Notes under the pieces: generated by a model | The model's database searches: none | Told to the model about the DNA's origin: nothing | What the model saw: only the letters and a program-made list of their open reading frames with translations | Shown: positions 1 to 64,000 of the stretch, one piece after another | How the letters are laid out: each line of letters opens with the position of its first letter | Numbering within the stretch: the first letter of the stretch is position 1 | Assembly (NCBI GenBank): GCA_048938105.1 | Contig: JBHLMN010000012.1 | Coordinates: 128,001 to 192,000, forward strand | Length of the DNA: 64,000 nucleotides | Direction: 5' to 3' | Source of the DNA: Promethearchaeota archaeon | GTDB taxonomy: Archaea > Asgardarchaeota > Heimdallarchaeia > Hodarchaeales > Hodarchaeaceae | Translations under genes and position numbers: made by a program

Positions 1-453
1 TCAACTGATTCAACGGCCCCTGAGGTGACAATTCTTTCTCCAACAGATGGAAAAACCTATTCTATCTCAGATTTGCCTATCAAATTACAATATCAAATTA
101 TTGAAGAGTATAATTACTCGTTGACTGTATTTCTGAACAAATTGGACATTGGTTTCAAATTCAATGGGTCAGAGCTTGATGAAATATCAGCTTCTGGTGT
201 ATATACCATTAGAATCGAAGCTGTGGATATTGTAGGATATTTGGGTTATGATGAGGTATCTTTCACGCTTACAGATGATATTTCAATAACCACTACTAGT
301 AGTGGTAGTAGTAGCAGCAGTAGTAGTAGACCATCCACAATCACAACTGGGACTGAAACCACTAATGTAACTACTTATTGGCATCTGGGGTTTTTACAAG
401 TTGTATGTTGTATCCTTTTGACTTCGATTGCCAGAAGGAGACGTTCTCAGTAA
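1..453 (+). CDS. C-terminal part of a cell-surface protein (Ig-like domain, Ser/Thr linker, C-terminal TM anchor with basic tail); 5'-truncated by the window edge
   Basis: Frame is open from base 1 (STDSTAPEVTILSP..., typical Ig-like domain start); TTTSSGSSSSSSSRPSTITTGTETT linker; hydrophobic helix then RRRRSQ. Confidence 0.75.
   Translation, partial: STDSTAPEVTILSPTDGKTYSISDLPIKLQYQIIEEYNYSLTVFLNKLDIGFKFNGSELDEISASGVYTIRIEAVDIVGYLGYDEVSFTLTDDISITTTSSGSSSSSSSRPSTITTGTETTNVTTYWHLGFLQVVCCILLTSIARRRRSQ
298..327 (+). repeat. Coding AGT/AGC trinucleotide run (poly-Ser linker)
   Basis: agt agt ggt agt agt agc agc agt agt agt. Confidence 0.8.
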
Positions 454-1062
454 TTTCCTTAGTATTTCCAATCTAAATGATTTAAAGTCTAAGTACGAAG
501 TTCTAGGGCCTTATTATAATACTTAGGACAGTAGTACTCAATAAGAATCGTAAGATATTAAATGATATCCCAATTAGTGGAGGGAATTTGTCAATTCACT
601 AATAGAGTTCTAGTCTATCTTAAAAATCCTTGATAATTTTCAAAGGAATAATGAATGATTATTATGAACTTATAAAAAATCGACTTTTGGATGTTCGAAT
701 ATTTTGATATTAACCAACAGATAAATCGGTAAGACTTCTGTAAAGAGATTGAAGTTTACTAACAGTGGCCTATAATTCAATCAGATGCAATAGCAACTTC
801 AACATTTTATCTTAGATCTTCCTCATAAAATAACTTTTACTTCCTATATGGGAATTTTGAGAATATATTTTCTAAAACAGAGGAAAATAATTATATAGGG
901 TCAATAAAAATCTTCTAAAGAACCTTATTCTTATTCTAAAAAGTAAAAAAAACGAATAGAACAGTTGAATTTCTCCTTAACCATAAGAGTTTTTGAATTG
1001 GTAACATTAGTTCTTTTTACCTTTTTATTATGTTTAAGGCTCTATTTGTTTAAAATCGAAGT

Positions 1063-1584
1063 GTGAACATGAGCTTTAATAAAAATCGTAATGAATCACA
1101 TAATGTCAATATTAGTGAATTAAAACCCCTGGAAAAGAACTTAAATGTCGTTTTCAAGGTTACAAAAAAAAGAAATGAGCGAACGGTCAGAAATCGTATT
1201 GGAGAAACTCAACGAGTTTGTGATTTCACTATTTCTGATCCAACTGGGAGTGTTACTCTTACTCTTTGGAATGAAGATATTGATGTATTAAAAGAAGATT
1301 CTGTCTATAAGTTGTCGAATGGTTATGCGAATGTCTTCAAAAACTCTCTTCAACTATCTAAAGGTAAATATGGATCCATAGCGGAGGATAGTACAGTTTT
1401 TGAAACAATTAATGAAGAAAATAATCGTTCTGCGGAACGTATTGCTGACCCCCGAAGAGATTCAAATAGAAATCGAGGGAGAGGTAATTCCTCTCAACGT
1501 GGTTTTCGCAATAAACGTTCTTCTAATCGTCATAACAGGGATACTTTTGAAGACCGACCCGTACACCGACGTCACAATTGGTAA
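1063..1584 (+). CDS. Single OB-fold single-stranded DNA-binding protein (crenarchaeal SSB/RPA-like) with Arg/Asn-rich tail
   Basis: ISELKP...NVVFKV, ISDPTGSVTLTLWNE, LSNGYANVFKNSLQL match the OB-fold SSB pattern; disordered basic C-terminus. Confidence 0.85.
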   Translation: MNMSFNKNRNESHNVNISELKPLEKNLNVVFKVTKKRNERTVRNRIGETQRVCDFTISDPTGSVTLTLWNEDIDVLKEDSVYKLSNGYANVFKNSLQLSKGKYGSIAEDSTVFETINEENNRSAERIADPRRDSNRNRGRGNSSQRGFRNKRSSNRHNRDTFEDRPVHRRHNW

Positions 1585-1840
1585 AATTATTCCTAATTAG
1601 CTTATTCCTCGTCCAAACTCGTTGGTGGATTGCAAGGAACGTAAGAGCTTAATAATTATGGACGGAAGAAGAATCGCTATTCTTCCCAATAATCTTCTTG
1701 AATTCATTTTTATACATATCTTCAATTCGATCTTTAAATAGTAAGAATATCTATAATTTTTACTTTTCCTAGTGAGGATTTGCCTCCATCAATATTTTTT
1801 TAATCAGAAGAATAACTCTGTATTTTGTGAGGTAGTAGTA

Positions 1841-2665
1841 TTGTATGTTAACACCCATTTCCATCTAGATGATCCTTGGCTCAAAGGAGACCAAAGACGT
1901 CAAGATGTAATTCAAGATATTGATAGAAATCATATTATTACCTTTGCTCAATCATGTAGTATCCCCTCGTATGAGAAAATTTTATCTTATGCAAATCAAT
2001 CAAAATTTATTTTTCCCTCTTTTGGTATTCTTCCTTGGTATGCTCATGAATACATTGATAGGTTGGATGAAGTAGCAACTCTTTGTGATGGAGCAATGAT
2101 GTTAGGAGAAGTAGGATTAGACAAGAAATATGCTCCAGATAAGGCCTGTATTCCTCATCAACGACCTTTGTTTAGAATATTTTTAGAAGCTGCAGAGAAA
2201 AAGAATATGTTTATGAGTCTCCATTTCCGAGGAACCGAAGAAGAAGGACTTAACCTGCTCAAATCGTATAATATTAAGAAAGCAATCTATCATTCCTATT
2301 CAGGTTCCGTAGAACTGATGAACAAGATCACAGACCAAGGATATTTTTATTCTATAGGACTTTCGAGTTTGTTATTGAATCGTATGAAAGATGACCGAAG
2401 AAAATTCTTTATTGAAAGAGTAAAGAATATTCCTGATGATTTACTTGTAATAGAAATTGATGAATTACCAACTTTAGAATATTTCAAAATGAACTTCGAA
2501 GTAAATTCAACTCTATTTCCTAAGATAATAAAAGCAATAGCAGAAATAAGGAATAGTTCTCCAGAAGAAATTAAATCACTCTGTTACAAAAATGTATTGA
2601 AACTTATAGGTAATGATCCAAGATTGAAAAATATCAGAGAAGTATGTACTAATAATGGAGTTTAG
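1841..2665 (+). CDS. tatD: TatD-family amidohydrolase/DNase
   Basis: THFHLD, GEVGLD, SLH, YHSYSG and EID motifs; start moved from 1772 to in-frame TTG 1841, which follows a GAGGT SD. Confidence 0.8.
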   Translation: MYVNTHFHLDDPWLKGDQRRQDVIQDIDRNHIITFAQSCSIPSYEKILSYANQSKFIFPSFGILPWYAHEYIDRLDEVATLCDGAMMLGEVGLDKKYAPDKACIPHQRPLFRIFLEAAEKKNMFMSLHFRGTEEEGLNLLKSYNIKKAIYHSYSGSVELMNKITDQGYFYSIGLSSLLLNRMKDDRRKFFIERVKNIPDDLLVIEIDELPTLEYFKMNFEVNSTLFPKIIKAIAEIRNSSPEEIKSLCYKNVLKLIGNDPRLKNIREVCTNNGV

Positions 2666-2679
2666 AGAGGAGATCACAT

Positions 2680-3153
2680 ATGACAAAAGATACTAACGAT
2701 CAAATTTGGGGAAAGATTCGATTAATTAGACAGAGTTGGAGAGACCCTAAAAAACTAAATACACTACTCGATGAGTGGGAAAGAAATTTTGGGGATAAAT
2801 ATAATCAGATAGCAGAAGAACTTATAGCAGAACATACATACTCCACTTGGTCGAACCTATCGTCCAAAAAGGGGGACTCATCTTTAGACGGCTTAATCAA
2901 TTATCTATGGGAACAATGGACGGAAGGAGAATATACTATTGAACGAAATGAAACAGAGGTACAAATTTATTGTAGAAAATGTCCAATAGCAGACGCTTAT
3001 CGGTCAATTAACAAAGAAAAGTATGGATTGCTTTTTCATTGCAGTGAGGATCCTTTTATTGTCAAAGGGTTTAATCCCAAAATTAAATTCAAGCGTACAA
3101 AGACGCTTATGGATGCTGATGATTGTTGTGACCATCATTACTCACTAGAATGA
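2680..3153 (+). CDS. L-2-amino-thiazoline-4-carboxylic acid hydrolase-like (ATC hydrolase family) Cys-rich protein
   Basis: CPIA...FHC..D..GFNP.IKFKRTKTLM..DDCCDH family signature. Confidence 0.8.
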   Translation: MTKDTNDQIWGKIRLIRQSWRDPKKLNTLLDEWERNFGDKYNQIAEELIAEHTYSTWSNLSSKKGDSSLDGLINYLWEQWTEGEYTIERNETEVQIYCRKCPIADAYRSINKEKYGLLFHCSEDPFIVKGFNPKIKFKRTKTLMDADDCCDHHYSLE

Positions 3154-3244
3154 AAAACCTGAAAAGACCTTAAGCCCCAGGTTTTCCTATATCAAAAAAG
3201 TCCTTAATGACATAGGATCCTCTTGGTTTATTAAAACCTAAATG

Positions 3245-5698
3245 TCAAAAGTCTCGTACTTTAGTTGCTTCTGATAATTCCATTTTTCTTAACGTACGCA
3301 CTATGCCCAGTTGAGAAGTGATAGCGACGATAAGTGCAAGACCACTAAATAATAGTGCTGTAGAGAGTTGTATTTTGGTTTTAATGACATAAAGAGTATA
3401 AGCTGCTTGAAACGCAGGTATAAGCATTAGTTCTAACACCAACCATCCGAAAAAATTGCCTAGTAATATTCCAATTATACTCAGAAAGATCGCTTCCCAA
3501 ATAGATATTCGGAGAATACTCATGTCTGATGCTCCTAGCGTCATCATTGTTCCATGTTCACGTTCACGTTCCGAACTATTAATCATAGCAGTTAGTAAAA
3601 TTAATCCAAAGCATAATGATAGGGTTAAACCCTCCAATATTTGCATTAATCCCTGAAACATTTCTAATACATCCTCTAAATCACGTGTTAAATCTTCACG
3701 CAACTCAACAATCCGAACAAACGAAAATGAATAGAGATACTCACGAAACTTAGAGAGATTAACATCAGAAGTAAGTCTTATGAGAAGTTGATTTGCTGAT
3801 CCAGTAAGATTGAACATGTTTTGAATTTTCTTCCATGGTACCAATACCTCTAGTTTAGAAACTCTGTTATGCCAGAATCCTACTTTTAATGACGTTTGGA
3901 TAACTGTTGCACCAGTTGTTGGATCGAAAGCGAAATGCTTAAATGTAACTTTTTCTCCTATTTCTATTCCTAATTCATCTGCTAATTTTTTTGACATTGC
4001 AATGCTTGTCATATTTTGCTGTAATGTTCCATTCACAATTTTTTGTGGAATTAACTTGCCACTATATCCTTTCAACTCAATCACTTTGGTATTATTATCA
4101 CCTTTTCCTTGTATTTCGGCAAAATACGCCAAACCATAATTAATATCCGCAATACGGGTATCATTTACAAAGGGTACCAGGGTATTGTTTACAGGAACAT
4201 TAAAAGTAACTCGTATATCCCATTCTCCTAAATCTTCCCTGTAACTGTCTTTGAGAAAAATAAAACTGTCATAAGCTCCTAAATATGCAATGACCAGAGC
4301 TAAACTTAATGAAATTCCCAAAATTGTTGCAATTGTACGTTTTCTATTACGAAAGATATTTCGTGCAGCAATTCGTGATGAGAGAGAAAAGCTTACAATT
4401 TTCGCTAGAATTTTTTCAATAAATTTTGGATTTTTATAGCTTGAACCTCCTAGAGCTGGATCTTGTCTTAAAGCGTCGATTGGAATCATTTTTGCTCCAT
4501 TTCGGGCAGGCCAAAAGGAAGCCAGAAAAGAACATGAGAAGCTAAGTATTATCGCCTGTAACAATCGATCCCAGAGAATTGGCTTTTTTAAATTGGGAAC
4601 TGACATATATGCCATATATAGTTCTATTGTGGCTTCTCCAATGAAGTTTCCTATTATTAAGCCTATAATTATTCCTAAAAAGGCGATCATCAAACCATAG
4701 AAAATATAGTAAAAGAGGATGGATCGTTCATTTGTACCGAGTGAAAGTTCGATTCCAATGTCACGCCTCTGTTGTGTAATCATTCGATTTATTGAGATCC
4801 ATAATGCGAACAATGCGATGAAAATTATTAGTAAAGCAATGACTGTCATTAGATCAATATCATCTGTATTTTGTTGCTCTAAAGTTTTGATCAGAGGAGT
4901 TTCTTTTCGCCTTTGGTAACTACAGGGATATCCTTCTTCTTCTAAAAATTGTTTTAAAGATTGGCCTATTGATTCATCATTCATAGACTGTTTAACACGA
5001 AAAACAATTTCATTTATTGAGTCATCTAACCCAGACCATGCTTGAAGGTCTTGTATCAAAGTATAACCTATTCCAAATTGAACACTTGCTGAAAAAGCAG
5101 TACTTTCTGGATCAAAGATTACGACCCACTCAGGTGATATAACCGTTCCTTCAAGTTTTACTTTTTGAATCAAACTTGAAAATCTAATGTTTAGATTATC
5201 AAGATTTTGAAGAGAGTAAGTTTGACAAAAAGTGCTTTCTAGTAAAACATATGATTTATTAATATCATTTACAGTAAGAAATCTGCCTTCATCCAACGCT
5301 AATCGATCTACATCACTTGTACTGAAAAAGTCTGCCTGAAGTCCGTACAAATATCCTCTAATTACAATAAGACCCTCCGAACTGTTGAATTCATATGCTA
5401 TTGAACATTTTAACCTTACATCCCAAGCTTTAATCTCATTTAACCTGGGAAAACGGGCCATGGTATCAATAATATCAGAATAATTGACTTCATATTCTTG
5501 AGGAAAAGCTATAATCCCATCATCAAGGGAATAGTCATCCATAAATTGATTAACACTATCAATTCGCCATTGTACACCTGAGAATAACCCCCAAAAAGCC
5601 CCTGTTCCTATCCCCAATATTATTGTAACAATGCATACCTGTATCCATCTTTTTCGTAGATCACGGGTAATTCTTGTCCATAATAATCTATTAACCAT
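3245..5698 (-). CDS. FtsX/MacB-type ABC transporter permease (two repeats)
   Basis: QQRRDIGIELSLG and EREREHGTMMTLGAS FtsX motifs; large extracytoplasmic loops. Confidence 0.9.
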   Translation of the reverse strand: MVNRLLWTRITRDLRKRWIQVCIVTIILGIGTGAFWGLFSGVQWRIDSVNQFMDDYSLDDGIIAFPQEYEVNYSDIIDTMARFPRLNEIKAWDVRLKCSIAYEFNSSEGLIVIRGYLYGLQADFFSTSDVDRLALDEGRFLTVNDINKSYVLLESTFCQTYSLQNLDNLNIRFSSLIQKVKLEGTVISPEWVVIFDPESTAFSASVQFGIGYTLIQDLQAWSGLDDSINEIVFRVKQSMNDESIGQSLKQFLEEEGYPCSYQRRKETPLIKTLEQQNTDDIDLMTVIALLIIFIALFALWISINRMITQQRRDIGIELSLGTNERSILFYYIFYGLMIAFLGIIIGLIIGNFIGEATIELYMAYMSVPNLKKPILWDRLLQAIILSFSCSFLASFWPARNGAKMIPIDALRQDPALGGSSYKNPKFIEKILAKIVSFSLSSRIAARNIFRNRKRTIATILGISLSLALVIAYLGAYDSFIFLKDSYREDLGEWDIRVTFNVPVNNTLVPFVNDTRIADINYGLAYFAEIQGKGDNNTKVIELKGYSGKLIPQKIVNGTLQQNMTSIAMSKKLADELGIEIGEKVTFKHFAFDPTTGATVIQTSLKVGFWHNRVSKLEVLVPWKKIQNMFNLTGSANQLLIRLTSDVNLSKFREYLYSFSFVRIVELREDLTRDLEDVLEMFQGLMQILEGLTLSLCFGLILLTAMINSSEREREHGTMMTLGASDMSILRISIWEAIFLSIIGILLGNFFGWLVLELMLIPAFQAAYTLYVIKTKIQLSTALLFSGLALIVAITSQLGIVRTLRKMELSEATKVRDF

Positions 5699-5701
5699 AT
5701 T

Positions 5702-6439
5702 CTACCACCGTAACTCTTCTGGATCGATTGGTGATGGGTTTTTGCTGTCAGATATTACTTTTCCACTTCGTAAGCGAATTACTCGATCCGCAATTTTCGC
5801 AATATCAGCATTATGTGTAACAATCAGAATTGTTCTCTTTTTATTACCATTTATTGCAGCTGATACCAACAATTTCAGTATTTGGATACCAGTTTCATAA
5901 TCTAGTTCTCCTGTGGGCTCATCGGCCAAAATTAAGTCTGTTTGCTTCGCTAAAGCGCGTGCAATAGCCACACGTTGTTGTTCTCCTCCTGATAGCTCGC
6001 TGGGAAAATGATTGACTCGTTCTTCTAATCCTACCTCTTTTAAAACTTCACGAGCTCTGTGTTGGGCGTTTTTCTTCTTCTGAAGAAGAATAGCATATTC
6101 GACATTTTCTAATGCTGTTAATGTAGGTAAAAGATTGAAAAATTGAAATATAAATCCTACATGCTGCCGACGAAATGCCGCAAGGGCATGACGATTAGCT
6201 TTTGTTAAATTATAGCCAAGAACATTTACCTGACCTTTAGAAGGGACATCAATAGCACCAATCATATTTAAAAGAGTTGTTTTTCCAGAGCCCGAAGGCC
6301 CCAGAATAACAATTAGTTCACCTTGATGGATTGTTAATGTTACATCAATCAACGCATTAACGTCAATTTCTCCAACCTTATAATTCTTTGATATCCCTTT
6401 TAAGTTGATAACAGAATGATTATGAATAATTTCCGACAT
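5702..6439 (-). CDS. LolD/MacB-type ABC transporter ATP-binding protein
   Basis: [33 protein letters not shown]. Confidence 0.95.
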
Positions 6440-6534
6440 TGCTTGTCAACACAGTTTATTTTGAAATAATAATGTTGTTTGAGACTTATTAAGTAATATA
6501 CTTCAGCACAAGACGTTTGACTTATAAATTTCAG

Positions 6535-6575
6535 TGTACAGCAGATTTAAAAGAGGATAATGCGTACATTGTACA
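6535..6575. promoter_or_regulatory. Candidate operator: three GTACA boxes around a TATA-like element in the divergent ABC/RHH promoter
   Basis: TGTACA 6535-6540, TTTAAAA 6546-6552, GTACA-T-TGTAC(A) 6564-6575. Confidence 0.4.
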
Positions 6576-6596
6576 CGATGTTTTATTTTATGGAGA

Positions 6597-6791
6597 GTGA
6601 ACCTCATAACAAGGACTCAATCTTTAACAATTCGTCTACCATATGAAACTGTAAAGGAAATAAAAAAATATTCGGAATTCTTGCGATTAAAACCAACTAG
6701 GTTGTGTTCTATGGTACTCCAAGACTCATTAAAAGATTGGGTAAAGAATTATGCTAAAGAGATATATGAAGGAGTTGATGAGATAGTATGA
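6597..6791 (+). CDS. Small ribbon-helix-helix-like DNA-binding protein
   Basis: TQSLTIRLP beta strand followed by two amphipathic helices; GGAG SD; ATGA overlap with the next gene. Confidence 0.6.
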   Translation: MNLITRTQSLTIRLPYETVKEIKKYSEFLRLKPTRLCSMVLQDSLKDWVKNYAKEIYEGVDEIV

Positions 6792-7534
6792 CTTCAATAT
6801 TAGGCATAATAATGATTCTTGTATTTTATTTTTGGGCGATTATTCTTCTAATATCAACTCGAAAATTCATTCAATTTTGGTTTGAAACTCGTGAGGAATC
6901 TTTCTTACATCTTATGTTGATTACGGTTTACCCAGCATTTTTACTTGGTATAATGGCCAGTTATTATATAATATTAACTATAATTACTCCTGGGGAAGAT
7001 ATAAAAATCCCTACACTGCTAGGAAGTGCATTTACGTATGGATTTTTTTTAGAATTCTCCTTCTTTTATCTATCCTTATTTAACAATAGTAGACGCTATT
7101 TTGAAAAATATATCCCAGTTTTATTCGGATTTACCCTGTTGTTATCTATTTTAGAAATTATCATAAATGAAGAGCTTTATTCAATAGATTTATTAGACAA
7201 TACACTATTTTTGGTATCGTTAATTATGATGGTTTATCTATGCGTCCGTATTTATGGTAATTTGCGACAGAATAAACAGTTTTTTGATGATCAAGAAAAA
7301 GAATTCATAGATTTGTTAGAAAAAATCACGCTTATCTTTTTATTCATATCTATTTTTGACGGATTAGTGCATGCAATTATGTCTCTTCAAATAAATTACT
7401 TTGATGAAGCCTACATGATTATTGCGATTATTTCATTGGGTTTATTAGGTTTAATCTTTTTATATTGTAAGAGACTTGTTGAGGAACGCACCAAGAATAT
7501 TGACTGGATAGCTTTCTTTAATAATATCTCCTAA
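6788..7534 (+). CDS. Polytopic (~7 TM) membrane protein of unknown function
   Basis: About seven hydrophobic segments; translationally coupled to the RHH gene. Confidence 0.7.
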   Translation: MTSILGIIMILVFYFWAIILLISTRKFIQFWFETREESFLHLMLITVYPAFLLGIMASYYIILTIITPGEDIKIPTLLGSAFTYGFFLEFSFFYLSLFNNSRRYFEKYIPVLFGFTLLLSILEIIINEELYSIDLLDNTLFLVSLIMMVYLCVRIYGNLRQNKQFFDDQEKEFIDLLEKITLIFLFISIFDGLVHAIMSLQINYFDEAYMIIAIISLGLLGLIFLYCKRLVEERTKNIDWIAFFNNIS

Positions 7535-7577
7535 GTATGTGTTGAACTCTCATATATTCGAAGTGTGGAGAAAAAAA

Positions 7578-8060
7578 ATGTCTTATACACAATCCCCTCA
7601 TCTAACTGATGAAGAAATTGAACTATTTCTAAAGGAACCTCATGTTGCTCGGATTTGTACTTTCAATAAAGATGGTACAATTCATGCTGTTCCTGTTTGG
7701 TTTAAATATGAAAAAGGACTATTTACTATCGCTTCTCCCGAGAAAAGTCGTAAAACGAGAAATATGTTAAGAAATAATAATCTAACGTTATTAATCGATG
7801 TTGCAGGGCCACCGACAAGAGGGGTGATAGTATATGGTAAAGCAGAAGTTGATTTTACTGAATGGGATTCAGAGGCTCTCTCTTTACTTGAAAAGTATCT
7901 GCCAAAGGAGGATGCTAAAAAATCTCTTAATGGGTTGAATAAACTTACGAAATGGGTAAAAATCTCCATTTCGCCTACTCATATGGCGTCTTTCGATTAT
8001 GGAAAAGATGAAAAATATTGGAACGCAGTAAGTTATAGTGCAGGAGCTGGTCAACAGTAA
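7578..8060 (+). CDS. Pyridoxamine 5'-phosphate oxidase-like FMN/F420-binding protein
   Basis: ARICTFNKDGTIHAVPVWF...SRKTRN split-barrel pattern; ATG 7578 after GGAG preferred over 7539. Confidence 0.85.
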   Translation: MSYTQSPHLTDEEIELFLKEPHVARICTFNKDGTIHAVPVWFKYEKGLFTIASPEKSRKTRNMLRNNNLTLLIDVAGPPTRGVIVYGKAEVDFTEWDSEALSLLEKYLPKEDAKKSLNGLNKLTKWVKISISPTHMASFDYGKDEKYWNAVSYSAGAGQQ

Positions 8061-8319
8061 TTTAGGATTTAATCGAATAAAGTATGATATTTACATTAAA
8101 ATTCTTGCACGAATACTATTTCCAACGGTTATCAATCACGACAGATTCCCAAGATAATAAAATATCTGTGTTGTATTACAGGGAATTGAAACAATAGAAG
8201 ATAAATTAAGATAAATGCTATTTGAAGAAATATTAAATCGAAAATTATAATCTGAATCAACAACTTAATCCTTACTATTAAGTAAAACAGCAAAAAGCAG
8301 ATAGAGGAGCAAACTGCCA

Positions 8320-9000
8320 TTGTGGAAACAAAATGTCGTGAAAAGGAAATTTATAGGAATTCCAGTCCTGTTAATTTACATAAATTTAATTTTAATTCTT
8401 TGGCCACAGTCATACGATAAAGCCACTGTGCTGAATTTGCTAGCAATCTTGTTATTCAGCGTATTTATTGGTGGAGATGTATTATTTCGACCGCTTTGGG
8501 TTGGTAAAGAAAAAGACCAGTTTAGAAAAAGTACCCTCTTTATTTTTCTATTATTCTTTATAGTCCCATTTCTCCTATATTTTCCCTATATTGAGTACCA
8601 AGCATTCCTTCAGCAATTCATTCCATCCCCGATCGTTTTAGTGATGGGAATAATTGGTAATCTCGTGTTGATTTTTGGAGGGATTCTAATGATTTGGAGT
8701 AGGCTTCTCCTTGGACCATATGGGACACCCAAGATCGTAATTAAAGACCATCATCAATTAATTACTCATGGAGTTTATCGATATATCCGTCATCCTCTCT
8801 ATTTAGGTTATATTCTATTGTTATTTGGGTATACTTTTGCTTTTGGAAGTCTTTTCTCTTCCTGCCTCATCATTGGTTTCATGCTTCCTTTAACTAAAAG
8901 TAGAATGGATTTAGAAGAAAAATTACTCCTAGCTAATTTAGGAGAGAAATATAACAACTACATGAGACAGACAAAACGGTTAATTCCTAAGATTTATTAA
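8320..9000 (+). CDS. Isoprenylcysteine carboxyl methyltransferase (ICMT/PEMT) family membrane protein
   Basis: LITHGVYRYIRHPLYLG, EEKLL, Y..Y...TKRLIP. Confidence 0.9.
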   Translation: MWKQNVVKRKFIGIPVLLIYINLILILWPQSYDKATVLNLLAILLFSVFIGGDVLFRPLWVGKEKDQFRKSTLFIFLLFFIVPFLLYFPYIEYQAFLQQFIPSPIVLVMGIIGNLVLIFGGILMIWSRLLLGPYGTPKIVIKDHHQLITHGVYRYIRHPLYLGYILLLFGYTFAFGSLFSSCLIIGFMLPLTKSRMDLEEKLLLANLGEKYNNYMRQTKRLIPKIY

Positions 9001-9040
9001 AAATGTTTTTTTTAATGCTAACCAGAGAATCTGAATATAT

Positions 9041-9868
9041 TTATTCAAATCTAAAATGAACAATGCGTGACATTTTTCTGATAAATGGAATAAACCTTAA
9101 TATTTTGAATATTCCCACACGTGCTTCTTTATCATTAAAAAAAGACCACTCACTAACCAGTCGGAGATTCGGAGCCCATTTCTCAATGTCGTGAAGATTA
9201 TTTACCCCCCATTTAAATTCTGCTTGAAATTCTTTAAGACCAACATTTTTATTTGCTTCTTTAACCATGAAATTAGTGTACACATCAAAAATAATTTCTG
9301 CATTTGGAAATGAAATAGATAGTTTTTGGAAAAGAGATTGGACATCAGTTTTTGGTAAGTACATTAGAACTGCTTCAGCAATAAAAAGAACTGGACATTC
9401 AACTTTTGATGCCAGGGCTAGTATTTGCGGAATCCATGAATAATCAAGAATTGAACAACCAACAAATGGATTTCTTAGTGTTTCAGATAGGAGTTTTCTT
9501 CTAACAATAATAACTTCTGGAAGATCAATATCAATAAAGGTAAGAAGACCATTATCGAGCCGATCAAAACGTGTGTCTAATCCTGATCCCAAACTAATAA
9601 CAATACCATTTGGATATTTTTCAAGATAACTACGAATTCGATTATCAAAATAACGCCCTCGAAGGGCATGACCGATAATCGCGGGTTTTTCTAAAGATTT
9701 TTGGAGAGTAAGAAAGTCGAAATCCAACTTTTCTAGGAGTTCTATGGCTTTTTTATCGTTTAAAATAGGCTTTGGTGACTTTGCATCTAATGTTCGAGAG
9801 AGCAATGGGAAGAATAATGTATTTTCAACTCTTGTAAGTTTTTCTACTTTAATTGCCTCATTTCGCAT
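9041..9868 (-). CDS. Class I SAM-dependent O-methyltransferase (LCM/TcmP-like)
   Basis: SLGSGLDTRFDRL, DIDLPEVI, FIAEAVLMYL. Confidence 0.9.
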   Translation of the reverse strand: MRNEAIKVEKLTRVENTLFFPLLSRTLDAKSPKPILNDKKAIELLEKLDFDFLTLQKSLEKPAIIGHALRGRYFDNRIRSYLEKYPNGIVISLGSGLDTRFDRLDNGLLTFIDIDLPEVIIVRRKLLSETLRNPFVGCSILDYSWIPQILALASKVECPVLFIAEAVLMYLPKTDVQSLFQKLSISFPNAEIIFDVYTNFMVKEANKNVGLKEFQAEFKWGVNNLHDIEKWAPNLRLVSEWSFFNDKEARVGIFKILRFIPFIRKMSRIVHFRFE

Positions 9869-10192
9869 AATTTTTAAAGTAAAATAATGAAATAAATAGT
9901 TTTTGTTTGAGTTATAAGTTTTACATTGTGAATATTATTAGTAATACAATAAAAAAGATCCAGGGATAGTTAAAAATCACTCTAAATATCGTGGATGTAT
10001 CCCCTTAAATTAGTCTCCGATTTAAGAAAATAAAAAGCTCTTTGACTTTTACTAATCAATATTGATTGCCTCTGAAAATTCTTAAAATAGTCTTGATTAG
10101 GTTAGACATTGCATAAACCTAAATCCAAATAAAGCGAACAAAAAAGAAAAAAGTAGTTCCAACTTTCATAAAAAGATAAGGAACGAGGGGTT

Positions 10193-10645
10193 ATGATAAC
10201 GCTAATAGATTCAATAGACGTGAAAACAACGCCCGGAAAATTGTTTGATGGCTTGATTAAAGTTTTTTCTTCCAAAGAGAATTATATACAATGGCATAAA
10301 GACCATGTTAAATGTAGTTGGATTAAAGGTCAGCCATTCGAGTTGGGATCAATACTCTATTGTGAGGAATATTTGCATGGCGAATTACATAAGATGAAAT
10401 TTTTAACCACAAAAAAAGAGCCAAATAGAATAATAGAATATAAACTTCTGTTTCCAATGTCAATTATTTGTCCTAAAGGTTCTTTTATCATAGAACCAAA
10501 GGACGGGAGTTCAATCTTTACGGCGACACTTTCTTTTCGGTTCGGTTGGTTCTTCCAAAAATTTGCTAAGAGGAGAGTCGAGGCTATTACAATGCATATG
10601 AAGGAAGAAGGAGAAAATCTTAGAAAAATCTTAGAAAATCAATAA
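10193..10645 (+). CDS. SRPBCC (START-like) ligand-binding protein
   Basis: Y..WH.DH motif and C-terminal helix HMKEEGENLRKILE. Confidence 0.75.
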   Translation: MITLIDSIDVKTTPGKLFDGLIKVFSSKENYIQWHKDHVKCSWIKGQPFELGSILYCEEYLHGELHKMKFLTTKKEPNRIIEYKLLFPMSIICPKGSFIIEPKDGSSIFTATLSFRFGWFFQKFAKRRVEAITMHMKEEGENLRKILENQ

Positions 10646-10676
10646 GCTTATAATTCAGAGAATTTAAATTGACTTT

Positions 10677-11357
10677 GTGAGAGATCTTTCAAAAATAACA
10701 ATAGTCATTCAAATGATCCTTGCTGTTCCATTCATCATCATTTTTGCAGGAGTAATGCTCTTCATTCCAGCTGGAACAATTGATTGGATCGAGGGGTGGA
10801 TTTATATCCTTTTATTAATTGTTTACTACCTTACTATGACTATATATTTAATTATCAAGGATCCATCAACACTGAGAAAACGTAAAAAACTGTCTACTAG
10901 TAAGATTGAAAATTTTTTCCTTGTTATTCTGGGTTTGTTGTTCTTTCCATTGATAATTATGCCAGGCTTTGATTATAAATTCCAATGGACACAATTACCA
11001 AGTTTAGTTAGGATAATTGGGTTTTTTGGGCTTGTATTCTCATATATCATTAACTTCTGGGTCATGAAAGTAAATTCTTACGCTTCAAAAGCTCTAATAA
11101 TACATGAAAATCATATAGCAATAACGATTGGACCCTATGGAATCGTACGACATCCAATGTATGTGAGTTTTATACTTCTAGCTTTTAGTACGCCAATTGC
11201 ACTCGGTTCATTAGTATCCATACTCTTGGCGATACCAATACCCTTTTTACTTGTCTTTCGGATCCGTAAAGAAGAAGAAATGTTAAAGAAGAACCTTTCA
11301 AGCTATATTGAATATACCGAAAAAGTTCGTTATCGTTTAATTCCCAAAATATGGTGA
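10677..11357 (+). CDS. ICMT/PEMT family membrane methyltransferase
   Basis: GPYGIVRHPMY, RIRKEEEML, Y.EY..KVRYRLIP. Confidence 0.9.
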   Translation: MRDLSKITIVIQMILAVPFIIIFAGVMLFIPAGTIDWIEGWIYILLLIVYYLTMTIYLIIKDPSTLRKRKKLSTSKIENFFLVILGLLFFPLIIMPGFDYKFQWTQLPSLVRIIGFFGLVFSYIINFWVMKVNSYASKALIIHENHIAITIGPYGIVRHPMYVSFILLAFSTPIALGSLVSILLAIPIPFLLVFRIRKEEEMLKKNLSSYIEYTEKVRYRLIPKIW

Positions 11358-11448
11358 TTAGTAATGAAAAAGAGTTCGGATTGAGAAATATCTATTTTTC
11401 AACTCTAATACTAATAAATTAAGCCTTATTCCAAATGAAAAAAAGAAA

Positions 11449-12195
11449 TCATAAAAATTGGCCCATCTCTCTAATATATGGAAGAAAAGAAGGTGTCCTA
11501 TTAACACATTGCTGATATACTTCTCCAACTCTCTTAATTAAATCTTTATCTTCCATCTTTGCTCCAATAATGAAAGGAATGAAAGAAATCAATGCAATAA
11601 AGATTGCTAATAGATTATTCTTCAATAGAGCTAAACCTATAGCGAGAAAAAAATCTCCAGGATACATAGGGTGATGAATATAGGAATAGATATCAGAAGT
11701 GACAGCCACTCCTTCTTCGGGAAATAACATATGGATCCCTAATCCATGTGCAATTTCATCAAATCCTGTTTTGCGTAGATGCTTCTCTAATAAAAACCGC
11801 ATTAGAATGAAAAATATCCCTCCAATAAGAGCAGCTCAAAAAGGTATTAAAATTAGGCCGTTTATTAAAAGAGTATGGAATATACAGGTATTGCCAGTAA
11901 TAAGAACTGGAATTACATAATGAAAAAAGAAGTATCGATACGCTAAATCCCCATGTTTCTCTCGATAAGCCTTGCCTTTTGTAGCGAAACCAATAAAAAA
12001 GGACAAAGTGATGAGTACGAAAATCAATTGACAAATAATAGCCCCATACCAAGCTAAACCATCAAACCACCAGAAAATCCCCATAATTAGTAAAAGTGCT
12101 GTTATTGAGATTATGACAATAACTCCTGCTTTTAAAGGGTCTTAAAATTCTGGAACCTTCTCTTTTAATAGGTTAAAACCTTTTGTTTGAGACAT
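11449..12195 (-). pseudogene. ICMT/PEMT family pseudogene with in-frame nonsense codons
   Basis: One frame from ATG 12195 is interrupted by TAA (12144-12142) and TGA (11838-11836); it joins track ORFs 11836..12084 and 11449..11802; degenerate YIHHPMY motif. Confidence 0.8.
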
Positions 12196-12230
12196 CGACA
12201 CAAACTTTAGATAAGTTCATTTTTTAGAGG

Positions 12231-13361
12231 CTATAGATCTAAGTTTGACGGTTTATGTTGTGGTAAAAATTCCTGTAAGATAGTGGTACAAGCATTGGTA
12301 TAATCTTCAAATAACTCAAAGAAACGGATATTTTCTTCTAAAAATCTTAAAAACTTTTCTTTTTCTCCATTTTCTTCAATTTTTTCGAGATTTGATTGAA
12401 ATTGAACTTGAATAATTTCTTTAGCGTGAGAAAATATATATCGAAACTGTTTAACAGTGTTGAACAAATTTTCTGTTAAAGTATATTTTATTTGGTAGTA
12501 TTTTCTTCTATCTTTCCGTTTTTTAATTACCTGAAGGATATTGAGTCGGATGAGCGTTTTTAGCGCAACTGAAACGGTTGAACGGCTATAACCAGTGATT
12601 TTTATTATGTAATCTTGTGTAAGTGGTTTTTCTTCTACAAAAAATAATAAACCTATCATTACAAGTTCTTTCTTCTTACCGACAGCTGCGGATTGATTAG
12701 CAGCTTGATCTTCAAGAAAATCCTTCTTGATTTTTTCAAGACTATCTCCTCTAATTAAATCATATTTAGGACTAGGAAAGTTAAAGTTTTTAGCATCATT
12801 CGATGAAATATTGCTAATTAATTGGGAAATTGAATCAGGATCCTTAACAAATCTTTCCACATGATTTTGGAAATATGTTACAGTGAAATGAAAATAGTTT
12901 GAGACTTCCCAATATTCGCTGAGAAATCTCCTCACACGTAAAATTTCGGGATTTTGAGAGGGTAGCGCGTCTAACCTATGGATCAATAGCGGGACTTGTT
13001 CCAAACTGAATTTAGTTACTTCTAAACCTTCTACTAAAAGAGTACGAAAATATATAGCTAGCTTTTGAGGACACTGATACTTTTTATGTTCCCCTTTTTT
13101 TCGAATTTGAAGGACTAAAAATTTACTAGTTGTATCTGTGAGTCTTGAAAGAGTCTCTGAAACAGTTGCTCTGTTTAATTGTGTTAATTTAATTATTTGA
13201 TTTTGATCAAGTGCGTCCCCTTCCATTAGTAAAGCGAATAGAATCCTTACTAGATTTGAATCAAACCAAGTTAATGTCTGCTCCATAAAGATAAGGTAAT
13301 TTCTCTTCATATCTAAGAAAGGTGATTGACTAACAACTGTTTTCATTAAATTCATGTCCAA
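12231..13361 (-). CDS. Transcriptional regulator with two tandem winged-HTH (GbsR/MarR-like) domains
   Basis: LDQNQIIKLTQLNRATVSETLSRL...KKY and LTQDYIIKITGYSRSTVSVALKTL...RKYY. Confidence 0.8.
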   Translation of the reverse strand: MDMNLMKTVVSQSPFLDMKRNYLIFMEQTLTWFDSNLVRILFALLMEGDALDQNQIIKLTQLNRATVSETLSRLTDTTSKFLVLQIRKKGEHKKYQCPQKLAIYFRTLLVEGLEVTKFSLEQVPLLIHRLDALPSQNPEILRVRRFLSEYWEVSNYFHFTVTYFQNHVERFVKDPDSISQLISNISSNDAKNFNFPSPKYDLIRGDSLEKIKKDFLEDQAANQSAAVGKKKELVMIGLLFFVEEKPLTQDYIIKITGYSRSTVSVALKTLIRLNILQVIKKRKDRRKYYQIKYTLTENLFNTVKQFRYIFSHAKEIIQVQFQSNLEKIEENGEKEKFLRFLEENIRFFELFEDYTNACTTILQEFLPQHKPSNLDL

Positions 13362-13397
13362 AGAGAAGATAAGTAGATAATTTTAAATGTTTTATTT

Positions 13398-13433
13398 TTT
13401 CTAGCATTTATGAAATTTCTGGCATTTTCGAAA
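13398..13433. promoter_or_regulatory. Tandem 18-bp direct repeat (TTTC-N10-GAAA x2), candidate operator
   Basis: TTTCTAGCATTTATGAAA / TTTCTGGCATTTTCGAAA, 15/18 identical, between divergent regulator and ABC genes. Confidence 0.55.
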
Positions 13434-13504
13434 AATATAAAAACACTTGCTTAAGTTCTGTCAATTGCGATAGTCATGCAAAAAAAATTGATTAGGTCTT
13501 AAAA

Positions 13505-14392
13505 ATGAATGAACCAAAAATAAAAATCCAAGATCTAACAAAATATTATGGTAAATCTCGTGGGATTGAAAACTTATCCCTTGAAATCAAGGAAGGTGAA
13601 ATATTTGGCTTCCTTGGTCCGAATGGGGCCGGTAAAACAACAACGATTCGCTGTATGATGAGTATTCTCCTACCTACATCAGGAAATATTTGGATCAATG
13701 GTAACAAGGTTACTAGAAAGAACCCTGAAATACGGGAGAATATCGGATATATTCCTGGAGAATTTATCCTTCCAGAAAATTATACTGTAAATGAATTTCT
13801 CTCCTACATTCAAAACATGCGTAAAAATCCGAGTAAACGACGAAATGAGCTTGTTGAACGATTCGCATTACCTCCGAAGAAAAAGATAGGAGAGCTCTCT
13901 AAAGGAAATAAACAAAAAGTAGGCATTGTGGCTGCGCTTATGCATGATCCAGATGTCTTAATACTAGATGAGCCAACCTCAGGCCTCGATCCACTTCTTC
14001 AACAGGAACTTTATGAGCTCCTTTTAGAATCGAAAAAACAAGGAAAAACCATTTTTATTAGCAGTCACAATCTTTCCGAGGTACAAAGAATTTGTGATAG
14101 AGTTGCAATCATCAAAGAAGGTGCTTTAATTAAGGTTGAAGAGATTCACACTCTTAATAAAAACGTATCAAGGATATTGGAAGCACAACTTAACAACCCT
14201 GATGAAGAACAGCTGAAATCTCTCGGTGCCAATCTTCTTGAAATACAAAAAGATAGAGTCCGCATATTAATTCCACAATCAGCTTCGATCAAACCTTTTC
14301 TTGAGAAACTTCTCTTAATGGAACCTGAAGAACTATCTTACCCTCCTGCAAGTCTTGAAGACTATTTTATGCAATTTTATAAGACTCAATAA
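13505..14392 (+). CDS. ABC-2 type exporter ATP-binding protein
   Basis: GPNGAGKTT, LSKGNKQK, LILDEPTSGLDP, SSH. Confidence 0.95.
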   Translation: MNEPKIKIQDLTKYYGKSRGIENLSLEIKEGEIFGFLGPNGAGKTTTIRCMMSILLPTSGNIWINGNKVTRKNPEIRENIGYIPGEFILPENYTVNEFLSYIQNMRKNPSKRRNELVERFALPPKKKIGELSKGNKQKVGIVAALMHDPDVLILDEPTSGLDPLLQQELYELLLESKKQGKTIFISSHNLSEVQRICDRVAIIKEGALIKVEEIHTLNKNVSRILEAQLNNPDEEQLKSLGANLLEIQKDRVRILIPQSASIKPFLEKLLLMEPEELSYPPASLEDYFMQFYKTQ

Positions 14393-14406
14393 TAGGAGGC
14401 AGTAGA

Positions 14407-16107
14407 ATGTACGTTCCTAAATTCGTTGAACTCTATTATCTTCGTTTTTTACGGCATAAAACTGTTTTTGGGCTTTCTATTATACTTTTTTCTGCTATCA
14501 CTCTATTTTTCCCGTTAATTTATCCTGGCGAAGAGTCAATGCAGAATATTGTAATTTATTATGAGAGATTTGTCGGAGAACTTGAATATGATAATCCTGG
14601 ATTTCATATATGGACAATTATTGCAGCAGGTATGGTAATTAGTATTTATTTACCACTGACAGCCATCCTTCTTGGAGTCAATATTTTGCCAATTGCTGAG
14701 AAGGATGGGAAAGAACTCTTATTTTCGACACCTAAATCACTTACAAAGGATTTTCTAGAGAATTCAATTCTATTAATTAGCTTAATTTGGCTTATTTGCA
14801 TTCCAAGTTACCTATTATCATTATTTTTTCTTCTCATTAATAATAATGTTGATTCAATTGTAAATTTAACAATTAGCTTTGTTATTGGAGGATTTCTTGC
14901 CAGTTTTATTGCTTTTCTAACTGCTTTTGGTTGTTCATTTTCCTTCTCTAAAAGAATAGGTTATCTTTTTGGTGGAGGTTATACTGTAATGGGATTTTTT
15001 TCAGATATGGCTTTAAGAAATAATGAAGATTTTGAGGCCCTGTTGGAATTAAACCTATTTTCCAGAGCTAAAAGTACCCAAAATGCGATCATGGGAACTT
15101 GGAATGAGGAATTCCTTCTTTTTACACTCCTCCTAATAATCATTTTGATTATTCTGTCCATTTTATTGATCTATCGAAAGGATTTCATTGAAGGTGGTTA
15201 TAGAAAATCAATAATTGATGAACCTGGGATAGAAGGTCAAAAGATCACTGAAAAATTTTCAATAATCAAGCTTCCTCTTGATAAGCTAATTGGAAGTCTC
15301 GGATGGAGATTTCCTGCTTTACGTGATCAATTACATTCAATGGTTGGAATAATGACTGTCTTTTTAATAGTTACAATTGGTCTTACAATTATGCAAGGAG
15401 CTACATACGAAGGAGAGGTAAAAACAGCTGCTACTTTTGCTAGCATTGATATCCCCTTTATTGATGCAGCCTTATTCAATTATAAACTAAAACCAACCCT
15501 AGAAGGTTGGTTTACCCTTGAGTTTCTGGCCTGGGCTTGGATGATACCTTTTGGCCCTTTTATACTAATTGTTATAAACAATATTATTTTCAGAGACAAA
15601 AAAGAGCGAATCGCAGAAATCACATGGGTACTCCCACAAAGTGAAACAAAAATAATGTTCAATAGAACTATTGCTGCATTAATCGGTCTTATAACCTTGT
15701 TCATTTTTAGTTTTCTAGCTTTTACTCTTGTGGATTTTGGGCTTGAAAATAATGGTGATCTCGTTAATGCAGCTGCAAGCTATTTGATCTTTATGTGGGG
15801 GTACTGTGTGTTTTTCATTGCTTTTCTATCCTTAGCACTTCTGGTTCCTTATAGACATGCTCAAAAAACGTTATTACTCGGATTTACTATCAGTATTCTT
15901 CTTCTTTTAGCTGGATTTATAACTGATAACTTCTTACTGCTGGCTTTAACTCCATTAAGCTATTTTGACTATATGGGGATATTTTTAGGCGAAAAAACTT
16001 TGATAGATGTTCTACCTAATGCTTTGATTTGTTCATCTATTGTTATCGTATTCTATGTTGTTGTACTAAAGAAAATTGTATCCACGAGAGATAGATTAGT
16101 TCAATAG
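14407..16107 (+). CDS. ABC-2 type permease with two fused membrane domains
   Basis: About 12 TM in two similar halves (EKDGKELLFSTP / DKKERIAEITWVLP); GGAGG SD; follows the ATPase. Confidence 0.8.
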   Translation: MYVPKFVELYYLRFLRHKTVFGLSIILFSAITLFFPLIYPGEESMQNIVIYYERFVGELEYDNPGFHIWTIIAAGMVISIYLPLTAILLGVNILPIAEKDGKELLFSTPKSLTKDFLENSILLISLIWLICIPSYLLSLFFLLINNNVDSIVNLTISFVIGGFLASFIAFLTAFGCSFSFSKRIGYLFGGGYTVMGFFSDMALRNNEDFEALLELNLFSRAKSTQNAIMGTWNEEFLLFTLLLIIILIILSILLIYRKDFIEGGYRKSIIDEPGIEGQKITEKFSIIKLPLDKLIGSLGWRFPALRDQLHSMVGIMTVFLIVTIGLTIMQGATYEGEVKTAATFASIDIPFIDAALFNYKLKPTLEGWFTLEFLAWAWMIPFGPFILIVINNIIFRDKKERIAEITWVLPQSETKIMFNRTIAALIGLITLFIFSFLAFTLVDFGLENNGDLVNAAASYLIFMWGYCVFFIAFLSLALLVPYRHAQKTLLLGFTISILLLLAGFITDNFLLLALTPLSYFDYMGIFLGEKTLIDVLPNALICSSIVIVFYVVVLKKIVSTRDRLVQ

Positions 16108-16108
16108 T

Positions 16109-16130
16109 CTTCTTTCTCTTTTTTTCTTTT
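16109..16130 (+). terminator. Pyrimidine/T-rich tract, probable archaeal intrinsic terminator
   Basis: cttctttctcttttttttctttt-type tract directly after the stop codon, between convergent genes. Confidence 0.45.
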
Positions 16131-16147
16131 ATACTAAGAGATAAATA

Positions 16148-16789
16148 TCATATCAAAGAGAATTGAATCACTACAAAGAGCATGATACTAAATGTAATTA
16201 CTGAAATCACTGTGTCGAATTTTCCTGTCTTTAGAAATGGGATAAATAATGGAGTTTTGCTTTTATAACTAGTATAATCAGCGCCAAATTTCTTCAATAG
16301 GTACTGATCTTCTATAAGTGCAAGAATAATATAAGCCAGTAGTTGTAAATACCATAGTATTATTGTTTCTTCCGCTGACAGCCAACTCATACCAAAAAAG
16401 AAAGTAATATAAAAATAACTCCACCCTGTCAAGCCAATTGTCAAAAGTAGAAGACCAGTATACTGGGGATGTCTTATAAATCGATAAGGGCCAGAGGTGA
16501 CTAATCCCCTTCTCTTTTTTACGCCGAGATAAACAATTGAATAAATTATCAATACAACGCTTATCATAATCAAAATTTTCCCAAAGAATACCTCATTAAA
16601 ATTGAGAAGGCTGGCATAGCCTTCAATGATACTGCTAGAAAGATTGGGAACCAAGGCACCCAATAACAGAATTACAGGAGCAGCCATGAGTGGTATCCAT
16701 ACCCAGATTCCTGGAAGTTGCTGAACTAAAAGAAATAAATATCCAGCCGTGCCAAAAACAATAGCTTGAGCTCTCTCTAGTTTTTTCAT
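16148..16789 (-). CDS. ICMT/PEMT family membrane methyltransferase
   Basis: GLVTSGPYRFIRHPQYTG, IED..L..KFG..Y..YK.KTP. Confidence 0.85.
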   Translation of the reverse strand: MKKLERAQAIVFGTAGYLFLLVQQLPGIWVWIPLMAAPVILLLGALVPNLSSSIIEGYASLLNFNEVFFGKILIMISVVLIIYSIVYLGVKKRRGLVTSGPYRFIRHPQYTGLLLLTIGLTGWSYFYITFFFGMSWLSAEETIILWYLQLLAYIILALIEDQYLLKKFGADYTSYKSKTPLFIPFLKTGKFDTVISVITFSIMLFVVIQFSLI

Positions 16790-17113
16790 TGAACATCATC
16801 TCTATCTTATGCAAATTTTCTAGTCTAACCTCATTTCCTACGTTTAAAACCATAAAAACTACCTCTTATAAGCCTATAGTTTTCTGCAAGTTGGGAGATA
16901 AAAGAGATGAATTAGTACACTTGTCCTAATGGATAGAACAAAGCATTTCACATTGTGGTTCCTCTGTTCGACTTTTGATACATTTTCATTACATGTATGT
17001 TTACGGAATGAAATAAGATCTAACTAAGACATTTGTAATAGAATCTAGTTTTTATTACCTAACAGCAATGTTTTTCAGGAGATCTTTACTAGATTTTCTC
17101 TTGAGGTAGAAAA

Positions 17114-17698
17114 TTGGATAAAATGCTCTTAGAAATTCCATCAATGATAGAGACCAAACAATTAATCATCAGAAAGTACAAAAAAGGTGATGGGATGCCA
17201 CTTCTTGAATTATTTGAAAGAAACGATAATCGTGAGCATCTAAAAGATCATGTGTATGAAGCATCCACTATAATGACCCAAGAAGAGGCAGAAATTAGAG
17301 TTAGGCGTTTTATTGCCTCTTGGGTCGCACGAAAGAGATTTGTTTTGGGTGTATGGTTAAAAGCTTCGAACCTATATATTGGCCAAATCTGGATCGAACC
17401 CAAAAAATGGGAAGTTCCCTCATTCGAGCTGGGATGGTTTTTAGACCGATCTTATCAGGGACAAGGATTAGCAACAGAAGCAGCGAGAAGAGCAATTGAA
17501 TTTCTTTTTAATGATTTGAAAGCTCATAAAATCATCATTTTAACTCGTGATGACAATGTGAGAAGCTATAAACTAGCTGAAAGATGTGGATTTACCAAAG
17601 AAGGGTATCTTAAGGATCATGGTATTAAAAATGGTAAAAGATATGGGTTATTTTGCTACAGGTTGTTAAAACCCGACTATAAAATCAAAAATGACTGA
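17114..17698 (+). CDS. GNAT N-acetyltransferase, RimJ/RimL family
   Basis: ELGWFL..YQGQGLATEA, N.RS.KLAERCGF.KEG. Confidence 0.9.
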   Translation: MDKMLLEIPSMIETKQLIIRKYKKGDGMPLLELFERNDNREHLKDHVYEASTIMTQEEAEIRVRRFIASWVARKRFVLGVWLKASNLYIGQIWIEPKKWEVPSFELGWFLDRSYQGQGLATEAARRAIEFLFNDLKAHKIIILTRDDNVRSYKLAERCGFTKEGYLKDHGIKNGKRYGLFCYRLLKPDYKIKND

Positions 17699-17761
17699 TT
17701 ATGGTTTTTCTGCAGTATAAGAGTTAGTATTTAGATTTCAATTCCTTATTCAATCATCTTT

Positions 17762-18703
17762 TTAGCTTAATATTTCAATTAATTTGACCAAATCCTCTTT
17801 ATTGATGGCAACAACATCTGCTTCAGGAAATATATTGCGGTTGTTTTCTGAAATTCCCTGTCCTCCGATTGCAATACGAATTTGGTTTTTGAAAACATTA
17901 TGTAAATACTCTAAATTTCGTTTAAGAGTACCAAGATATAACGGAAGGGTAATGGAGATAAATATCCAATCAGGTAATTCAGGAAGATCTTTGATATATT
18001 TGATTAAGGATTGGATGGGTAAAGCTCGCCCCAGATTAATAATCTTGTAATTTAAATCCCGAAGAATATATTCTAAGGCAAATAAACTGAGAACATGTCT
18101 TTCACCTTCTACAGGTACTAAAATGATAATTCCTTTTTCCTCTATATTTTCATTTACTGGTATTCTTGCAACGATTAGCTCTTCAACGCGATTAGAAATA
18201 ATGTGTTCTTCCGCAGTTGAAAGATTCGCTTGAGCCCATTGTACACCGACCTCATGCATTAGTGGTGTGATAAAATCAACAATAAAGGGTGTACTATTAG
18301 GAAACATTGATTCTATGTTTACTGAGAACTCCTCAACATCATAATTTGATGATTTCAGATATCTGATCATTTCTTGTATGGAGGCTAATTTTAAAACAGA
18401 GGGTTTTTCTATTCTTCCTTTCTCCTCAGGCTTCTTCTTTTCTTTTAATATCTCATTCTCATGTATATATAGTTCTTTGATTAGATCATCAGTTAAATAT
18501 ACAACAGTATACCGCCCCCGTTTAAGTGGGCGTCGTTCGATTTCGATATAACCTTGTAAATTTAGTTCTTTTATGGCATTAGAAATTGTTGAACGTTTAA
18601 GATCTAAATTGGATGCAAGTTCAGAAACAGGGACTTCCCTTCCGCGATTTTGCCTTAAGTATCGAAAAATACGATCTCTGGCTGGTAATTGGACATTTTC
18701 CAT
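17762..18703 (-). CDS. Cobalamin-binding transcriptional regulator: winged HTH plus CarH/LitR-type four-helix cap and B12 Rossmann domain
   Basis: wHTH VSELASNLDLKRSTISNAIKEL; W-x9-EH (WAQANLSTAEEH); E-x-H (GERHVLS); NLG..LP, ISIT, IGG; adjacent to crtB. Confidence 0.85.
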   Translation of the reverse strand: MENVQLPARDRIFRYLRQNRGREVPVSELASNLDLKRSTISNAIKELNLQGYIEIERRPLKRGRYTVVYLTDDLIKELYIHENEILKEKKKPEEKGRIEKPSVLKLASIQEMIRYLKSSNYDVEEFSVNIESMFPNSTPFIVDFITPLMHEVGVQWAQANLSTAEEHIISNRVEELIVARIPVNENIEEKGIIILVPVEGERHVLSLFALEYILRDLNYKIINLGRALPIQSLIKYIKDLPELPDWIFISITLPLYLGTLKRNLEYLHNVFKNQIRIAIGGQGISENNRNIFPEADVVAINKEDLVKLIEILS

Positions 18704-18716
18704 AAGGCATTGTTAC

Positions 18717-18749
18717 CTTCTTATTGATATTCTTATGATTTCTTCATGA
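18717..18749. promoter_or_regulatory. Three imperfect tandem 11-bp direct repeats just upstream of the CarH-like gene
   Basis: cttcttattga / tattcttatga / tttcttcatga. Confidence 0.35.
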
Positions 18750-18772
18750 CTTACTCTTATTTTATGAACCAG

Positions 18773-19717
18773 CTAAAGTTTACGAAGGTACTCTAAACGT
18801 ACTTTAGTTGCCAAAATAATCTTTCTTAGTTTAGAAACAACTGCCCGTTGATTTAATATTTGATAATCAATTCTTTTTATCTCATTTAGAATTTCCCCAT
18901 AGACTCTTGAGGCCACTTTTACAGTATAAGCTCCTGCAGGTGGTAATTCCTCAATACCAAGATCAGCTATCTTATAAAGAGCTTTCGCTCGCTCTGATTC
19001 GTAACGAATGAGTGATTTGAGGTTCTCATTCACTTTATCACCCCTTAGATCCTCAATCGTAACCTGATAATCATTCCGAGTTTCTTCTGGTAGATATATT
19101 CGCCCCTTGAGGAAATCCTCTTTGATATCTCTTAATATATTGGTTAATTGCATTGCTCTACCTAGATCTGCAGCTCGTGCTAGAGTTCGTTTTTCTGGAT
19201 TTTTGATGAAGATGTGAGTCATCATTAAACCAACAGTACTTGCAACCCGATACATGTATAAGTCAAGTTCTTCTTCTGAATAGTACTCGGTTTTTATAAG
19301 ATCCATTCTCACACCTTCTATAAGCTCATGCATGTAATTAACTGGAATTTGATGTTTACGTAACGTATCTCCAAAGGCATGAAGGATAGGATTTGTAGAG
19401 CTATATCCATTGGCCAATTTTGTTATAGTACTTTTCAATCGATCAAGTTCAAAATTAATCTTATCAATCGTAATCCCCTTAGGGGCTTCATCAACTATAT
19501 CATCACTTAAACGACATATAGCATAGAGAGCAGCAACGCTTTTACGCTGATCTTCAGGTAAAAATCGACTAGCGAAATAGAATGACTTGCTATGCTCTAT
19601 CATCCAGTCTAGACAGATTTGATAGCTTTCTTCAAGTGTTTCATCCATCAAACTATGTTTAGGTGTCGTACTTTTGGGAAGAAGTTCCCAATCAATTGTT
19701 TTGTGAGTTGAATACAT
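18773..19717 (-). CDS. crtB: Phytoene synthase
   Basis: SKSFYFAS, YAICRLSDDIVDE, YRVASTVG, QLTNILRDIKED..GRIYLP. Confidence 0.95.
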   Translation of the reverse strand: MYSTHKTIDWELLPKSTTPKHSLMDETLEESYQICLDWMIEHSKSFYFASRFLPEDQRKSVAALYAICRLSDDIVDEAPKGITIDKINFELDRLKSTITKLANGYSSTNPILHAFGDTLRKHQIPVNYMHELIEGVRMDLIKTEYYSEEELDLYMYRVASTVGLMMTHIFIKNPEKRTLARAADLGRAMQLTNILRDIKEDFLKGRIYLPEETRNDYQVTIEDLRGDKVNENLKSLIRYESERAKALYKIADLGIEELPPAGAYTVKVASRVYGEILNEIKRIDYQILNQRAVVSKLRKIILATKVRLEYLRKL

Positions 19718-19739
19718 TTTCTAATTCACTTATTAATAT

Positions 19740-19841
19740 TTCATGAATTAGTTCAACTTCATGAATAAACATTTAAATATTTTTCGAATGTAGGTAATCA
19801 ATCAAAAAAGTGTCATTTGTCAAGTAGACATTACTTTTTTG
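19740..19841. promoter_or_regulatory. Divergent crtB/crtI promoter region with palindromes
   Basis: TTCATGAA at 19740-19747 and 19758-19765; TTTAAATA at 19772; 9-bp inverted repeat CAAAAAAGT (19803-19811) / ACTTTTTTG (19833-19841). Confidence 0.5.
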
Positions 19842-19852
19842 GATAAATAAAA

Positions 19853-21436
19853 GTGAGAAAAATGAGTAATGGACATAATAAACGTAATATAGCCTTTGAT
19901 AATAAAAACCCTGAAACGTTTCTCGAATCAGTGGTAATTATAGGCTCTGGGATTGGTGGACTGGCGGCGGGAATACGCCTTCAGACAACAGGAAAATTTA
20001 ATGTTACTATTATAGAAAAACTAGACCAAGTTGGTGGTCGGGCCAGAGTCTTTAAAGATCAAGGGTTTACTTTTGATGGAGGTCCTACGGTAATAACTGT
20101 ACCTGACATTTTTAAGGATTTATTTACTTTACCTGGTCGAAAAATGGAGGATTATGTCGAATTAATACCAGTGGAGCCGTTTTATCGAATCCATTTTAAC
20201 GATGGGACATTTTTTGATTATTCTACTCCGGAAAAAAATATACCTCAAATTGAAAAAGTAAATCCTGAAGATGTAGAAGGATATAAACGCATGCTTAAAG
20301 CAGTTCGACCGATCTACGAGAAGGGGTTCAAAGAATTATCATTTAAACCTTTTAACAAGTTTACTTCAATGCTTAAAGTAGCTCCCTCCCTCATCAAGTT
20401 ACAATCATACCGTTCAAATTATAAATTTGTCTCTAAATATATAAAAAATGAGAATCTCCGAATGGTATTTAGTTTTCACCCTTTACTTATTGGGGGGAAT
20501 CCTTTCTCGGTTCCATCAATTTATAGTCTTATTCAATACCTGGAAAAAGAATTTGGAGTTTGGTTTGTGCGTGGTGGTACAAATGCTTTAGTTCAGGCGT
20601 TAGCAAACTTATTTGAGGAGCTTGGGGGTAAAATCATTTTGAATAGTGAGGTTAAAAAAATTGAAGTTAAAGATAATCAAGTAGAGGGCGTTTTAACTGT
20701 TTCGAATGATTTTTATCCAAGTAAAATCGTAATAAGTAATGCTGACCCCGCTTTTACATACACAAAAATGATTGATGCAGAGTGGCGCAGGAAAAACAGT
20801 GATAAGCGTTATAAAAAAGCGAAATATTCTATGGGATTAGTTGTAATTTATTTTGGAACGAAAAGACAATATCCAAATATGAAACATCACACTATTATTT
20901 TGGGTCCCCGGTATAAAGGACTAATAGAAGATATTTTCAAGAAAAAGATTTTAGCAGAAGATTTTTCGAGCTATTTACATCTCCCCACTCGGACTGATCC
21001 AAGTTTAGCTCCTGAAGGACATGAAGCCTTTTATATCCTGATTCCCGTCCCTCATCAAGATTCTGGTATTAATTGGGAAGAAATGGCTGAACCATTTAAA
21101 CAACGAATCTTTGATTTTCTGAATGAAAATTATCTCCCTGAACTAAAAGAGAACTTAGTGACAGAGCGAATTTTTACTCCTCTAGATTTTGAACGAGACT
21201 ATAATAGCTTTAAAGGATCTGGTTTTTCTGTTGAACCAATTTTTACTCAATCAGCGTGGTTCCGTCCACATAACAAATCTGAAGATATTGATGGTCTTTA
21301 TTTAGTGGGTGCTGGAACCCATCCAGGAGCAGGATTGCCTGGAGTTGTCTCCAGTGCAAAAGTAACCACAGATTTGATCATCAATGGGAAAAATGGATTT
21401 TCAAAAAAACCCTCTGGAATAAGTAATGCTAATTAG
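19853..21436 (+). CDS. crtI: Phytoene desaturase (CrtI family); ATG 19862 is an alternative start
   Basis: IIGSGIGGLAAG, FDGGPTVIT, FHPLLIGGNPF, WFRPHN...LYLVGAGTHPGAGLPGV. Confidence 0.95.
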   Translation: MRKMSNGHNKRNIAFDNKNPETFLESVVIIGSGIGGLAAGIRLQTTGKFNVTIIEKLDQVGGRARVFKDQGFTFDGGPTVITVPDIFKDLFTLPGRKMEDYVELIPVEPFYRIHFNDGTFFDYSTPEKNIPQIEKVNPEDVEGYKRMLKAVRPIYEKGFKELSFKPFNKFTSMLKVAPSLIKLQSYRSNYKFVSKYIKNENLRMVFSFHPLLIGGNPFSVPSIYSLIQYLEKEFGVWFVRGGTNALVQALANLFEELGGKIILNSEVKKIEVKDNQVEGVLTVSNDFYPSKIVISNADPAFTYTKMIDAEWRRKNSDKRYKKAKYSMGLVVIYFGTKRQYPNMKHHTIILGPRYKGLIEDIFKKKILAEDFSSYLHLPTRTDPSLAPEGHEAFYILIPVPHQDSGINWEEMAEPFKQRIFDFLNENYLPELKENLVTERIFTPLDFERDYNSFKGSGFSVEPIFTQSAWFRPHNKSEDIDGLYLVGAGTHPGAGLPGVVSSAKVTTDLIINGKNGFSKKPSGISNAN

Positions 21437-22260
21437 TGGAAGAAATTGTAATGTTAACATATTTCATCTTCCTCCTTTTCTTTATTGTTATACCTTTGAT
21501 GGTAATCAGTTTTTTTTATTATAAGAAATATCGTGGAGGGGAAGAATATCAAAAAACGATGATAAAAAAAATCTTAATTGTGTTAGCGATATTAATAATT
21601 GTAGCTATTACTTATACTACTCCATGGGATAATTTTCTCGTCGAAAATGGCATTTGGTATTATGAGACATCGAAAGTTATGGGTATTTTAATTGGTTTTG
21701 TACCCATTGAAGAATATGGCTTTTTCGTATTGCAGACTCTCTTTATTGGATTGCTATTCGGATGGATTCTGCTTCATAGAAAGAAAATCAGTCATAATCA
21801 GAATAATTTTAGAGTTAATTTACGCCTGATTTCAGCGATTGGGCTACTTATTGTTTGGATTGTAGGATTTCTTGCATTTATTAACAGAATAGAAACTTTA
21901 ACTTATCTGAATTTAATCCTTTTATGGGGAATACCTCCAATAATGATTCAACTGATCTATGGCGCTGATATTCTCTGGTTGTACAATCGAGACCTTATCT
22001 CAGTCATCTCTCTCTCAACTATTTACTTAGCTATTGCAGATACTATTGCGATTGCAGATGGAATCTGGACAATTAGTATAAATACATCAACAGGGATTCT
22101 TTTGGCTGGAGTTTTACCTATTGAAGAGTTTGTCTTTTTCTTGGTCACTAATATATTAATTACTTTTGGATTAACCTTAATGATTGATTCTAGGAGTATT
22201 GATAGATTTCATCAATACTTTTCTAGATTAAAAGAACACAAGTGGAGAAATAAGTTATGA
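21436..22260 (+). CDS. crtY: Lycopene cyclase, fused two-domain CrtYc/CrtYd membrane type; start may be ATG 21451
   Basis: Two cyclase repeats: PWDNFLVENGIW...VPIEEYGFF and ADTIAIADGIW...LPIEEFVFF. Confidence 0.9.
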   Translation: MEEIVMLTYFIFLLFFIVIPLMVISFFYYKKYRGGEEYQKTMIKKILIVLAILIIVAITYTTPWDNFLVENGIWYYETSKVMGILIGFVPIEEYGFFVLQTLFIGLLFGWILLHRKKISHNQNNFRVNLRLISAIGLLIVWIVGFLAFINRIETLTYLNLILLWGIPPIMIQLIYGADILWLYNRDLISVISLSTIYLAIADTIAIADGIWTISINTSTGILLAGVLPIEEFVFFLVTNILITFGLTLMIDSRSIDRFHQYFSRLKEHKWRNKL

Positions 22261-22377
22261 CCAGTAGAATTTTTGTACAGGAATTGTATACATGCTTCAA
22301 AAATTTAGAAAACTGCAATATGAAGATATATTGGGAATACCTCCCTTTCTTTAACTCACACAATTTGAGGTAATTTC

Positions 22378-22830
22378 ATGTTAAATAACGTAATAGAATA
22401 TCTTAATGAGTCTGTAATACCTTTGCGGCTTTCTGGTACCACTAAATCAGGCTGGCCATTTGTAATGAGCCTTTGGTATGTTTATTTAAATGAAAAAATT
22501 TACTTAGCAACTATAAAATCAGCTAAAGTCGTTGATTATCTTTCTAATAACCCCAAATGTGCTTTTGAAATTGCCAGTGATACTCCACCTTATTGTGGGA
22601 TTCGAGGACAAGCAATGGCAAAAATTATTGAATCTAAGGGGGATGAAATTCTAAAAATCCTTCTAAATCGTTATCTAGGAGGAGAAAATAGTCCTTTAGC
22701 CCGAAGACTGTTGAATCAACGTATACCAGAGGTTGCGATTGAGCTTACTCCTGTTAAAGTGTATCAATGGGATTATAGTAAGCGAATGATTGACTCGATT
22801 GAATTTTCTTCAGTTAAAAAGTGTCCATAA
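22378..22830 (+). CDS. Pyridoxamine 5'-phosphate oxidase-like flavin-binding protein
   Basis: PLRLS..TKSGWPFVMSLWY, NPKCAFEI..D.PPY.GIRGQ. Confidence 0.8.
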   Translation: MLNNVIEYLNESVIPLRLSGTTKSGWPFVMSLWYVYLNEKIYLATIKSAKVVDYLSNNPKCAFEIASDTPPYCGIRGQAMAKIIESKGDEILKILLNRYLGGENSPLARRLLNQRIPEVAIELTPVKVYQWDYSKRMIDSIEFSSVKKCP

Positions 22831-22867
22831 ATAAGAACGATAAAAAAACCAGTAAAAAGGTGATATT

Positions 22868-23287
22868 ATGTCAGATATCAAATATTCTGCTGGAGTATGC
22901 AATATCGGTGACGCTGAAATAAAACAAAGACGTCGATTAGGATATATAGGCATTGGTCTTACTGTGATAGCAATTATTGTATATTTAGGATTGATTTATT
23001 CTATAAAATTAGATCCATTCTTTGGAGTGATTATTTTCATACCTGCTGAAATGTCAGCTATTGGGTTAATTCAAGCTAGGAACAAATTTTGCGCTGCTTA
23101 TGGATTGATTCACCAACAGAACGTTTCCTCAAGCTTAGGCTTAACTGTGAAAATAGGCAATAAAAATTCCCAGAGAAAGGATAGGAACAAAGCTCTTAAA
23201 ATTATTTTTCAATCCCTAGTAATTGCGATTATCATTACTGTTTTTACAGTTATTGGAGGGATTTTGATAGCTCAAAGTATTATTTAG
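22868..23287 (+). CDS. Small membrane protein with CNIG..E..RR and KFC motifs, function unknown
   Basis: Three hydrophobic helices, two Cys; AGGTGA SD. Confidence 0.7.
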   Translation: MSDIKYSAGVCNIGDAEIKQRRRLGYIGIGLTVIAIIVYLGLIYSIKLDPFFGVIIFIPAEMSAIGLIQARNKFCAAYGLIHQQNVSSSLGLTVKIGNKNSQRKDRNKALKIIFQSLVIAIIITVFTVIGGILIAQSII

Positions 23288-23376
23288 GTTTGAATATAGG
23301 TTGAAAAAAAGCATAAGAGATAAATATGAATCAAATCAATATACTCAATCTTAGGGAGAGGATTTTTCCTACTCCA

Positions 23377-24114
23377 TTAAAAAATTCGTCCTAGTGACGC
23401 GTCTAAGATTTTTCCAGTCATTAGAGGAGTAGTTGCAGCAAATTCTATCATTTCATTCAAATCCTTAGGTAATAATGGGTAATTAAGAAGCTGTTTTGAT
23501 ATTAATTTCGATGATAGAACCTCAATTGTTGTACCATTATCCATAGATTTCTTTTCCAATTCTCTATTATGTCGATCCGTAAAAACATATGTAGGAGAAA
23601 CTCCGTTAATTCGAATTTTGGGAGCCAAAACTCTAGCCATTGTACGAATTAAATAGACTAATCCAGCTTTCGCAACTCCATAAGGCATTTTATCCAATGA
23701 AGGTTCATAAGCAGCAGAACTAACGATATGTACTATAGCTCCGCCTTCTATCATAAGTTCAGCTGCCATTCTTGTTAATAAGAAAGCAGATGTTAGATTC
23801 ACATTTATTACACGATTGAAAAATGAAGCATCCACTTCTAATGGATTTTTTGAAGCCAAGGATCCCCCTATATTATTTATCAGAATGTCTATTGATCCAA
23901 TTTTAGTCTGTACCCATTTCTTTACCTTTCTAATTCCTTCCTCGGTTGTGCAATCAGCTGCAATATTATTAATTCCTGGAAAACGATCATTTATCATATT
24001 TAGACTGGATATGAGAACCTCATTATTCTGATTAGAAAGTTTTCTCATAATTGCCTCTCCAATCCCTCCAACAGCAACACCAGTAACTAGAATTTTCTTA
24101 TTTTCGATGATCAT
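23377..24114 (-). CDS. Classical short-chain dehydrogenase/reductase
   Basis: TGVAVGGIG, LINNIG, SS, YGVAK (YxxxK), IRINGVSP. Confidence 0.9.
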   Translation of the reverse strand: MIIENKKILVTGVAVGGIGEAIMRKLSNQNNEVLISSLNMINDRFPGINNIAADCTTEEGIRKVKKWVQTKIGSIDILINNIGGSLASKNPLEVDASFFNRVINVNLTSAFLLTRMAAELMIEGGAIVHIVSSAAYEPSLDKMPYGVAKAGLVYLIRTMARVLAPKIRINGVSPTYVFTDRHNRELEKKSMDNGTTIEVLSSKLISKQLLNYPLLPKDLNEMIEFAATTPLMTGKILDASLGRIF

Positions 24115-24159
24115 GATTAATTTCCTCAGTTATGTTGTTAATGGTTTAATTTATTACAT

Positions 24160-24648
24160 CTAGTCATCTATTTTCAGAGTTTGAGTTTTAAGTAATTTAT
24201 AATTTTTAGGAAATCCCCAATCTTCAATCTTATTGTAACTTGTTTTTTTTGATCGAAAATGTACCCATATTGTTGTACTATCAAGAAGTGGATTAGCATG
24301 GTAATGCTTTTGATCACCATATCGAAAAGCTTCTAGTACTAGGGGTAATTCCTGACGAAAAATTCTATCACGAAACTTTAAAGGGCCAATTCCCCCACTT
24401 ACTTGACAATAGACATGGAGTGAATATACATTTTCGGTTTTCAACCATTCAGCTAACACTTCATCCCGCATTATCCGTGTTTGCCATCCTTTTAGTTGTT
24501 TTTTGTTAAACTCATGGGCAATGGTGAGAAATAAATCTCCTGTCCGATCTGAATGGGTTAATGTATAGCAACGAGGTACTAGAGGAGAATCAATGGTTGT
24601 TGGGGGTATAAATGTAACATTTAGTTTATTTGGGTTTAAGCGATTCAA
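24160..24648 (-). CDS. STAY-GREEN (SGR, Mg-dechelatase family) homologue
   Basis: PRCYTLTHSDRTGDLFLTI, GWQTRIMRDEVLAEW, LHVYCQV, IFRQELPLVLEAFRYGD, WVHF.S...YNKIE.WG. Confidence 0.92.
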   Translation of the reverse strand: MNRLNPNKLNVTFIPPTTIDSPLVPRCYTLTHSDRTGDLFLTIAHEFNKKQLKGWQTRIMRDEVLAEWLKTENVYSLHVYCQVSGGIGPLKFRDRIFRQELPLVLEAFRYGDQKHYHANPLLDSTTIWVHFRSKKTSYNKIEDWGFPKNYKLLKTQTLKIDD

Positions 24649-24674
24649 GGTAGAAATCCTTCTATTTGAAAGAA

Positions 24675-26177
24675 CTAAGTTGTAGATAAATAATAGGGCT
24701 TAGGAGTAGAGCTTATTTTAGTATATGTAAGACTATCTCCAGGAATATCCCTACAAATTTCCTCTAACAGCTTTTTTGACAGCATGTCGAAAAATGGTTG
24801 GATCATAAACCAATAGGCTATCCCAATAAGCCCTTTTGGGACTATTCGAAAAATCTGATGAAGTTCAATTTTTTTGTGATTAATACGCCTTAAACGATAT
24901 CTTAGGATGGTATAACCAGGTAAGATGAAATCTGTATGTAATGTTAATTCTTTCTTTGGAATTTTATTCTGAATTGAAAGAGGAGTCTTTTTCATCTCTC
25001 CCTTGTCCTTAAAACCTTTGAAAAAACCGTTTAGAAAAGCACCAAATTTCCATAAGTATAAATTGATCTGAAAATTTCTATATTTCTCAATCTGAAGTAA
25101 TTTGTTCCACAAATTCTCAGGATTACTAGTTAAAATAGCCTTACGATGATCTTGGAAGACAAATCCTCCAGACCAGGATGGATCCCCTGGAATGTGCCAT
25201 TCAACGGGTAAATCATAATAGCTAGAATAACTTCCGTACCTAAGATACTGTTGGGGGTTTAATGCTAATCGAATTGCTTGTTTATGGTTTAGTAACTTCT
25301 GTGGAATCAATTCTCGTATCCTAAAATCATGACAAACAACCTCATTCTTCATTCCATCTATTAATGGACGAGCTAAAGATGATTGAATGCCTGTAATCAA
25401 TCTTATCCAATAGGAGCTTAGGCTAGGAGTGAAGAAAGGGATAGGGAGAATTAAACGCTTTGGTAGTGCCATAATTTCCACATAACTCTCCATAAACTGT
25501 TTATAAGTGATAATATCTGAACCACCAATATCAAAGGTCTCACCGATTGTTTCTGGTACATCTAAACAGTCAGTTAGATATTTCAGAACATTTCGAATAG
25601 CTATTGGTTGATTTCTTGTTCTAAGCCACTTGGGTGTAATCATAATTGGCAATCTATTGACTAGATACCTCATCATCTCAAAAGCTGCGCTTCCACTCCC
25701 AATAATAATTGCTGCACGTAACGTTGTAACTGGTACTGAACATGAATTCAGTATTCTGGAAACTTCGATTCGAGACTGTAGATGCTTACTTAATTTTTCT
25801 TTTTCGTCCCCTAATCCCCCAAGATAAATAATTCTTTCAATTGCTGCCTTTTCAGCTGCAATTATTGTGTTTTGGGCTGCAATTCTATCAGATCTAATAA
25901 AATCTTTTATTTTTCCTTCCATAGAATGGATTAAATAGTAAACCGAGGAGACTTCTTCCATTGCGTCTTCTAAGGTTTTAATATCGAAAACATTAAGATT
26001 TACCGTTTTCAAATTCCTATGATGACTCCATAATCTCATATTTAGCTTGTCTTTTGACCTAAACCCCACTCGTACAATATATCCTTTCTTTAAGAGTTTT
26101 GGTACAAGTCTGGAACCTATGTAACCTGTGGCCCCAAGTACAAGAACTTCTTTTTGTTTCAAGGGAAATCTACTCAT
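24675..26177 (-). CDS. Atypical SDR/NAD(P)-binding protein with C-terminal DUF2867-like domain (YbjT-like)
   Basis: GATGYIG, YYLIHSM, IIYLGGLG, SKHLQSR.EV, LRAAIIIGSGS; C-terminal PKGLIG.AYW. Confidence 0.88.
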   Translation of the reverse strand: MSRFPLKQKEVLVLGATGYIGSRLVPKLLKKGYIVRVGFRSKDKLNMRLWSHHRNLKTVNLNVFDIKTLEDAMEEVSSVYYLIHSMEGKIKDFIRSDRIAAQNTIIAAEKAAIERIIYLGGLGDEKEKLSKHLQSRIEVSRILNSCSVPVTTLRAAIIIGSGSAAFEMMRYLVNRLPIMITPKWLRTRNQPIAIRNVLKYLTDCLDVPETIGETFDIGGSDIITYKQFMESYVEIMALPKRLILPIPFFTPSLSSYWIRLITGIQSSLARPLIDGMKNEVVCHDFRIRELIPQKLLNHKQAIRLALNPQQYLRYGSYSSYYDLPVEWHIPGDPSWSGGFVFQDHRKAILTSNPENLWNKLLQIEKYRNFQINLYLWKFGAFLNGFFKGFKDKGEMKKTPLSIQNKIPKKELTLHTDFILPGYTILRYRLRRINHKKIELHQIFRIVPKGLIGIAYWFMIQPFFDMLSKKLLEEICRDIPGDSLTYTKISSTPKPYYLSTT

Positions 26178-26189
26178 TCTAAGAGGACA

Positions 26190-26960
26190 TCAATAATCTT
26201 GACGAGCTTTCCAGAAATCACCATAAAAGAAAAATCCAATCAGTTGAGAAAATACGAATATTATTGATATAACTATTCCTAAATACTGTAATATAAGAAT
26301 TTGATTACTATGGAAGATATACAGAGGGATAAAGTTCAATAAGAACCAAATCCACGAAAGAATTGGAGCAGATATGAACATAAGAGATCTTTTCCATTTT
26401 GAAACAGATAAGAAGGAACTCAAATCATATTTTATTCCAAAAATAGGAAGTTTCGTTATAGGTGTCCAAGCTAGCAAGTTTGATTTACGAAATGTGGATT
26501 TGAAAATAAAATAATTTCTAAAGTTTAATCCTAAAAGAAAACCAAATATGCAATGGATTACGGTATGAGAGAGCATAAAGTTTACAAAACTGATTAGAAA
26601 GAACAAAATAACACTAAACCAAAAATCTACAGAAAAATAAAAGGCTAAAAAATAAAGAATTTCTGAGATGAGAACACCAACTGAGAATAGTAAAGTTCCG
26701 ACTTTAATTGAAAATTTTGGAACGTTCCAACTATCGAAGAAGAATTCATCAATTCTCCCTAAAATATCTATTTCTTCCTCTGTTATTTTTACTTTTCGTG
26801 CATATTTTACAGCAGTTTGATATTTTCTCCAATGACTCTTCCGATTTAATGTTCCTGTTTCATATGAATCCTCTAAATCCTTGATATTCCTACTAAAATT
26901 AGTGTTATCCATTTGAGAACCTTCCCTAGAACTGTAGTTCTTATTAGTTATACTTAACAT
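26190..26960 (-). CDS. Orphan membrane protein with HxxxH motif; start may be ATG 26912
   Basis: Four to five TM segments, SHTVIH, ISAP, terminal YGD; co-oriented directly downstream of the heliorhodopsin. Confidence 0.7.
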   Translation of the reverse strand: MLSITNKNYSSREGSQMDNTNFSRNIKDLEDSYETGTLNRKSHWRKYQTAVKYARKVKITEEEIDILGRIDEFFFDSWNVPKFSIKVGTLLFSVGVLISEILYFLAFYFSVDFWFSVILFFLISFVNFMLSHTVIHCIFGFLLGLNFRNYFIFKSTFRKSNLLAWTPITKLPIFGIKYDLSSFLSVSKWKRSLMFISAPILSWIWFLLNFIPLYIFHSNQILILQYLGIVISIIFVFSQLIGFFFYGDFWKARQDY

Positions 26961-27019
26961 TATAATTCTAGTGATCGAGGTTTGAAAATAAAAAGAGGGG
27001 AAGGATCATAATGACCCAA

Positions 27020-27832
27020 TTAAGCAAATATTAACCCCATAAATACAATCCAAGCTAATGCTGATTTTGCAAAGAGGCTTAATAATTGATAACCTCGTTC
27101 TCCATATAGATAATCTTTCCATGGGCCTATTTTCTTATACTGAAGAAACATATTCAAGGCAAAGCTGTTAAAGAAGACGAAATAAACTACTAAGGCAATA
27201 TAGACAAAAGTAGGAACTTCTCGTCCAACTGTGTTAATACTCAAGAATGTATCAAGGATGACGATCCAGGGCATTATTCCAGCTATCCATCCTAGGATAT
27301 AAGGAGCCCAGCTTGTTTTTTCAGTATATTGGTTATAAGTCTCCATTAACAACCCAAACATGTTCATTAATCCATTAAGCACGAATATCAGAGCAAGAAT
27401 CCAAAATTCTAGTATTCCAAAAGCTAAAGCAATGAATATGATCATCACTGAACTGGAAAAAGCATACTCATACCAACGTACTGGATTCATTTCTTTCTTT
27501 AAATTGGTAACATATTTGTTATATAATGGAAAAGCAATCAGTAAATGAGCAATAGCTGACATTAGAAGAAAACTAGCAAGCAGGATACCTGCAATGTTTT
27601 CAAAAGTGAAAAAAACTTCGGGGATAGGCTCAAGAACTGGACGAGTACCAGTTAATTCTTTTATTCCTAAATACGACCTATAAATGTCGATTTTGAAGTT
27701 TTTTATTTCATCAATTACTAAACTCAGAGCAAATATAACTGTTGCTTGCACTAAGTGCAAGATACCCATGGCTATATTGAATTTCCGGAGATAGGAAAAT
27801 GATATTTTTGACTTTTCAATGTTAGTTGACAT
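27020..27832 (-). CDS. heR: Heliorhodopsin
   Basis: LRKFN..MGILHLVQA, SAIAH, NPVRWYEYAFSSS (counterion Glu), MNMFGLLME, YLYGERGY..LSLFAKSALAW (retinal Lys in SLxAK); AGGAGG SD. Confidence 0.97.
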   Translation of the reverse strand: MSTNIEKSKISFSYLRKFNIAMGILHLVQATVIFALSLVIDEIKNFKIDIYRSYLGIKELTGTRPVLEPIPEVFFTFENIAGILLASFLLMSAIAHLLIAFPLYNKYVTNLKKEMNPVRWYEYAFSSSVMIIFIALAFGILEFWILALIFVLNGLMNMFGLLMETYNQYTEKTSWAPYILGWIAGIMPWIVILDTFLSINTVGREVPTFVYIALVVYFVFFNSFALNMFLQYKKIGPWKDYLYGERGYQLLSLFAKSALAWIVFMGLIFA

Positions 27833-28051
27833 TAAGCAACCTCCTATGGATTTAGACAGAAGAGTCCTTCTTTATATATTCATTATGATAATTAAAACGT
27901 AAATCACCAATAAATCTAGATCTAGAATTAATGACTTGAATCAGGATGAAGTTCTATTACTGAAAAAATAAAGAATCTATTATAATGTGAACCTAAAACT
28001 TGCTGATTGATGAACTAGTACTTCTAAAATCACAAAGAATGGTGAAGGCTG

Positions 28052-28828
28052 ATGTCTCTTACAAAACAAAAACAATTTTTGATTTATGGTAACATCTTGA
28101 GCTTTTTATTAACTATCGTGATGAATTCTTTAGCCAACATCCTTCCTTTGAATGGAAAAACAACTGCAGAACTCAGTGACTCTTTCCCTAACTTATTTGT
28201 CCCCGCTGGGTATGTTTTTAGTATCTGGGGATTGATCTACATTTTATTAGCAATTTTCACGGTTTCCCAAGCCCTTCCCAAGTATAGAGAGGAGGATGTT
28301 ATTGAAAAAATCTCCTATTTCTTTATTATAAGCAATCTGGCTAATTCATCATGGATTGTATTTTGGCACTTTGAAATAATAATCGCATCCTTATTGGTTA
28401 TGTTGATACTCCTTGTATCTTTAATACTAATCTATACCCGATTAGAAATTGGAAAGAAGCCCGTGAGTGAAAAAATTAAGATCACTTCTCATATCCCATT
28501 TAGTGTTTACCTGGGATGGATTACTGTTGCAACTGTTGCAAATGTTACAGCTTTACTTGTATCAATAAACTGGGATGGTTTTGGCATAAGTGAAGTCATC
28601 TGGACTGCAGTTGTAATAAGTGTTGCAACAATAATTGCACTAGTTATCGTATTCACCCGGAAAGACTATGCCTACGTTCTTGTCCCCGTCTGGGCTTTTA
28701 TAGGAATAGCAGTAAAGCAATTAAATACTCAAAACGATGTTGTTATAATTTCTGTTATAGCAGCAGTTATTTTAGTCATAACATTGCTTGTTAGACTTTC
28801 ATTGGATTTAGTTCAGAATCGAAAATGA
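28052..28828 (+). CDS. TspO/MBR-related tryptophan-rich membrane protein
   Basis: NSLANILP.NG.T..ELSD..PNLFVPAGYVFSIWGLIY, N.SW..FWH, PFSVYLGWITVAT. Confidence 0.8.
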   Translation: MSLTKQKQFLIYGNILSFLLTIVMNSLANILPLNGKTTAELSDSFPNLFVPAGYVFSIWGLIYILLAIFTVSQALPKYREEDVIEKISYFFIISNLANSSWIVFWHFEIIIASLLVMLILLVSLILIYTRLEIGKKPVSEKIKITSHIPFSVYLGWITVATVANVTALLVSINWDGFGISEVIWTAVVISVATIIALVIVFTRKDYAYVLVPVWAFIGIAVKQLNTQNDVVIISVIAAVILVITLLVRLSLDLVQNRK

Positions 28829-29709
28829 ATGATAATAATTTTAGATCACTAATTACTTCACTCATAATAATATGCATTGCTGCATGTCTTGCACTCATTG
28901 GTAGCCACAGGGGTATAACTGTTTTTGGTGGAATACCAGTATTTGCACTTGGAGTAGCTATTGCCTTTATAATTCAATGGATTGCGTTTATACCTGCTTA
29001 TATCAAAAGAACAGAGAAATTTTTCGATTTGACTGGCTCTTTGACTTACAGTATTGTGATTATTTTTTCAGTTGTTTTGAGTTCTGAAATCAATATACGA
29101 TCTATTTTACTGATGTTTTTGGTCTTGATCTGGGCGATTCGCCTTGGTATGTTCTTGTTTAGGAGAATACTGAAAGAGGGTGAGGATAAACGCTTCAAGG
29201 AAATCAAAGAATCAGGTTCGCGTTTTCTATTAACTTGGACTCTTCAAGGTTTGTGGGTTAGCTTTACATTAGCAGCTGCATTGGCTGCGATCACAGTAAA
29301 ACAGAGGGTAGAATTTGGCGTCTTTGGTTTAATTGGTCTTCTGGTTTGGATCATAGGCTTTGGATTTGAAGCTGTTGCAGACTATCAGAAGAGTAAATTC
29401 AGATCTATTCCTGAAAACAAAGGAAAATTTATTACTACTGGATTATGGTCGATATCACGACATCCCAATTACTTTGGAGAGATCCTCCTATGGATCGGTA
29501 TTGCAATCATTGCACTTCCAACACTTCAAGGTTGGAGATGGCTAACACTAATTTCTCCTATTTTTGTCACATTATTATTGACCAAGGTTAGTGGTATTCC
29601 ATTACTTGAGAAACATGCAGATGAAAAGTGGGGTGGTCAGGAGGAATATGAGCAATACAAAAGTAAGACTCCAGTATTAATCCCAAGGCCATTCTTCAAA
29701 TCAAATTAA
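28825..29709 (+). CDS. DUF1295 / steroid 5-alpha-reductase-like membrane protein
   Basis: FFDLTGS, WAIRLG, EDKRF, WTLQGLW, ADYQK, GLWSISRHPNYFGE; ATGA overlap with the upstream gene. Confidence 0.9.
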   Translation: MNDNNFRSLITSLIIICIAACLALIGSHRGITVFGGIPVFALGVAIAFIIQWIAFIPAYIKRTEKFFDLTGSLTYSIVIIFSVVLSSEINIRSILLMFLVLIWAIRLGMFLFRRILKEGEDKRFKEIKESGSRFLLTWTLQGLWVSFTLAAALAAITVKQRVEFGVFGLIGLLVWIIGFGFEAVADYQKSKFRSIPENKGKFITTGLWSISRHPNYFGEILLWIGIAIIALPTLQGWRWLTLISPIFVTLLLTKVSGIPLLEKHADEKWGGQEEYEQYKSKTPVLIPRPFFKSN

Positions 29710-29841
29710 GGAATGCTAGTTACCCATGCTGAATAACTCTTCTAACGATTAAACTCTATAACATATAAAAGATCAGAGGAAAATATTGATAAAGCTGAAT
29801 TTCGCAGTTCTTTCCTGATATATGGCTAAAATATTATTTAA

Positions 29842-30180
29842 TCAAACCAATGCATCTGATGGCCACTCTATATGAATAATAAAGGATTTTGCTGTTGCAC
29901 GGTAATATTTAAGAAAAAATCCATATTCATTTTGAACCTTTCGAGTAAGAAACGCTAAATCCTTTGAAACTAGGTCATCAAGATATCTTTTAATGGTACC
30001 AGGGTTTAGTTCGGTTTTTTGTTTCAATTCCATTATATTTAACTCCTTCTCGAGTAATAAATTGAGTATAATCTGCTTTTTTTGGTGGAATAATACTGGA
30101 ACTACAGAGGGATCATTGATTACCTTTACTTTAGGAATATCAGAATTCTCATCTGAATCTTCAGGTTTATCATAGAACAT
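29842..30180 (-). CDS. ArsR-like winged-HTH regulator
   Basis: ILNLLLEKELNIMELKQKTELNPGTIKRYLDDL...KYYRATA. Confidence 0.85.
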   Translation of the reverse strand: MFYDKPEDSDENSDIPKVKVINDPSVVPVLFHQKKQIILNLLLEKELNIMELKQKTELNPGTIKRYLDDLVSKDLAFLTRKVQNEYGFFLKYYRATAKSFIIHIEWPSDALV

Positions 30181-30200
30181 TCTAATGTGATCCTAGTAGA

Positions 30201-31043
30201 TCATTCTTTTCCTTCGGTTTTTGTAGTTAATATAGTTGTGTTATAAATTCGTGTTGAGATCAAGCTAAGAATAGGTATGCCAATGAGGACATTTATAAAA
30301 GTAACAATCAAAAAAATCAGATTAAAAAATAAAAATGTCTCCACGCTGGTAACTATTAGAAGTCGAGTGATATCAACAATAAACATTGTGCCTCGAAAGA
30401 GTAGATGATATGTACCAATTGAAAAAAACAGCCGTGAGAAATGATGATTTAATATTAAAAAATTCTCAGTGAAACTTTTTTTTATTTCTTTAACTACTAT
30501 AATACTCGGGAATATTTCAATGAAAGTAATATTCAGCATAAAATCGACAAAATAAACAATAACCTTGATCAAAACTAAAAAAGTACGATCTCCTCCATTT
30601 GACTGAATTAATTCTAACAATGAGAACATACTGAAGAGTTGTTCCAGAACGATAATTAACGCATAAGGCAATGTCAACAGTGCGAAATACAGCCAAAATT
30701 TCTTAAAATAGGAAATAGATCTTCTAAACTCTGTAAATAATTCCCCAGATGTCATAATATCAAATGTTAAACCAAAAACAGTCCTTGCGTATGATAGGAG
30801 TAAGAAGAATATTAAACAAAAAATTAATAGGATAATTGGCATGAGTATTAATCTAATGATCTCATTAAATTGAAAATAGTTCTCTAGTAATACAAATCGT
30901 ATAATAGAAATACCAGTAAAAACTAATATGATAATTCCAGTTAAGAATAATATAAATGTCTTGATATATTCTTTTTTATATTCTAAGTATACTCTAAACG
31001 CGATTCTTATATCAGTTATTGACTCCTCAAGCATTCTTATCAT
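30201..31043 (-). CDS. Polytopic membrane protein of unknown function
   Basis: About six TM segments; AAGGA SD. Confidence 0.7.
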   Translation of the reverse strand: MIRMLEESITDIRIAFRVYLEYKKEYIKTFILFLTGIIILVFTGISIIRFVLLENYFQFNEIIRLILMPIILLIFCLIFFLLLSYARTVFGLTFDIMTSGELFTEFRRSISYFKKFWLYFALLTLPYALIIVLEQLFSMFSLLELIQSNGGDRTFLVLIKVIVYFVDFMLNITFIEIFPSIIVVKEIKKSFTENFLILNHHFSRLFFSIGTYHLLFRGTMFIVDITRLLIVTSVETFLFFNLIFLIVTFINVLIGIPILSLISTRIYNTTILTTKTEGKE

Positions 31044-31220
31044 CGTTTCCTTGTCAAGGTAAAAATTGGTTTGTAAACTCGGGGTTTGTTTTTAATAAAA
31101 AGTTTTTTTCTAATTAAGTTTAGAGCACATTTTGGTTTTACAATTTAGATAAGTCGATTCATCAGTTGTTCAATACTTCGTATTTAACAAAAATATCTAG
31201 ACTTTAATAGATTTCCTTTG

Positions 31221-31301
31221 GTTTTGTTAAAATTGCAAAAAGCAGTAAATTTATAAGTTCGTTTTGCAGAAAATACAAAACGGGTAAGAATGGATTACCC
31301 G
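31221..31301. promoter_or_regulatory. Two TTTTG-N9-CAAAA palindromes flanking a TATA box, followed by a 7-bp hairpin
   Basis: Palindromes at 31222-31240 and 31262-31280; TTTATAA 31250-31256; CGGGTAA-N7-TTACCCG 31281-31301. Confidence 0.55.
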
Positions 31302-31343
31302 ACAAATAATCTCTGTTCTACAAAAGTTTAAGGAAAAAGCGCG

Positions 31344-32114
31344 ATGTATATCGAAAAAGATGAAAATAAAACTCTAGGGGAGGAAATTAGAAGTGAAAAC
31401 TCCATCAATTTAGTAGTGACAACTTTTCTATTAGGTGTGAGCATTTATGTAGTGGCCCAGCTTATCGGAATATTTCTTACTACTGAATCATTTGGTCCAA
31501 TTATCGAAGGAGGAAATGTGTCAAAACTGTTATTAACTCAGTCAATGTTTCTGTTTCTCTCTCTTGTCACTATATTTTTTCTGACTAAAGGAAAATTAAC
31601 TCACTATGGATTAAATAAACCTATCGGAGCAGTAAAATGGGGATATATTATTGGATTAGGATTATTGATTGGTTCAATTGCTACCATCCTCATTATTGTA
31701 ACAGGAGCAAATGGAAATCCTGCTTTAACAGGTCTAGGTATTAGAGAAAAAATAGTCTTACTTTGGTTTTTAGCTAGTATAGCAGAAGAAGTTTTCGTTA
31801 GAGGTTTATTACAGGGGTATCTGAATCCTCTAGAGGGTATGAAAATTAGTATTGGTAAGCAAAATTTCTCATATCCAGTTGTTTTCAGTGCTATATTTTT
31901 TGGTACCATCCATCTACCGCTAGTATTTTTTGGGGCAGACCTTATCACAATTTGTATTATCTTTTCAATGACAATAACTCTGGGTTTCTTTACAGCCTCT
32001 TTACGAGAGAAATATCAAAGTATATTACCTTCAATTGGCATTCATATTACAACAAATATTGGAGGAACAATGCTAGGTCCAATAATATATGCAATCTTGG
32101 TAGGATCAATTTAA
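31344..32114 (+). CDS. CPBP (type II CAAX/Abi) intramembrane protease
   Basis: AEEVFVRG, FGTIH, IGIHITTN. Confidence 0.9.
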   Translation: MYIEKDENKTLGEEIRSENSINLVVTTFLLGVSIYVVAQLIGIFLTTESFGPIIEGGNVSKLLLTQSMFLFLSLVTIFFLTKGKLTHYGLNKPIGAVKWGYIIGLGLLIGSIATILIIVTGANGNPALTGLGIREKIVLLWFLASIAEEVFVRGLLQGYLNPLEGMKISIGKQNFSYPVVFSAIFFGTIHLPLVFFGADLITICIIFSMTITLGFFTASLREKYQSILPSIGIHITTNIGGTMLGPIIYAILVGSI

Positions 32115-32432
32115 TTGGGATCCCCATCAATAGGTGAATAATTCGTTCTCTTAAGTTGTTTCAAGGTCAATATGTAGTTTCTGATCCCAAAGGTTAAGCT
32201 AGCTCCCAAATTCAATGACATTTATTCCAGTAATCATCCCAATCTCACTGGAATAGATCATATTTTTTTTCATTCTATTTCGATAATATAATTTCATATA
32301 GGACTCCCAAGGAAACCCATGAATTCATTCAGGGAAGGAATTGGGGATGGAAAAAAGATTATTTGCATTATTATTAACAAAACATTATAAATAAAAAAAA
32401 ACATTAAATGATATTTGTTTGTGCAGTAGGAT

Positions 32433-33617
32433 ATGGAAAATCAAAATAAAGGAAGTAGTTGGTTTATTTTCTCTACACCAGCTATTCTTGCTGCGGGTTA
32501 TCTTTCATTGCAATTTTTAATCGAATTCCTTGTAGCATTGCTGCTTTTTATCGTTCAATTAACCGATGATATTGTGATAAGTAAGTTTATTGTCTTAATT
32601 ATTAGTCAGATGCTTCTTACCGTGATAATTATCTTTGTGATAACCCCTTTCCTGAAAATTAAAGATGTTGAGTTTACTACTGTTAGCTATACTAGTTTTC
32701 TAAAATTTATTGCAGTTTTTTGTCTATTCTGGGCGATTACGATACCTATTACCCTAATTTTTTCAGTTTTTTCCACTAATTTCAGTATAGGGGAAGCAAT
32801 CTATGAAAAAACATTACCACTGTCGATCGGTCATCGTGGAAATCTATTCTCAGTCATCATGTGGTTACTAGCTGGTACTCTAAGCTTTGCCATATTTATG
32901 GAATATTTATTTCGAAGAACATTGATACCATTATTCGAAAAGCGTGGTTTATCTCCTTTTGCTGCAGTTATCACTTCAAGTATTGCTTTTGCTTTAGTTA
33001 GCATACCAAATTATCTCGGAATCCAACTAACAATTCTTACAGAATCCAACTTATTAATTCTATATTTTAGTAGATATGGATTATTAAATTCACTTTTCTG
33101 TTCCTTAAACCTTTTTATGACAACATTTATCCTTGGAATGGCTTGTGGAATTGTATATATCCTAACAAGAAATGTCATATTTTCAATTATGGTACATTGT
33201 CTTGGTATACTTCCCTACTACTTGATAGATTTATTTCATGATAATATTATGTTCGATTTATTGTTAGGTATTTTAATTATTGTGATTAACATTTCAGGCC
33301 TTCTTGTTGCCTTATTCACGAGTCATACTATTTTTAAAGCTTCATCCCAGACTGACTGGATTACTATCCTTAAGAAAAAGTCGGAAGTAAACATCAATCG
33401 CGGAATAACTGGATTCTTTATTACTTTTTGGGGAATAATTATTAATATTGTGATATTCATTGGTTTACTTGCCGAACATGCTCCTATTATAGTTGCTCTA
33501 TTGTTTAATATTATATTTCTTGGATTTTGCACTAAATATTTACGAGAAGATTCAATAGAGGATAAATCACCCACTGATCATAATGAAATGAAAGAATATG
33601 GTGAAATAAGTGAATAG
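32433..33617 (+). CDS. CPBP-family membrane protein with degenerate active site
   Basis: FMEYLFRR (EE reduced to ME), FALVS (His lost), MVH. Confidence 0.7.
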   Translation: MENQNKGSSWFIFSTPAILAAGYLSLQFLIEFLVALLLFIVQLTDDIVISKFIVLIISQMLLTVIIIFVITPFLKIKDVEFTTVSYTSFLKFIAVFCLFWAITIPITLIFSVFSTNFSIGEAIYEKTLPLSIGHRGNLFSVIMWLLAGTLSFAIFMEYLFRRTLIPLFEKRGLSPFAAVITSSIAFALVSIPNYLGIQLTILTESNLLILYFSRYGLLNSLFCSLNLFMTTFILGMACGIVYILTRNVIFSIMVHCLGILPYYLIDLFHDNIMFDLLLGILIIVINISGLLVALFTSHTIFKASSQTDWITILKKKSEVNINRGITGFFITFWGIIINIVIFIGLLAEHAPIIVALLFNIIFLGFCTKYLREDSIEDKSPTDHNEMKEYGEISE

Positions 33618-34695
33618 GAACATCAATTTACCTGTTAGTATCTTATTCATCATCATTGTTATATGGGGAATTAATAGTGGGATCCTTTGGTTAAATCTGT
33701 ACAACCAACAGATTCAAGATAAAACATGGTTAAGCTCAACACCAGAGGCTCAGGGGATGGATGCAGAAATACTTGAACAAGTAATTGGAGATATTAAACA
33801 GGAAAAGATAGGCATTGACTCATTGCTAATAATCCGTCATGGGTATATAGTATTTGAAAACTACCCGAATTTAGAGGAGTATCTTAGTCATATTATGTCC
33901 AATCAGGATAATATGCACTCTTTATATTCAGTTACAAAAAGCTTTACTTCTACCCTCATAGGTATAGCAATAAAAGAAGGATACATTGAAAATACCAGTT
34001 TAAAAGTGGTTGACTTTTTTCCTGACAAAATGATTGAAAACTTGGACTCCCGAAAGAAGAACATGACCCTTGACCACCTTTTAACTATGACTTCGGGTTT
34101 TGAATGGGATGAGTGGACTGGTGACAGCGCAATTAAGATGTTGGGAAGTGCTAATCCTATTGAACATATGCTTAATCTACCTATGAAATATGATCCAGGA
34201 ACTGTATTGGTCTATTGTACTGGAGCATCTCATCTGTTGTCTGCAATCATCCAGAAAGCAACAGGACACACAACTCTTGAATTCGCTCGTAAATACCTCT
34301 TTAAACCACTGGGAGTATCTGAAGTACAATGGACTTATGATCAACAAAATGTTTATCATGGGGGTCATGGTTTATCTTTAAGATCCCGAGATATAGCCAA
34401 ACTTGGTTATTTGTACCTGAATCATGGTATATGGAATGGAAAGCAAATTATATCAAAAGACTGGGTAAACAAATCAACCCAAACCTATAATTTCTTCCAT
34501 GAAGATAACGGTTATGGATATCATTGGTGGACATGGCCTCAAAGTAATGTATATTATGCAAGTGGTCTATATGGTCAGAGAATTTATGTGGCTCCAGATT
34601 ATGATCTGGTGGTTGTTTTCACAGCGAATATTTCAAATGAATTGGTGTTAGATGATTTATTCAATTCCATACTAATTTCTATAACCTCTAAATAA
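33610..34695 (+). CDS. Membrane-anchored serine hydrolase, beta-lactamase/AmpC-like family
   Basis: N-terminal TM, SVTK (SxxK), LLTMTSG, YCT, GYGYHWW, ASGLYGQ. Confidence 0.9.
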   Translation: MNRNINLPVSILFIIIVIWGINSGILWLNLYNQQIQDKTWLSSTPEAQGMDAEILEQVIGDIKQEKIGIDSLLIIRHGYIVFENYPNLEEYLSHIMSNQDNMHSLYSVTKSFTSTLIGIAIKEGYIENTSLKVVDFFPDKMIENLDSRKKNMTLDHLLTMTSGFEWDEWTGDSAIKMLGSANPIEHMLNLPMKYDPGTVLVYCTGASHLLSAIIQKATGHTTLEFARKYLFKPLGVSEVQWTYDQQNVYHGGHGLSLRSRDIAKLGYLYLNHGIWNGKQIISKDWVNKSTQTYNFFHEDNGYGYHWWTWPQSNVYYASGLYGQRIYVAPDYDLVVVFTANISNELVLDDLFNSILISITSK

Positions 34696-34836
34696 GTGAA
34701 TTTAATCCTTCAGTTCTTACTTTTTCTATTGATTTTTAAATTTACTATAATCCTAAATGGATCTAAGAAAAGGTATTGATAGATCTTTCAGATTCTAAGA
34801 AGCTGGGATTAATACTTAAGTAAAAAAAAGAAGATT

Positions 34837-35451
34837 GTGAATGCCATGAATAGTATTCCTAAATCAGTTCTTGCTTCCCTTGAATACTCCACTGATGGCA
34901 AAACATGGTTACAAGGGAAAGGAGAGCGTTTTATTAGAAAATTAGGGATTAAGGAAGACCAATCAATACTTGACTTTGGCTGTCGTATTGGTCATTATGT
35001 AATACCTAGTGCTGTCGTTGTTGGGCCAACTGGGCGAGTTTATGCTCTTGACAAAGACCATGATTCTCTAGATTTTTTAATAGAAAATGCAAAGAAACTC
35101 GATTTAATTAATCGCATCATTCCGATTAAGACTACAGGAGAGCTGAATATATCCCTAGAGAATGATTGTATTGATACCGTCCTTTTATATGATATTATTC
35201 ATATAATCATTGGTATTGATGGCACTCTTAAACCTCTTCAGTTGTTATTAACCGAACTATCTCGGATTCTTAAATCTGGAGGGTTATTATCCGTATTTAT
35301 ATCAGCAAATCACTTAAGCAAAATAAATTACACAAAACAAGATATTATTGATGAAATTAACAAAATTTTTACTTATAGGAACATGTTCAAGGAAGAAATG
35401 ATGCACTGGGATTGGTTAATGGAAGGACAAGTTGAGAATTTTAATCTTTGA
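34837..35451 (+). CDS. Class I SAM-dependent methyltransferase
   Basis: ILDFGCRIG, VYALD, RILKSGG. Confidence 0.85.
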   Translation: MNAMNSIPKSVLASLEYSTDGKTWLQGKGERFIRKLGIKEDQSILDFGCRIGHYVIPSAVVVGPTGRVYALDKDHDSLDFLIENAKKLDLINRIIPIKTTGELNISLENDCIDTVLLYDIIHIIIGIDGTLKPLQLLLTELSRILKSGGLLSVFISANHLSKINYTKQDIIDEINKIFTYRNMFKEEMMHWDWLMEGQVENFNL

Positions 35452-35479
35452 GTAAGCATACCTTAAATAATAGTTTCTT

Positions 35480-36946
35480 CTATTGATTCATAAAACAACC
35501 TAGCACTTGAGTTTGAAATGCTTTTTTGTCTTCAAGCGCCAGAAACCATTCAACTAGCTTAACTGCCTCAAAAAACACATTGTGCTGTTCAAATTCAAAA
35601 TTCGCGGTCACTTCGATGGGAGGATTAGTAATTGATTTTACATAGTCGTCTGTAAACAGAGTTGCCTTGAATCTTTCCAGATCAGTTAATATTGTAAGCA
35701 ATTTTGTATAATCATAACCCCTTTTAGCATTTGCGTGAACTAACAGAGCTCCAACAATTTCGACAATTTCCTCCCATTTATCTGATTTAAAATCCTTTAC
35801 TAACATTTCTTTAGAGACATAAAGAGCTTTTCTAACGTATAGTATCTCTGTAAGAGCTTTTCCTTCTCTTATTCGACGACCAGCTTCAACGATGAGTCCC
35901 GCGTTTTTCATAATCTGTAAATAATTGTAAACAGTACTTTTTTTCTTTTTACGAGGAGTATAGTTTATTTTTTTCCCAACTTTTCTATCCTCTTCAATCC
36001 TTGCCAAAACTGCGTTATGATGTTGCTCGTGGATCTCGTTAAGAGTCATGGGTTTTCTTAATAATAACAAAATAGCCCTGTGATTATAATTCCAAACGAC
36101 TGTATCCCAAGTTTCTACGTCAAGAGTGTGTACCAACATTGGAGTGTATTCGATATAATCAATAGTAGAGGAACCTGAATCTGAAATATTGTTCTGGTTT
36201 TCCCTTTTTGAATCACGGATGTTACCAGTTGGTTTACTCTCATTATAACACGAGCTTAATCTTTCACTAATACAATTGAGATCTTTCTTTTGCATTATCC
36301 AATGAAAAAGAGAAAAAAGGTCAAATGACTGAGTGATAGTATCGGGATCTGACATGTTAAGTTTCTTGATGAATTCATTCTTTTCCTTGTCGGATTTAGA
36401 GTCTTCTACTAAATCTTTTAGTGCATTTTTTAAGCCACAATATCGTTCAGTCTCGAATTGGTGAAAAAGGTCTTTCAATAGTTGGACTGAAGGTGGTTTA
36501 TGGTTGAAATGCTTATCAATAACGGTTCCTATACAAAGGGCTATATTCTCCCCAATTTTATCAGAGGACCATATTTTGATTTCTGGACGTTCAGGGATTA
36601 TTATTTCTGCTACCAGATCGTAAAGCACTTTTGAGGATGTGTGAGGAGATTGAAATAATCGACCAGCCTTAATCAAAATGTCATTATCTAATAAGTCATT
36701 CAAGTATCGATAAATTGAACTGACAGATTTCTGAGTATTTTCTCTGTTATTGTACTCCTTGTGGATTTCATCTATCGATAATGGCTTATCTGATAAAATC
36801 TCAATAATGGGGTGGTAATCTGGATTGTGTACGTATTTATGCCAAATATCTCTATCAATCCCAATGATAAATTGTCGTTTTTTATTGATAAATGTCTTGA
36901 CCATAATTTTTCCACAAAAATTGAATCTTGGAATAGATTTTCTCAA
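35480..36946 (-). CDS. Internally duplicated winged-HTH protein (probable regulator)
   Basis: KPLSIDEIH...SSIYRYLNDL...AGR...VLY repeated as KPMTLNEIH...STVYNYLQIM...AGR...ILY. Confidence 0.75.
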   Translation of the reverse strand: MRKSIPRFNFCGKIMVKTFINKKRQFIIGIDRDIWHKYVHNPDYHPIIEILSDKPLSIDEIHKEYNNRENTQKSVSSIYRYLNDLLDNDILIKAGRLFQSPHTSSKVLYDLVAEIIIPERPEIKIWSSDKIGENIALCIGTVIDKHFNHKPPSVQLLKDLFHQFETERYCGLKNALKDLVEDSKSDKEKNEFIKKLNMSDPDTITQSFDLFSLFHWIMQKKDLNCISERLSSCYNESKPTGNIRDSKRENQNNISDSGSSTIDYIEYTPMLVHTLDVETWDTVVWNYNHRAILLLLRKPMTLNEIHEQHHNAVLARIEEDRKVGKKINYTPRKKKKSTVYNYLQIMKNAGLIVEAGRRIREGKALTEILYVRKALYVSKEMLVKDFKSDKWEEIVEIVGALLVHANAKRGYDYTKLLTILTDLERFKATLFTDDYVKSITNPPIEVTANFEFEQHNVFFEAVKLVEWFLALEDKKAFQTQVLGCFMNQ

Positions 36947-37165
36947 ATTGGATAATAAAATTTTTGCATGTTTTCAAATTATTTTTAGCCAATATCATAA
37001 GATTTAAAAAAAGCTGAGGAACATCTGGTTTTTCATAGAATATATTTGAAAAAAGATGAAAAATATAATAGAATTCGTATTTCTAGAGAAATATCGATTT
37101 TCAATAGTTTAATCTCTAAAAATAATATTCTTAATGCATTTAAATTCTCTTAGGTGTAGGAATGA

Positions 37166-38512
37166 ATGGTAATTCGTCGCTATTTAGGTATTGAGAGTTT
37201 ACCAGAGGAAGCAAAATCAATGGTTAAGAATTTTTTAACAATCGAATTGTTAAATTCGTTTTTATTTAGCTTATCTAGCACATTCTATATTCTCAATGCC
37301 ATTGACAAAATTGGATTTACTTTGGCTGCAGTCATCACTTCAGTGATGTTAATGATTCAGCTCATGTGTGATTTTCCCTCTGGATCATTAGGCGATTATA
37401 TTGGCCAGAAGTGGGTGATGACACTTGCTTATATCTGTTATAGTATGGCCTTCTTTTTATTATCAATAGCTCAGACATTTCCAATTTTTCTATTGATAGC
37501 ATTATTCAATGGCTTAGGAAATGCTCAATCTTCTGGAACAATTGAATCTTGGTTCGACTCAAACTATAAAAGAACATCAAAACAGTTTGACCCTGAAAGG
37601 AAGGTTTATGGTTTTGTAAGAGATCGTGTAGGTCTTGCCACCAATATTTCTCTTGCCATTTCATTCATGATAGGTGGGACTCTAGCTACCGTTTTTTCAC
37701 GTCAACTTGTTTTTTTTCTCCAGGTTTTTTTGACCATTTTTCTGATTGTGTATACTTTGAAAAATCTTAATGATATAGATTTCGATGGTGATCTCTCTGG
37801 TGAGAGCGAATCCCAAAAACGGTCTTACGTCCAATATCTTAAAGGAGGAATCAAGTTTATGTTTCTAAGTAAAGCCACGTTTTTCCTCATACTTGGTCTA
37901 GCAATCTATCAAGTAACTTGGTTGATTTGGGGCAATTTAATTCTTTTTCCTCTCTATTTTGGTTATACAGGCTCAGATTTCGGAACAAGTGTTATTAGGA
38001 CAATTATCTTTCTCTTAGAAATCCCTGCAAGGTTGTATGTCGCTAAATGGAGTACCCGCTTTAAAAATGCCCAGTTCCCCTTCTTCCTTTTTCTTCATCT
38101 GTCTATCTTCTTTCCTGCTTATCTCATATTGTTCTTGTTATTACCTCCCCAAAATAGTTTCAATTTGATTGGATTTCTAGCCACTATAATTATAATGAAT
38201 GTATCCAACAGTTTCATTGTAAGGATAGCATACATTCTGCGAGATCGAATTATTATTGATTTAGTTCCTTCAGAGGTTAGAAATTCGGTTTATTCACTAA
38301 TCCCAACAATAATCTCTGTTTTTGGAATTCCACTGCTTGTTATTGTTGGTCAATTGGTGGAATATTTTGGATTGATCGCTGGGGTTGTATTTGCTTTTGG
38401 GATTTGCATCACTGGTTCTTCAATTCTGCTTATTTCCTTGAAACTAGGCCCTATTACTAAATTAGCTGAAGATATCCAGCTTACGAGTTCAAAGACTATT
38501 ATAGGGGGATGA
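37166..38512 (+). CDS. MFS transporter
   Basis: DFPSGSLGDYIGQK motif A; about 12 TM; VPSEVRNSVYS. Confidence 0.9.
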   Translation: MVIRRYLGIESLPEEAKSMVKNFLTIELLNSFLFSLSSTFYILNAIDKIGFTLAAVITSVMLMIQLMCDFPSGSLGDYIGQKWVMTLAYICYSMAFFLLSIAQTFPIFLLIALFNGLGNAQSSGTIESWFDSNYKRTSKQFDPERKVYGFVRDRVGLATNISLAISFMIGGTLATVFSRQLVFFLQVFLTIFLIVYTLKNLNDIDFDGDLSGESESQKRSYVQYLKGGIKFMFLSKATFFLILGLAIYQVTWLIWGNLILFPLYFGYTGSDFGTSVIRTIIFLLEIPARLYVAKWSTRFKNAQFPFFLFLHLSIFFPAYLILFLLLPPQNSFNLIGFLATIIIMNVSNSFIVRIAYILRDRIIIDLVPSEVRNSVYSLIPTIISVFGIPLLVIVGQLVEYFGLIAGVVFAFGICITGSSILLISLKLGPITKLAEDIQLTSSKTIIGG

Positions 38513-38612
38513 ATAAGGAGTCTTTAAGTGGTTCTCAGAAATGGACCTAGGATGATAGGCTTGATTACGACTTAATCCTTGATGTGGTTTAAATACGATC
38601 CAAATTATGCCT

Positions 38613-38963
38613 TTATATGTTAGTCTTTCCTTCATCAGTCAACATATTTTGTAGGACTGAAGAAAGGTTGGATGCATATTCAACAATGGATTTCCTTCCC
38701 TCTATACTTAGATATAAAACAGTTGTGGGCTTTAGGTCTATAAACTTTTTTTTAACCTCAATAAATCCTTTATTCTGGAGTTTTTTTATGTGAGACGATA
38801 AATTTCCACTTGTCAAACCTAAAGCCTTTTGTATAATAGTAAAAGGGGCCCTACCTCGCGGTAGGAGGAACATTAGAATAGAAAGCCGTGTTGGATTATG
38901 GAGATCTACATCTAATTCCAAGACAGTTTGAATATCATCCTTCTGAGAATCTGCAGCATTCAA
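38613..38963 (-). CDS. Winged-HTH transcriptional regulator (ArsR/MarR-like)
   Basis: HNPTRLSILMFL, LGLTSGNLSSHIKKL..GFI.V.K.F...P.T. Confidence 0.9.
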   Translation of the reverse strand: MNAADSQKDDIQTVLELDVDLHNPTRLSILMFLLPRGRAPFTIIQKALGLTSGNLSSHIKKLQNKGFIEVKKKFIDLKPTTVLYLSIEGRKSIVEYASNLSSVLQNMLTDEGKTNI

Positions 38964-39083
38964 CTGGATCGTGAGGTATAGAAAACAATAATTTTTATGT
39001 TTTTGGAATGTCTAGGCAACACGCTTCTCCTTCCCCATAATCTTTATTCCAGTAAAAAATAAACTTATTTTTGCGATCGTGGT

Positions 39084-39755
39084 TCATTCAGGAATATCTA
39101 TCTTCTCTATATAAGTATCTATATATCTTCGATTCCAAAAAGCACCGAAGCAGAAACTAGTTCCAAAAGTGAAGCCAAAAATTAAGCCTCCATAGAGGAA
39201 AAATTCGGGATCAATAAAATTCCCAAGTAACATGATTATTGCAGCAGAAAATGATACTATTGGAACCATGAGATAACCCTGTTTAGGTAAAATCTCTTCA
39301 TATTTCAAATAATATTTTTTATCTTGTACTAATGCTGTAAATCCACTTATAAGGGCAATCGTTGGAAAAGTTAGATATTGTAATTTAGCAAAGCTGAAAA
39401 AGATTACAGCTACTCCCATTATAAAGAAACTTCCAATTAGAAATAGGTTATTACTATTAATTCCTTTTTCTTGAGTTTTTCGACTGTATATGTTCGTGAG
39501 ATGACGATCAGAAAAACTTTGGATAATTAAACCTGAAACCATCGCTAGTATCCATGGTGTAATACTTGCAAGTCCAAAGAATTGCAAACTTGAAAACACG
39601 CCATCTAAGATCCCTGCACCTACCAAAAGTAATCCCCAGATAAGACGAGCCATACTATCCTTTTGAATCATAAATGTTTTCTCAAAAGCCTTTACTCGGT
39701 TCATATAATAGAGTAATTGTTTAATATCTGCAGGTGAAATTATGCTATTTTCCAT
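39084..39755 (-). CDS. Membrane protein (~6 TM)
   Basis: Hydrophobic segments; upstream of the wHTH gene and divergent from the ABC genes. Confidence 0.7.
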   Translation of the reverse strand: MENSIISPADIKQLLYYMNRVKAFEKTFMIQKDSMARLIWGLLLVGAGILDGVFSSLQFFGLASITPWILAMVSGLIIQSFSDRHLTNIYSRKTQEKGINSNNLFLIGSFFIMGVAVIFFSFAKLQYLTFPTIALISGFTALVQDKKYYLKYEEILPKQGYLMVPIVSFSAAIIMLLGNFIDPEFFLYGGLIFGFTFGTSFCFGAFWNRRYIDTYIEKIDIPE

Positions 39756-39918
39756 AGGAACATATATTCATTCTAAGTTTATATATGACCTACTAACTTT
39801 GAACCACAAAGTGGCTTGTTATTCAAACTTCTTGGCGTTACGGCTATTATTGCTATTATTTAAGGAGGGAAAAATTAGTACCAATCAGATTAAACAATTA
39901 GAAAAAACAAAATGAAAA

Positions 39919-40878
39919 ATGGGAATGAAACAGATGTCAATAATTATCGAAACAAATGGGCTTAGTAAAACCTTCAATGGTGTCCAAGCCCTAAAACCAT
40001 TAAATCTAAAGGTACGAAAAAACTCAATTTTTGGATTTCTTGGTCCAAACGGTGCTGGTAAGACCACCACGATGAAATTATTACTTGGACTTATCAAACC
40101 TACAAATGGTGGTGGTACTATCTTTGGTCATGATATTGTACAAGATAATATCAACATTCGAGCTCGTATTGGTTACTTACCACAAGATCTTAACATTAAA
40201 ACCCTTGAACATTTGAGTGCACGTGAATTACTCCGTTTTGCAGCCAAATTCTATTTTAAGGGTCCTAAAAAGATGATTGAAGATCGAGTACAAGAAATGC
40301 TTGATCTGGTAGGTCTAGCGGAGAAAGCTGATAGGCCAATTGCAGGTTTTTCTGGTGGAGAAGTTCAGCGTTTGGGGATCGCTCAAGCCCAAATCAATTA
40401 CCCTGATTTACTAATATTAGATGAACCAGCTGCTTCCCTTGACCCGATTGGTCGTCGTGATGTGCTTGAGGTTATGGAAAGGCTTCGTAAGTATACAACT
40501 ATTTTCTATAGCACTCATATTCTCGACGATGTGCAGAAAGTTAGTGATAGTGTTGCTATTCTTAACAAAGGGGAACTGATTGCTCAAGGATCTATTGAGG
40601 AGTTATTAGCTGGAAGTGAGGGGTTAATCTATAACATTAAAATCAGAGGTGACACTACTAAAGCTTACAATTACATTTCTGGCGAGCCTTGGATAAAAGA
40701 TATCAATATTCTTGAGAAGAATGGCTATACAACTTGGCAGATAGGAGTAACCGATGCTTCTCTTGCTGAACAAAATTTACTCAGACTCTTGCTCAAAGAT
40801 GAGCAATTAAGAGTCGTTGAATTTCAACAAAAGAGCTTTGAACTAGAAGATGTTTTCCTGAACTTAGTAGAAGGTTAA
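39919..40878 (+). CDS. ABC-2 exporter ATP-binding protein
   Basis: GPNGAGKTT, FSGGEVQR, LILDEP, STH. Confidence 0.95.
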   Translation: MGMKQMSIIIETNGLSKTFNGVQALKPLNLKVRKNSIFGFLGPNGAGKTTTMKLLLGLIKPTNGGGTIFGHDIVQDNINIRARIGYLPQDLNIKTLEHLSARELLRFAAKFYFKGPKKMIEDRVQEMLDLVGLAEKADRPIAGFSGGEVQRLGIAQAQINYPDLLILDEPAASLDPIGRRDVLEVMERLRKYTTIFYSTHILDDVQKVSDSVAILNKGELIAQGSIEELLAGSEGLIYNIKIRGDTTKAYNYISGEPWIKDINILEKNGYTTWQIGVTDASLAEQNLLRLLLKDEQLRVVEFQQKSFELEDVFLNLVEG

Positions 40879-40882
40879 GAAA

Positions 40883-41662
40883 ATGGTAACAAACTCAGAA
40901 TTTAATTTAAGAACAGTAAAAGGGTGGAGAACTGGTTTAAATAACCTATTATCTGCGGAATTTGGTCGTTGGGGAACCAAAGATTGGTATATTGCGATGG
41001 CCCTTTGGGTGGGGATTATTAACCTATCCCTTCTTGGGATGCTTTCTGGAATAGAAGATGTACCAGCTGCATTAATGGTACTAGGATTACTTGCTGGAAT
41101 GTTTCCAGTAATAAATGTCGTCATCTTATTGCAAGATGTTATTATTGGAGAAAAAGAAACTGGAACTGCTGGATGGATCCTTTCTAAGCCCGTTTCGCGT
41201 TCTGCATATATTCTTTCTAAACTAATAGGTAATGTTATCGGAATCGTTGTGAGCTTAGCCATAGTCCCTGGAATTGTAGCATATGCAATTTTCTATCTAG
41301 TTGGAGGAGTGTTACTACCTGTTGGTTCCTTCATTTTGGCAATTGCACTTCTCGCTCTCAGTTTGGTCTTCTTTTTAACCATGACCCTAATGTTAGGTAC
41401 TTTATTGGATAATAGAGGAGGAGTCATTGGGATTCCAATGTTACTTGGTCCTGGGTACATGTTATATTATAGTCTGCCTTTCTTATCAGTGATTCATCCG
41501 TTAGCCATGTTTTTTCCTTCAGGGAATGTCGATATTACTTTTTTTGGTGCTGTTGCATTAGGAAAGCCAGTAGGATCTTTGCTTCCGTTGTTTACGACCA
41601 TTCTAGGTATCGTTGTATTTACAATTGTAGCTCTGTGGCGTTTTAATCGTGAAGAGTTGTAA
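40883..41662 (+). CDS. ABC-2 permease
   Basis: GEKETGTAGWILSKPVSR..YILSK; six TM. Confidence 0.9.
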   Translation: MVTNSEFNLRTVKGWRTGLNNLLSAEFGRWGTKDWYIAMALWVGIINLSLLGMLSGIEDVPAALMVLGLLAGMFPVINVVILLQDVIIGEKETGTAGWILSKPVSRSAYILSKLIGNVIGIVVSLAIVPGIVAYAIFYLVGGVLLPVGSFILAIALLALSLVFFLTMTLMLGTLLDNRGGVIGIPMLLGPGYMLYYSLPFLSVIHPLAMFFPSGNVDITFFGAVALGKPVGSLLPLFTTILGIVVFTIVALWRFNREEL

Positions 41663-41712
41663 TTACCTTTACCACCTCCTTCCTTTTTTATTAAAATCTT
41701 GGTGAAAGAAAA

Positions 41713-42003
41713 TTGATACAATCAATCAAAATCCTTCGACCTAATCAAAAAATAAAACTAGTGCTTCTTTTCTGTTCATTAGGGTTTTCATCATTATTAT
41801 TTGCGATTTTTCTAAACGTCTTCAAGATTGGATTTATTTTTTCTGTGTTGTGTTGGATGATCACTGGTGTTATAGAATCGTCCTACAATCAAAAGGAGCT
41901 AGAGAATCCAGTATTATCTTTCTCCCCACAGAATTTTATTGTCATGAGTTCAGTTGGAATTGTGATTATTAGTCTTTTTACTATTCTTCTCTTTCTTCAT
42001 TAG
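41713..42003 (+). CDS. Small membrane protein
   Basis: Three hydrophobic segments; GGTGA SD. Confidence 0.55.
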   Translation: MIQSIKILRPNQKIKLVLLFCSLGFSSLLFAIFLNVFKIGFIFSVLCWMITGVIESSYNQKELENPVLSFSPQNFIVMSSVGIVIISLFTILLFLH

Positions 42004-42064
42004 CTGGTATATTTTTTACCTGTTATTGGCTCTTTTTATGGCAGATAGAAAGAGATATATTGCG

Positions 42065-42772
42065 CTAAATTGAAAATTTTGTTGTTTTGAATCTTTCTGG
42101 AACAATGACTTCTATTTCAGGTAACACTTTTTCCATAAGAACTTTGAACTGTTTAATATCTTGTTTGTTACCATGAATAGGTACTGTTATTTTTGGCTGC
42201 AAGTTCATGACCATTGCTAGTGCTACTGCTGGAGAGCATGTCGTGGCTGTACCAGTTGGAACAAATGTTATGTCAGCTGAGACGTCTTTATGTCGCCAAT
42301 AACCCGAATCACCCCCATGGAAGACTTTTATTCCCCCGAGATTCACAAGGTATTGGGTTATAGGACCTACATGAATTCCTCGAAGAGCTACTATTTCAAG
42401 ATTTGCCACTCGATATGTCTTTGCAGATGATCCTGAATCAGCCACAGTAATCATATTTGGAGGAACACTTGCTTTGAGTTCTTCTGAAGTAAGAATATCT
42501 GCCACAACATGAGTTCCAGTCTGTTTGATTATTTCTAAGGCTTCTTTATTTAGATAATGGTCCCAATGATTGTGAGTGAAAAAAAGAAGATCAAGCTGTT
42601 TAAGTACTGACACCTCTGGTTTTCCTAGACTCCTACTTGGGTCAAATGCGATTGTAATGTCTTTTGATCTTAAGATAACTCCGCTATATCCTAAAAAAAT
42701 GAATACAAATTCGTTTACATCTAATCCAAGCGAATATAATGTTTTTATTGCTTCAACTTTGCTCTGTACCAC
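42065..42772 (-). CDS. Metallo-beta-lactamase fold hydrolase (UlaG-like)
   Basis: THNHWDH, GIH, FHGGDS, PIH. Confidence 0.9.
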   Translation of the reverse strand: MVQSKVEAIKTLYSLGLDVNEFVFIFLGYSGVILRSKDITIAFDPSRSLGKPEVSVLKQLDLLFFTHNHWDHYLNKEALEIIKQTGTHVVADILTSEELKASVPPNMITVADSGSSAKTYRVANLEIVALRGIHVGPITQYLVNLGGIKVFHGGDSGYWRHKDVSADITFVPTGTATTCSPAVALAMVMNLQPKITVPIHGNKQDIKQFKVLMEKVLPEIEVIVPERFKTTKFSI

Positions 42773-42935
42773 TACTAATCCCTTGTTATTCTATAATCAA
42801 TATGGCTGTAAATTTTTGTTTGACTTTATTCATAAATACCTCTATTTCTTTATGATATTTCATTTACTGAGAAAGTGGAATAATTTCAAGAAAGTAAACT
42901 TAATATCTTTAGTATTTTTCTTAGAAAACTCCCAG

Positions 42936-43778
42936 TTATTGCTTTTGGCAACTAGGACACAAATAAATTTGTCCCCCACCAAAGCTCATTTTCTCAATTC
43001 CTGTTCCGCATTCAGGGCAATTTTTTCCTTTCATGTTTGGCCCCATTGCTGGAATATATTTTCCTTTCTTGGCATATATATCAATAAATTGGTTTTTACC
43101 TCCAAGTTTCATTCTCTCATGAATTAAGGCCTTAATAGCTTCATATAATGCTTTTGTCTCGTCCATATTTAGCTCTGATCCTTTCCTTTTTGGAAATAGT
43201 TTTGCTCTATAGATAATGTCCTGAAATGCACTGTTTGATATACCAACCAGGATAGCATCCTTTCCAACTAGAATTCCCTTTAAATTCCTATTTAGAGCGC
43301 TTAATTCTTTAGAAAAACGTTCAAATGTGAATTCATTTTCAATTGGTGATATACCTCGTAAAAAGTCTCTTTTATACATGTAAGAGTTAACCAGTTCATC
43401 ATTCTTAAGCGCAAGAATACATCCCATGCTTTTTATTCGCACTGTCAATGATGTATCATCACTGAATTGAATTTTCAGGTGATAATTCTTTGATATTCCT
43501 TTTTCATCCTTATGGTATAGAATTTCTCCTCCGTATTCAGGAGCAATTAGTAAATTTATGTTATTTTCTAATTCAACATGAATCACATTCCCCCTCGCTT
43601 TGATTGATGTGATTTTTCCCTTTAATAACTGATCAAAATCTTTAATATTCTTATTCAGAAAACCGACCTTTTGCATTCGTTCATAATTCTGTAAGTGGTA
43701 AGATTCTATTTGTTTTCCGATTAAAAGCTCTTTCATCTGGTCAGCAAGAATTAAAGCCTCTACTAGTTCAATACTCAT
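42936..43778 (-). CDS. Fpg/Nei-family DNA glycosylase-like protein (H2TH plus zinc finger), lacking the canonical N-terminal Pro
   Basis: MSIELVE start, RGN, GISN...DIIYRAKLFP, CPECG...CPSCQ. Confidence 0.85.
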   Translation of the reverse strand: MSIELVEALILADQMKELLIGKQIESYHLQNYERMQKVGFLNKNIKDFDQLLKGKITSIKARGNVIHVELENNINLLIAPEYGGEILYHKDEKGISKNYHLKIQFSDDTSLTVRIKSMGCILALKNDELVNSYMYKRDFLRGISPIENEFTFERFSKELSALNRNLKGILVGKDAILVGISNSAFQDIIYRAKLFPKRKGSELNMDETKALYEAIKALIHERMKLGGKNQFIDIYAKKGKYIPAMGPNMKGKNCPECGTGIEKMSFGGGQIYLCPSCQKQ

Positions 43779-43926
43779 AATTAAATTGACCCTCTGTTAA
43801 TTGAAGCTGTTCATCTTTTGCTATTGCAGCTGGACCTGCTAATTTAAATGATAAATATGTCTTTTGAAGGTATAGAATGAGAGATAATTGACTTGAAAAA
43901 TATTTCTTTTAGGATGTTTTTAGGAG

Positions 43927-44583
43927 ATGCAAGTACACATAACACCTGATTTAAAAAGAGTATATCCAGAATCGTCATTCGGGAGTCTAATCGTAAGAAA
44001 TATACCGAATAGGAAGATTCATGAAGCATTGGAAGAGATTAAGCGAGACTTAGAGAGAAGTATAAGAGAAGAATATGAAGAAGTGGACAATGACAGCATG
44101 ATACAGAATTACAATTCTTATTTCAAGAAGTGGAACAAAATATATCCCATAGAGTACCAGATTAAAACAATAAGAAGTGGGGGAAAGTTTCCTCAAGTTT
44201 CTGTGCTAGTTGATAGCATGTTTGTTGCAGAGCTGTTTAATAGAATTTTAACCTCAGGACATGATCTTGAAGAAATCCACGGGGATTTAACATTCGATAT
44301 CTCAAGAGAAGGGGAACGTTATCTTAAGTTAAATGGTCAGGAACAGAAATTGAAGAAGAATGATGTGGTTCTTAGAGATAACGAGGGACTACTTGCATGT
44401 ATTCTGTATGGACCAGCAAGAAGAACATCTATAACGCTCAAGACCAAGGATGCTCTTTATTTCGCTTGGTGCCCCTATATGACCGATGAAGAGCTTATCA
44501 TGTCTCATTTGAAGAAAATCTACGAAAATTTGAGTAGTGTGTTTGAATCTGTATTCTCTGAAAGTCAATTGATTCGATCCTAA
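43927..44583 (+). CDS. B3/B4 domain protein (PheRS beta editing-like)
   Basis: FPQVSVLVD, SGHDL..I.G.L, D.EG....ILYGP..RT. Confidence 0.8.
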   Translation: MQVHITPDLKRVYPESSFGSLIVRNIPNRKIHEALEEIKRDLERSIREEYEEVDNDSMIQNYNSYFKKWNKIYPIEYQIKTIRSGGKFPQVSVLVDSMFVAELFNRILTSGHDLEEIHGDLTFDISREGERYLKLNGQEQKLKKNDVVLRDNEGLLACILYGPARRTSITLKTKDALYFAWCPYMTDEELIMSHLKKIYENLSSVFESVFSESQLIRS

Positions 44584-44741
44584 TTGAACTCTTTCTGCTA
44601 TGTGATTGAACGATCTTTACTGGCACTATTTCAAGTTATAATATTCCAATATAGGGCAGAAGTAACTGTCATCTAAAGCTATATAATCGAGATATTCTGT
44701 TATGACATAATAGTTACCAAAATTTTCCCAGACGGATTGAG

Positions 44742-45560
44742 ATGGAATCCTATATTGTCTGTAAATTGTGTGGGGAAAAAAATAGTACAAATTTTTCTTT
44801 TTGTAAAAAATGTGGTTCAGAACTTCCCATAACGGAAATTTTCCGCCCTTTTCCTGATCAAGAACTTCCAGATGTGCTCGATCGTGAGGAGAGAGAGTTT
44901 ACTGAAATTTCTTTTAATATTGAGAAGTCAGGTTCTATTGAGGAGATCTATAGAATCACCTATCCTGATGATCGTGTTTTCATCATTGCACGAAGATCTG
45001 CTCGTAATCGAATTGGAATTTATGCTTTCTTTGGAATTACTTTTGTAGTAATTGCATTATGGGGGATATTCTATAGCTTCGTTGACTCTCCTGACTTTGG
45101 TGAAGCTTTTGTTAATTACTTGATCTCAGGTGTAATTCAAATTTTTCTCATTCTCAGTTTAATGGTAATAATTAATTTTTATAGAGGTTTACGTCGTATT
45201 ACTGTTTATAACGAAAACGAAATGGTGATTGGAAGAATTAGAGGCAATCTTTTTTTCACTCGATGGCGGGTCTCAGAATTATCGAGAATAAACAATGCAA
45301 CATTTCGATTTGGTCTCTTTCGTTCAACAGGGGAAATGAAAACATCTTTTGGATCTTTCTCCGTGGATGTAACTAGAGAAACCACTTCTGTGAATGATAT
45401 GAATGGTGAGCTTTGTTTTTCTGTCCGTTCTCTAGATTCTATCTATGTACGGAGGAGATTTCAGATTGATTCAAAAGCCAAATTAGATCCTTTATTGATC
45501 TGTTTAGCGTCAATCTGTATTATTGAACGGATGTTTCGACCAAAAGCTGAACCTGACTGA
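44742..45560 (+). CDS. Zinc-ribbon + 2 TM + LURP/Tubby/scramblase-like beta domain protein
   Basis: CKLCG...CKKCG; two TM; VYNENEMVIGRIRGNLF...LDPLLICLASICIE terminal helix. Confidence 0.6.
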   Translation: MESYIVCKLCGEKNSTNFSFCKKCGSELPITEIFRPFPDQELPDVLDREEREFTEISFNIEKSGSIEEIYRITYPDDRVFIIARRSARNRIGIYAFFGITFVVIALWGIFYSFVDSPDFGEAFVNYLISGVIQIFLILSLMVIINFYRGLRRITVYNENEMVIGRIRGNLFFTRWRVSELSRINNATFRFGLFRSTGEMKTSFGSFSVDVTRETTSVNDMNGELCFSVRSLDSIYVRRRFQIDSKAKLDPLLICLASICIIERMFRPKAEPD

Positions 45561-45724
45561 TGATCTTATTTTCAAGTGGGAACTGGTAAAGGTAACAATA
45601 CGAAAGTAGTTGCAGAGCAGGTTAAACCTGATGAAAAAGTTTTATCTTATCATATGAATTATAGAAAAGATTTGGAAATCTAATTTCCAGTCATCTAGAA
45701 AGTCTAAAGCACTACACTCATCTT

Positions 45725-46561
45725 TCATTCTATTAATGGAAAAATCTCGTATAATTCTTTTGCTCTTGCGATATTATTTAATATATCAGTCTTATTGGGG
45801 GGTGTTGTTTCTTCTTTTGCTGCAATTCGTGTTAACCGCTTATGTAATTCGTCTGGGTCGCTTTTTGCTAGTTTCTCTACTCCCGTTATACCTGCTTCAT
45901 GATATTTCATTGCTAATATTTTTCCAATATACATTAATCGCATTAAATCAGCATATTCTACTAGTGTTTGCAGAGTTTCTGAATCTATCCCTATTTTTTG
46001 AGTTAATGTCTCTCTTGCTTCTCTAGAAGCAGTTCTGTCCAATAAATTCCATGTATTTTTTATATTCACGTTTTTTAGTTTTTCTATCAAGTTATCATCA
46101 ATTATATGGTCTGGTAATTTTTTGAATGAATGCTTCTGTGGATGAAGGGATCGTATTTTACGCATAAATCCTAATAATTGCCTAGAAGAATCTTCATGGC
46201 GTTCTAGTATTGGTTGAACTTTCTTTCGAGTCCTTACAACTTGTAATATTTGAGTTGTATTGATTAATCCTTCCCTCTGCAAAATACGTAAGATTTCATT
46301 CAAATGAGGGGTAAAAAGTTGATATTCTTCTCTTCTCATTCGTTGAAACATCGCATTTAGGTCTTCAAGGGTGTATTCTACTTCAGAATGGAATTTTTTA
46401 CGCAATAGACAACACTCAGTGAAAAATTGGAATTCATTACCAAAAAATCTGTGAGATTGGAATACAGTCTCATTCCTCAATCTTAAGTTTTTTAAAGGGA
46501 TGTTAGAAATATATAACATAATGTTAGAAATAATTAACAAATCATCCTGGTGAACATACAA
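45725..46561 (-). CDS. DUF4332-like helix-hairpin-helix protein; true start probably downstream of 46561
   Basis: ADLMRLMYIG......EAGITGVEKLAKSDPDEL; listed start overlaps the divergent ABC gene. Confidence 0.7.
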   Translation of the reverse strand: MYVHQDDLLIISNIMLYISNIPLKNLRLRNETVFQSHRFFGNEFQFFTECCLLRKKFHSEVEYTLEDLNAMFQRMRREEYQLFTPHLNEILRILQREGLINTTQILQVVRTRKKVQPILERHEDSSRQLLGFMRKIRSLHPQKHSFKKLPDHIIDDNLIEKLKNVNIKNTWNLLDRTASREARETLTQKIGIDSETLQTLVEYADLMRLMYIGKILAMKYHEAGITGVEKLAKSDPDELHKRLTRIAAKEETTPPNKTDILNNIARAKELYEIFPLIE

Positions 46562-47287
46562 TTGATTGAAGCCATTGACCTCACTCGAAAATATAATGGT
46601 TTCACTGCTCTAAAAGATATCAACTTTCATGTTGGAGTCGGTGAAGTTTTTGCCTATCTAGGCCCTAATGGTGCTGGTAAAACTACTACTGTAAATATAT
46701 TTGTTACATTGTTAACACCTACATATGGTAAGGCGACTGTTGCAGGCTATAATGTTGCGACAGAGGGAGAAAAGATTAGGCCATTGATAGGTTATGTCCC
46801 CGAGGATTTCGGTCTTTATCCTAGTTTAACAATTAGTGAAAATCTCGATTTTACTGGACGTTTGTATAAAATCACTAAAGCTAAAAGGAAAGGGACAATT
46901 GAGGAATTAATCGATTTTTTCGACCTTTGGGAAAAAAAAGACACTCCTATTTCAACTCTCTCAAAAGGTACGAAACAAAAAGTAAATCTAGCTAGAGCCT
47001 TAATGCATAATCCAAAGATTCTCTTTTTAGATGAACCTACATCAGGCCTTGATCCTCTCATGGCAAAGGAAGTCCTAAATTTAATCCGTAAACTAAAAAA
47101 AGAGAATAGAACTATATTAATGACGACTCATCTTTTGAATCGGGCAGAAAAAGTCTGTGATTCGGTCGCGCTCATTTCTAAAGGTGAGATTCTCTGTGAG
47201 GGGAAAATTCCCCAAGTCAAAAGTAAATTAAAAACCTCTTCACTAGAAGATGTATATTTCGCAATAGTAGGTGAGAATCATGATTGA
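46550..47287 (+). CDS. ABC exporter ATP-binding protein
   Basis: GPNGAGKTT, LSKGTKQK, FLDEPTSGLDP, TTH. Confidence 0.95.
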   Translation: MNIQLIEAIDLTRKYNGFTALKDINFHVGVGEVFAYLGPNGAGKTTTVNIFVTLLTPTYGKATVAGYNVATEGEKIRPLIGYVPEDFGLYPSLTISENLDFTGRLYKITKAKRKGTIEELIDFFDLWEKKDTPISTLSKGTKQKVNLARALMHNPKILFLDEPTSGLDPLMAKEVLNLIRKLKKENRTILMTTHLLNRAEKVCDSVALISKGEILCEGKIPQVKSKLKTSSLEDVYFAIVGENHD

Positions 47288-47963
47288 TATGGCAGTAACA
47301 ATTTGTAAGAAGGAATTAAAAATCCGTTTCGGGTCAAAACGAGTTCTTCTACCAATGTTGTTCTCGATTGGACTACCAATGTTAGTATTTCTCCCTAGAT
47401 TACAAGAATCTTTTTCTCAAATTGGACCTGAGAGTGAATATTTCCGCTTTTTATTCTTCTTGATCCTTCCTGTTATGGTGACGACTCTAGTTGGTATCAA
47501 TACCTTCATCAATGAAATAAGGTGGAAAACAATTAAACCTCTGCTTGTGGCTCCAATCTCTGAGGAAGAGATTTTTTTAGGGAAAAGTATGGCTTGTATC
47601 GTTGTAGGATTAGTTACAGAAGCGTTATTGTCAGGGGTGATTCTTTTCTCTCTAAACTCGGTAGATGAATCAGTAATCTTTTTGTTAATCGCAATTGGGC
47701 CTCTTTCAGTGATTTTTACTACTTTCATTTTCACAATCGGAACATCAAGGTTTCCTGCGATTGCAGAAGGAGGTGGAGCTATCTTGATGCCTATGGGCGG
47801 ATTATTAATTATTTTTATAATATTTTTATTACTAGGGTTTTTTCATATAAGTACAATCTATGTTTATACCATTTTAACATTGATCCTAGCAACCTTTGTC
47901 GTCGTGGGCTATTTTTTAGCAAAGAGATGGTTTAGTCGGGAGCTATTAGTTCTTAGTGTATAA
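47271..47963 (+). CDS. ABC-2 permease
   Basis: EIRWKTIKPLLVAPISEEEIFLGK; six TM. Confidence 0.85.
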   Translation: MRIMIDMAVTICKKELKIRFGSKRVLLPMLFSIGLPMLVFLPRLQESFSQIGPESEYFRFLFFLILPVMVTTLVGINTFINEIRWKTIKPLLVAPISEEEIFLGKSMACIVVGLVTEALLSGVILFSLNSVDESVIFLLIAIGPLSVIFTTFIFTIGTSRFPAIAEGGGAILMPMGGLLIIFIIFLLLGFFHISTIYVYTILTLILATFVVVGYFLAKRWFSRELLVLSV

Positions 47964-47975
47964 GAGGTTGAAAAT

Positions 47976-48395
47976 ATGTCAATGAAAGCTCAAAAGCAAA
48001 AATCGTTTCGTTTAATAGTTCCTGCATTGATAGGGATCACTATTATTTCGATAGCTGTCTTAGGGATTTTTACACAAGATGATATATTTTATCAGTTGTT
48101 GAGTGGTTTTCTTGTCATTCCTGGTGCGATAATCCTACTCTATTCGTTAAGGGAGTTCAAAAATCGACTACTAGGAAAAGCTATTATCAAACACGATGAG
48201 AGATCTGAACGAAACAGATTAAAAGCCGCTGATTTAGGATTTAGATTTCTTCTTGTCTCTCTACTGATCTTGATTCTTCTTGATGCTATGAATGTGATTA
48301 ATGAAATTATCTTTATTGCTGTGACGGGGCCTATAATTGCTGTCGGAGTTACACTGTATTATATTGGTTATTATTGGTTCGAACAGAGAGGCTGA
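47976..48395 (+). CDS. DUF2178-like membrane protein
   Basis: HDER...KA motif between TM pairs; precedes an XRE regulator. Confidence 0.7.
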
Positions 48396-48406
48396 GAGGA
48401 ACTCTC

Positions 48407-48607
48407 ATGAAAACACGAATTAAAGAGTATAGAGCACGTGATGATTTAACTCAGAAGGAACTCGCTGACAAAGTAGGTGTGAGAAGAGAAACTATTGTGT
48501 TTCTAGAGAAAGGAAAATATAATCCTTCTCTTAAACTCGCATATAAAATTGCAAAGGTTTTTAATGCGTCAATTGAGACTTTATTTGTCTTTGAAAACGA
48601 AGAATGA
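48407..48607 (+). CDS. XRE/Cro-family HTH regulator
   Basis: [32 protein letters not shown]; ATG 48407 after GAGG. Confidence 0.92.
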
Positions 48608-48769
48608 GGTTTATATTCAGAAAGGAATTTAACAGTTTTCAGATCTTTCTTCTTTAGATTGAAACAAAATCCAAGAATCTTAAATATCTTTGGAAGGTTC
48701 TTGCATGCATCTAAAGGATTTTTATTGACACCCAACAGACATTTTCTAAAAGACTGAGATGATGTATCT

Positions 48770-49234
48770 TTGGTCGGAGATGTCGGTAATAAAAAGGAAA
48801 ATGTAGATGCAGCTAGAACTAAATTTCAAACCTTTTTCATTTCAACTGGATTATCGTGTCTCATCATATGTATTCTTCTTTTAATTAGTACCGTTTTCAT
48901 GCGGAATTTCAATGAATTCTTTATTACTACTTTAATGAGTGCAATTTTGTTTGGTTTTGCATTGTTTTTTGAATGGCATGGTTATTATCTTCTCCCCAAA
49001 GGTTCTGACGTGAAACGTGCCTTTTTTGGCAATCCTCTTTTATTTCAGGTTATAAGAATAATTTACTCTGTCCCCTATCTCCTATTATGCTATAATGGGT
49101 TGATTATCGCTGGTGGGTTCAATATCAATCTCTTTATCGTATTTTTTCTCTTATTTTTCCCCTATGTTATTAGTAGAGCTACTTGGAGATGGACACGGTT
49201 ACAAAATTGGCTAAGAAGTCTTGATACGTTTTAA
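48770..49234 (+). CDS. Membrane protein (4 TM), unknown function
   Basis: Hydrophobic segments only. Confidence 0.6.
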   Translation: MVGDVGNKKENVDAARTKFQTFFISTGLSCLIICILLLISTVFMRNFNEFFITTLMSAILFGFALFFEWHGYYLLPKGSDVKRAFFGNPLLFQVIRIIYSVPYLLLCYNGLIIAGGFNINLFIVFFLLFFPYVISRATWRWTRLQNWLRSLDTF

Positions 49235-49339
49235 TTACAGATTTAATAAAGTTGATATGCTCTGATCCAATCTTCTAAATTACGAAACGAACATCAAAAC
49301 ATTAATGAACAATTGTTAACTAAATTAATTTGAAGAAAA

Positions 49340-50425
49340 ATGAAATACTCCTATAAAATTCTAAGTATAAATGGTATAGACCTAGAATTGCACATTACAT
49401 TCATTGGCCTATTTGTATTATTGTTTATATTTACTTTTCCCCAAATCTACGCCATTGTACTCTTTGGTTTACTCTTTTTATCAGTAACAATTCATGAATT
49501 AGCTCATTCACTTCTCGCTAAACGAAATTCCTTAACCGTCAATAGAATTGTCCTTTACCCAATCGGGGGAGCAGCACAGATTGAGGATATTCCCGATGAC
49601 CCCTCTGTTGAATGGAAAGTTGCAGCAATAGGTCCTCTTTCTAGTCTTGTTATTGGTGTCTTTTTTCTTTTGATTCACTTTTTATACCCAATTCAGTTGT
49701 CTGTAACGCCGTTTTTCATTGGAACTGGATTTATTTTTCTTGACATTGGATTTCTTAACATTATCTTAGCCATTTTTAATTTAATTCCCGCCTTTCCAAT
49801 GGATGGTGGACGTGTACTTAGAGCTACTCTTACTATCTGGAAAAAAGATTTAATCGAGGCAACTCAAACCGCTGTTAGTATTGGGCGATTTTTTGCATTA
49901 ATAATGTTACTCGTTGGATTGTTTAGCAACTTATGGCTTGTAATCATTGGATTTTTCATTTATTGGGGTGCTGCTCAAGAATTAGAAGCTACAAAACTAT
50001 CAGCCCTCCTCAAACCTTTGCGTGTTGGAGATGTAATGCTTTCATTCGACAATAACATGACCGTGGCTCCTACAGTCCCATTAAATGAGGCGTTGGAAGT
50101 GATGTTCAATGCCAGAATCAGCGATCTTGTTGTTTGCAATGAAGGTGAACTTTTAGGGGTCATCACATGGGATGATATTATTAAAATACCTCCTGAATCC
50201 AGATCAAATGCAATTGTTGCTGATTTCATGATTAAACCATTGTCCATCAGTCCTGATCGGTCAGTTTTTGATGCTTATAAGTTAATGGCAAAGAAAAAGG
50301 TACAATTAATCCCTGTTCTTGATAGTAACGCTCCTTGTAGTATTATGGGAGTGATTACTAATCAATCTATTGCCTATGGAATTGCATTGGCCCAATCTTT
50401 TCAAAATCAGGCCCTAGGGTACTGA
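49340..50425 (+). CDS. Site-2 protease (M50) with C-terminal CBS pair
   Basis: HELAH, GP, NLIPAFPMDGG, two CBS domains. Confidence 0.95.
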   Translation: MKYSYKILSINGIDLELHITFIGLFVLLFIFTFPQIYAIVLFGLLFLSVTIHELAHSLLAKRNSLTVNRIVLYPIGGAAQIEDIPDDPSVEWKVAAIGPLSSLVIGVFFLLIHFLYPIQLSVTPFFIGTGFIFLDIGFLNIILAIFNLIPAFPMDGGRVLRATLTIWKKDLIEATQTAVSIGRFFALIMLLVGLFSNLWLVIIGFFIYWGAAQELEATKLSALLKPLRVGDVMLSFDNNMTVAPTVPLNEALEVMFNARISDLVVCNEGELLGVITWDDIIKIPPESRSNAIVADFMIKPLSISPDRSVFDAYKLMAKKKVQLIPVLDSNAPCSIMGVITNQSIAYGIALAQSFQNQALGY

Positions 50426-50529
50426 TCATTCATTCTCTTCTTTTTTAATCCTCTATGCGGATAAGTAAGATTTTAAGTGAAAAAATACTCTAGTAAAAAT
50501 TAACTAAAGAAAAATGGAAGTTAAATTAG

Positions 50530-50928
50530 ATGACAGATTACGAAATCAGCGTTGTTTTGAAAGAAAACTTTGACACAGTAGTTATAAAAACTATTGAAGC
50601 CTTAAAAAAGGAAGGTTTTGGAGTTCTAACGGAAATTGACGTGAAAAAGACCCTTAAAGAAAAACTAAATGTTGAATTCGAACGTTATGTGATTTTAGGG
50701 GCCTGCAATCCCCCATTTTCTAAAAGAGTTCTTGATATTGAACGAGAAATTGGGCTTCTCTTACCTTGTAACATCATTGTTCAGGAATTGCAGAAGAAAA
50801 AAACAACAAAAGTTGCTGCAATAGATCCAGAACGAATGTTCAAGATGATTGGGAATCCTCAAATGGAACCTATTGCTAAAGAAGTGAAAACTAAACTTCA
50901 GCGGGTCATTAGCTCATTAATTGAATAA
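50530..50928 (+). CDS. DUF302 family protein
   Basis: GFGVLTEID, ILGACNP, IGLLLPCN. Confidence 0.92.
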   Translation: MTDYEISVVLKENFDTVVIKTIEALKKEGFGVLTEIDVKKTLKEKLNVEFERYVILGACNPPFSKRVLDIEREIGLLLPCNIIVQELQKKKTTKVAAIDPERMFKMIGNPQMEPIAKEVKTKLQRVISSLIE

Positions 50929-51091
50929 TTAACCTTTTGTTTATCTGATCTCTTTATTTTTTCTATTTTTTATTATCCCGACAAGAATCTATTCGTTAAA
51001 AAAGGTTTAGCCTCGTTAATGTGGTTTTACTGGACTTATAGAAATAAATGACATTATTTCTCAACATTAGCTATTTCTATATCAAATCAAT

Positions 51092-51128
51092 TATGTCACT
51101 TGTTGGTGGAATATGTCACATTTAAATA
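51092..51128 (+). promoter_or_regulatory. TATGTCAC direct repeat (20-bp spacing) abutting a TATA box upstream of the Rab-like gene
   Basis: TATGTCAC 51092-51099 and 51112-51119; TTTAAATA 51121-51128. Confidence 0.45.
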
Positions 51129-51262
51129 TCATACTTCTTTATTAAATAGTGTGTTTGATGATTATTTGTTGGTAATACCAATATAAACTGGGAAGAATTA
51201 AGAATTTCTTCTTCCTATTTTCTCCCGACAAAATCTAATGTTCTAAATAGAGAGATTAAAAA

Positions 51263-51844
51263 ATGACGGTATTTAAGATAGCATTAATTGGTGATGGTGG
51301 GGTTGGTAAAACATCGATCCGTGAGCGCTATTTAGGGAATGGATTTAAGACGCAATATCTTCTGACTGTTGGCGCTGATTTTGCCATGCGGGATGATCAT
51401 ATTAATGGATATCAAGTCCGATACCAAATATGGGACTTAGCTGGGCAACAACGCTTCGATGGTGTCAGAGAAGCCTATTACACTGGCTGTGTTGGAGCTT
51501 TATTAGTGTATGATGTCTCCCGTCCCGATTCGTTCTTCAACATGCCTAAATGGATTAATGAGCTATGGACAAATAATGGTCGAGGCCGTGTCCCTATTGT
51601 TGTCGTGGCTAATAAGATCGATTTGTGTGATACTTTAGATAACACCGTCTCTCCTCTTCAGGGCCGAACTTTTACAAAAAATCTTAGTAATCTCACTGAA
51701 CCTGATGGTTTTATGTGCCATTTTATTGAGACTTCCGCTAAGACTGGGATAAATGTACCTCAAGCTTTTTCTGTTCTTGGTGTAAATATTCTGAAATTCA
51801 TAGAAAATCACCGAATGACTCCATTATTGACATTGTATTCATAA
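51263..51844 (+). CDS. Rab-like small GTPase
   Basis: GDGGVGKT, TVGADF, WDLAGQ, NKID, ETSAK. Confidence 0.95.
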   Translation: MTVFKIALIGDGGVGKTSIRERYLGNGFKTQYLLTVGADFAMRDDHINGYQVRYQIWDLAGQQRFDGVREAYYTGCVGALLVYDVSRPDSFFNMPKWINELWTNNGRGRVPIVVVANKIDLCDTLDNTVSPLQGRTFTKNLSNLTEPDGFMCHFIETSAKTGINVPQAFSVLGVNILKFIENHRMTPLLTLYS

Positions 51845-52039
51845 AAGTCGGAATACATTTGTTAGAATAAAAATATTAGGGCACAAAAACACATTTGCTT
51901 CATTCGTGACAGAGTAACATTCATTCTTGTGACTAGAAAAAACTCTTTATGAGTTTGAATTGAGTCTTTTCAAATATCATATCCCTTCAAAGGGAAGTTG
52001 AAAAAACTTCACCGAATAAAAAGAGGAAATTTGATATCA

Positions 52040-52612
52040 ATGAAACACCAATGTATTTGTCCTCATTGTGGAAGGAGACATTCTTATCATGAGTCTATTC
52101 CTAAGAATCAGAAGAACAATCGGATTGCGTTATTCATTGATGGAGGGAATTTATATCACGCAGCTAAACTCCTCGGATTTAAAGTCGATTTTTTACGGTT
52201 AAAAACTTATTTTGTTTCTAAGGAAATGAATTTATTCCAGGCATTCTATTATTCTGCTTATGATCCCTCTGAAGGGTTTATTATGAAGATCCTCGATTGG
52301 TTGAGGTATAATGGATTCACAGTTGTAACCAAAGAAGTAAAAAAAATAACCCATTCTTATATAAAGGGGAATATGGATGTAGAACTTGTTGTTGATATGT
52401 TGCTTAATTTAGACAGATATGATATCGCTGTCCTGTTTTCTGGAGATGGTGATTTTACTCGATGTGTTTCAGAACTCCAAAAAAATAGTAAACATATCTG
52501 GGTGGTAAGTACGGAAAAATCTGATCCTCCATTGTTAGCTCATGAATTGAGAGTCCAAGCTGACACTTTTATTGAATTAGCTGATATAATTCCCCATATA
52601 AGTCAGAATTAA
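52040..52612 (+). CDS. NYN domain (LabA/DUF88) protein with N-terminal CPHC motif
   Basis: FIDGGN, KGNMDVELVVD, FSGDGDF, LRVQADTFI; ATG 52040 preferred over 51998. Confidence 0.9.
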   Translation: MKHQCICPHCGRRHSYHESIPKNQKNNRIALFIDGGNLYHAAKLLGFKVDFLRLKTYFVSKEMNLFQAFYYSAYDPSEGFIMKILDWLRYNGFTVVTKEVKKITHSYIKGNMDVELVVDMLLNLDRYDIAVLFSGDGDFTRCVSELQKNSKHIWVVSTEKSDPPLLAHELRVQADTFIELADIIPHISQN

Positions 52613-52775
52613 CTTGTTTTTCTGTTCTATGCACTAATTGGCCATTTTTCCCAATATAAATAAACGACAGATGACTCTTATGTCTTAATCGTCTCTTGAA
52701 AATTGAATCAATCTAAGTACTAATAATGGAAATCATAAGCGAACTTTGATATTAACCGTTAGAAAGTGATTAGAA

Positions 52776-53348
52776 ATGAATTTAAAGACCTTTGCTATTG
52801 AAACTTTTGAGATTGCAGAATGGAATGTTTTAAAATCTATATTCCGATTGAAATCCAAAGATTTTGAGGTGCAAATAAAACCATATTTTAATCCTATTAG
52901 GTGGATTATTGGGCACCTTACAATGCACATGGACACCATTTTCAACCACTTATGTCTTGGAGAAAGAAAGCTCAGTCAAGAATTCCGAGATTATTTCAAT
53001 TTGGGTCCAGAAAGAGAGAAAGAGAAAGAGTTCCCTATTTCTTACAGGGAGTTAATTGATACATTTCTTGAATTTTCTCAAATAAGTTTGAACTATCTTT
53101 ATAATTTGCCAGAAGAAAAATTCACCGATTTACCAGAAAAAAATGATGAAAAAAATACTGAAACTGTATGTGAGTTAATTCAAAGGATTTCTTTACATTT
53201 TTTAGGACATACTGGACAAATTTATATGATTAAAAGGGAACTAGGTAAGGGAGGGTATTTTGTTACAGGTGTAAAGAAGGACAATCGGGATACAAGTAGG
53301 ATTAAGTGGATAAAGTGGTGGAATGCAAATAAAGATAATTATCAGTAG
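52776..53348 (+). CDS. DinB/YfiT-like protein
   Basis: NPIRWIIGHL...H...HTGQI. Confidence 0.85.
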   Translation: MNLKTFAIETFEIAEWNVLKSIFRLKSKDFEVQIKPYFNPIRWIIGHLTMHMDTIFNHLCLGERKLSQEFRDYFNLGPEREKEKEFPISYRELIDTFLEFSQISLNYLYNLPEEKFTDLPEKNDEKNTETVCELIQRISLHFLGHTGQIYMIKRELGKGGYFVTGVKKDNRDTSRIKWIKWWNANKDNYQ

Positions 53349-53362
53349 TTTTCAGAAGGTTA

Positions 53363-54178
53363 CTAAAGTTTCTTTCCCACAAAGAGCCCATAACCCATAT
53401 ATTTCGGAAGTTCTTTTGGAGCAGATTTCACTTCCTTTACAAATTCACGATATCTTTTAGATCTAAGAGCCGAGATTAGAGATCGAGTTATGTTTCTAAA
53501 AAAGTGTCGCCACCCATAGCGTTTGATATGTTCCCAAAATTCACTCCTAGTTTTGATGGAATGAGTCTGTTTGATTAAAATTTCAAGATTAGCATTGTTT
53601 AGAAGGGTAATCCAATCATTGGTTATCATTATTTCACCCCTGAACCATTGACTTTTTACCAAAGTATCCATTATTTCCTTGGGGGGTGATTCGCCTAATA
53701 ATAATGATTCGTTTAACCCTATATAGCCACCTGTTTTTGTAACACGCACAAATTCGTTTATAGCTTTTTGTTTATTCTCAACGAAGGAAAGAACAGATTC
53801 AGTCATTACAATATCAAATAAATTGTCTTCAAAAGGCAGATCAACTGCATCAGCAACTTTTAATTTGACAAAATCCATTACTTTTTTTTGTGCTACTCGC
53901 TTCGTTGCCTGTTGAATCATTCGTTCTGATATGTCTATACCTGTTATCTGAACCTTGTATTTTTTAGCAATATGACTAGCAGTTGCCCCAACACCACAAC
54001 CCACATCGAGAATTTTTGAATTATCAGTTATGTGACACATTTCCAGCAGTTCATCAGTAGATTTGATACCTCCCATGTGTTTGGAAACATCAAAAAAGGC
54101 CTGCATCTCAAATAGCGGAAATTCTAAGTTAAATATTTCATCTAACTCAGATTTCTTAATGCCTTTTTCTTCAATCAT
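53363..54178 (-). CDS. Class I SAM-dependent methyltransferase
   Basis: HMGG, LDVGCGVG, ADAVDLPFEDNLFD, RVTKTGG. Confidence 0.92.
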   Translation of the reverse strand: MIEEKGIKKSELDEIFNLEFPLFEMQAFFDVSKHMGGIKSTDELLEMCHITDNSKILDVGCGVGATASHIAKKYKVQITGIDISERMIQQATKRVAQKKVMDFVKLKVADAVDLPFEDNLFDIVMTESVLSFVENKQKAINEFVRVTKTGGYIGLNESLLLGESPPKEIMDTLVKSQWFRGEIMITNDWITLLNNANLEILIKQTHSIKTRSEFWEHIKRYGWRHFFRNITRSLISALRSKRYREFVKEVKSAPKELPKYMGYGLFVGKKL

Positions 54179-54336
54179 GGCTTTCTGGCTTCCTACATAA
54201 GTTTAGTCTTATTAATTCAAATAATGTTCACATATGAAACCAATGGGTTTTAACAGTATTTGAACCTTTCTCCCTCAAACTAAGCCAGAAGATTCTGAGA
54301 ATCCTGATAAATAATCGGTTTTTTTAGATCCATATT

Positions 54337-54765
54337 TTAAATAAGTTCTTCTGCTCGAATTGTTGATCTTAAAATATCCAACAGAGTTTTATCATAGGTT
54401 CCTGTTAATAAAAATGCTTGGAATATTCCTAGTAGTAGATGGCCCAAGATATCACTCCAAGGCAGGAACGGGGTAATGATTAATACCCATATAATTCCGA
54501 ATAGTAATCCAATCTTTACAAAAAGCTCTTTACTAAGAATAAGCACAGCTACAATAAATTCAAATACGACAATCAGGAAGACAATTAATTTTTCATTTGG
54601 GATGACAATTTGTACAAGAAATTCCTTATAAATAGAAAGATGAACATTTTCAAGGCATACAGTCCATAAATATTGAGTATTGTGAATTGTATGGAAAAGA
54701 TTGGCAAAACATGAAATTAAGTAAAATATTCCTAAACCTATTCTGCCTGTATTATGTGCGATCAT
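54337..54765 (-). CDS. DoxX-like membrane protein
   Basis: RIGLGIFY, VVFEFIVAVLIL; four TM. Confidence 0.6.
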   Translation of the reverse strand: MIAHNTGRIGLGIFYLISCFANLFHTIHNTQYLWTVCLENVHLSIYKEFLVQIVIPNEKLIVFLIVVFEFIVAVLILSKELFVKIGLLFGIIWVLIITPFLPWSDILGHLLLGIFQAFLLTGTYDKTLLDILRSTIRAEELI

Positions 54766-55218
54766 TTCAGACTCATTTATACAGTAATGGTTTTAAGGAA
54801 ATTAGACTCTAGATATTCTGCATTCCAAATATTTATTAAACTCAACAAGTATAAATAATTACCGTCTACGTTGTAAACAATTTTAAAGATAAAATAATTA
54901 GTTTCTAGATCTGTAATATTCATTGATATCTTTAGGATCAAATTACTTAAATTTTTACCCTTCGTTTCCAGTTTTAATCGTATGCAATATTTTCTTTGTA
55001 TACTTTGATTATTTGTTTTGAACGATTATTATGGTAACCGGATAATTTTGTATTGTCTCCTTAAGATGATGTCTCTATTCTTCTTAACTCAAGAAAACTG
55101 TTAAGAGCTTATGATCTACTGAAATAGGTGACCCTTATGATAAAAGATTATCTAGTAACATATTAAGGAATGGTTTACTGGCGGTCGTATTTTTAGATGT
55201 CTTTTAGTTTTTTGAGGT

Positions 55219-55908
55219 TTATTTTTGATAAATACAGTTTTCTGCATCGTGTAATGAAAATGTTATTTTATTTGCGATTTCTTTTATAATACCATATGAT
55301 AAGGATTGATTGTGTCCTTCTACATTGAAACACCCTAATGATGCAACTTTACTCTCTTTTATTATGCAGGGAAGATGTATGTGGCCAGTTATTAACCAAT
55401 GTTGGACGGAGAACTTATAAATCTTCTTAAGACTTATAATAAAATCTGGAACCTCTGATTTATCAAGCCAATAAGGATTGTTCCCATCATGAGTAAACCA
55501 AACCTTCTCTTGGTTGGCTTCATATAGTAAGAAAGAATCAGAATAAATATGAAAATTATTTTTTGACCAGTCCTTGATTTGATTTTCAATTAATTCTTTA
55601 TCATGATTTCCCCCAATCATAAAAATCTCTTTATCCAATTCACTAAAAAAGCTCATTATTTGAAAAACAAATTGGTTGTTCTGTTGGCCGTAATGAAATA
55701 AATCGCCTAATATCAAGATTTGGTCAGGTTTGACCTTTGTGATCAATCTTTGTAAACAAGCCATCGTTGGTGCTATAGATTCGATACTAAAGTAGCTTTG
55801 ATTACTATCTGAAAAATGCTGATCACTAATCAACAGGGCATTTAAGGGCTTTGATAGAATAATTTGTTCAATTGTTCCATCTGTGTTGATTAAATCCATA
55901 CATTTCAA
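55219..55908 (-). CDS. Calcineurin-like metallophosphoesterase
   Basis: SDQH, LGDLF, GNHD, THDG, GHIH. Confidence 0.9.
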   Translation of the reverse strand: MKCMDLINTDGTIEQIILSKPLNALLISDQHFSDSNQSYFSIESIAPTMACLQRLITKVKPDQILILGDLFHYGQQNNQFVFQIMSFFSELDKEIFMIGGNHDKELIENQIKDWSKNNFHIYSDSFLLYEANQEKVWFTHDGNNPYWLDKSEVPDFIISLKKIYKFSVQHWLITGHIHLPCIIKESKVASLGCFNVEGHNQSLSYGIIKEIANKITFSLHDAENCIYQK

Positions 55909-56610
55909 TTGTATTTATTATGTTATAATCCTTTTCTGATACCCGTGTTTAAATCCAGCTATCGTTATATTCCACTAAAGGAGAATCTAAAGGCATAGAA
56001 GACTATAAAAAGGTCAGAGTAAGACGTCTGAAGCCTAAATTGGGGAAATTCAAGCCTGATTCAAGAATTGACTTTTCTGGAGTATAATTCTATATTGATT
56101 TTTGTTAATAGTGTAGATCTTAGGAAAAACCTTTAGTTATTGTAACACTTTTTCGGATAATCTATTCAGAGTTTCTTAAGAATGAAAATACCTAACATCT
56201 ATTTGACAAGAGTATTACAGATGTTTTGGATAATAAAAGACGTGAATAATCATGGTACTAGAAGAAGAAGGTCAAGTGTCTCTTGAAAGAAGGAGAAAAG
56301 TTCGAGAAACACTAGAATTTTTAAAATATGATGGACAACTAGTACTAGAACCCCAGTGGTATTCAAAGACATCTAATGATAAGAGTAAACGGTTCAAAGA
56401 TAAGCTCTGAGAAATATCAACTAATAAAATCCTTTTCTCCATAAATAACTGAGACTGACTCTCTTTTGTATATTTCAAATGCGGGGTATCTATGCCTCTC
56501 AATTATTATAGTATCTGTTGGAAATTTATTCTAAGAAAAATACAGAATTAAATTCATGTTCATTCATAAATTTATTAAGAAAAAGTCTTGATTTGAGAAT
56601 AATCTCTTTA

Positions 56611-57333
56611 TTAGCTTATAGGAAAAGCTTCGAGCAGGATCGGTTTTACAACTGAACTTAAAATCATATAACCTTTCTCATTTAGGTGAATTCCATCCCA
56701 TTTAAAGACATCAGTTCGGGGATTCTTGTTCTGATCTAATAGAGCTGGAACAACATCAATGTAGTCGAGTCTTTCATCTTGTGTACAGAATTCCTGTATC
56801 AGTTCGTTAGCCTTCTGCATCTCTGGCCAGAACTTCTTTCGCCTCTTGGGAGGTTTGATGGAAATGAAGAAGATTGGAACATCAGGTTGAGATGTATGAA
56901 TCTTCTCACAAAAAATTCGGAAAGAATTCAGTACTTCTTCTGGTGATTTTTTCTTGGAAAAAACTAACCCAGTGATATCATTCTCACCAGCATAAAAGAC
57001 TATACCTTGGGGTCTGTAATGTAATACGACACGATCAGCATAATGGATTACATCAGGAATTCTTGAACCTCCAAAACCTCGGCCAATGACGGGAAGAGGC
57101 GCCATGTCTTCCTTGAGTGTCTTCCAGTAAACTATACTGGAACTACCAGTGAATACAATTGTTCTTTGGGTTGGTGGGCTTAAACGGTCTTGTTTTTCAA
57201 ACTTACGAATACTTTTTTCCCAAATAGTTGGGTCTTCCTTGCTTATTCGTACGATATATCTCAAAACATAGATTAAGGCTGTAATTATACAAAATGTGAG
57301 AGCTATAATAAAAAAGATTAAGAAAACATCCAT
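56611..57333 (-). CDS. SGNH/GDSL hydrolase with N-terminal membrane anchor
   Basis: FTGSSS, RGFGGS, YAGEND, DGIH. Confidence 0.92.
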   Translation of the reverse strand: MDVFLIFFIIALTFCIITALIYVLRYIVRISKEDPTIWEKSIRKFEKQDRLSPPTQRTIVFTGSSSIVYWKTLKEDMAPLPVIGRGFGGSRIPDVIHYADRVVLHYRPQGIVFYAGENDITGLVFSKKKSPEEVLNSFRIFCEKIHTSQPDVPIFFISIKPPKRRKKFWPEMQKANELIQEFCTQDERLDYIDVVPALLDQNKNPRTDVFKWDGIHLNEKGYMILSSVVKPILLEAFPIS

Positions 57334-57688
57334 AGAAATTCAACCATATTTGGGAATAGGCTTGTATTATAAGTTTTTCTGCTTCTAAAAGCTTAGAATG
57401 AAAAGAATTTTATTATTTCTGCCAATAATTCATTAGAATTATCTGGAAAAGCGTGTTCTAAGCCAGAAATTTTATAAAACTTTTAACTAACATTTCCTTG
57501 CTTTAAAAGGGTTGATAATTCCTTTATTTTGTCATAATCCAGATCCTCTATCCCTGCTAGTATGTAACATTTAATCCTCTCCTTTATAGCTCTCTCAAAA
57601 TTCTTAGAAATAACATCAGGTTGGATAAGAGGAGAATTAACAGCAATTTATCCGTTTAAGGGGAACTTGGGCTTTCAATGAAAAGCTA

Positions 57689-58312
57689 TTATTGCACCTG
57701 TTTAATCACTGATTGACTCGCTACAGCTTGGATCTTCTGACTTGTTTTCTGCGAGATCATATTCCGCTTTTCTGCATATTTCATGATGGTCTCCCCGAGA
57801 AGTGAGAATGCATCATTAATTTTCACCCCTGTTTTAGCGGATGTTTCGATATAATGGCAGGCGAACCCTTCGCGTGAGGTCATCTTGGTGAGTTTTTCAG
57901 AGAATAGTCTCCCTTGTTCAGCACTTATTGTTTCTGTTTTAGACCCACGCATATCAATCTTGTTTGCTACTATGACAATGGGCAATTTATCCCGACCATT
58001 ATTCGCCCACAGTTCTTTAACCCATTTAGGGACGTTGAAATATGAGTCTGGTCTTGTTACATCAAAAACAAGAAGTGCTCCCAACGCTCCTCTATAATAA
58101 ACCCCTCTTACCCCGTCAAAACGTTCCTGTCCAGCTAAGTCCCATATCTGATATCTAATAGGTGTACCATATATGACATCATCCTTTGTGGCAAAATCTG
58201 CGCCAATTGTCAACACATATTGGGAATCAAAGCCTTTTCCGAGGTATCGTTCACGAATAGCCGTCTTTCCAACACCGCCATCACCAATTAATACGACCTT
58301 AAGAACGATCAC
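57689..58312 (-). CDS. Rab-like small GTPase
   Basis: GDGGVGKT, TIGADF, WDLAGQERF, YYRGA, LVFDVT, NKID, ETSAK. Confidence 0.95.
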   Translation of the reverse strand: MIVLKVVLIGDGGVGKTAIRERYLGKGFDSQYVLTIGADFATKDDVIYGTPIRYQIWDLAGQERFDGVRGVYYRGALGALLVFDVTRPDSYFNVPKWVKELWANNGRDKLPIVIVANKIDMRGSKTETISAEQGRLFSEKLTKMTSREGFACHYIETSAKTGVKINDAFSLLGETIMKYAEKRNMISQKTSQKIQAVASQSVIKQVQ

Positions 58313-58471
58313 AATAAGTCTCTCTTTCTAGATTACTCTTATTTATTCACCCTCCTAAAATAAATGATAACTTTTTCTGAATAATTTATCCGGATATTTG
58401 CCCACTAATCAGATTTTTCCTTCGAAAATCAGAAAACTAAAAGTATTCATAATTATTATTCTCCTGCTTCC

Positions 58472-58491
58472 AGATAAAGGGAGATAAAGGG
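58472..58491. repeat. Perfect tandem 10-bp repeat AGATAAAGGG x2 in the leader of the Rab-like gene
   Basis: agataaagggagataaaggg. Confidence 0.8.
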
Positions 58492-58630
58492 TTTAATAAG
58501 AATTTGTCGGGTTTATTTCTAAAAATAGAAGAATTATACTAAAAAACGCGACAAAAACTGTCACTACAACAACATTGATTTGTGATTCTTAGGATTCTAC
58601 TGAGAGAGAAAAGAAGAATGGGGAAAATGA

Positions 58631-58828
58631 TTATCTTAAGATATTAATGCCTCTTTTCTTTAATTCTTCAAGAAATGGTATCATTGATTCAGAAAGCGGA
58701 TTTCCCGTTAAATCTATATTTTTAAGATTGGGAATCTCTTTTAAATTGCGGGGGAGGGTCATCAATTGATTATTGCTTACATTTAAGTATACAAGATGAG
58801 ATGCTTCAATAATCTCTTCTGGAGAACT
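58631..58828 (-). pseudogene. Leucine-rich-repeat gene remnant (absent from the ORF track)
   Basis: Manual translation: SSPEEIIEASHLVYLNVSNNQLMTLPRNLKEIPNLKNIDLTGNPLSESMIPFLEELKKRGINILR*; preceded by an in-frame TGA. Confidence 0.75.
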
Positions 58829-59057
58829 TCAAATTTAGAATTGGTAATTACGTTAAATAATCTCATTGCCTTCTTAATATCCCCTAAATGTTATTTTTTT
58901 TTGAAGACAATCAGTTCTTGTTTCAATGAATTGATTTGAAGGATGTTCTAGATAGTGGGGAAGGAACCACTAAGTAAAATCTAGTATTTTCCAATCATCT
59001 AATGACCAAAAATAGGATAATTGAAATAAATGTGGAAGACACTCTCTTACCTTAGTA

Positions 59058-59477
59058 TTACTTTAACCAAGAATATAGCATCATTTTTTCTAGTAATGAA
59101 TCATTTCCAATTCCCAATAAAGGAAGCAATTCAGGTTTGATTTGAAATAGTATATCTGTTAAAGGTGTCGTATCAGGGATGTTTAACATGTCTCTGACTG
59201 CTGTTATTTCAACCAATAGCTCATTTAATTGACCATAATCGCGTGTCGAAAGGTTAAACGCTATTCGAATTTCTTCTAGCTGTTTAAAAATCCGAATTAA
59301 GTCATCTATTGGAGTTTGATGAGATAATCCTAGCTCTACCTTCATCTGTTTTAAAGAACACCAAACTTCATCAACTGCATGATCAAATAAGCGGTCATCA
59401 AGTTTTAGTACAATCCTAAGCTTTTTCAACTCTTCCAATTTTCTTAATTCGTTTGATAATAAATTATTTAGGAACAT
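59058..59477 (-). CDS. Hypothetical all-helical protein with weak internal repeat
   Basis: LGLSHQTPIDDL / LNIPDTTPLTDI. Confidence 0.6.
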   Translation of the reverse strand: MFLNNLLSNELRKLEELKKLRIVLKLDDRLFDHAVDEVWCSLKQMKVELGLSHQTPIDDLIRIFKQLEEIRIAFNLSTRDYGQLNELLVEITAVRDMLNIPDTTPLTDILFQIKPELLPLLGIGNDSLLEKMMLYSWLK

Positions 59478-59873
59478 TCTTATCCAACCATCTCTTTTTT
59501 ATTCCTAACCAGACAATTATACATATTTTGATTTCATTATTCTTTTCAAGACAAATTATGTCTCTGATTAGGAAAGACTCAATCATAATAGATATAGTAA
59601 TAACATATTCAGAAGTGACAGTTTTCAATAAACAATGTCAGAAATTACTAAAGCAATAACCTGGTAAGACTTCAGAAAAAGGAATTTAGCTTGTTTTTAT
59701 AGATAAGAAAGGAGAAAAATAAATTATTTTGTTTCACTAATGAAACGAGTTCAAGAATTTTCATAATTCCGTATTTAGGGAATATAGAGGAGAGTATCAA
59801 ATATAAAATGCTTGGAAAGAACCCTATAAGGAATTCTAGCGTATAATGAATCCTCAATCCTAAAGATTAAAGA

Positions 59874-60569
59874 TCATAGCTTAACCTTTTTTAGATCTTT
59901 AAAGGTGTCCTTGTGAATTGATTCAAGCTTCTGATTAGTTTTTAATAGGATTTTCAAGCTTTTTTCAATTTTTTCAAGTTTTTTCCCAATTTCTTTGAAG
60001 TTATTTTCAAATTTTTTCGCTTGAGAGTCATATTGCTCTTGTTTAGACCTTATCTCTTTGAACTGAGAGTCAGACTGGTTAAATTGTTTGCTAATATCAT
60101 CAATAGAAATAGTTGCTTCCGATAGATCTTTAGAATCAGCTATAAATGATTCAGATGGAGTTGGAGGGGGAACTTGATTTATCTTCTGCTCGACGTTGAA
60201 AATAGGAGTTTGAGGTGATTTTTCAATAGGGGTAGGTGTGGGAGGTAATGATTCTGAAATTGTTGGAGGTGGTGTTTTTTGAGGAGGCGAAATTGGAGGA
60301 GAAGGAGGGGGAGGAGGAACATGAGAGGTAGGTACTGGAACAGTATTTGGTTCAGTCGTAGAAGACAGATAAGGTGGGATATTCGATGGTTCTGATATTG
60401 GTGTTGGTGGTGGAGGTTCTTCAAAAGATTCTTGAAGATCTAAAGGGATTATTGGTTTTATTTCATTTGGTTCTCGATCTGTAAGTGCTTTAGCAGCCCC
60501 ACAATGAGGGCATGGGAAGTTCATCACATAATTCCTGCATTTTTTACAAACGGGACTCATATGAGTCAT
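59874..60569 (-). CDS. Zinc-ribbon + proline-rich linker + C-terminal coiled-coil protein
   Basis: CKKC...CPHC; EEPPPPTP, VPPPPPSPPISPP; heptad-rich C-terminus; AAGGA SD. Confidence 0.8.
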   Translation of the reverse strand: MTHMSPVCKKCRNYVMNFPCPHCGAAKALTDREPNEIKPIIPLDLQESFEEPPPPTPISEPSNIPPYLSSTTEPNTVPVPTSHVPPPPPSPPISPPQKTPPPTISESLPPTPTPIEKSPQTPIFNVEQKINQVPPPTPSESFIADSKDLSEATISIDDISKQFNQSDSQFKEIRSKQEQYDSQAKKFENNFKEIGKKLEKIEKSLKILLKTNQKLESIHKDTFKDLKKVKL

Positions 60570-61112
60570 TTCCTTTTCTAATATTTTTAATTCAATTCTA
60601 GTTACTTATCTTTTAATACTACATTCTTATTATTCAATTGTTTAACTGAAATAAAATGGAGGTATGGAGTCACACTGAGTCGTTTAGAGATTTTGTCGGA
60701 TTTATCAGCATTAATCCTTTTGTTTTTATTTTAGCGACTCTTTTGATGTAAATTACTCTGTTTTAGTTATTTAAATATTTCACATGTCTCTAGGATAATG
60801 AAAAACTAATTATTCTACCTGAGGAGGAAATGACTCATAACCTCTCGAATGGTAATAATATTCATCAACATGATTGTAAACTATACTTTGATAGATTTTG
60901 AAAGAATAATATTAAGAGATCAACGAAAGTGGAGTAGATGATGACCAAAACTTTGAAATAGCTTGATAACCATCATTAAGATAGGAGTAATAGGGTTTTA
61001 ACCTTTTGAACATGTAAACGATAGCCTTTATTGAATTCATGGATGTTTTAGCTATTTGGGAAGGAACTATAAAGATAATTCCAGCGTATTTGGTATTACT
61101 ATTCTCCTCTAT

Positions 61113-62483
61113 TTACTCTCCGTCTTTTCTTCTATAGAAAAGTAATACAGCAATCAATAAAGTGGAAAATGTCAACCCTGAAGATGTTCGTGGAGTTGAT
61201 GATGTACTTGTTTGATCAGTTGAAGTTGACACTGAGGTGCTGCCGTCTTCTACCTCAAGATTAATAATGATTATCCTTAAATCATCATCCAATTGACCAT
61301 AATCATTCCATCCAGTAATCATACCCAGTAATACGTATTTACCATCACTTGTTTGTATCATTGATGCAATCAAAGTCATATGTGAACCTCTAAATGTGAC
61401 ATTGAATTGTATATTACCAGATATATCAGTCTTTAGAAACCACATATCACATACTCCGCTTCCAGGATTAAAAGCACCTACAACTGCAAATCCATTATCT
61501 GATGTTTGAAGGAGAGAAAGTGCCATATCAATACCAGACTTTCCATAAGTTTGATTCCACTGAATTAATCCTGCTTCATTAGTTTTCACGAGCCATATAT
61601 CACTCGAGCCCGCACCAAAAGAAATTGTATAACCTGTAAGTGCATAACCCCCATCAGAAGTTTGAATTAGTTCAAAGGCCTCATCACCTTCTACCCCTCC
61701 ATAGGTTTCATTCCATAAAACTCCTCCAGAAGTATTTATTTTTAGAAGCCACATATCTATATAACCTGCTCCAAAGGATTGTGTGGTTCCTGCTAAAGCA
61801 AAATCTCCACTAGATGTTTGTATTGCAGATGTTGCTCGATCATCTTTTTCCCCTCCATACGTTTTATTCCAGATAGCAACTCCTGAAGCATCGGTTTTCA
61901 CAATCCACATATCATAATCAGCATTAGCTATAGATGGCCGGGTACTGCCAGTAAGTAGGAATCCTTTATCTGATGTATAAATTAGTGCACTAGCGTCTTG
62001 ATATCCATTGTCTCCATATGTTTCATTCCACTCCATGTTTCCATCGCTATCCGTTTTCACAAGCCACATATCATCTTGACCCTCTCCAAAAGATTCTGTA
62101 TAACCAACTAAAGCAAATCCTCCATCCGATGTTGAGACAATAGAATGAGCTACATCATCCTCCTCTCCTCCAAAAGTTTTGTTCCATAAGATTACCCCAG
62201 ATGCGTCAGTTCTCACAAACCAGAAATCTTTTTTGTTAAAGCTATACGATTCACTATAACCAGCAATTGCAAATCCCCCACCAGCAGTTTGGATAATTGA
62301 AGTTCCACAATCCGACCGTGTCCCCCCATAAGTATGATTCCCCTCAATTATTAGAGTATATTCTTTATTATTGTTCCTCGAATTCTGTTCTCGACTAGGA
62401 TGCGAAACAGCAATCATTAAACTAGTCAGTGATGAGAATAATAAGGAAAAAAAGATTATTAGGAATATTTCCTTTTTTATCAA
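61113..62483 (-). CDS. Secreted beta-propeller-like repeat surface protein with C-terminal Ser/Thr linker and TM anchor
   Basis: Signal peptide; about seven ~50-aa repeats WN.TYGG...D.A..I.QTSDGG(F/Y)..G.T.SFG....D.WLVKTD..G; ends SSGLTFSTLLIAVLLFYRRK. Confidence 0.85.
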   Translation of the reverse strand: MIKKEIFLIIFFSLLFSSLTSLMIAVSHPSREQNSRNNNKEYTLIIEGNHTYGGTRSDCGTSIIQTAGGGFAIAGYSESYSFNKKDFWFVRTDASGVILWNKTFGGEEDDVAHSIVSTSDGGFALVGYTESFGEGQDDMWLVKTDSDGNMEWNETYGDNGYQDASALIYTSDKGFLLTGSTRPSIANADYDMWIVKTDASGVAIWNKTYGGEKDDRATSAIQTSSGDFALAGTTQSFGAGYIDMWLLKINTSGGVLWNETYGGVEGDEAFELIQTSDGGYALTGYTISFGAGSSDIWLVKTNEAGLIQWNQTYGKSGIDMALSLLQTSDNGFAVVGAFNPGSGVCDMWFLKTDISGNIQFNVTFRGSHMTLIASMIQTSDGKYVLLGMITGWNDYGQLDDDLRIIIINLEVEDGSTSVSTSTDQTSTSSTPRTSSGLTFSTLLIAVLLFYRRKDGE

Positions 62484-62634
62484 CTATTAATCCGACCAAA
62501 ATTTTTGTTAATCCAAAATTTAAAGGTGTATTATAATGTAATGGGTTAACAGCTGGGATATTTCCTTAAAAGAAACAGAAAAAAAATCATTGAACTTAAT
62601 GATTTTAACTATACAATTCATACCAAAAAAAGGC

Positions 62635-63027
62635 TTAATTCATTAGTACTCTGTAAAATTTCTTTCTTAAATTCTTTTTCATTTGTTCTAATAAATATTC
62701 ATTTCTTTGTGCTTCTTCTAAGTCTTGTTTCATTGTTTTTTCTCTTATCCTCTTTCTTATTTTCTTTCTTATTGATTTTAAGCCTTCTTCCTCAAAAAGT
62801 CGTTGTAAATATTGTTCGTTTTTGGAGGGTTCCTTTCTCTTATAACCGGAGCATAAGAAATAATAATAAGGATGACCTAGTGGAATCTCTTTCAATGTGG
62901 CTTTGTGATAATTCAAATATCTCCTTATTTGCTTTTGATTATTCCAGAAATCGGGATTGAATATATATAATCCGTTATGTAATCTTAACGTACTCTCGAA
63001 TAGATCTTCAATCTCGTTACTCTTCAC
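62635..63027 (-). CDS. Hypothetical basic protein
   Basis: 130-aa ORF with no recognised motif. Confidence 0.5.
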   Translation of the reverse strand: MKSNEIEDLFESTLRLHNGLYIFNPDFWNNQKQIRRYLNYHKATLKEIPLGHPYYYFLCSGYKRKEPSKNEQYLQRLFEEEGLKSIRKKIRKRIREKTMKQDLEEAQRNEYLLEQMKKNLRKKFYRVLMN

Positions 63028-63153
63028 TCATCTTCACTTATTCTTCTAGGGGCCACTTCAGTAGTTTTCTAATTAGAACTAAAAAGATACAAGTTAATAT
63101 TTTTTCTAGAGAAATTCTCCGGATTTAACAATGAAAATTAATTAGGAAAAATA

Positions 63154-63999
63154 TCATCCAAACAATTCGTTGTATCTCTTTGTGATTTCTTCTTTGAAGG
63201 GCATCGAACTTTGAGCTCCCGTTCTTGTGACTGCAATAGAAGCTGATACATTTGCATAACTTGTAGCTGTTTTTAAAGTATCACCCTGACATAATCTACT
63301 TGCTAAAACACCGTTAAAACAATCACCCGCTCCAACTGTATCAACAGCAGTGACATTGATAGCTGGAACATGATATTGGTTCCCACTTTTCTTTTCGGAG
63401 ACAAAACATCCTCTATCCCCTAATGTAACAATCATTGTCTGTATTCCGATGTTATGGAGATCATTCGTTATTTCCAATAAGATATCATTTTTTCCCTCGT
63501 GTTTTCCTTGAAAACCAAGTGAGGAATATAATTGAAAAAGTTCATTTTCATTTGGTGTTATTATATTAACTTGTTCCAGAACCTCCATCGAGATTTCTTT
63601 AAATGGTGCTGGATTTAGGATTTTAATCGTGTTTTTCTTAGTAATGTGAAAGATTTCTCGAATAACTTTTGTTGAGATTTCCATTTGCACTACTATTACA
63701 GAAGCGTTTTGTATTATATCTGTGGCTTTTTTTAAATCACTCGATGTTAACTTCGCGTTTGCTCCAGGCGCTACACTGATCATATTCTGACCATTTGAGT
63801 CTATTAAGATAAATGCGACACCACTTGCATTTTTTGGATCTATTATAACATGTGTTGTGTCTATACCTTCATGTGCCAGATTTTCAAGCATTTGAGTACC
63901 AAAAGCATCATGGCCTAATTTACCAATAAAGATTGTTTTGGCTCCTGATCGGATGGATGCAACCGCCTGATTGGCACCCTTTCCTCCAAAAGATTGAGT
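63154..63999 (-). CDS. rbsK: Ribokinase (PfkB family); 5'-truncated by the window edge
   Basis: Frame open to the window end (TQSFGGKGANQAVA...); LNPAP, TPNENE, VTLG.RG, DTVGAGDCF. Confidence 0.93.
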   Translation of the reverse strand, partial: TQSFGGKGANQAVASIRSGAKTIFIGKLGHDAFGTQMLENLAHEGIDTTHVIIDPKNASGVAFILIDSNGQNMISVAPGANAKLTSSDLKKATDIIQNASVIVVQMEISTKVIREIFHITKKNTIKILNPAPFKEISMEVLEQVNIITPNENELFQLYSSLGFQGKHEGKNDILLEITNDLHNIGIQTMIVTLGDRGCFVSEKKSGNQYHVPAINVTAVDTVGAGDCFNGVLASRLCQGDTLKTATSYANVSASIAVTRTGAQSSMPFKEEITKRYNELFG

Positions 64000-64000
64000 A

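Follow-up and report, generated by a model that had tools for sequence, protein, structure and literature searches.

Do a B12-photoreceptor-type regulator, carotenoid genes, a heliorhodopsin (HeR) and a Staygreen homologue (SGR), encoded side by side in an Asgard archaeon, form one light-response regulon? An initial annotation of the window (the whole 64,000-nt stretch of DNA analysed here) had proposed that 13 contiguous genes constitute a single photoprotection regulon with two photoreceptors. The 13 open reading frames were found exactly at its coordinates and on its strands, ordered as it described, in the same divergent units and with short gaps between them, and nearly every gene label was upheld by HMM or fold; the labels of the HxxxH membrane protein, the CNIG protein and the PNPOx-like protein proved weak or unsupported. 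The contig is archaeal, its nearest relatives being Hodarchaeota, Heimdallarchaeota and Promethearchaeota sequences, and belongs to an Asgard archaeon (Hodarchaeales). Nor is the junction between modules an assembly chimera: independent Logan contigs span the crtY-PNPOx-CNIG and HeR/TspO junctions in two samples and the CNIG-SDR-SGR junction in one sample, composition is uniform over the whole window, and the genes flanking the island are syntenic with a congener. A read joint from 22395 to 24607 in one run was set aside as too short to interpret, with only 24 letters on one side. We found that the 12-kb stretch is a composite of separate modules joined locally, and the single-regulon reading received only partial support. 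In the closest relative, G072, separate contigs carry the crt and HeR units, and their fusion into one 12-kb island is thus local; the crt unit of that relative adjoins genes homologous to the window's own flanking genes.

The first module (module A) comprises the regulator, three carotenoid genes and two predicted operator sites:

17762..18703, reverse strand: B12 (AdoCbl)-photoreceptor-type transcription regulator (MarR/ArsR-like winged helix, four-helix bundle, Rossmann B12 domain)
18743..18768, no strand: degenerate operator pair, TTCATGAC-N10-TTTATGAA, preceding the regulator gene
18773..19717, reverse strand: crtB, phytoene synthase (SQS_PSY, 248 bits)
19740..19765, no strand: predicted operator TTCATGAA-N10-TTCATGAA in the crtB/crtI divergent promoter region, 5 bp upstream of the TTTAAATA TATA box
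19853..21436, forward strand: crtI, phytoene desaturase family (crtI_fam TIGR02734, 604 bits)
21436..22260, forward strand: crtY, fused CrtYc/Yd-type lycopene cyclase (TIGR03462/CarR_dom, two domains, 111 bits)

Residues 7-90 of the regulator match HTH_11, MarR_2, HTH_27, ArsR-type and Lrs14-type winged helices, and HMM searches returned no MerR-type DNA-binding domain at its N-terminus. Its B12-binding domain scores 25.7 bits, below the Pfam cutoff of 32.1, and in alignments with B12 photoreceptor domains of known structure its W-x9-EH, E-x-H, S-x-T and GG motifs match. The first of these lies in the four-helix bundle, where W-x9-EH contacts the upper adenosyl ligand (PMC9304148), and WAQANLSTAEEH of the regulator aligns with WQANRWSVAQEH of 8J2W. 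The cobalamin motif D/E-x-H-x2-G/P...S-x-T/V...GG is present in the Rossmann B12 domain as EGERHVLS...SIT...GG, with Ser at the usual Gly/Pro position. The genome also encodes CobA/BtuR. CrtB, CrtI and CrtYcd all match family-level HMMs, and the crtY start overlaps the crtI stop. Equivalog-level CrtB models score under their cutoffs, so the assignment of phytoene as the CrtB product comes from context. This arrangement, with the regulator and crtB divergent from crtI and crtY, is kept in 14 of 14 related loci from two Asgard families, and regulator orthologues always adjoin crtB.

The paired TTCATGAA palindromes are present in all 13 orthologous crtB/crtI intergenic regions. Exact pairs occur twice in the 5.85 Mb genome, compared with about 0.1 expected from its 354 single boxes; the second, on contig C4, was left out of the regulon, as it has a 12-bp gap, is partly contained in an ORF and precedes an Lhr-type helicase. 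Position and conservation are our only grounds for inferring that the B12 regulator is the protein that recognizes the crtB/crtI operator. The degenerate pair before the regulator gene is kept in the three closest relatives and predicts autoregulation.

Two further genes, the HeR-led run (module B) and a TspO-like/DUF1295 pair (module C) make up the rest of the island:

22378..22830, forward strand: PNPOx-like/FDOR-like split-barrel protein, a weak call (PF01243, 20.8 bits against a cutoff of 28.1)
22868..23287, forward strand: small membrane protein with an N-terminal C-N-I-G motif, no family
23377..24114, reverse strand: classical SDR oxidoreductase that closes the HeR-led run (SDR, 110 bits)
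24160..24648, reverse strand: Staygreen (SGR, Mg-dechelatase homologue; PF12638, 166 bits; H32, D34 and D62 intact)
24675..26177, reverse strand: NDUFA9-like atypical SDR (NAD(P)-binding) fused to DUF2867 (NAD_binding_10 plus a weak DUF2867 match)
26190..26960, reverse strand: M50/site-2-protease-like (DUF3267-like) membrane protein, with HTVIH replacing HExxH (Atlas model match)
27020..27832, reverse strand: heliorhodopsin (HeR; PF18761, 286 bits)
28052..28828, forward strand: divergent TspO/MBR-like protein with extra C-terminal helices (PF03073, 27.9 bits against a cutoff of 24; fold)
28825..29709, forward strand: DUF1295, a steroid-5-alpha-reductase/ICMT-clan membrane protein (237 bits)

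HeR is the sole rhodopsin in the genome and keeps the retinal Lys (TM7), the counterion Glu (TM3) and both His, with SLFAK and RWYEY aligning to TaHeR. SGR matches its family HMM, and H32, D34 and D62 are invariant in A1; D34 and D62, with H32, are the catalytic residues of Staygreen (PMC8531759). The TspO-like model (pLDDT 88) supports a five-helix TSPO fold alongside the TspO/MBR family HMM match: only TSPO chains reach a probability of 0.98-0.99, with a TM-score by target of about 0.7 over about 160 residues. This fold call rests on probability and TM-score by target, as the Foldseek E-values are weak (0.6-0.9), and the protein is termed divergent because phmmer against solved TSPO gave no match. 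The DUF1295 start overlaps the TspO-like stop. The nearest solved structure to the PNPOx-like protein is Rv2991 (E=1.5e-4), and congeners likewise carry the PNPOx-like gene, either following crtY or next to the regulator. No family match was obtained for the CNIG protein, which recurs in HeR and crt loci of the genus. The HxxxH membrane protein is kept only in G072 and G067. We considered whether it could be a divergent Blh beta-carotene dioxygenase and rejected this identity, since a Pfam search to E 10 returned zero matches and its Atlas model matches M50/DUF3267-type proteins; a profile search found no PF15461 in the genome.

In module B, the association between the rhodopsin and SGR is a recurrent one. 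HeR and SGR lie no more than 10 kb apart in about 30 of the 80 Asgard genomes having both, in 4 genera and 3 families with varying gene order, and among Asgard archaea HeR has SGR as its commonest partner. HeR also adjoins SGR in Anaerolineae, Dehalococcoidales and a Thermoproteota SAG, and lies within about 10 kb of it in Actinomycetes; in another Asgard family (f12), SGR adjoins a type-1 rhodopsin, and other genes often separate SGR from the rhodopsin. Unbiased clustering of the genes around SGR recovered HeR, MFS, photolyase, DUF2867, crtI, DUF1295, AhpC/TSA (peroxiredoxin) and TspO-like families. The DUF2867-NAD protein of module B belongs to a recurrent SGR neighbour family, and DUF1295 recurs beside both SGR and HeR. 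The recurrent neighbours of SGR (photolyase, peroxiredoxin, crt, DUF2867, DUF1295 and TspO-like genes) are a light-stress set. The expected co-location in relatives holds at the level of subsets, which adjoin each other, photolyase and peroxiredoxin in many lineages. Photolyase itself is absent from this genome, unlike those of several congeners, and its absence sits oddly beside strong light exposure.

We favor, with a probability of roughly 60%, a photoprotection island built from separately mobile modules, in which module A is a B12-controlled carotenoid switch and modules B and C act on exogenous photosensitisers. In the dark, the regulator, an archaeal winged helix joined to a CarH-type AdoCbl domain, would bind the two palindromes abutting the TATA box and the weaker pair upstream of its own gene, and would presumably repress both crtB/crtI and itself; in light, breakage of the Co-C bond would release it. 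CrtB, CrtI and CrtY would then yield beta-carotene from GGPP already produced for cell lipids, while B12 would be salvaged and then adenosylated by CobA/BtuR. Module B (HeR, the M50-like membrane protein, the DUF2867-NAD protein, Staygreen and SDR) and module C would be expressed from their own promoters, which lack the module A operator. Their proposed targets are hydrophobic photosensitising pigments from outside the cell, namely chlorophyll-type Mg-tetrapyrroles and porphyrins from sediment or mat detritus. Exogenous pigments are invoked because tetrapyrrole synthesis is missing from the cell: the genome encodes neither HemB nor HemC, and thus the earlier idea of photosensitising tetrapyrrole handling is plausible for pigments from outside and fails for an endogenous source. 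Pigment detoxification is a guess, because Mg-dechelation of chlorophyll, the only activity shown for an SGR homologue, is possibly promiscuous according to the authors' group (PMC8531759). HeR would be either merely co-expressed with modules B and C or a second, independent light input, and any signalling from HeR to the enzymes is, like the SGR and TspO substrates, conjectural.

The link of SGR to both rhodopsin types also fits a chromophore-related role, and the alternative that survives best, although we consider it improbable, is that module B serves the rhodopsin chromophore. SGR and the oxidoreductases would make, trim or deliver retinal without Blh/Brp or RPE65-type oxygenases, starting from module A beta-carotene or imported carotenoids. 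Blh, RPE65 and carotenoid oxygenases are absent from this genome though HeR is intact, and Blh reaches its cutoff in none of 399 Asgard genomes; the retinal pathway of HeR-bearing organisms is acknowledged as an open question in the HeR literature. The two SGR-linked rhodopsin types share only retinal and light, and in one Anaerolineae locus (L078), which reads crtI-crtB-crtY-..-HeR-SGR in one direction, HeR-SGR occupies the slot held by blh in proteorhodopsin clusters. A rhodopsin is encoded in about 82% of SGR-positive and about 19% of SGR-negative Asgard genomes, counts that are not corrected for phylogeny. Against this, no recognizable oxygenase is present among the island proteins, and the SGR homologue whose structure and activity have been determined binds chlorophylls and removes their metal (PMC8531759). 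Furthermore, in Chloroflexota and Bathyarchaeia the majority of SGR loci lack a rhodopsin at distances up to 10 kb, and photolyase and peroxiredoxin, which are unrelated to retinal, are equally frequent SGR neighbours. A more general proposal, that prokaryotic SGR homologues are rhodopsin-associated enzymes acting either in Blh-independent chromophore supply or in pigment clearing switched on directly by rhodopsin in light, is doubtful; if true, it would give HeR and SGR a function in Asgard archaea, Chloroflexota and other non-phototrophs.

The regulon originally proposed, with all 13 genes under the B12 photoreceptor and HeR as second receptor for the same response, is very unlikely. Its genes are contiguous here across confirmed junctions, the set is recurrent, non-random and light-related, and the regulator is tightly tied to crt; in congeners, PNPOx, CNIG protein, photolyase, TspO-like, DUF1295 and DUF2867 genes and even an SGR fragment directly flank the regulator-crt unit. 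The conserved paired operator is, however, confined to crtB/crtI and the regulator's own promoter: no pair was found at the HeR, TspO or PNPOx promoters of the window or across some 150 kb of HeR/SGR loci from congeners, and ten such loci yielded no common motif upstream of HeR. A shared operator at these promoters was rejected, the HeR/TspO intergenic region holding just a single 1-mismatch box at 28007, because of which weak control of HeR/TspO by the same regulator is possible. The two halves of the island are, moreover, unlinked in G072 and in most congeners. We likewise give little credence to an accessory-gene hot spot that placed unrelated lipid/isoprenoid enzymes, a sensory rhodopsin and a regulator side by side without functional connection: gene order is very fluid among congeners, conservation of the HxxxH protein, SDR and CNIG protein is confined to the genus, and the SGR phylogeny is patchy with signs of Chloroflexota-archaea transfer, but these families come together repeatedly, in differing orders, across Asgard classes, Chloroflexota, Bathyarchaeia and Actinomycetes, and chance would place two single-copy genes such as HeR and SGR within 10 kb in only about 0.4 of the 80 genomes.

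Splitting the island into modules corrects the appealing view, unsupported by these results, of a single regulon with two photoreceptors. The conserved rhodopsin-SGR pair, found in Asgard archaea and Chloroflexota and including a type-1 rhodopsin, joins two open questions, the function of HeR and the role of SGR in non-phototrophs. Within the order closest to eukaryotes, a B12 regulator whose DNA-binding domain is archaeal and whose predicted operator is sharply delimited would amount to an archaeal light switch of the CarH type. Judged from its sequence, the regulator-crt system suggests that these sediment organisms detect light and ready themselves for it.

Among known systems, the window HeR matches TaHeR, the Thermoplasmatales heliorhodopsin (PDB 6IS6; E 3e-61), with which it shares the residues noted above, and differs from it by about 15 additional residues around the first extracellular loop and by its gene context. 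The window SGR matches AbSGR-h, an Anaerolineae Staygreen homologue (PDB 7Y5Y; E 1e-45; PMC8531759, PMC11006732), sharing the catalytic H32, D34 and D62, the structural R26, Y28 and T29 and a non-phototroph host; unlike the bacterial AbSGR-h, it is archaeal and a putative enzyme. Surveys of HeR neighbourhoods (Chazan et al., bioRxiv 10.1101/2021.02.16.431466; Bulzu et al., PMC8612252) indicate oxidative and light stress. They list PNPOx, AhpC/TSA, photolyase, tocopherol cyclase, cobalamin-binding, MFS, DUF1295 and carotenoid genes, with DUF2867 and TspO in the published neighbour table. The combination, of which the initial annotation knew no description in archaea, is thus partly on record; Staygreen is not mentioned in the text of either survey or in a portion of the rows of Dataset S3 of Chazan et al., and a literature search found no paper joining heliorhodopsin with Staygreen. 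Here SGR stands out as the top Asgard HeR partner and is also paired with a type-1 rhodopsin.

The best solved-structure matches of the regulator's B12 module are the photocobilins SasPcob and AbDPcob (PDB 8J2W, 8J2X, 8J2Y; E 4e-7; PMC10979010), which carry the same photoreceptor motifs; unlike these proteins, which have a bilin-binding globin domain and enzyme outputs, the regulator lacks a globin domain and has DNA binding as its output. CarH/LitR of Thermus thermophilus, Myxococcus xanthus and Bacillus megaterium (PDB 5C8A/5C8D) are AdoCbl photoreceptor repressors of carotenogenesis, and the regulator resembles them in its cobalamin domain, with W-x9-EH and the E-x-H lower ligand. It probably also shares their logic, with its gene beside crt, a predicted operator overlapping the promoter, likely autoregulation and light-derepressed carotenoid synthesis. 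It departs from CarH/LitR in having a MarR/ArsR-type winged helix rather than a MerR domain and Ser in place of the Gly/Pro of ExHxx(G/P), and in a putative operator of two 8-bp palindromes adjoining an archaeal TATA box in an Asgard host, features that may make it a compact switch for green light built on a new DNA-binding module.

The locus appears to be a carotenoid switch with CarH logic and an archaeal DNA-binding domain, joined here to a rhodopsin-Staygreen light-stress module. All 13 open reading frames of the island lie exactly where, and on the strands that, the initial annotation had placed them; its observation was confirmed, and its interpretation was supported in part. Family profile searches identified crtB, crtI, the lycopene cyclase, the SDR, Staygreen (SGR), the NAD(P)-binding protein, heliorhodopsin (HeR), DUF1295 and TspO/MBR:

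17762-18703 (-), B12 regulator; B12-binding profile match under the Pfam cutoff
18773-19717 (-), crtB; SQS_PSY, 248 bits
19853-21436 (+), crtI; TIGR02734, 604 bits
21436-22260 (+), crtY, a fused two-domain CrtYc/d lycopene cyclase; TIGR03462, 111 bits
22378-22830 (+), PNPOx; weak label (20.8 bits; Rv2991, E 1.5e-4)
22868-23287 (+), CNIG membrane protein; no match in family searches
23377-24114 (-), classical SDR
24160-24648 (-), SGR; Staygreen family, 166 bits
24675-26177 (-), NAD(P)-binding protein with a weak DUF2867 tail
26190-26960 (-), HxxxH membrane protein; M50/DUF3267-like
27020-27832 (-), HeR; Heliorhodopsin family, 286 bits
28052-28828 (+), TspO-like protein; TspO/MBR match barely over the cutoff (27.9 vs 24)
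28825-29709 (+), DUF1295 protein; 237 bits

HeR conserves the retinal lysine, the counterion glutamate and both histidines, and SGR shares H32, D34 and D62 with the Anaerolineae enzyme that has been assayed. The TspO-like protein had no sequence match among solved TSPO structures. In an AlphaFold model (11 homologues as input; pLDDT 88), its only convincing matches were TSPO chains (probability 0.98-0.99, TM ~0.7 by target), and the model indicates a divergent TspO core followed by additional helices at the C terminus. The motif of the HxxxH protein stands as HTVIH at the HExxH position. This protein, encoded directly after HeR, is site-2-protease-like without the catalytic glutamate and may be a pseudo-protease serving as a HeR partner; it is retained in G072, a genome of the host's genus, and, adjoining the crt unit, in G067.

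The host genome (G000; window at C63:128001-192000) is 5.85 Mb, 99% complete and 7% contaminated. The nearest homologues and syntenic contigs carry the names Candidatus Hodarchaeota, Hodarchaeum mangrovi, Heimdallarchaeota or Promethearchaeota, which identifies the host as a Hodarchaeales-type Asgard archaeon. The window is uniform in GC content, and the island's flanks (unk566, ArsR-like, unk280, CAAX protease) border the crt unit in G072 at 72-90% identity. In two sediment samples from a single study, one possibly the source of the assembly itself, Logan contigs span crtY-PNPOx-CNIG and the HeR/TspO intergenic region; in one of the two, they also span CNIG-SDR-SGR, and each bridging contig carries 0-3 differences. 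The contig is therefore neither chimeric nor non-archaeal, a concern raised in the initial annotation. One further Logan contig (run X1) joins 22395 to 24607, omitting PNPOx, the CNIG protein, the SDR and most of SGR; with only 24 letters on one side of the join, either a strain variant or an artefact may explain it. Also flanking the island are an ICMT/PEMT-like methyltransferase (16148-16789, -) and two Rce1-like CAAX/CPBP proteases (31344-32114, +; 32433-33617, +), which together recall the eukaryotic prenyl-protein processing set; both families are widespread in prokaryotes.

Residues 141-257 of the B12 regulator align with the cobalamin modules of photocobilins and CarH (phmmer against solved structures), and W-x9-EH (WAQANLSTAEEH), the E-x-H lower ligand, S-x-T and GG are all present. 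The W-x9-EH motif is defined in PMC9304148; photocobilins are described in PMC10979010, where CarH-like modules are predicted in other architectures. The host encodes a CobA/BtuR adenosyltransferase (203 bits), and a genome search found no HemB or HemC; the cell thus depends on salvage for its B12, which it can then adenosylate. Orthologues of the regulator occur in 13 of 20 genomes of the host's genus and in two genomes of another family, and the order regulator<-crtB / crtI->crtY is retained in 14/14 wider loci compared. In G065, G067, G068 and G075 (L116-L120, L124-L127), the regulator frame is 386-396 aa with its winged-helix part matched twice in tandem, apparently a variant of this regulator with two winged helices.

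Alignment of crtB/crtI intergenic regions revealed one sharply conserved element amid diverged sequence. This candidate operator is formed by the palindrome TTCATGAA in duplicate, with 10-11 bp between the copies; an archaeal TATA box, TTTAAATA, comes ~5 bp further on. Allowing no more than a single mismatch over both boxes, the pair is found in 13/13 orthologous crtB/crtI regions. Exact single boxes number 354 in the host genome, where ~0.1 exact pairs are expected by chance and two were found, listed here with a degenerate pair:

19740-19765, exact TTCATGAA pair in the crtB/crtI region
18743-18768, degenerate pair TTCATGAC-N10-TTTATGAA between crtB and the regulator start
host contig C4:94786-94813 (L142:6787-6814), exact TTCATGAA pair with a 12-bp gap

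The degenerate pair is conserved in the three closest relatives with identical mismatches, which suggests that the regulator is autoregulated. The pair on C4 overlaps the end of an unknown ORF of 366 aa and precedes a 939-aa Lhr-type DEAD-box helicase by ~230 bp; it may mark this repair helicase as a second target of the regulator, or be there by chance. In silico, we predict a B12 regulon of crtB, crtI-crtY and the regulator itself.

A single regulon of all 13 genes, as the initial annotation had proposed, is not supported by these data. The paired operator is absent from the HeR/TspO divergent promoter, from the region before PNPOx and from elsewhere in the island beyond the sites around crtB; a lone TTCATGAA-type box with one mismatch lies at 28007. 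None was found in ~150 kb of HeR/SGR loci of the host's genus, and one weak occurrence was found in ~1 Mb of unrelated SGR loci. Upstream of HeR, ten loci of the genus have nothing in common beyond TATA-like boxes and ribosome-binding sites. Read-through from crtY, whose stop is followed by an oligo-T run, may or may not reach the PNPOx and CNIG genes. In G072, the closest relative for the island's right half (75-94% identity), contig C2 carries the HeR unit and C18 the regulator-crt unit, and crt genes or the regulator stand beside HeR in 0/20 Asgard HeR/SGR loci. Accordingly, the 12-kb island is a local fusion of modules in the host.

HeR and SGR are themselves associated. Among 399 Asgard genomes, 107 encode Staygreen, 131 heliorhodopsin and 80 both. 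In ~30 of the 80, the two lie within 10 kb on one contig (g1, 7/11; g17, 1; g53, 8/35; g54, 14/19, by genus), against ~0.4 genomes expected by chance, and many unlinked cases are fragmented assemblies; in the closed genomes G187 and G367 they are truly distant. The two genes adjoin in one direction, are divergent, or have 1-3 genes between them. SGR occurs in named genomes of Anaerolineae, Dehalococcoidia, Bathyarchaeia, Thorarchaeota, Nitrososphaeria and Actinomycetes. HeR directly adjoins it in nine Anaerolineae loci (one, L078, ordered crtI-crtB-crtY-..-HeR-SGR), one Dehalococcoidales locus and one Thermoproteota single-cell genome, and lies ~10 kb or less away in two Actinomycetes. HeR-linked SGRs are spread over at least three deep clades of the SGR tree, which means that the pairing either is ancient or has formed repeatedly. 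In the Asgard family f12, SGR is present and HeR absent; in 5/5 genomes with SGR and a type-1 rhodopsin on one contig, the two share a strand and are 1.2-1.6 kb apart (crtD-like / crtB-crtI / photolyase / SGR-AhpC-small ORF-rhodopsin-..-DUF2867). At L143-L146 (G093, G099, G103, G105; e.g. L145:9237-11580), co-directional type-1 rhodopsin, small ORF, AhpC/TSA peroxiredoxin and SGR genes run convergent with a photolyase, adjoined by crtB-crtI and a crtD-like gene. The host also carries a decayed second SGR copy (C39:223443-223589, L003), a C-terminal fragment with two in-frame TAG stops, and in G067 an SGR fragment directly follows the B12 regulator and PNPOx (L136:11057-11233).

When all ORFs up to 5 kb away from SGR were clustered without bias, the families recovered were, by number of loci, HeR (23), MFS transporter (14), photolyase (13), DUF2867 (10), crtI (8), DUF1295, SAM methyltransferase and AhpC/TSA (7 each), TspO-like and a second SDR type (6 each), tocopherol-cyclase-like (5), and DUF1722 and DegV (4 each); farther contexts hold a Rieske/VanA_C oxygenase, a PucC-like MFS transporter and an alpha/beta hydrolase. 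These neighbours show the gene grouping of the island to be a real recurrent association, its common denominator being light damage. The 99% complete host genome itself has no photolyase/cryptochrome FAD domain (PF03441), tocopherol-cyclase-like gene or SGR-linked MFS; several genomes of its genus have a CPD photolyase within the equivalent island (L128, L130, L141, L009).

TspO proteins bind porphyrins. Because the host cannot make tetrapyrroles, lacking HemB and HemC, tetrapyrrole substrates of the HeR-SGR-SDR and TspO-DUF1295 units would have to be exogenous, which plausibly fits the sediment and mangrove labels of samples with island DNA. The documented activity of SGR homologues from non-phototrophs is Mg-dechelation of chlorophylls only (PMC8531759, PMC11006732), an activity termed promiscuous in the title of Obata et al. 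2019 (cited in PMC8531759). From dechelation, porphyrin binding and exogenous substrates, we favour a role for both units in clearing or modifying imported photosensitising pigments, with these genes expressed along with the light sensor. The main rival, a chromophore-related role for the SGR module, would speak to the gap acknowledged in the literature for the retinal route of HeR-bearing organisms: no Brp/Blh beta-carotene dioxygenase reached the Pfam cutoff in the 399 Asgard genomes, though >130 encode rhodopsins, the host has neither Blh nor an RPE65-type oxygenase, and SGR accompanies both HeR and type-1 rhodopsins. However, the island is without any oxygenase, photolyase and peroxiredoxin neighbour SGR just as frequently as rhodopsins do, and many SGR loci have no rhodopsin nearby.

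HeR and schizorhodopsin were already known in Asgard archaea (PMC12137139). Published HeR neighbourhoods are enriched in families linked to oxidative and light stress, namely PNPOx, AhpC, photolyase, tocopherol cyclase, cobalamin-binding proteins, MFS, DUF1295 and carotenoid genes, and the accompanying data table also includes DUF2867 and TspO. Our literature search found no paper naming heliorhodopsin together with Staygreen, stay-green or dechelatase, nor a description of an archaeal winged-helix CarH-like version with its operator. Through the SGR-rhodopsin link, two open questions become amenable to testing. CarH/LitR and the present system appear to share the logic of controlled carotenogenesis. 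CarH/LitR are defined by a MerR domain, whereas the window's regulator has a MarR/ArsR-type winged helix instead; it is predicted to work like CarH but stands outside the CarH family in the strict sense.

Follow-up and report, generated by a model that had tools for sequence, protein, structure and literature searches.

A probable cobalamin-based light switch encoded beside carotenoid genes in Asgard archaea

A gene that follows crtB in a Hodarchaeales genome encodes a winged helix-turn-helix (HTH) head joined to a CarH-type cobalamin-binding domain, and its product is probably an archaeal light switch, hitherto undescribed, that governs pigment synthesis. The likely mode of action is that of a dark-state repressor: an oligomer loaded with adenosylcobalamin (AdoCbl) would keep the crtB-regulator unit silent until light releases it. 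The gene lies in a 64,000-nucleotide stretch of DNA (the window), and the features discussed here are collected in Table 1. A first-pass annotation, made from the letters of the DNA, had already read the gene as an archaeal-style B12 light switch acting on crt genes. As a reading, this is supported: the computational tests, which covered the fold of the head, the light signature, the linkage to crtB, and the boxes upstream of crtB, all came out in its favor.

Table 1. Features of the regulator locus and the adjoining carotenoid genes, in window coordinates
Feature	Position	Strand	Basis
Regulator gene: winged HTH, linker, and CarH-type cobalamin-binding domain	17762..18703	-	Open frame, Pfam/NCBIfam matches, AF2 model
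Winged helix-turn-helix head, residues 1-86	18446..18703	-	Pfam HTH_11, fold matches, conservation
K/E-rich disordered linker, residues 87-104	18392..18445	-	pLDDT <50
Four-helix bundle with GxxW and W-x9-EH, residues 105-185	18149..18391	-	AF2 model, conservation, alignment to CtMerR 8jbs
Rossmann-type B12 domain, residues 186-313	17765..18148	-	Pfam, conservation, fold matches
Second, weaker box pair, crtB-regulator spacer	18743..18768	.	Genome scan, conservation
crtB, encoding phytoene synthase and lying upstream in the crtB-regulator unit	18773..19717	-	PF00494 at 1.7e-73
Main operator candidate, a pair of exact TTCATGAA boxes at 19740-19747 and 19758-19765 (18-bp spacing)	19740..19765	.	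Genome scan, conservation
Putative crtB promoter core: TATA box TTTAAATA with A-rich BRE-like CGAAAAA ahead	19771..19789	-	Read from sequence
crtI	19853-21436	+	TIGR02734 at 1.7e-181
Lycopene cyclase	21436-22260	+	TIGR03462 at 2.1e-32

Domain make-up and cobalamin motifs

The regulator frame runs without stops and translates into 313 amino acids. To which class of DNA-binding domain does its head belong? It is a winged HTH of the ArsR/MarR/PadR/Phr type, not MerR. Winged-helix Pfam models (HTH_11, MarR_2, HTH_27, and ArsR-type models) fall on residues 7 to 72; HTH_11 (31.5 bits, cutoff 25) and HTH_27 (23.0 bits, cutoff 22.2) score over their cutoffs, and MarR_2 (26.5 bits, cutoff 27) falls just under. 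The head consists of helices at residues 8 to 18 and 26 to 33, a recognition helix at residues 37 to 49 (with the nearly invariant TISNAIKEL), and a wing of strands at residues 53 to 70. Folded alone, it gives a pLDDT of 87 and a helix-helix-helix-wing topology, and it matches 1ub9, 2mlg, 2p4w (Phr), 1s3j, and other archaeal and bacterial winged helices of the ArsR, MarR, PadR, and Phr types. A MerR head is ruled out by both searches, with no MerR match in the Pfam search of the 313-residue protein and no MerR structure among the head's top 50 fold matches. The ArsR/MarR-like, non-MerR head that had been read from the sequence at the outset is thus borne out. Its best-conserved part is the recognition helix plus the wing, in which I40, S41, N42, A43, K45, and L47 of the helix and E56, R58, L60, G63, and Y65 of the wing are invariant across 20 relatives.

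The AlphaFold2 model of the whole protein, built from the 20 relatives, has a mean pLDDT of 84 and comprises a three-helix bundle with a beta-hairpin wing (residues 8 to 70), the linker, a four-helix bundle (109 to 180), and a Rossmann fold (192 to 312). The charged linker that had been said to join the head to the B12 part is real enough: KEKKKPEEKGRIEK lies within the K/E-rich residues 87 to 104, which are predicted to be disordered and vary in both length and sequence among the 20 aligned relatives. Family models recognize the C-terminal part less readily than does its fold. B12-binding_2 and B12-binding give weak Pfam matches over residues 140 to 304, the latter (PF02310) at 25.7 bits against a cutoff of 32.1, which the family members P0035 (33.4) and P0064 (67.4) exceed. 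The NCBIfam matches are weak and partial, to corrinoid proteins (MtgC, E = 8.7e-07) and to CarH (2.3e-06); the CarH equivalog model NF052513 reaches 27.1 bits against a cutoff of 400, with residues 141 to 240 alone matching. In a Foldseek search, all at probability 1.00, the B12 part matched photocobilin 8j2w, MetH B12 domains, CtMerR 8jbs, and CarH 5c8d, as well as 8c3x and 3whp. The MetH domains stood high in that ranking.

Does the domain have what is needed to hold the cofactor and respond to light? The classic cobalamin motif is D/ExHxxG/P...SxT/V...GG (as quoted in PMC9304148), while the signature of light-responsive B12 domains defined with SignatureFinder comprises GxxW, EH, GxxH, and GxxxP (PMC11796333). 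The classic motif is present, with Ser at the G/P position: ERHVLS occupies residues 201 to 206 (nucleotides 18086-18103) inside VEGERH203VLS, with H203 as the candidate lower axial His, S250-I-T follows 43 residues after ERHVLS, and GGQG (280 to 283) 27 residues further on. Ser206 is one of several residues found at this position among the relatives (G, P, S, T, N, A, and V). The W-x9-EH cap motif is exact; it corresponds to WAQANLSTAEEH, residues 156 to 167 (nucleotides 18203-18238), with G153 ahead (GVQW), and reads in context GVQW156-AQANLSTAE-E166-H167. All four elements of the light signature are found, namely G153-V-Q-W156, E166-H167, G200-E-R-H203, and G225-R-A-L-P229, the last being the GRALP stretch at residues 225 to 229. 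Among the 20 relatives, which extend to 37% identity, G153, W156, E166, H167, H203, S250, and G280 to G283 are invariant, P229 is nearly so, and G200 and G225 are mostly retained. Both the cap and the E-x-H lower-ligand motif with Ser in place of Gly, as first annotated, therefore hold up, and the invariance of W156, E166, H167, H203, SxT, and GG together points to selection for cofactor binding, with AdoCbl as the predicted ligand.

The cofactor itself is plausibly available: in the genome (5.85 Mb, with marker genes indicating 99% completeness), a gene codes for a CobA-type ATP:cob(I)alamin adenosyltransferase (202.7 bits), and ten other B12-domain matches lie elsewhere. Neither a PduO-type adenosyltransferase nor a photolyase FAD domain was found in this 99% complete genome.

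The B12 domain is also predicted to pair. Complex prediction with two copies of residues 105 to 313 gave a score of 0.72, whereas none of 3 controls rose above 0.00; among proteins with solved structures, 20 of 30 that are pairs of one and the same chain reach this mark, as does 1 of 23 that are single chains. The runs agreed on at least 96% of contacts, and the partner had a pLDDT of at least 88. In the predicted interface, bundle residues 162 to 185 of one copy (including H167) meet Rossmann residues 220 to 242 of the other (including the GRALP loop), so that P229 adjoins the EH motif of the other copy. In the head-to-tail dimers of CarH and CtMerR, a Pro from the neighbor helps to cover the adenosyl group. 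The predicted geometry is the same as in those dimers and may reflect likeness only, since both have already been solved.

Distribution and gene context

How widespread is this architecture? A word-indexed search returned 32 relatives and a profile search 60, and those of the 60 that carry an organism name are all labeled Asgard (metagenome-assembled genomes [MAGs]). When 1.84 billion cluster representatives were searched exhaustively with the profile, only 17 clusters (50% identity) had E values below 1e-30; beyond these, scores drop sharply to about 1e-25, with the B12 part alone matching. Within the phylum, the family occurs in 15 of 399 species-representative genomes, the source genome included: 12 of 20 further genomes of the source's family-level group and 2 of 12 in another family of the same class. 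None of the 399 carried it outside these two families. Some relatives bear the NCBI labels Thor-, Odin-, or Hermodarchaeota; these are not relied on, because the 399-genome search places the family in two families of one class. Some members are 381 residues long and carry two winged-helix copies in tandem.

Outside the family, the 71 nearest relatives of the B12 domain all keep the G, W, E, and H of the motifs as well as the ligand His. Their fusion partners are diverse: XRE-type HTH_3 in 20, MerR in 14, or PAS/GGDEF/EAL/HD enzymes. This places the B12 part in the CarH-type photosensory clade and indicates that head swapping is common there. The domain-shuffled, non-MerR design proposed in the first-pass annotation is upheld with one correction: the head is indeed not MerR, but such a design is not exceptional, as HTH_3 is the commonest head among these uncharacterized relatives.

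The regulator gene begins 69 bp after crtB on the same strand, in one operon with crtB, the first carotenoid gene, and the pair is divergent from crtI and the lycopene cyclase gene. Of 16 distinct related loci, 14 have the same order of crtB then regulator as the window, mostly with crtI and the cyclase gene again divergent, which supports the proposed tie to crt genes. Even the most distant full-length member (locus L026, E = 1e-61) keeps it; the exceptions, in which the regulator is not beside crtB, are L008 and L027. Genes for TspO-like, DUF1295, and NmrA-like proteins and a membrane protein of unknown function are often nearby in the related loci. The cluster in the window includes these together with a heliorhodopsin gene, 8 kb from the regulator, and a Staygreen-family gene. 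Other winged-helix regulators are encoded nearby at 12231-13361 and 29842-30180, and the open frames at 26190-26960 and 22868-23287 gave no Pfam or NCBIfam match.

Candidate operator and promoter

The regulator's likely operator is a pair of TTCATGAA boxes, to which its head would bind. The main pair lies inside the crtB-crtI spacer. Read in the crtB direction, it comes ahead of the crtB start and immediately downstream of ATATTTAAATG, which makes a good archaeal TATA box; that this TATA and BRE-like stretch serves as the crtB promoter is suggested by its sequence. In the Hodarchaeales loci, ATATTTAAATA is kept 3 to 5 bp upstream of the first box. The recurrent layout in relatives is a TATA box, 3 to 5 bp, a box, 10 to 11 bp, a box, and 25 to 40 bp to the crtB start. 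Transcription in archaea is expected to begin about 25 bp past the TATA box, so that the two boxes would flank the expected start, which is also where archaeal repressors sit that prevent polymerase from being recruited.

The boxes are conserved in all lineages. Spacers of distant loci that cannot otherwise be aligned (L003, L006, L007, L005/L021, L015/L019, and L026) carry two to four of them, mostly 18 to 19 bp apart. Over 14 loci, one of them the window (173 kb in all), 32 exact boxes were counted, and 22 of these fall within 120 bp upstream of crtB, where 0.1 would be expected (Poisson P of about 5e-44, a significance overstated because the loci are related). With no motif assumed beforehand, k-mers were counted in nine upstream regions, each from a distinct lineage: TCATGAA is present in all 9 and TTCATGAA in 8 of them, and the top k-mers at every length were parts of ACTTCATGAAGT. 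The exact box occurs 354 times across the 5.85 Mb of the genome, but only two exact pairs are spaced 17 to 20 bp apart, one of them at the crtB promoter. The other (contig C4:94786), spaced at 20 bp and with no TATA box next to it, is situated some 230 bp upstream of a gene for an Lhr helicase and is not claimed as a regulon member. The box itself is an 8-bp palindrome, which is short for a winged-helix dimer, and a spacing of 18 to 19 bp does not correspond to whole helical turns.

Is the box tied to crtB or to the regulator? In L027, the regulator is not beside crt genes, yet some 45 bp upstream of its gene there is an exact ACTTCATGAAGT palindrome, which argues for a tie to the regulator rather than to crtB. 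In the window, the weaker pair ahead of the regulator reads TTCATAAA-N10-GTCATGAA on the gene strand, with the boxes 18 bp apart, and is one of 43 pairs genome-wide with at most 2 mismatches in total. It is kept in L001, L011, and L012 and is similar in L007, while the sequence between its boxes differs among the loci. The arrangement around the TATA box also has a variant, seen in L015 and L019: there the boxes adjoin the upstream side of the TATA box rather than lying downstream, a position from which they would also interfere with TBP/TFB.

Three regions had been put forward at the outset for electrophoretic mobility shift assays. Candidate boxes are found in two of them, 19718-19852 and 18704-18772. 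The remaining one, the divergent heliorhodopsin/TspO promoter (27833-28051), is rejected as an operator; what it holds is a single box with one mismatch, for which no partner could be seen by eye, and the genome scan gave no pair there. Nor were boxes seen at crtI's own likely TATA box (about 19835-19850).

A proposed light switch and its relation to known systems

How might these parts work together? In the dark, the C-terminal domain would bind AdoCbl with H203 as the lower ligand and W156, E166, and H167 forming a cap over the adenosyl group. The B12 domains would then pair head-to-tail, possibly going on to a dimer of dimers, and this pairing would set the winged-helix heads on boxes 18 to 19 bp apart downstream of the crtB TATA box. 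Once occupied, the boxes around the expected start would block the recruitment of RNA polymerase, and both the crtB-regulator unit and phytoene synthesis would be kept off. Green or blue light would break the Co-C bond and loosen the oligomer; with the boxes vacated, carotenoid synthesis would start and more regulator would be made. The weaker pair ahead of the regulator gene may add autoregulation. On balance, though with more reserve, the evidence also favors a fuller claim: that this is the first archaeal photoreceptor transcription factor, in which an AdoCbl-loaded winged-helix oligomer bridges two palindromic boxes around the start of a TBP/TFB promoter and is released by green light without a bis-His lock.

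Could the regulator instead be a chemical sensor of cobalamin, through which crtB is tuned to the supply or form of B12, with light having no part in its physiology? B12 domains are also found as dark cofactor binders, the MtgC match is as good as the CarH match, MetH domains rank high by fold, and many Asgard MAGs come from sediments. Even so, a chemical sensor is quite unlikely: the W-x9-EH that would cap the adenosyl group is invariant here and absent from MetH (PMC8156234), the light signature is complete, and neither the carotenoid target nor the nearby heliorhodopsin has an evident link to B12 supply. That the protein works independently of B12, with the B12 fold kept as a scaffold for oligomerization or for a partner, appears highly improbable. 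Bacterial precedents are CarA (PMC9304148) and class II LitR, which works together with a LOV protein (PMC9758184), and the regulator's B12-binding Pfam score is below the cutoff. CarA, however, has lost the Trp and flanking residues of W-x9-EH (PMC9304148), whereas the cap, H203, SxT, and GG are all invariant in the present family.

Another idea is that the protein is a B12 photoreceptor but that the boxes belong to another factor, or that it acts as a light-dependent activator instead of a repressor. This, too, is unlikely. Other winged-helix regulators are indeed encoded nearby, and in L015 and L019 the boxes lie upstream of the TATA box and not after it. Yet the boxes track the regulator in all lineages, including L027 with no adjacent crt gene, and an invariant recognition helix pairs with an invariant box. 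Their position, over the start or abutting the TATA/BRE, also resembles that of archaeal repressors such as Phr, whose operators lie over the start site or abut the TATA/BRE.

What would a light-released, AdoCbl-loaded repressor in these archaea mean? Light sensing by B12 is established in bacteria only, where the studied DNA-binding members all have MerR heads and act on sigma-factor promoters. If the proposal is true, B12 photochemistry would extend to Archaea by way of a winged helix and a TATA/BRE promoter, and Hodarchaeales would sense light at the level of transcription. The genome would then show directly that some Heimdallarchaeia, which are closely related to eukaryotes, live in light and answer it transcriptionally, and the factor, the first of its kind in Archaea, would come from the Asgard lineage closest to eukaryotes. 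With a eukaryote-like basal transcription machinery as its native setting, such a B12 light switch, compact, responsive to green light, and with a defined short operator, might suit archaeal or eukaryote-like transcription systems.

The full-text literature searched yielded no description of an archaeal winged-helix/B12 photoreceptor (an Annual Review article, PMC7153952, fell outside its scope). The paper that defines the light signature mentions HTH outputs in general terms only, and none of the archaeal or Asgard terms searched for occurs in its main text and one supplementary file (PMC11796333). A study of Asgard rhodopsins reported, within the crtB/crtI operon of a Kariarchaeaceae pan-genome, two genes whose function is unknown (PMC12137139). 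One of these is probably the regulator, because its relatives P0025 and P0027 belong to the Kariarchaeaceae and L007 has the same layout; if so, that gene beside crtB/crtI would be explained. The conserved operator candidate is new in this analysis.

Among known systems, the closest in overall plan are CarH/LitR of Thermus thermophilus, Myxococcus xanthus, and Bacillus megaterium (PDB 5c8d and 5c8e). Like the regulator, they consist of a head, a flexible linker, and an AdoCbl domain made of a four-helix bundle plus a Rossmann fold, with a W-x9-EH cap and a lower axial His motif. They are likewise encoded beside carotenoid genes, and their dark repression and head-to-tail B12 pairing are what is predicted for the regulator. 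The differences lie in the head, which is MerR in CarH/LitR and an ArsR/MarR/PadR-type winged helix here; in the operator, which for CarH consists of 11-bp direct repeats, against the candidate palindromic boxes 18 to 19 bp apart; and in the host, an archaeon with a TATA/BRE promoter. Similarity to CarH chains is very low (phmmer E of about 0.005 to 0.01). The regulator thus seems CarH-like in its working but outside the MerR-type CarH/LitR family, because its head is not MerR and the curated CarH model is far from matched.

A further difference concerns the light state. In T. thermophilus CarH, a His after the cap Trp forms a bis-His light state; the regulator has Ala there, and its relatives A, T, S, E, or Q, so that such a state is not expected. 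CtMerR of Chloracidobacterium thermophilum (PDB 8jbs/8jbt), to whose cap the regulator's W156 and E166/H167 align, also lacks this His and is photoreceptive, which makes Ala after Trp compatible with photoreception. By analogy with CtMerR, the light-state chemistry may differ from that of T. thermophilus CarH. In the CtMerR crystal, the neighbor's GxxxP loop sits beside the EH motif, as in the regulator's predicted dimer, but CtMerR is bacterial with a MerR head, whereas the regulator is archaeal with a winged-helix head.

The best match of the B12 part is the photocobilin of Saccharothrix syringae (PDB 8j2w; E = 4.2e-07 by sequence and 3.8e-09 by Foldseek). Unlike the regulator, photocobilins have a biliverdin-binding domain, control enzymes, and carry no DNA-binding head. 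A winged helix governing crt genes has a bacterial counterpart in CrtR of Corynebacterium, a MarR-type regulator that is reported to respond to isoprenoid pyrophosphates (PMC5401885 and PMC6739363); it has no cobalamin domain, whereas the regulator has one. Finally, Pyrococcus Phr (2p4w) and PH1061 (1ub9) share the fold of the regulator's head and differ from it in having no cobalamin domain. An operator over or next to the core promoter is common to archaeal winged-helix repressors and to the regulator's candidate boxes.

Genes beside the crt cluster

Next to the crt genes lies a further group of genes that can plausibly be tied to light or pigment (see table). Four of these, encoding the TspO-like, DUF1295, NmrA-like, and 256-aa proteins, again adjoin the regulator gene at five related loci (L014, L015, L017, L018, and L019). 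The genome, 99% complete by marker genes, carries one heliorhodopsin gene. Neither a photolyase FAD-binding domain (PF03441) nor a PduO-type adenosyltransferase (PF01923) was found in it.

Coordinates of the genes adjoining the crt genes (window) and of relatives with tandem winged-helix heads (related loci)
Feature	Location	Coordinates
PNPOx-like gene	window	within 22378-29709
Uncharacterised 139-aa protein	window	within 22378-29709
SDR	window	within 22378-29709
Staygreen-family protein	window	24160-24648
NmrA/DUF2867 protein	window	within 22378-29709
Uncharacterised 256-aa protein	window	26190-26960
Heliorhodopsin	window	27020-27832
TspO-like protein	window	within 22378-29709
DUF1295 protein	window	within 22378-29709
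Tandem-head relative	L017	6001-7134
Tandem-head relative	L018	6001-7134
Tandem-head relative	L020	2472-3605
Tandem-head relative	L016	485-1615

Other candidate DNA sites

Genome-wide, the palindromic box TTCATGAA forms a second exact pair, and no further one, on a contig of the genome (C4:94786-94813, equivalent to L022:3287-3314), with a spacing of 20 bp. A gene for an Lhr-type DNA helicase (939 aa) lies about 230 bp downstream, and no TATA box is adjacent to the pair, which could be a second target or a chance occurrence. In the crtB-crtI spacer, on the crtI side, the element TCATTTGTCAA (window 19813-19823) resembles TCATTTGTTAA in L011 and TGATTTGTTAA in L001 at the matching place, a likeness judged by eye and among close relatives only. 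A different factor may bind there.

Relatives and their N-terminal heads

In a survey of species-representative genomes, the regulator family is present in just two families of one class. The source MAGs of five relatives (P0004, P0019, P0022, P0024, and P0038) are labelled Hermod-, Odin-, or Thorarchaeota at NCBI, labels that are probably loose. Some Hodarchaeales relatives, of about 381 aa, carry two winged-helix heads in tandem ahead of the B12 domain.

Among the nearest relatives of the regulator's B12 domain is that of a 285-aa protein of Nitrososphaerales (Thaumarchaeota), represented by the P0074/P0206 cluster (133 members at 90% identity) and by L028:5001-5858. This protein, which has a short, unassigned N terminus of about 45 aa, belongs to the set with invariant signature residues (G, W, EH, and the ligand His) and may serve archaea as a further B12-based light sensor. 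In L028 its gene adjoins NAD-epimerase and NmrA-like genes.

Which heads do the closest CarH-type B12 domains carry? In the alignment of the 71 nearest relatives (A3), XRE-type HTH_3 heads, no form of which is known to have been characterised, are commoner (20 of 71) than MerR heads (14 of 71).

Follow-up and report, generated by a model that had tools for sequence, protein, structure and literature searches.

The window analyzed here, a stretch of 64,000 nucleotides of archaeal DNA, carries on its minus strand a STAY-GREEN (SGR) or Staygreen-family Mg-dechelatase homologue of 162 amino acids with a TTG start (positions 24160 to 24648). Its N terminus lines up in the alignment with the M-x-R-L-x-P starts found among homologues. 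The match to the Staygreen family (PF12638) is full length, covering SGR residues 4 to 150 and profile positions 2 to 147 of 147 (E value, 5.5e-49; 166.2 bits against a cutoff of 27). The translation contains CYTLTHSD (residues 27 to 34), GWQTRIMRDEV (54 to 64), RDEVLAEW (61 to 68), and YGD (110 to 112), and every motif quoted in the initial annotation for a “full SGR signature” (YTLTHSD, RDEVLAEW, and YGD), as well as the GWQTRIMRDEV segment that it singled out, is therefore present. Since pairwise dN/dS values among the SGR orthologues of Hodarchaeales lie between 0.07 and 0.20, the gene is maintained by purifying selection; its GC content is uniform with that of its flanks. On these sequence features we take the ORF to be an intact, full-length SGR-family member, new to a known family. 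The names attached to close SGR homologues and loci (Candidatus Hodarchaeota and Hodarchaeum, as well as Hermod-, Heimdall-, and Promethearchaeota) identify the host as an Asgard archaeon of Hodarchaeales. It is non-phototrophic and has a genome of 5.85 Mb (99% complete, 33% GC).

The only solved relative of the window SGR is the Anaerolineae SGR homologue 7Y5Y, which aligns with residues 1 to 152 in a sequence search (E value, 1e-45), with an identity of approximately 55% in the sequence alignment and 49% in the structural alignment. When an AlphaFold2 model of the window SGR (pLDDT, 82; pTM, 0.79) is compared with PDB chains using Foldseek, 7y5y_A is matched with an E value of 1.9e-20 (TM, 0.86/0.92; rmsd, 2.1 Å), and no other chain is matched at an E value of 0.001. 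The predicted fold is thus that of 7Y5Y, and the two proteins are also nearly equal in length (162 and 161 aa). 7Y5Y is the structure of AbSGR-h, from Anaerolineae bacterium SM23_63 (PMC8531759, PMC11006732). According to mutagenesis of this enzyme, D34 and D62 are essential, an H32 mutant is weakly active, R26, Y28, T29, and D114 are structural residues, and the hexamer that it forms is broken by mutating T31, R61, E63, and R95 (PMC8531759). AbSGR-h dechelates chlorophylls a, b, and c, chlorophyllide a, and protochlorophyllide a with low substrate specificity (PMC11006732). [quoted passage not shown]

We observe H32, D34, and D62 (AbSGR-h numbering) at identical positions in the window SGR in the pairwise alignment. 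The residues R26, Y28, T29, T31, T36, R61, E63, and the YGD aspartate are identical as well, D114 of AbSGR-h corresponding to D112 here, and all four hexamer residues (T31, R61, E63, and R95) are conserved. In two alignments comprising 20 and 25 relatives, H32, D34, D62, R26, Y28, T31, R61, E63, and D112 are invariant, and T29 is conserved in at least 90%. The window SGR differs from AbSGR-h by a two-residue deletion after the GG motif and by its host, an Asgard archaeon.

SGR is part of a minus-strand run with the gene order heliorhodopsin (HeR), memB, NmrA+DUF2867, SGR, and a short-chain dehydrogenase (SDR), separated by gaps of 59, 12, 26, and 45 bp, respectively. The gaps of 26 and 45 bp on either side of SGR (24649 to 24674 and 24115 to 24159) are exactly those initially reported. 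HeR (27020 to 27832, minus strand; 270 aa; PF18761; E value, 2.4e-85) is present as a single copy in the host genome and matches the solved heliorhodopsin 6IS6 in a sequence search (E value, 3e-61). Its residues K256 and E122, the presumed Schiff-base lysine and counter-ion, are invariant across 25 SGR-linked HeRs. A search for Blh/BCD, as a source of retinal, was silent in the host genome and equally silent in control genomes. The multi-pass membrane protein memB (26190 to 26960, minus strand), between HeR and NmrA+DUF2867, matches no Pfam family even at an E value of 5; the nearest named atlas clusters, DUF3267 and Peptidase_M50 at 0.80 to 0.81, are to be read as a lead only. Among the loci compared, a memB orthologue is found in L024 and L029 only.

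Directly upstream of SGR, a 500-aa protein (24675 to 26177, minus strand) combines an NmrA-like NAD(P)-binding domain with DUF2867 (NAD_binding_10 E value, 3.9e-14; NmrA E value, 2.1e-11; DUF2867 E value, 5e-4). Its N-terminal domain resembles the NDUFA9 type, and a PDB sequence search returned NDUFA9-like matches only. In 10 of 80 loci, a homologue of this protein is encoded less than 5 kb from SGR, often right beside it. Downstream of SGR, the run is closed by a classical SDR (23377 to 24114, minus strand; adh_short E value, 1.8e-31) whose PDB matches are generic SDRs only and whose orthologues lie 0.7 to 4 kb from SGR in four other Hodarchaeales (Hod) loci. Specific roles for NmrA+DUF2867 and SDR were set aside, the PDB matches being only NDUFA9-like and generic SDRs.

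The initial annotation placed SGR in an “apparent operon with heliorhodopsin.” The heliorhodopsin is real and lies on the same strand, but it is not adjacent to SGR, two genes (26190 to 26960 and 24675 to 26177) standing between them. In addition, the 59-bp gap past HeR contains, as read directly from the sequence, a T-rich tract, CTTTTTATTTT, that represents a possible archaeal terminator. Because two genes and this tract intervene, co-transcription of HeR with SGR is only plausible in the window; memB, NmrA+DUF2867, SGR, and SDR form a tighter unit than the run as a whole. Past the SDR gene (23288 to 23376, minus strand), we read a hairpin and a T7 tract, which likely mark the end of the transcription unit, convergent with the gene at 22868 to 23287. 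At the other end, the divergent intergenic region between HeR and a TspO-like gene (27833 to 28051) shows on its HeR side a TATA-like element, ATATATAAAG, together with GGAGGT ahead of the ATG. Counts from a promoter and terminator scan of positions 22800 to 28200, which covers bacterial types and not archaeal promoters, equal the shuffled expectation.

The genes flanking this run extend the island in both directions. Divergent from HeR on the plus strand, a TspO/MBR-like membrane protein (28052 to 28828) is a weak match to PF03073 (E value, 2.3e-6; 27.9 bits against a cutoff of 24), and a PDB sequence search with it gave no match. TspO is a tetrapyrrole-binding family, and 8 of 80 loci have a homologue of the window protein (44 to 53% identity) no more than 10 kb from SGR. 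The TspO-like gene overlaps by 4 bp with a plus-strand gene for a DUF1295/steroid-reductase-like membrane protein (28825 to 29709; PF06966; E value, 2.1e-70), a family with a member no more than 10 kb from SGR in 10 of the 80 loci.

On the far side of SDR lie carotenoid genes and a regulator. Phytoene synthase, or CrtB (18773 to 19717, minus strand; SQS_PSY E value, 1.7e-73), adjoins the gene of a winged-HTH regulator with a B12-binding module (17762 to 18703, minus strand), a candidate archaeal CarH-like photoreceptor. The N terminus of this regulator belongs to winged-helix families (HTH_11, with an E value of 1.6e-7, and MarR_2) and not to MerR. The B12-binding match (E value, 1.1e-5; 25.7 bits) falls below the cutoff of 32.1, with B12-binding_2 at an E value of 1.8e-3. 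The regulator contains Wx9EH at residues 156 to 167 and an ERHVLS segment in which H203 is the candidate axial histidine, and these correspond to the motifs of CarH photochemistry.

On the plus strand follow a CrtI-type phytoene desaturase (19853 to 21436; Amino_oxidase E value, 2.1e-36) and a candidate lycopene cyclase, a membrane protein with a weak match (21436 to 22260; Lycopene_cyc E value, 0.012, below the cutoff), of which a 39% homologue is found within the crt cluster adjoining SGR in locus L064. Next come a PNPOx-like small flavoprotein (22378 to 22830, plus strand; PNPOx_N E value, 5.3e-4, below the cutoff), whose orthologues belong to the corresponding island of four further Hod loci, and a small membrane protein, memA (22868 to 23287, plus strand), which matches no Pfam family, is syntenic with the island in Hod genomes, and has homologues near SGR in seven Hod loci. 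The element TTCATGAAT is doubled, with a spacing of 18 bp, in the crtB/crtI intergenic region only. It was rejected as a shared operator, its count in the window being 57 against 56 expected, with no clear copy upstream of HeR or of the TspO-like gene.

With respect to the substrate of SGR, no ALAD, porphobilinogen (PBG) deaminase, or CobN/Mg-chelatase was found in the 99% complete host genome. ALAD is likewise found in none of the 74 SGR-bearing Asgard genomes, compared to 18 of 300 Asgard genomes overall. The organism is thus a tetrapyrrole auxotroph, and any tetrapyrrole on which SGR acts must be scavenged. Endogenous Mg-porphyrin intermediates were rejected as substrate since the core tetrapyrrole enzymes were not found. 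Two kinds of substrate had been proposed initially, scavenged chlorophyll derivatives and Mg/Zn-porphyrins; the former are left standing, while Mg/Zn-porphyrins of endogenous origin drop out. Given this auxotrophy, scavenged chlorophyll-type Mg-tetrapyrroles are the likely substrates. A PaO domain (PF08417), that of pheophorbide a oxygenase, was also not found in the host genome.

The pairing of SGR with HeR recurs well beyond the window. At the genus level, 11 of 20 genomes encode SGR. Three other Hod genomes carry HeR directly upstream of SGR on the same strand with gaps of 43 to 54 bp, a fourth repeats the window gene order, and in two more HeR lies approximately 2 kb from SGR. Among 300 evenly drawn Asgard genomes, 74 contain SGR, 87 contain HeR, and 51 contain both, compared to about 21 expected (as with all genome counts given here, these are related genomes that are not phylogenetically independent, so that p-values are overstated, and the f14 loci were picked because they are linked). 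In 17 of these 51 genomes, SGR and HeR share a contig and are less than 5 kb apart; in most of the remainder they are on separate contigs, so that the distance is unreadable. A second Asgard family displays co-directional adjacency, divergent pairs 250 to 830 bp apart, and spacings of 2 to 4 kb.

We observe the same association in a bacterial class. Of 250 Anaerolineae genomes, a sample from which the seed genome is excluded (11 of 251 have SGR when it is included), 10 contain SGR, 39 contain HeR, and 8 contain both, compared to 1.6 expected; SGR and HeR are less than 5 kb apart in 7 of these 8 and directly adjacent in 6. By our own arithmetic, such proximity would arise by chance in approximately 0.3% of cases per genome for genomes of about 3.7 Mb. 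Same-strand HeR-SGR adjacency with gaps of 16 to 90 bp is seen in Hodarchaeales, the second Asgard family, and Chloroflexota, and the pairing recurs across two domains. On the SGR tree, HeR-linked members belong to four or more deep clades, and the linkage state has changed no fewer than 12 times. Conversely, in 37 of 63 decidable loci there is no HeR gene less than 5 kb from SGR. SGR is not dependent on HeR: of 19 genomes from one Asgard family, 10 encode SGR and none encodes HeR.

To describe what else accompanies SGR, all ORFs within 5 kb of it were tallied in 80 loci from species genomes, clustered, and named by Pfam, with ORF calling at the loci seeded by SGR. Photolyase is found in 24 of the 80 loci, AhpC/TSA peroxiredoxin in 18, MFS transporters in 13, ABC exporters in 12, HeR in 11, NmrA+DUF2867 in 10, CrtI-like proteins in 9, MerR+B12-binding regulators of the CarH/LitR type in 8, DegV in 6, and UvdE, DUF1295, and TspO-like proteins in 4 each. 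In HeR-less genomes of Thorarchaeota and of the Hermod type, SGR is accompanied by peroxiredoxin, photolyase, and crtB/crtI. The theme common to these neighbors is light sensing, UV repair, defense against reactive oxygen species (ROS), and carotenoids. The “light-regulon context” read from the window by the initial annotation is thus real and recurrent, with SGR beside HeR, photolyase, peroxiredoxin, crt, TspO-like, and CarH/LitR genes, and recurrent linkage of SGR to light-response genes, which had been preset as a test of its reading, is seen in both Asgard archaea and Chloroflexota.

Heliorhodopsins have been reported with glutamine synthetase (PMC9529153), photolyase (PMC9769723), and the OmrDE ABC exporter (PMC11109279), and a published classification of HeR neighbor genes distinguishes ten groups, none of which is Staygreen. 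The window resembles these operons in that HeR is followed by a same-strand gene for a soluble enzyme, in that the arrangement recurs across taxa, and in that HeR keeps the conserved lysine and glutamate. It differs in having two extra genes between HeR and SGR. A second resemblance is to the adenosylcobalamin (AdoCbl)-dependent light regulons of CarH/LitR. As in these, crtB and crtI adjoin the gene of a regulator whose putative B12-binding module bears Wx9EH and a possible axial histidine, and MerR+B12 regulators lie near SGR in the 8 loci tallied above. The window regulator, in contrast, is an archaeal winged-helix protein whose Pfam B12-binding match is below the cutoff, and no operator was identified ahead of the HeR-SGR run.

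Within the literature searched, no paper contains “heliorhodopsin” and “dechelatase” together and none reports a HeR-SGR pairing. In the texts searched, the work on AbSGR-h does not describe a light-gene neighborhood, and a 2026 preprint cataloguing prokaryotic chlorophyll catabolic enzymes does so without rhodopsin context (bioRxiv 10.64898/2026.03.19.712979). The recurrent placement of SGR with HeR and light-defense genes appears to be an unpublished variation on the known theme of HeR partners and light regulons.

The island as a whole comprises HeR, memB, NmrA+DUF2867, SGR, SDR, the TspO-like and DUF1295 proteins, crtB, crtI, and the candidate cyclase, and the CarH-like B12 regulator. Taking this gene content together with the protein family, we consider that SGR probably serves in a light and photo-oxidative stress island by demetallating chlorophyll pigments derived from the diet. 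Chlorophyll-type Mg-tetrapyrroles would arrive with food or from decaying phototrophs and lodge in the membrane, where light would turn these Mg-chlorins into photosensitizers. The CarH-like regulator, HeR, or both may express or activate the island in the light. SGR would then take out Mg by means of H32, D34, and D62, a reaction that AbSGR-h, 55% identical in sequence, carries out in vitro. Such Mg removal would be the first step of photosensitizer disposal in the lit cell, in concert with the HeR light sensor and the production of carotenoids. The free-base chlorin might subsequently be bound by the TspO-like protein, reduced by NmrA+DUF2867 or SDR, or exported, while carotenoids would quench singlet oxygen in parallel with the SGR step. 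This detoxification model has a weak point. Pheophytin and pheophorbide are themselves photosensitizers, so that photosensitization outlasts the removal of Mg, and no pheophorbide a oxygenase (PAO) or other ring-opening enzyme for a further step was found in the host genome.

A related reading assigns a direct role to the rhodopsin as a regulatory “helper,” in which SGR would dock onto HeR at the membrane and thereby have its activity switched or boosted in the light, as has been reported for the HeR partners glutamine synthetase, photolyase, and an ABC exporter. It adds a mechanism to dietary chlorophyll detoxification and does not exclude it. By analogy, the published HeR partners were all chosen from the same operon (PMC9529153, PMC9769723, PMC11109279), and SGR would be a new partner class, absent from the ten published neighbor groups. 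Same-strand adjacency with gaps of 16 to 90 bp in Hodarchaeales, the second Asgard family, and Chloroflexota, as well as a genome-level co-occurrence of SGR and HeR far above expectation, point in the same direction. However, SGR is common without any HeR, as in the Asgard family with 10 against 0 of 19 genomes. The varied arrangements (co-directional, divergent, or 2 to 4 kb apart) fit co-regulation equally well. Among the three longer SGR proteins retrieved, which amounts to a weak search, no SGR-HeR fusion was found. On balance, we regard direct control of SGR by HeR as possible but unlikely. The same caution applies to its fullest form, which we put forward tentatively as speculation. HeR and SGR together might constitute a light-gated pigment-disposal module in which lit HeR binds SGR at the membrane and thereby triggers demetallation of scavenged chlorophyll pigments only once they become dangerous, with NmrA+DUF2867, SDR, and the TspO-like protein processing or sequestering the Mg-free chlorin.

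Chlorophyll dechelation could also be a promiscuous side activity, the native substrate being another metallated or photoreactive cofactor tied to light stress, or SGR could bind or handle pigments on behalf of the neighboring reductases instead of being a detoxifying enzyme. The literature, as cited above, describes bacterial SGR activity as promiscuous and its physiological role as unknown, and the low substrate specificity of AbSGR-h (PMC11006732) agrees with this. Moreover, the hosts make no tetrapyrroles, and the steadiest direct neighbors besides HeR are the redox proteins NmrA+DUF2867, SDR, and peroxiredoxin. Against this, the catalytic and structural residues of a proven dechelatase are all retained without change in the 45 relatives aligned, the predicted model has the same fold as 7Y5Y, and genes of the tetrapyrrole-binding TspO-like family recur nearby. 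No result obtained here points to an alternative substrate, and we consider both versions of this explanation doubtful. That SGR merely travels in a laterally mobile “light island,” its linkage reflecting shared transfer history, is very improbable, since the pairing persists at 45 to 55% protein identity across two domains and several gene orders, the gene is under purifying selection with a GC content uniform with its flanks, and its neighbors are functionally coherent (light sensing, UV repair, ROS defense, and carotenoids) and not mobile-element genes, even though SGR is distributed patchily (the genus has it in 11 of 20 genomes, the phylum in 74 of 300, and Anaerolineae in 11 of 251), decayed copies exist, and the SGR tree implies at least 12 switches in linkage state.

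Dietary chlorophyll detoxification, which we therefore retain as the preferred reading, brings together two questions, namely, what job SGR homologues do in non-photosynthetic prokaryotes and what job most heliorhodopsins do. A pairing of HeR and SGR that spans two domains, set in islands with photolyase, peroxiredoxin, carotenoid, and B12-photoreceptor genes and in hosts that make no tetrapyrroles, turns these into one testable hypothesis, that of a light-triggered handling of diet-derived chlorophyll. The finding suggests that food pigments are a phototoxic burden with which heterotrophs of sediments and mats have to deal, among them the Asgard lineage that is closest to eukaryotes. If a light-gated module were true, it would represent a new class of HeR client, a native role for prokaryotic SGR, and a parallel, in archaea and bacteria, to the way in which eukaryotic grazers detoxify chlorophyll.

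The window SGR shares with the plant STAY-GREEN proteins (SGR1/SGR2/SGRL) of the PAO/phyllobilin pathway its Pfam family, its catalytic motif, and the presumed removal of Mg from chlorophyll a or chlorophyllide. In contrast to the plant system, the window host would make no substrate (no ALAD, PBG deaminase, or Mg-chelatase was found), and no PAO was found. The window protein is half as long, without a transit peptide region, and its context is a light-stress island and not senescence. The initial annotation also saw a bearing on the origin of plant SGR, which our comparison does not bear out, and the HeR-SGR finding by itself adds nothing new on this point. The only eukaryotic SGR compared, P0121, is 36% identical to the window SGR and is placed in the SGR tree nearest to Chloroflexota sequences on a long, unsupported branch; there is no sign in these sequences that it is specially close to the Hod clade. 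The Hod SGRs form a clade with a support of 99, which is sister to the other Asgard SGRs with a support of 91.

Adjoining crtB, the window encodes a regulator (17762-18703(-)) whose sequence makes it a candidate for an archaeal counterpart of the CarH photoreceptor. It combines an archaeal winged-helix domain, instead of MerR, with a B12-binding module that displays Wx9EH at 156-167 and ERHVLS with H203, its Pfam B12 scores lying under the cut-off. Two exact copies of TTCATGAAT, spaced 18 bp (19740-19748 and 19758-19766), are found in the intergenic region between the divergent crtB (18773-19717(-)) and crtI (19853-21436(+)), and a one-mismatch copy is located at 18743, between the regulator gene and crtB. 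The motif shows no enrichment across the whole window; its copies in the crtB/crtI intergenic region may represent an operator.

Remnants of STAY-GREEN-family (SGR) genes were observed at two further sites. In the complete chromosome of another Hodarchaeales genome, a second locus (L016, G009:C1:1541565-1544723) displays the order winged-helix B12 regulator (matched at 44%), PNPOx-like gene (54%), N-terminal SGR fragment and CrtI (55%), and this SGR remnant therefore lies within a B12-regulator/carotenoid cluster. The fragment comprises 59 aa and carries Q in place of the catalytic H32. The genome holding the window (G000) itself contains a decayed second copy at G000:C39:223443-223562 (1501-1647 of the fetched locus L002), of which approximately 49 C-terminal residues are left, with 65% identity and two interrupting TAG stops.

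Two membrane proteins flank the heliorhodopsin gene (27020-27832(-)). The first (26190-26960(-)), between heliorhodopsin and the NmrA/DUF2867 gene (24675-26177(-)), belongs to no Pfam family; among named atlas clusters it lies closest to DUF3267 and Peptidase_M50 (0.80-0.81), it reads HTVIH at the HExxH position of these peptidases, and an orthologue was found in just one other genome. The second (28052-28828(+)) is a TspO-like protein of 258 aa, exceeding typical TspO length, with a family match confined to residues 49-167 (27.9 bits) and no sequence match in the PDB. Homologues of this protein (44-53% identical) recur near SGR in Chloroflexota. The window's GNAT acetyltransferase (17114-17698(+)) has homologues, at 56-58% identity, in several Thorarchaeota and Hermod-type loci (L045, L048, L058, L069, and L125); there they are located approximately 3.5 kb upstream of SGR, and a peroxiredoxin immediately precedes SGR.

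At the whole-genome level, G000 encodes heliorhodopsin, crtB, crtI, and the candidate cyclase (21436-22260(+)), and neither G000 nor the control genomes yielded a match to a Blh/BCD-type beta-carotene dioxygenase as a retinal source. Photolyase is the commonest SGR neighbor in other genomes, including five of the nine Hodarchaeales SGR loci; its FAD-binding domain was not found in G000, which is 99% complete. Finally, the archaeal 16S rRNA match in G000 (L003, G000:C9:1695-3919) covers 2225 bases against 1478 model positions, so that the gene apparently holds an insertion of approximately 750 bases, which may be an intron.
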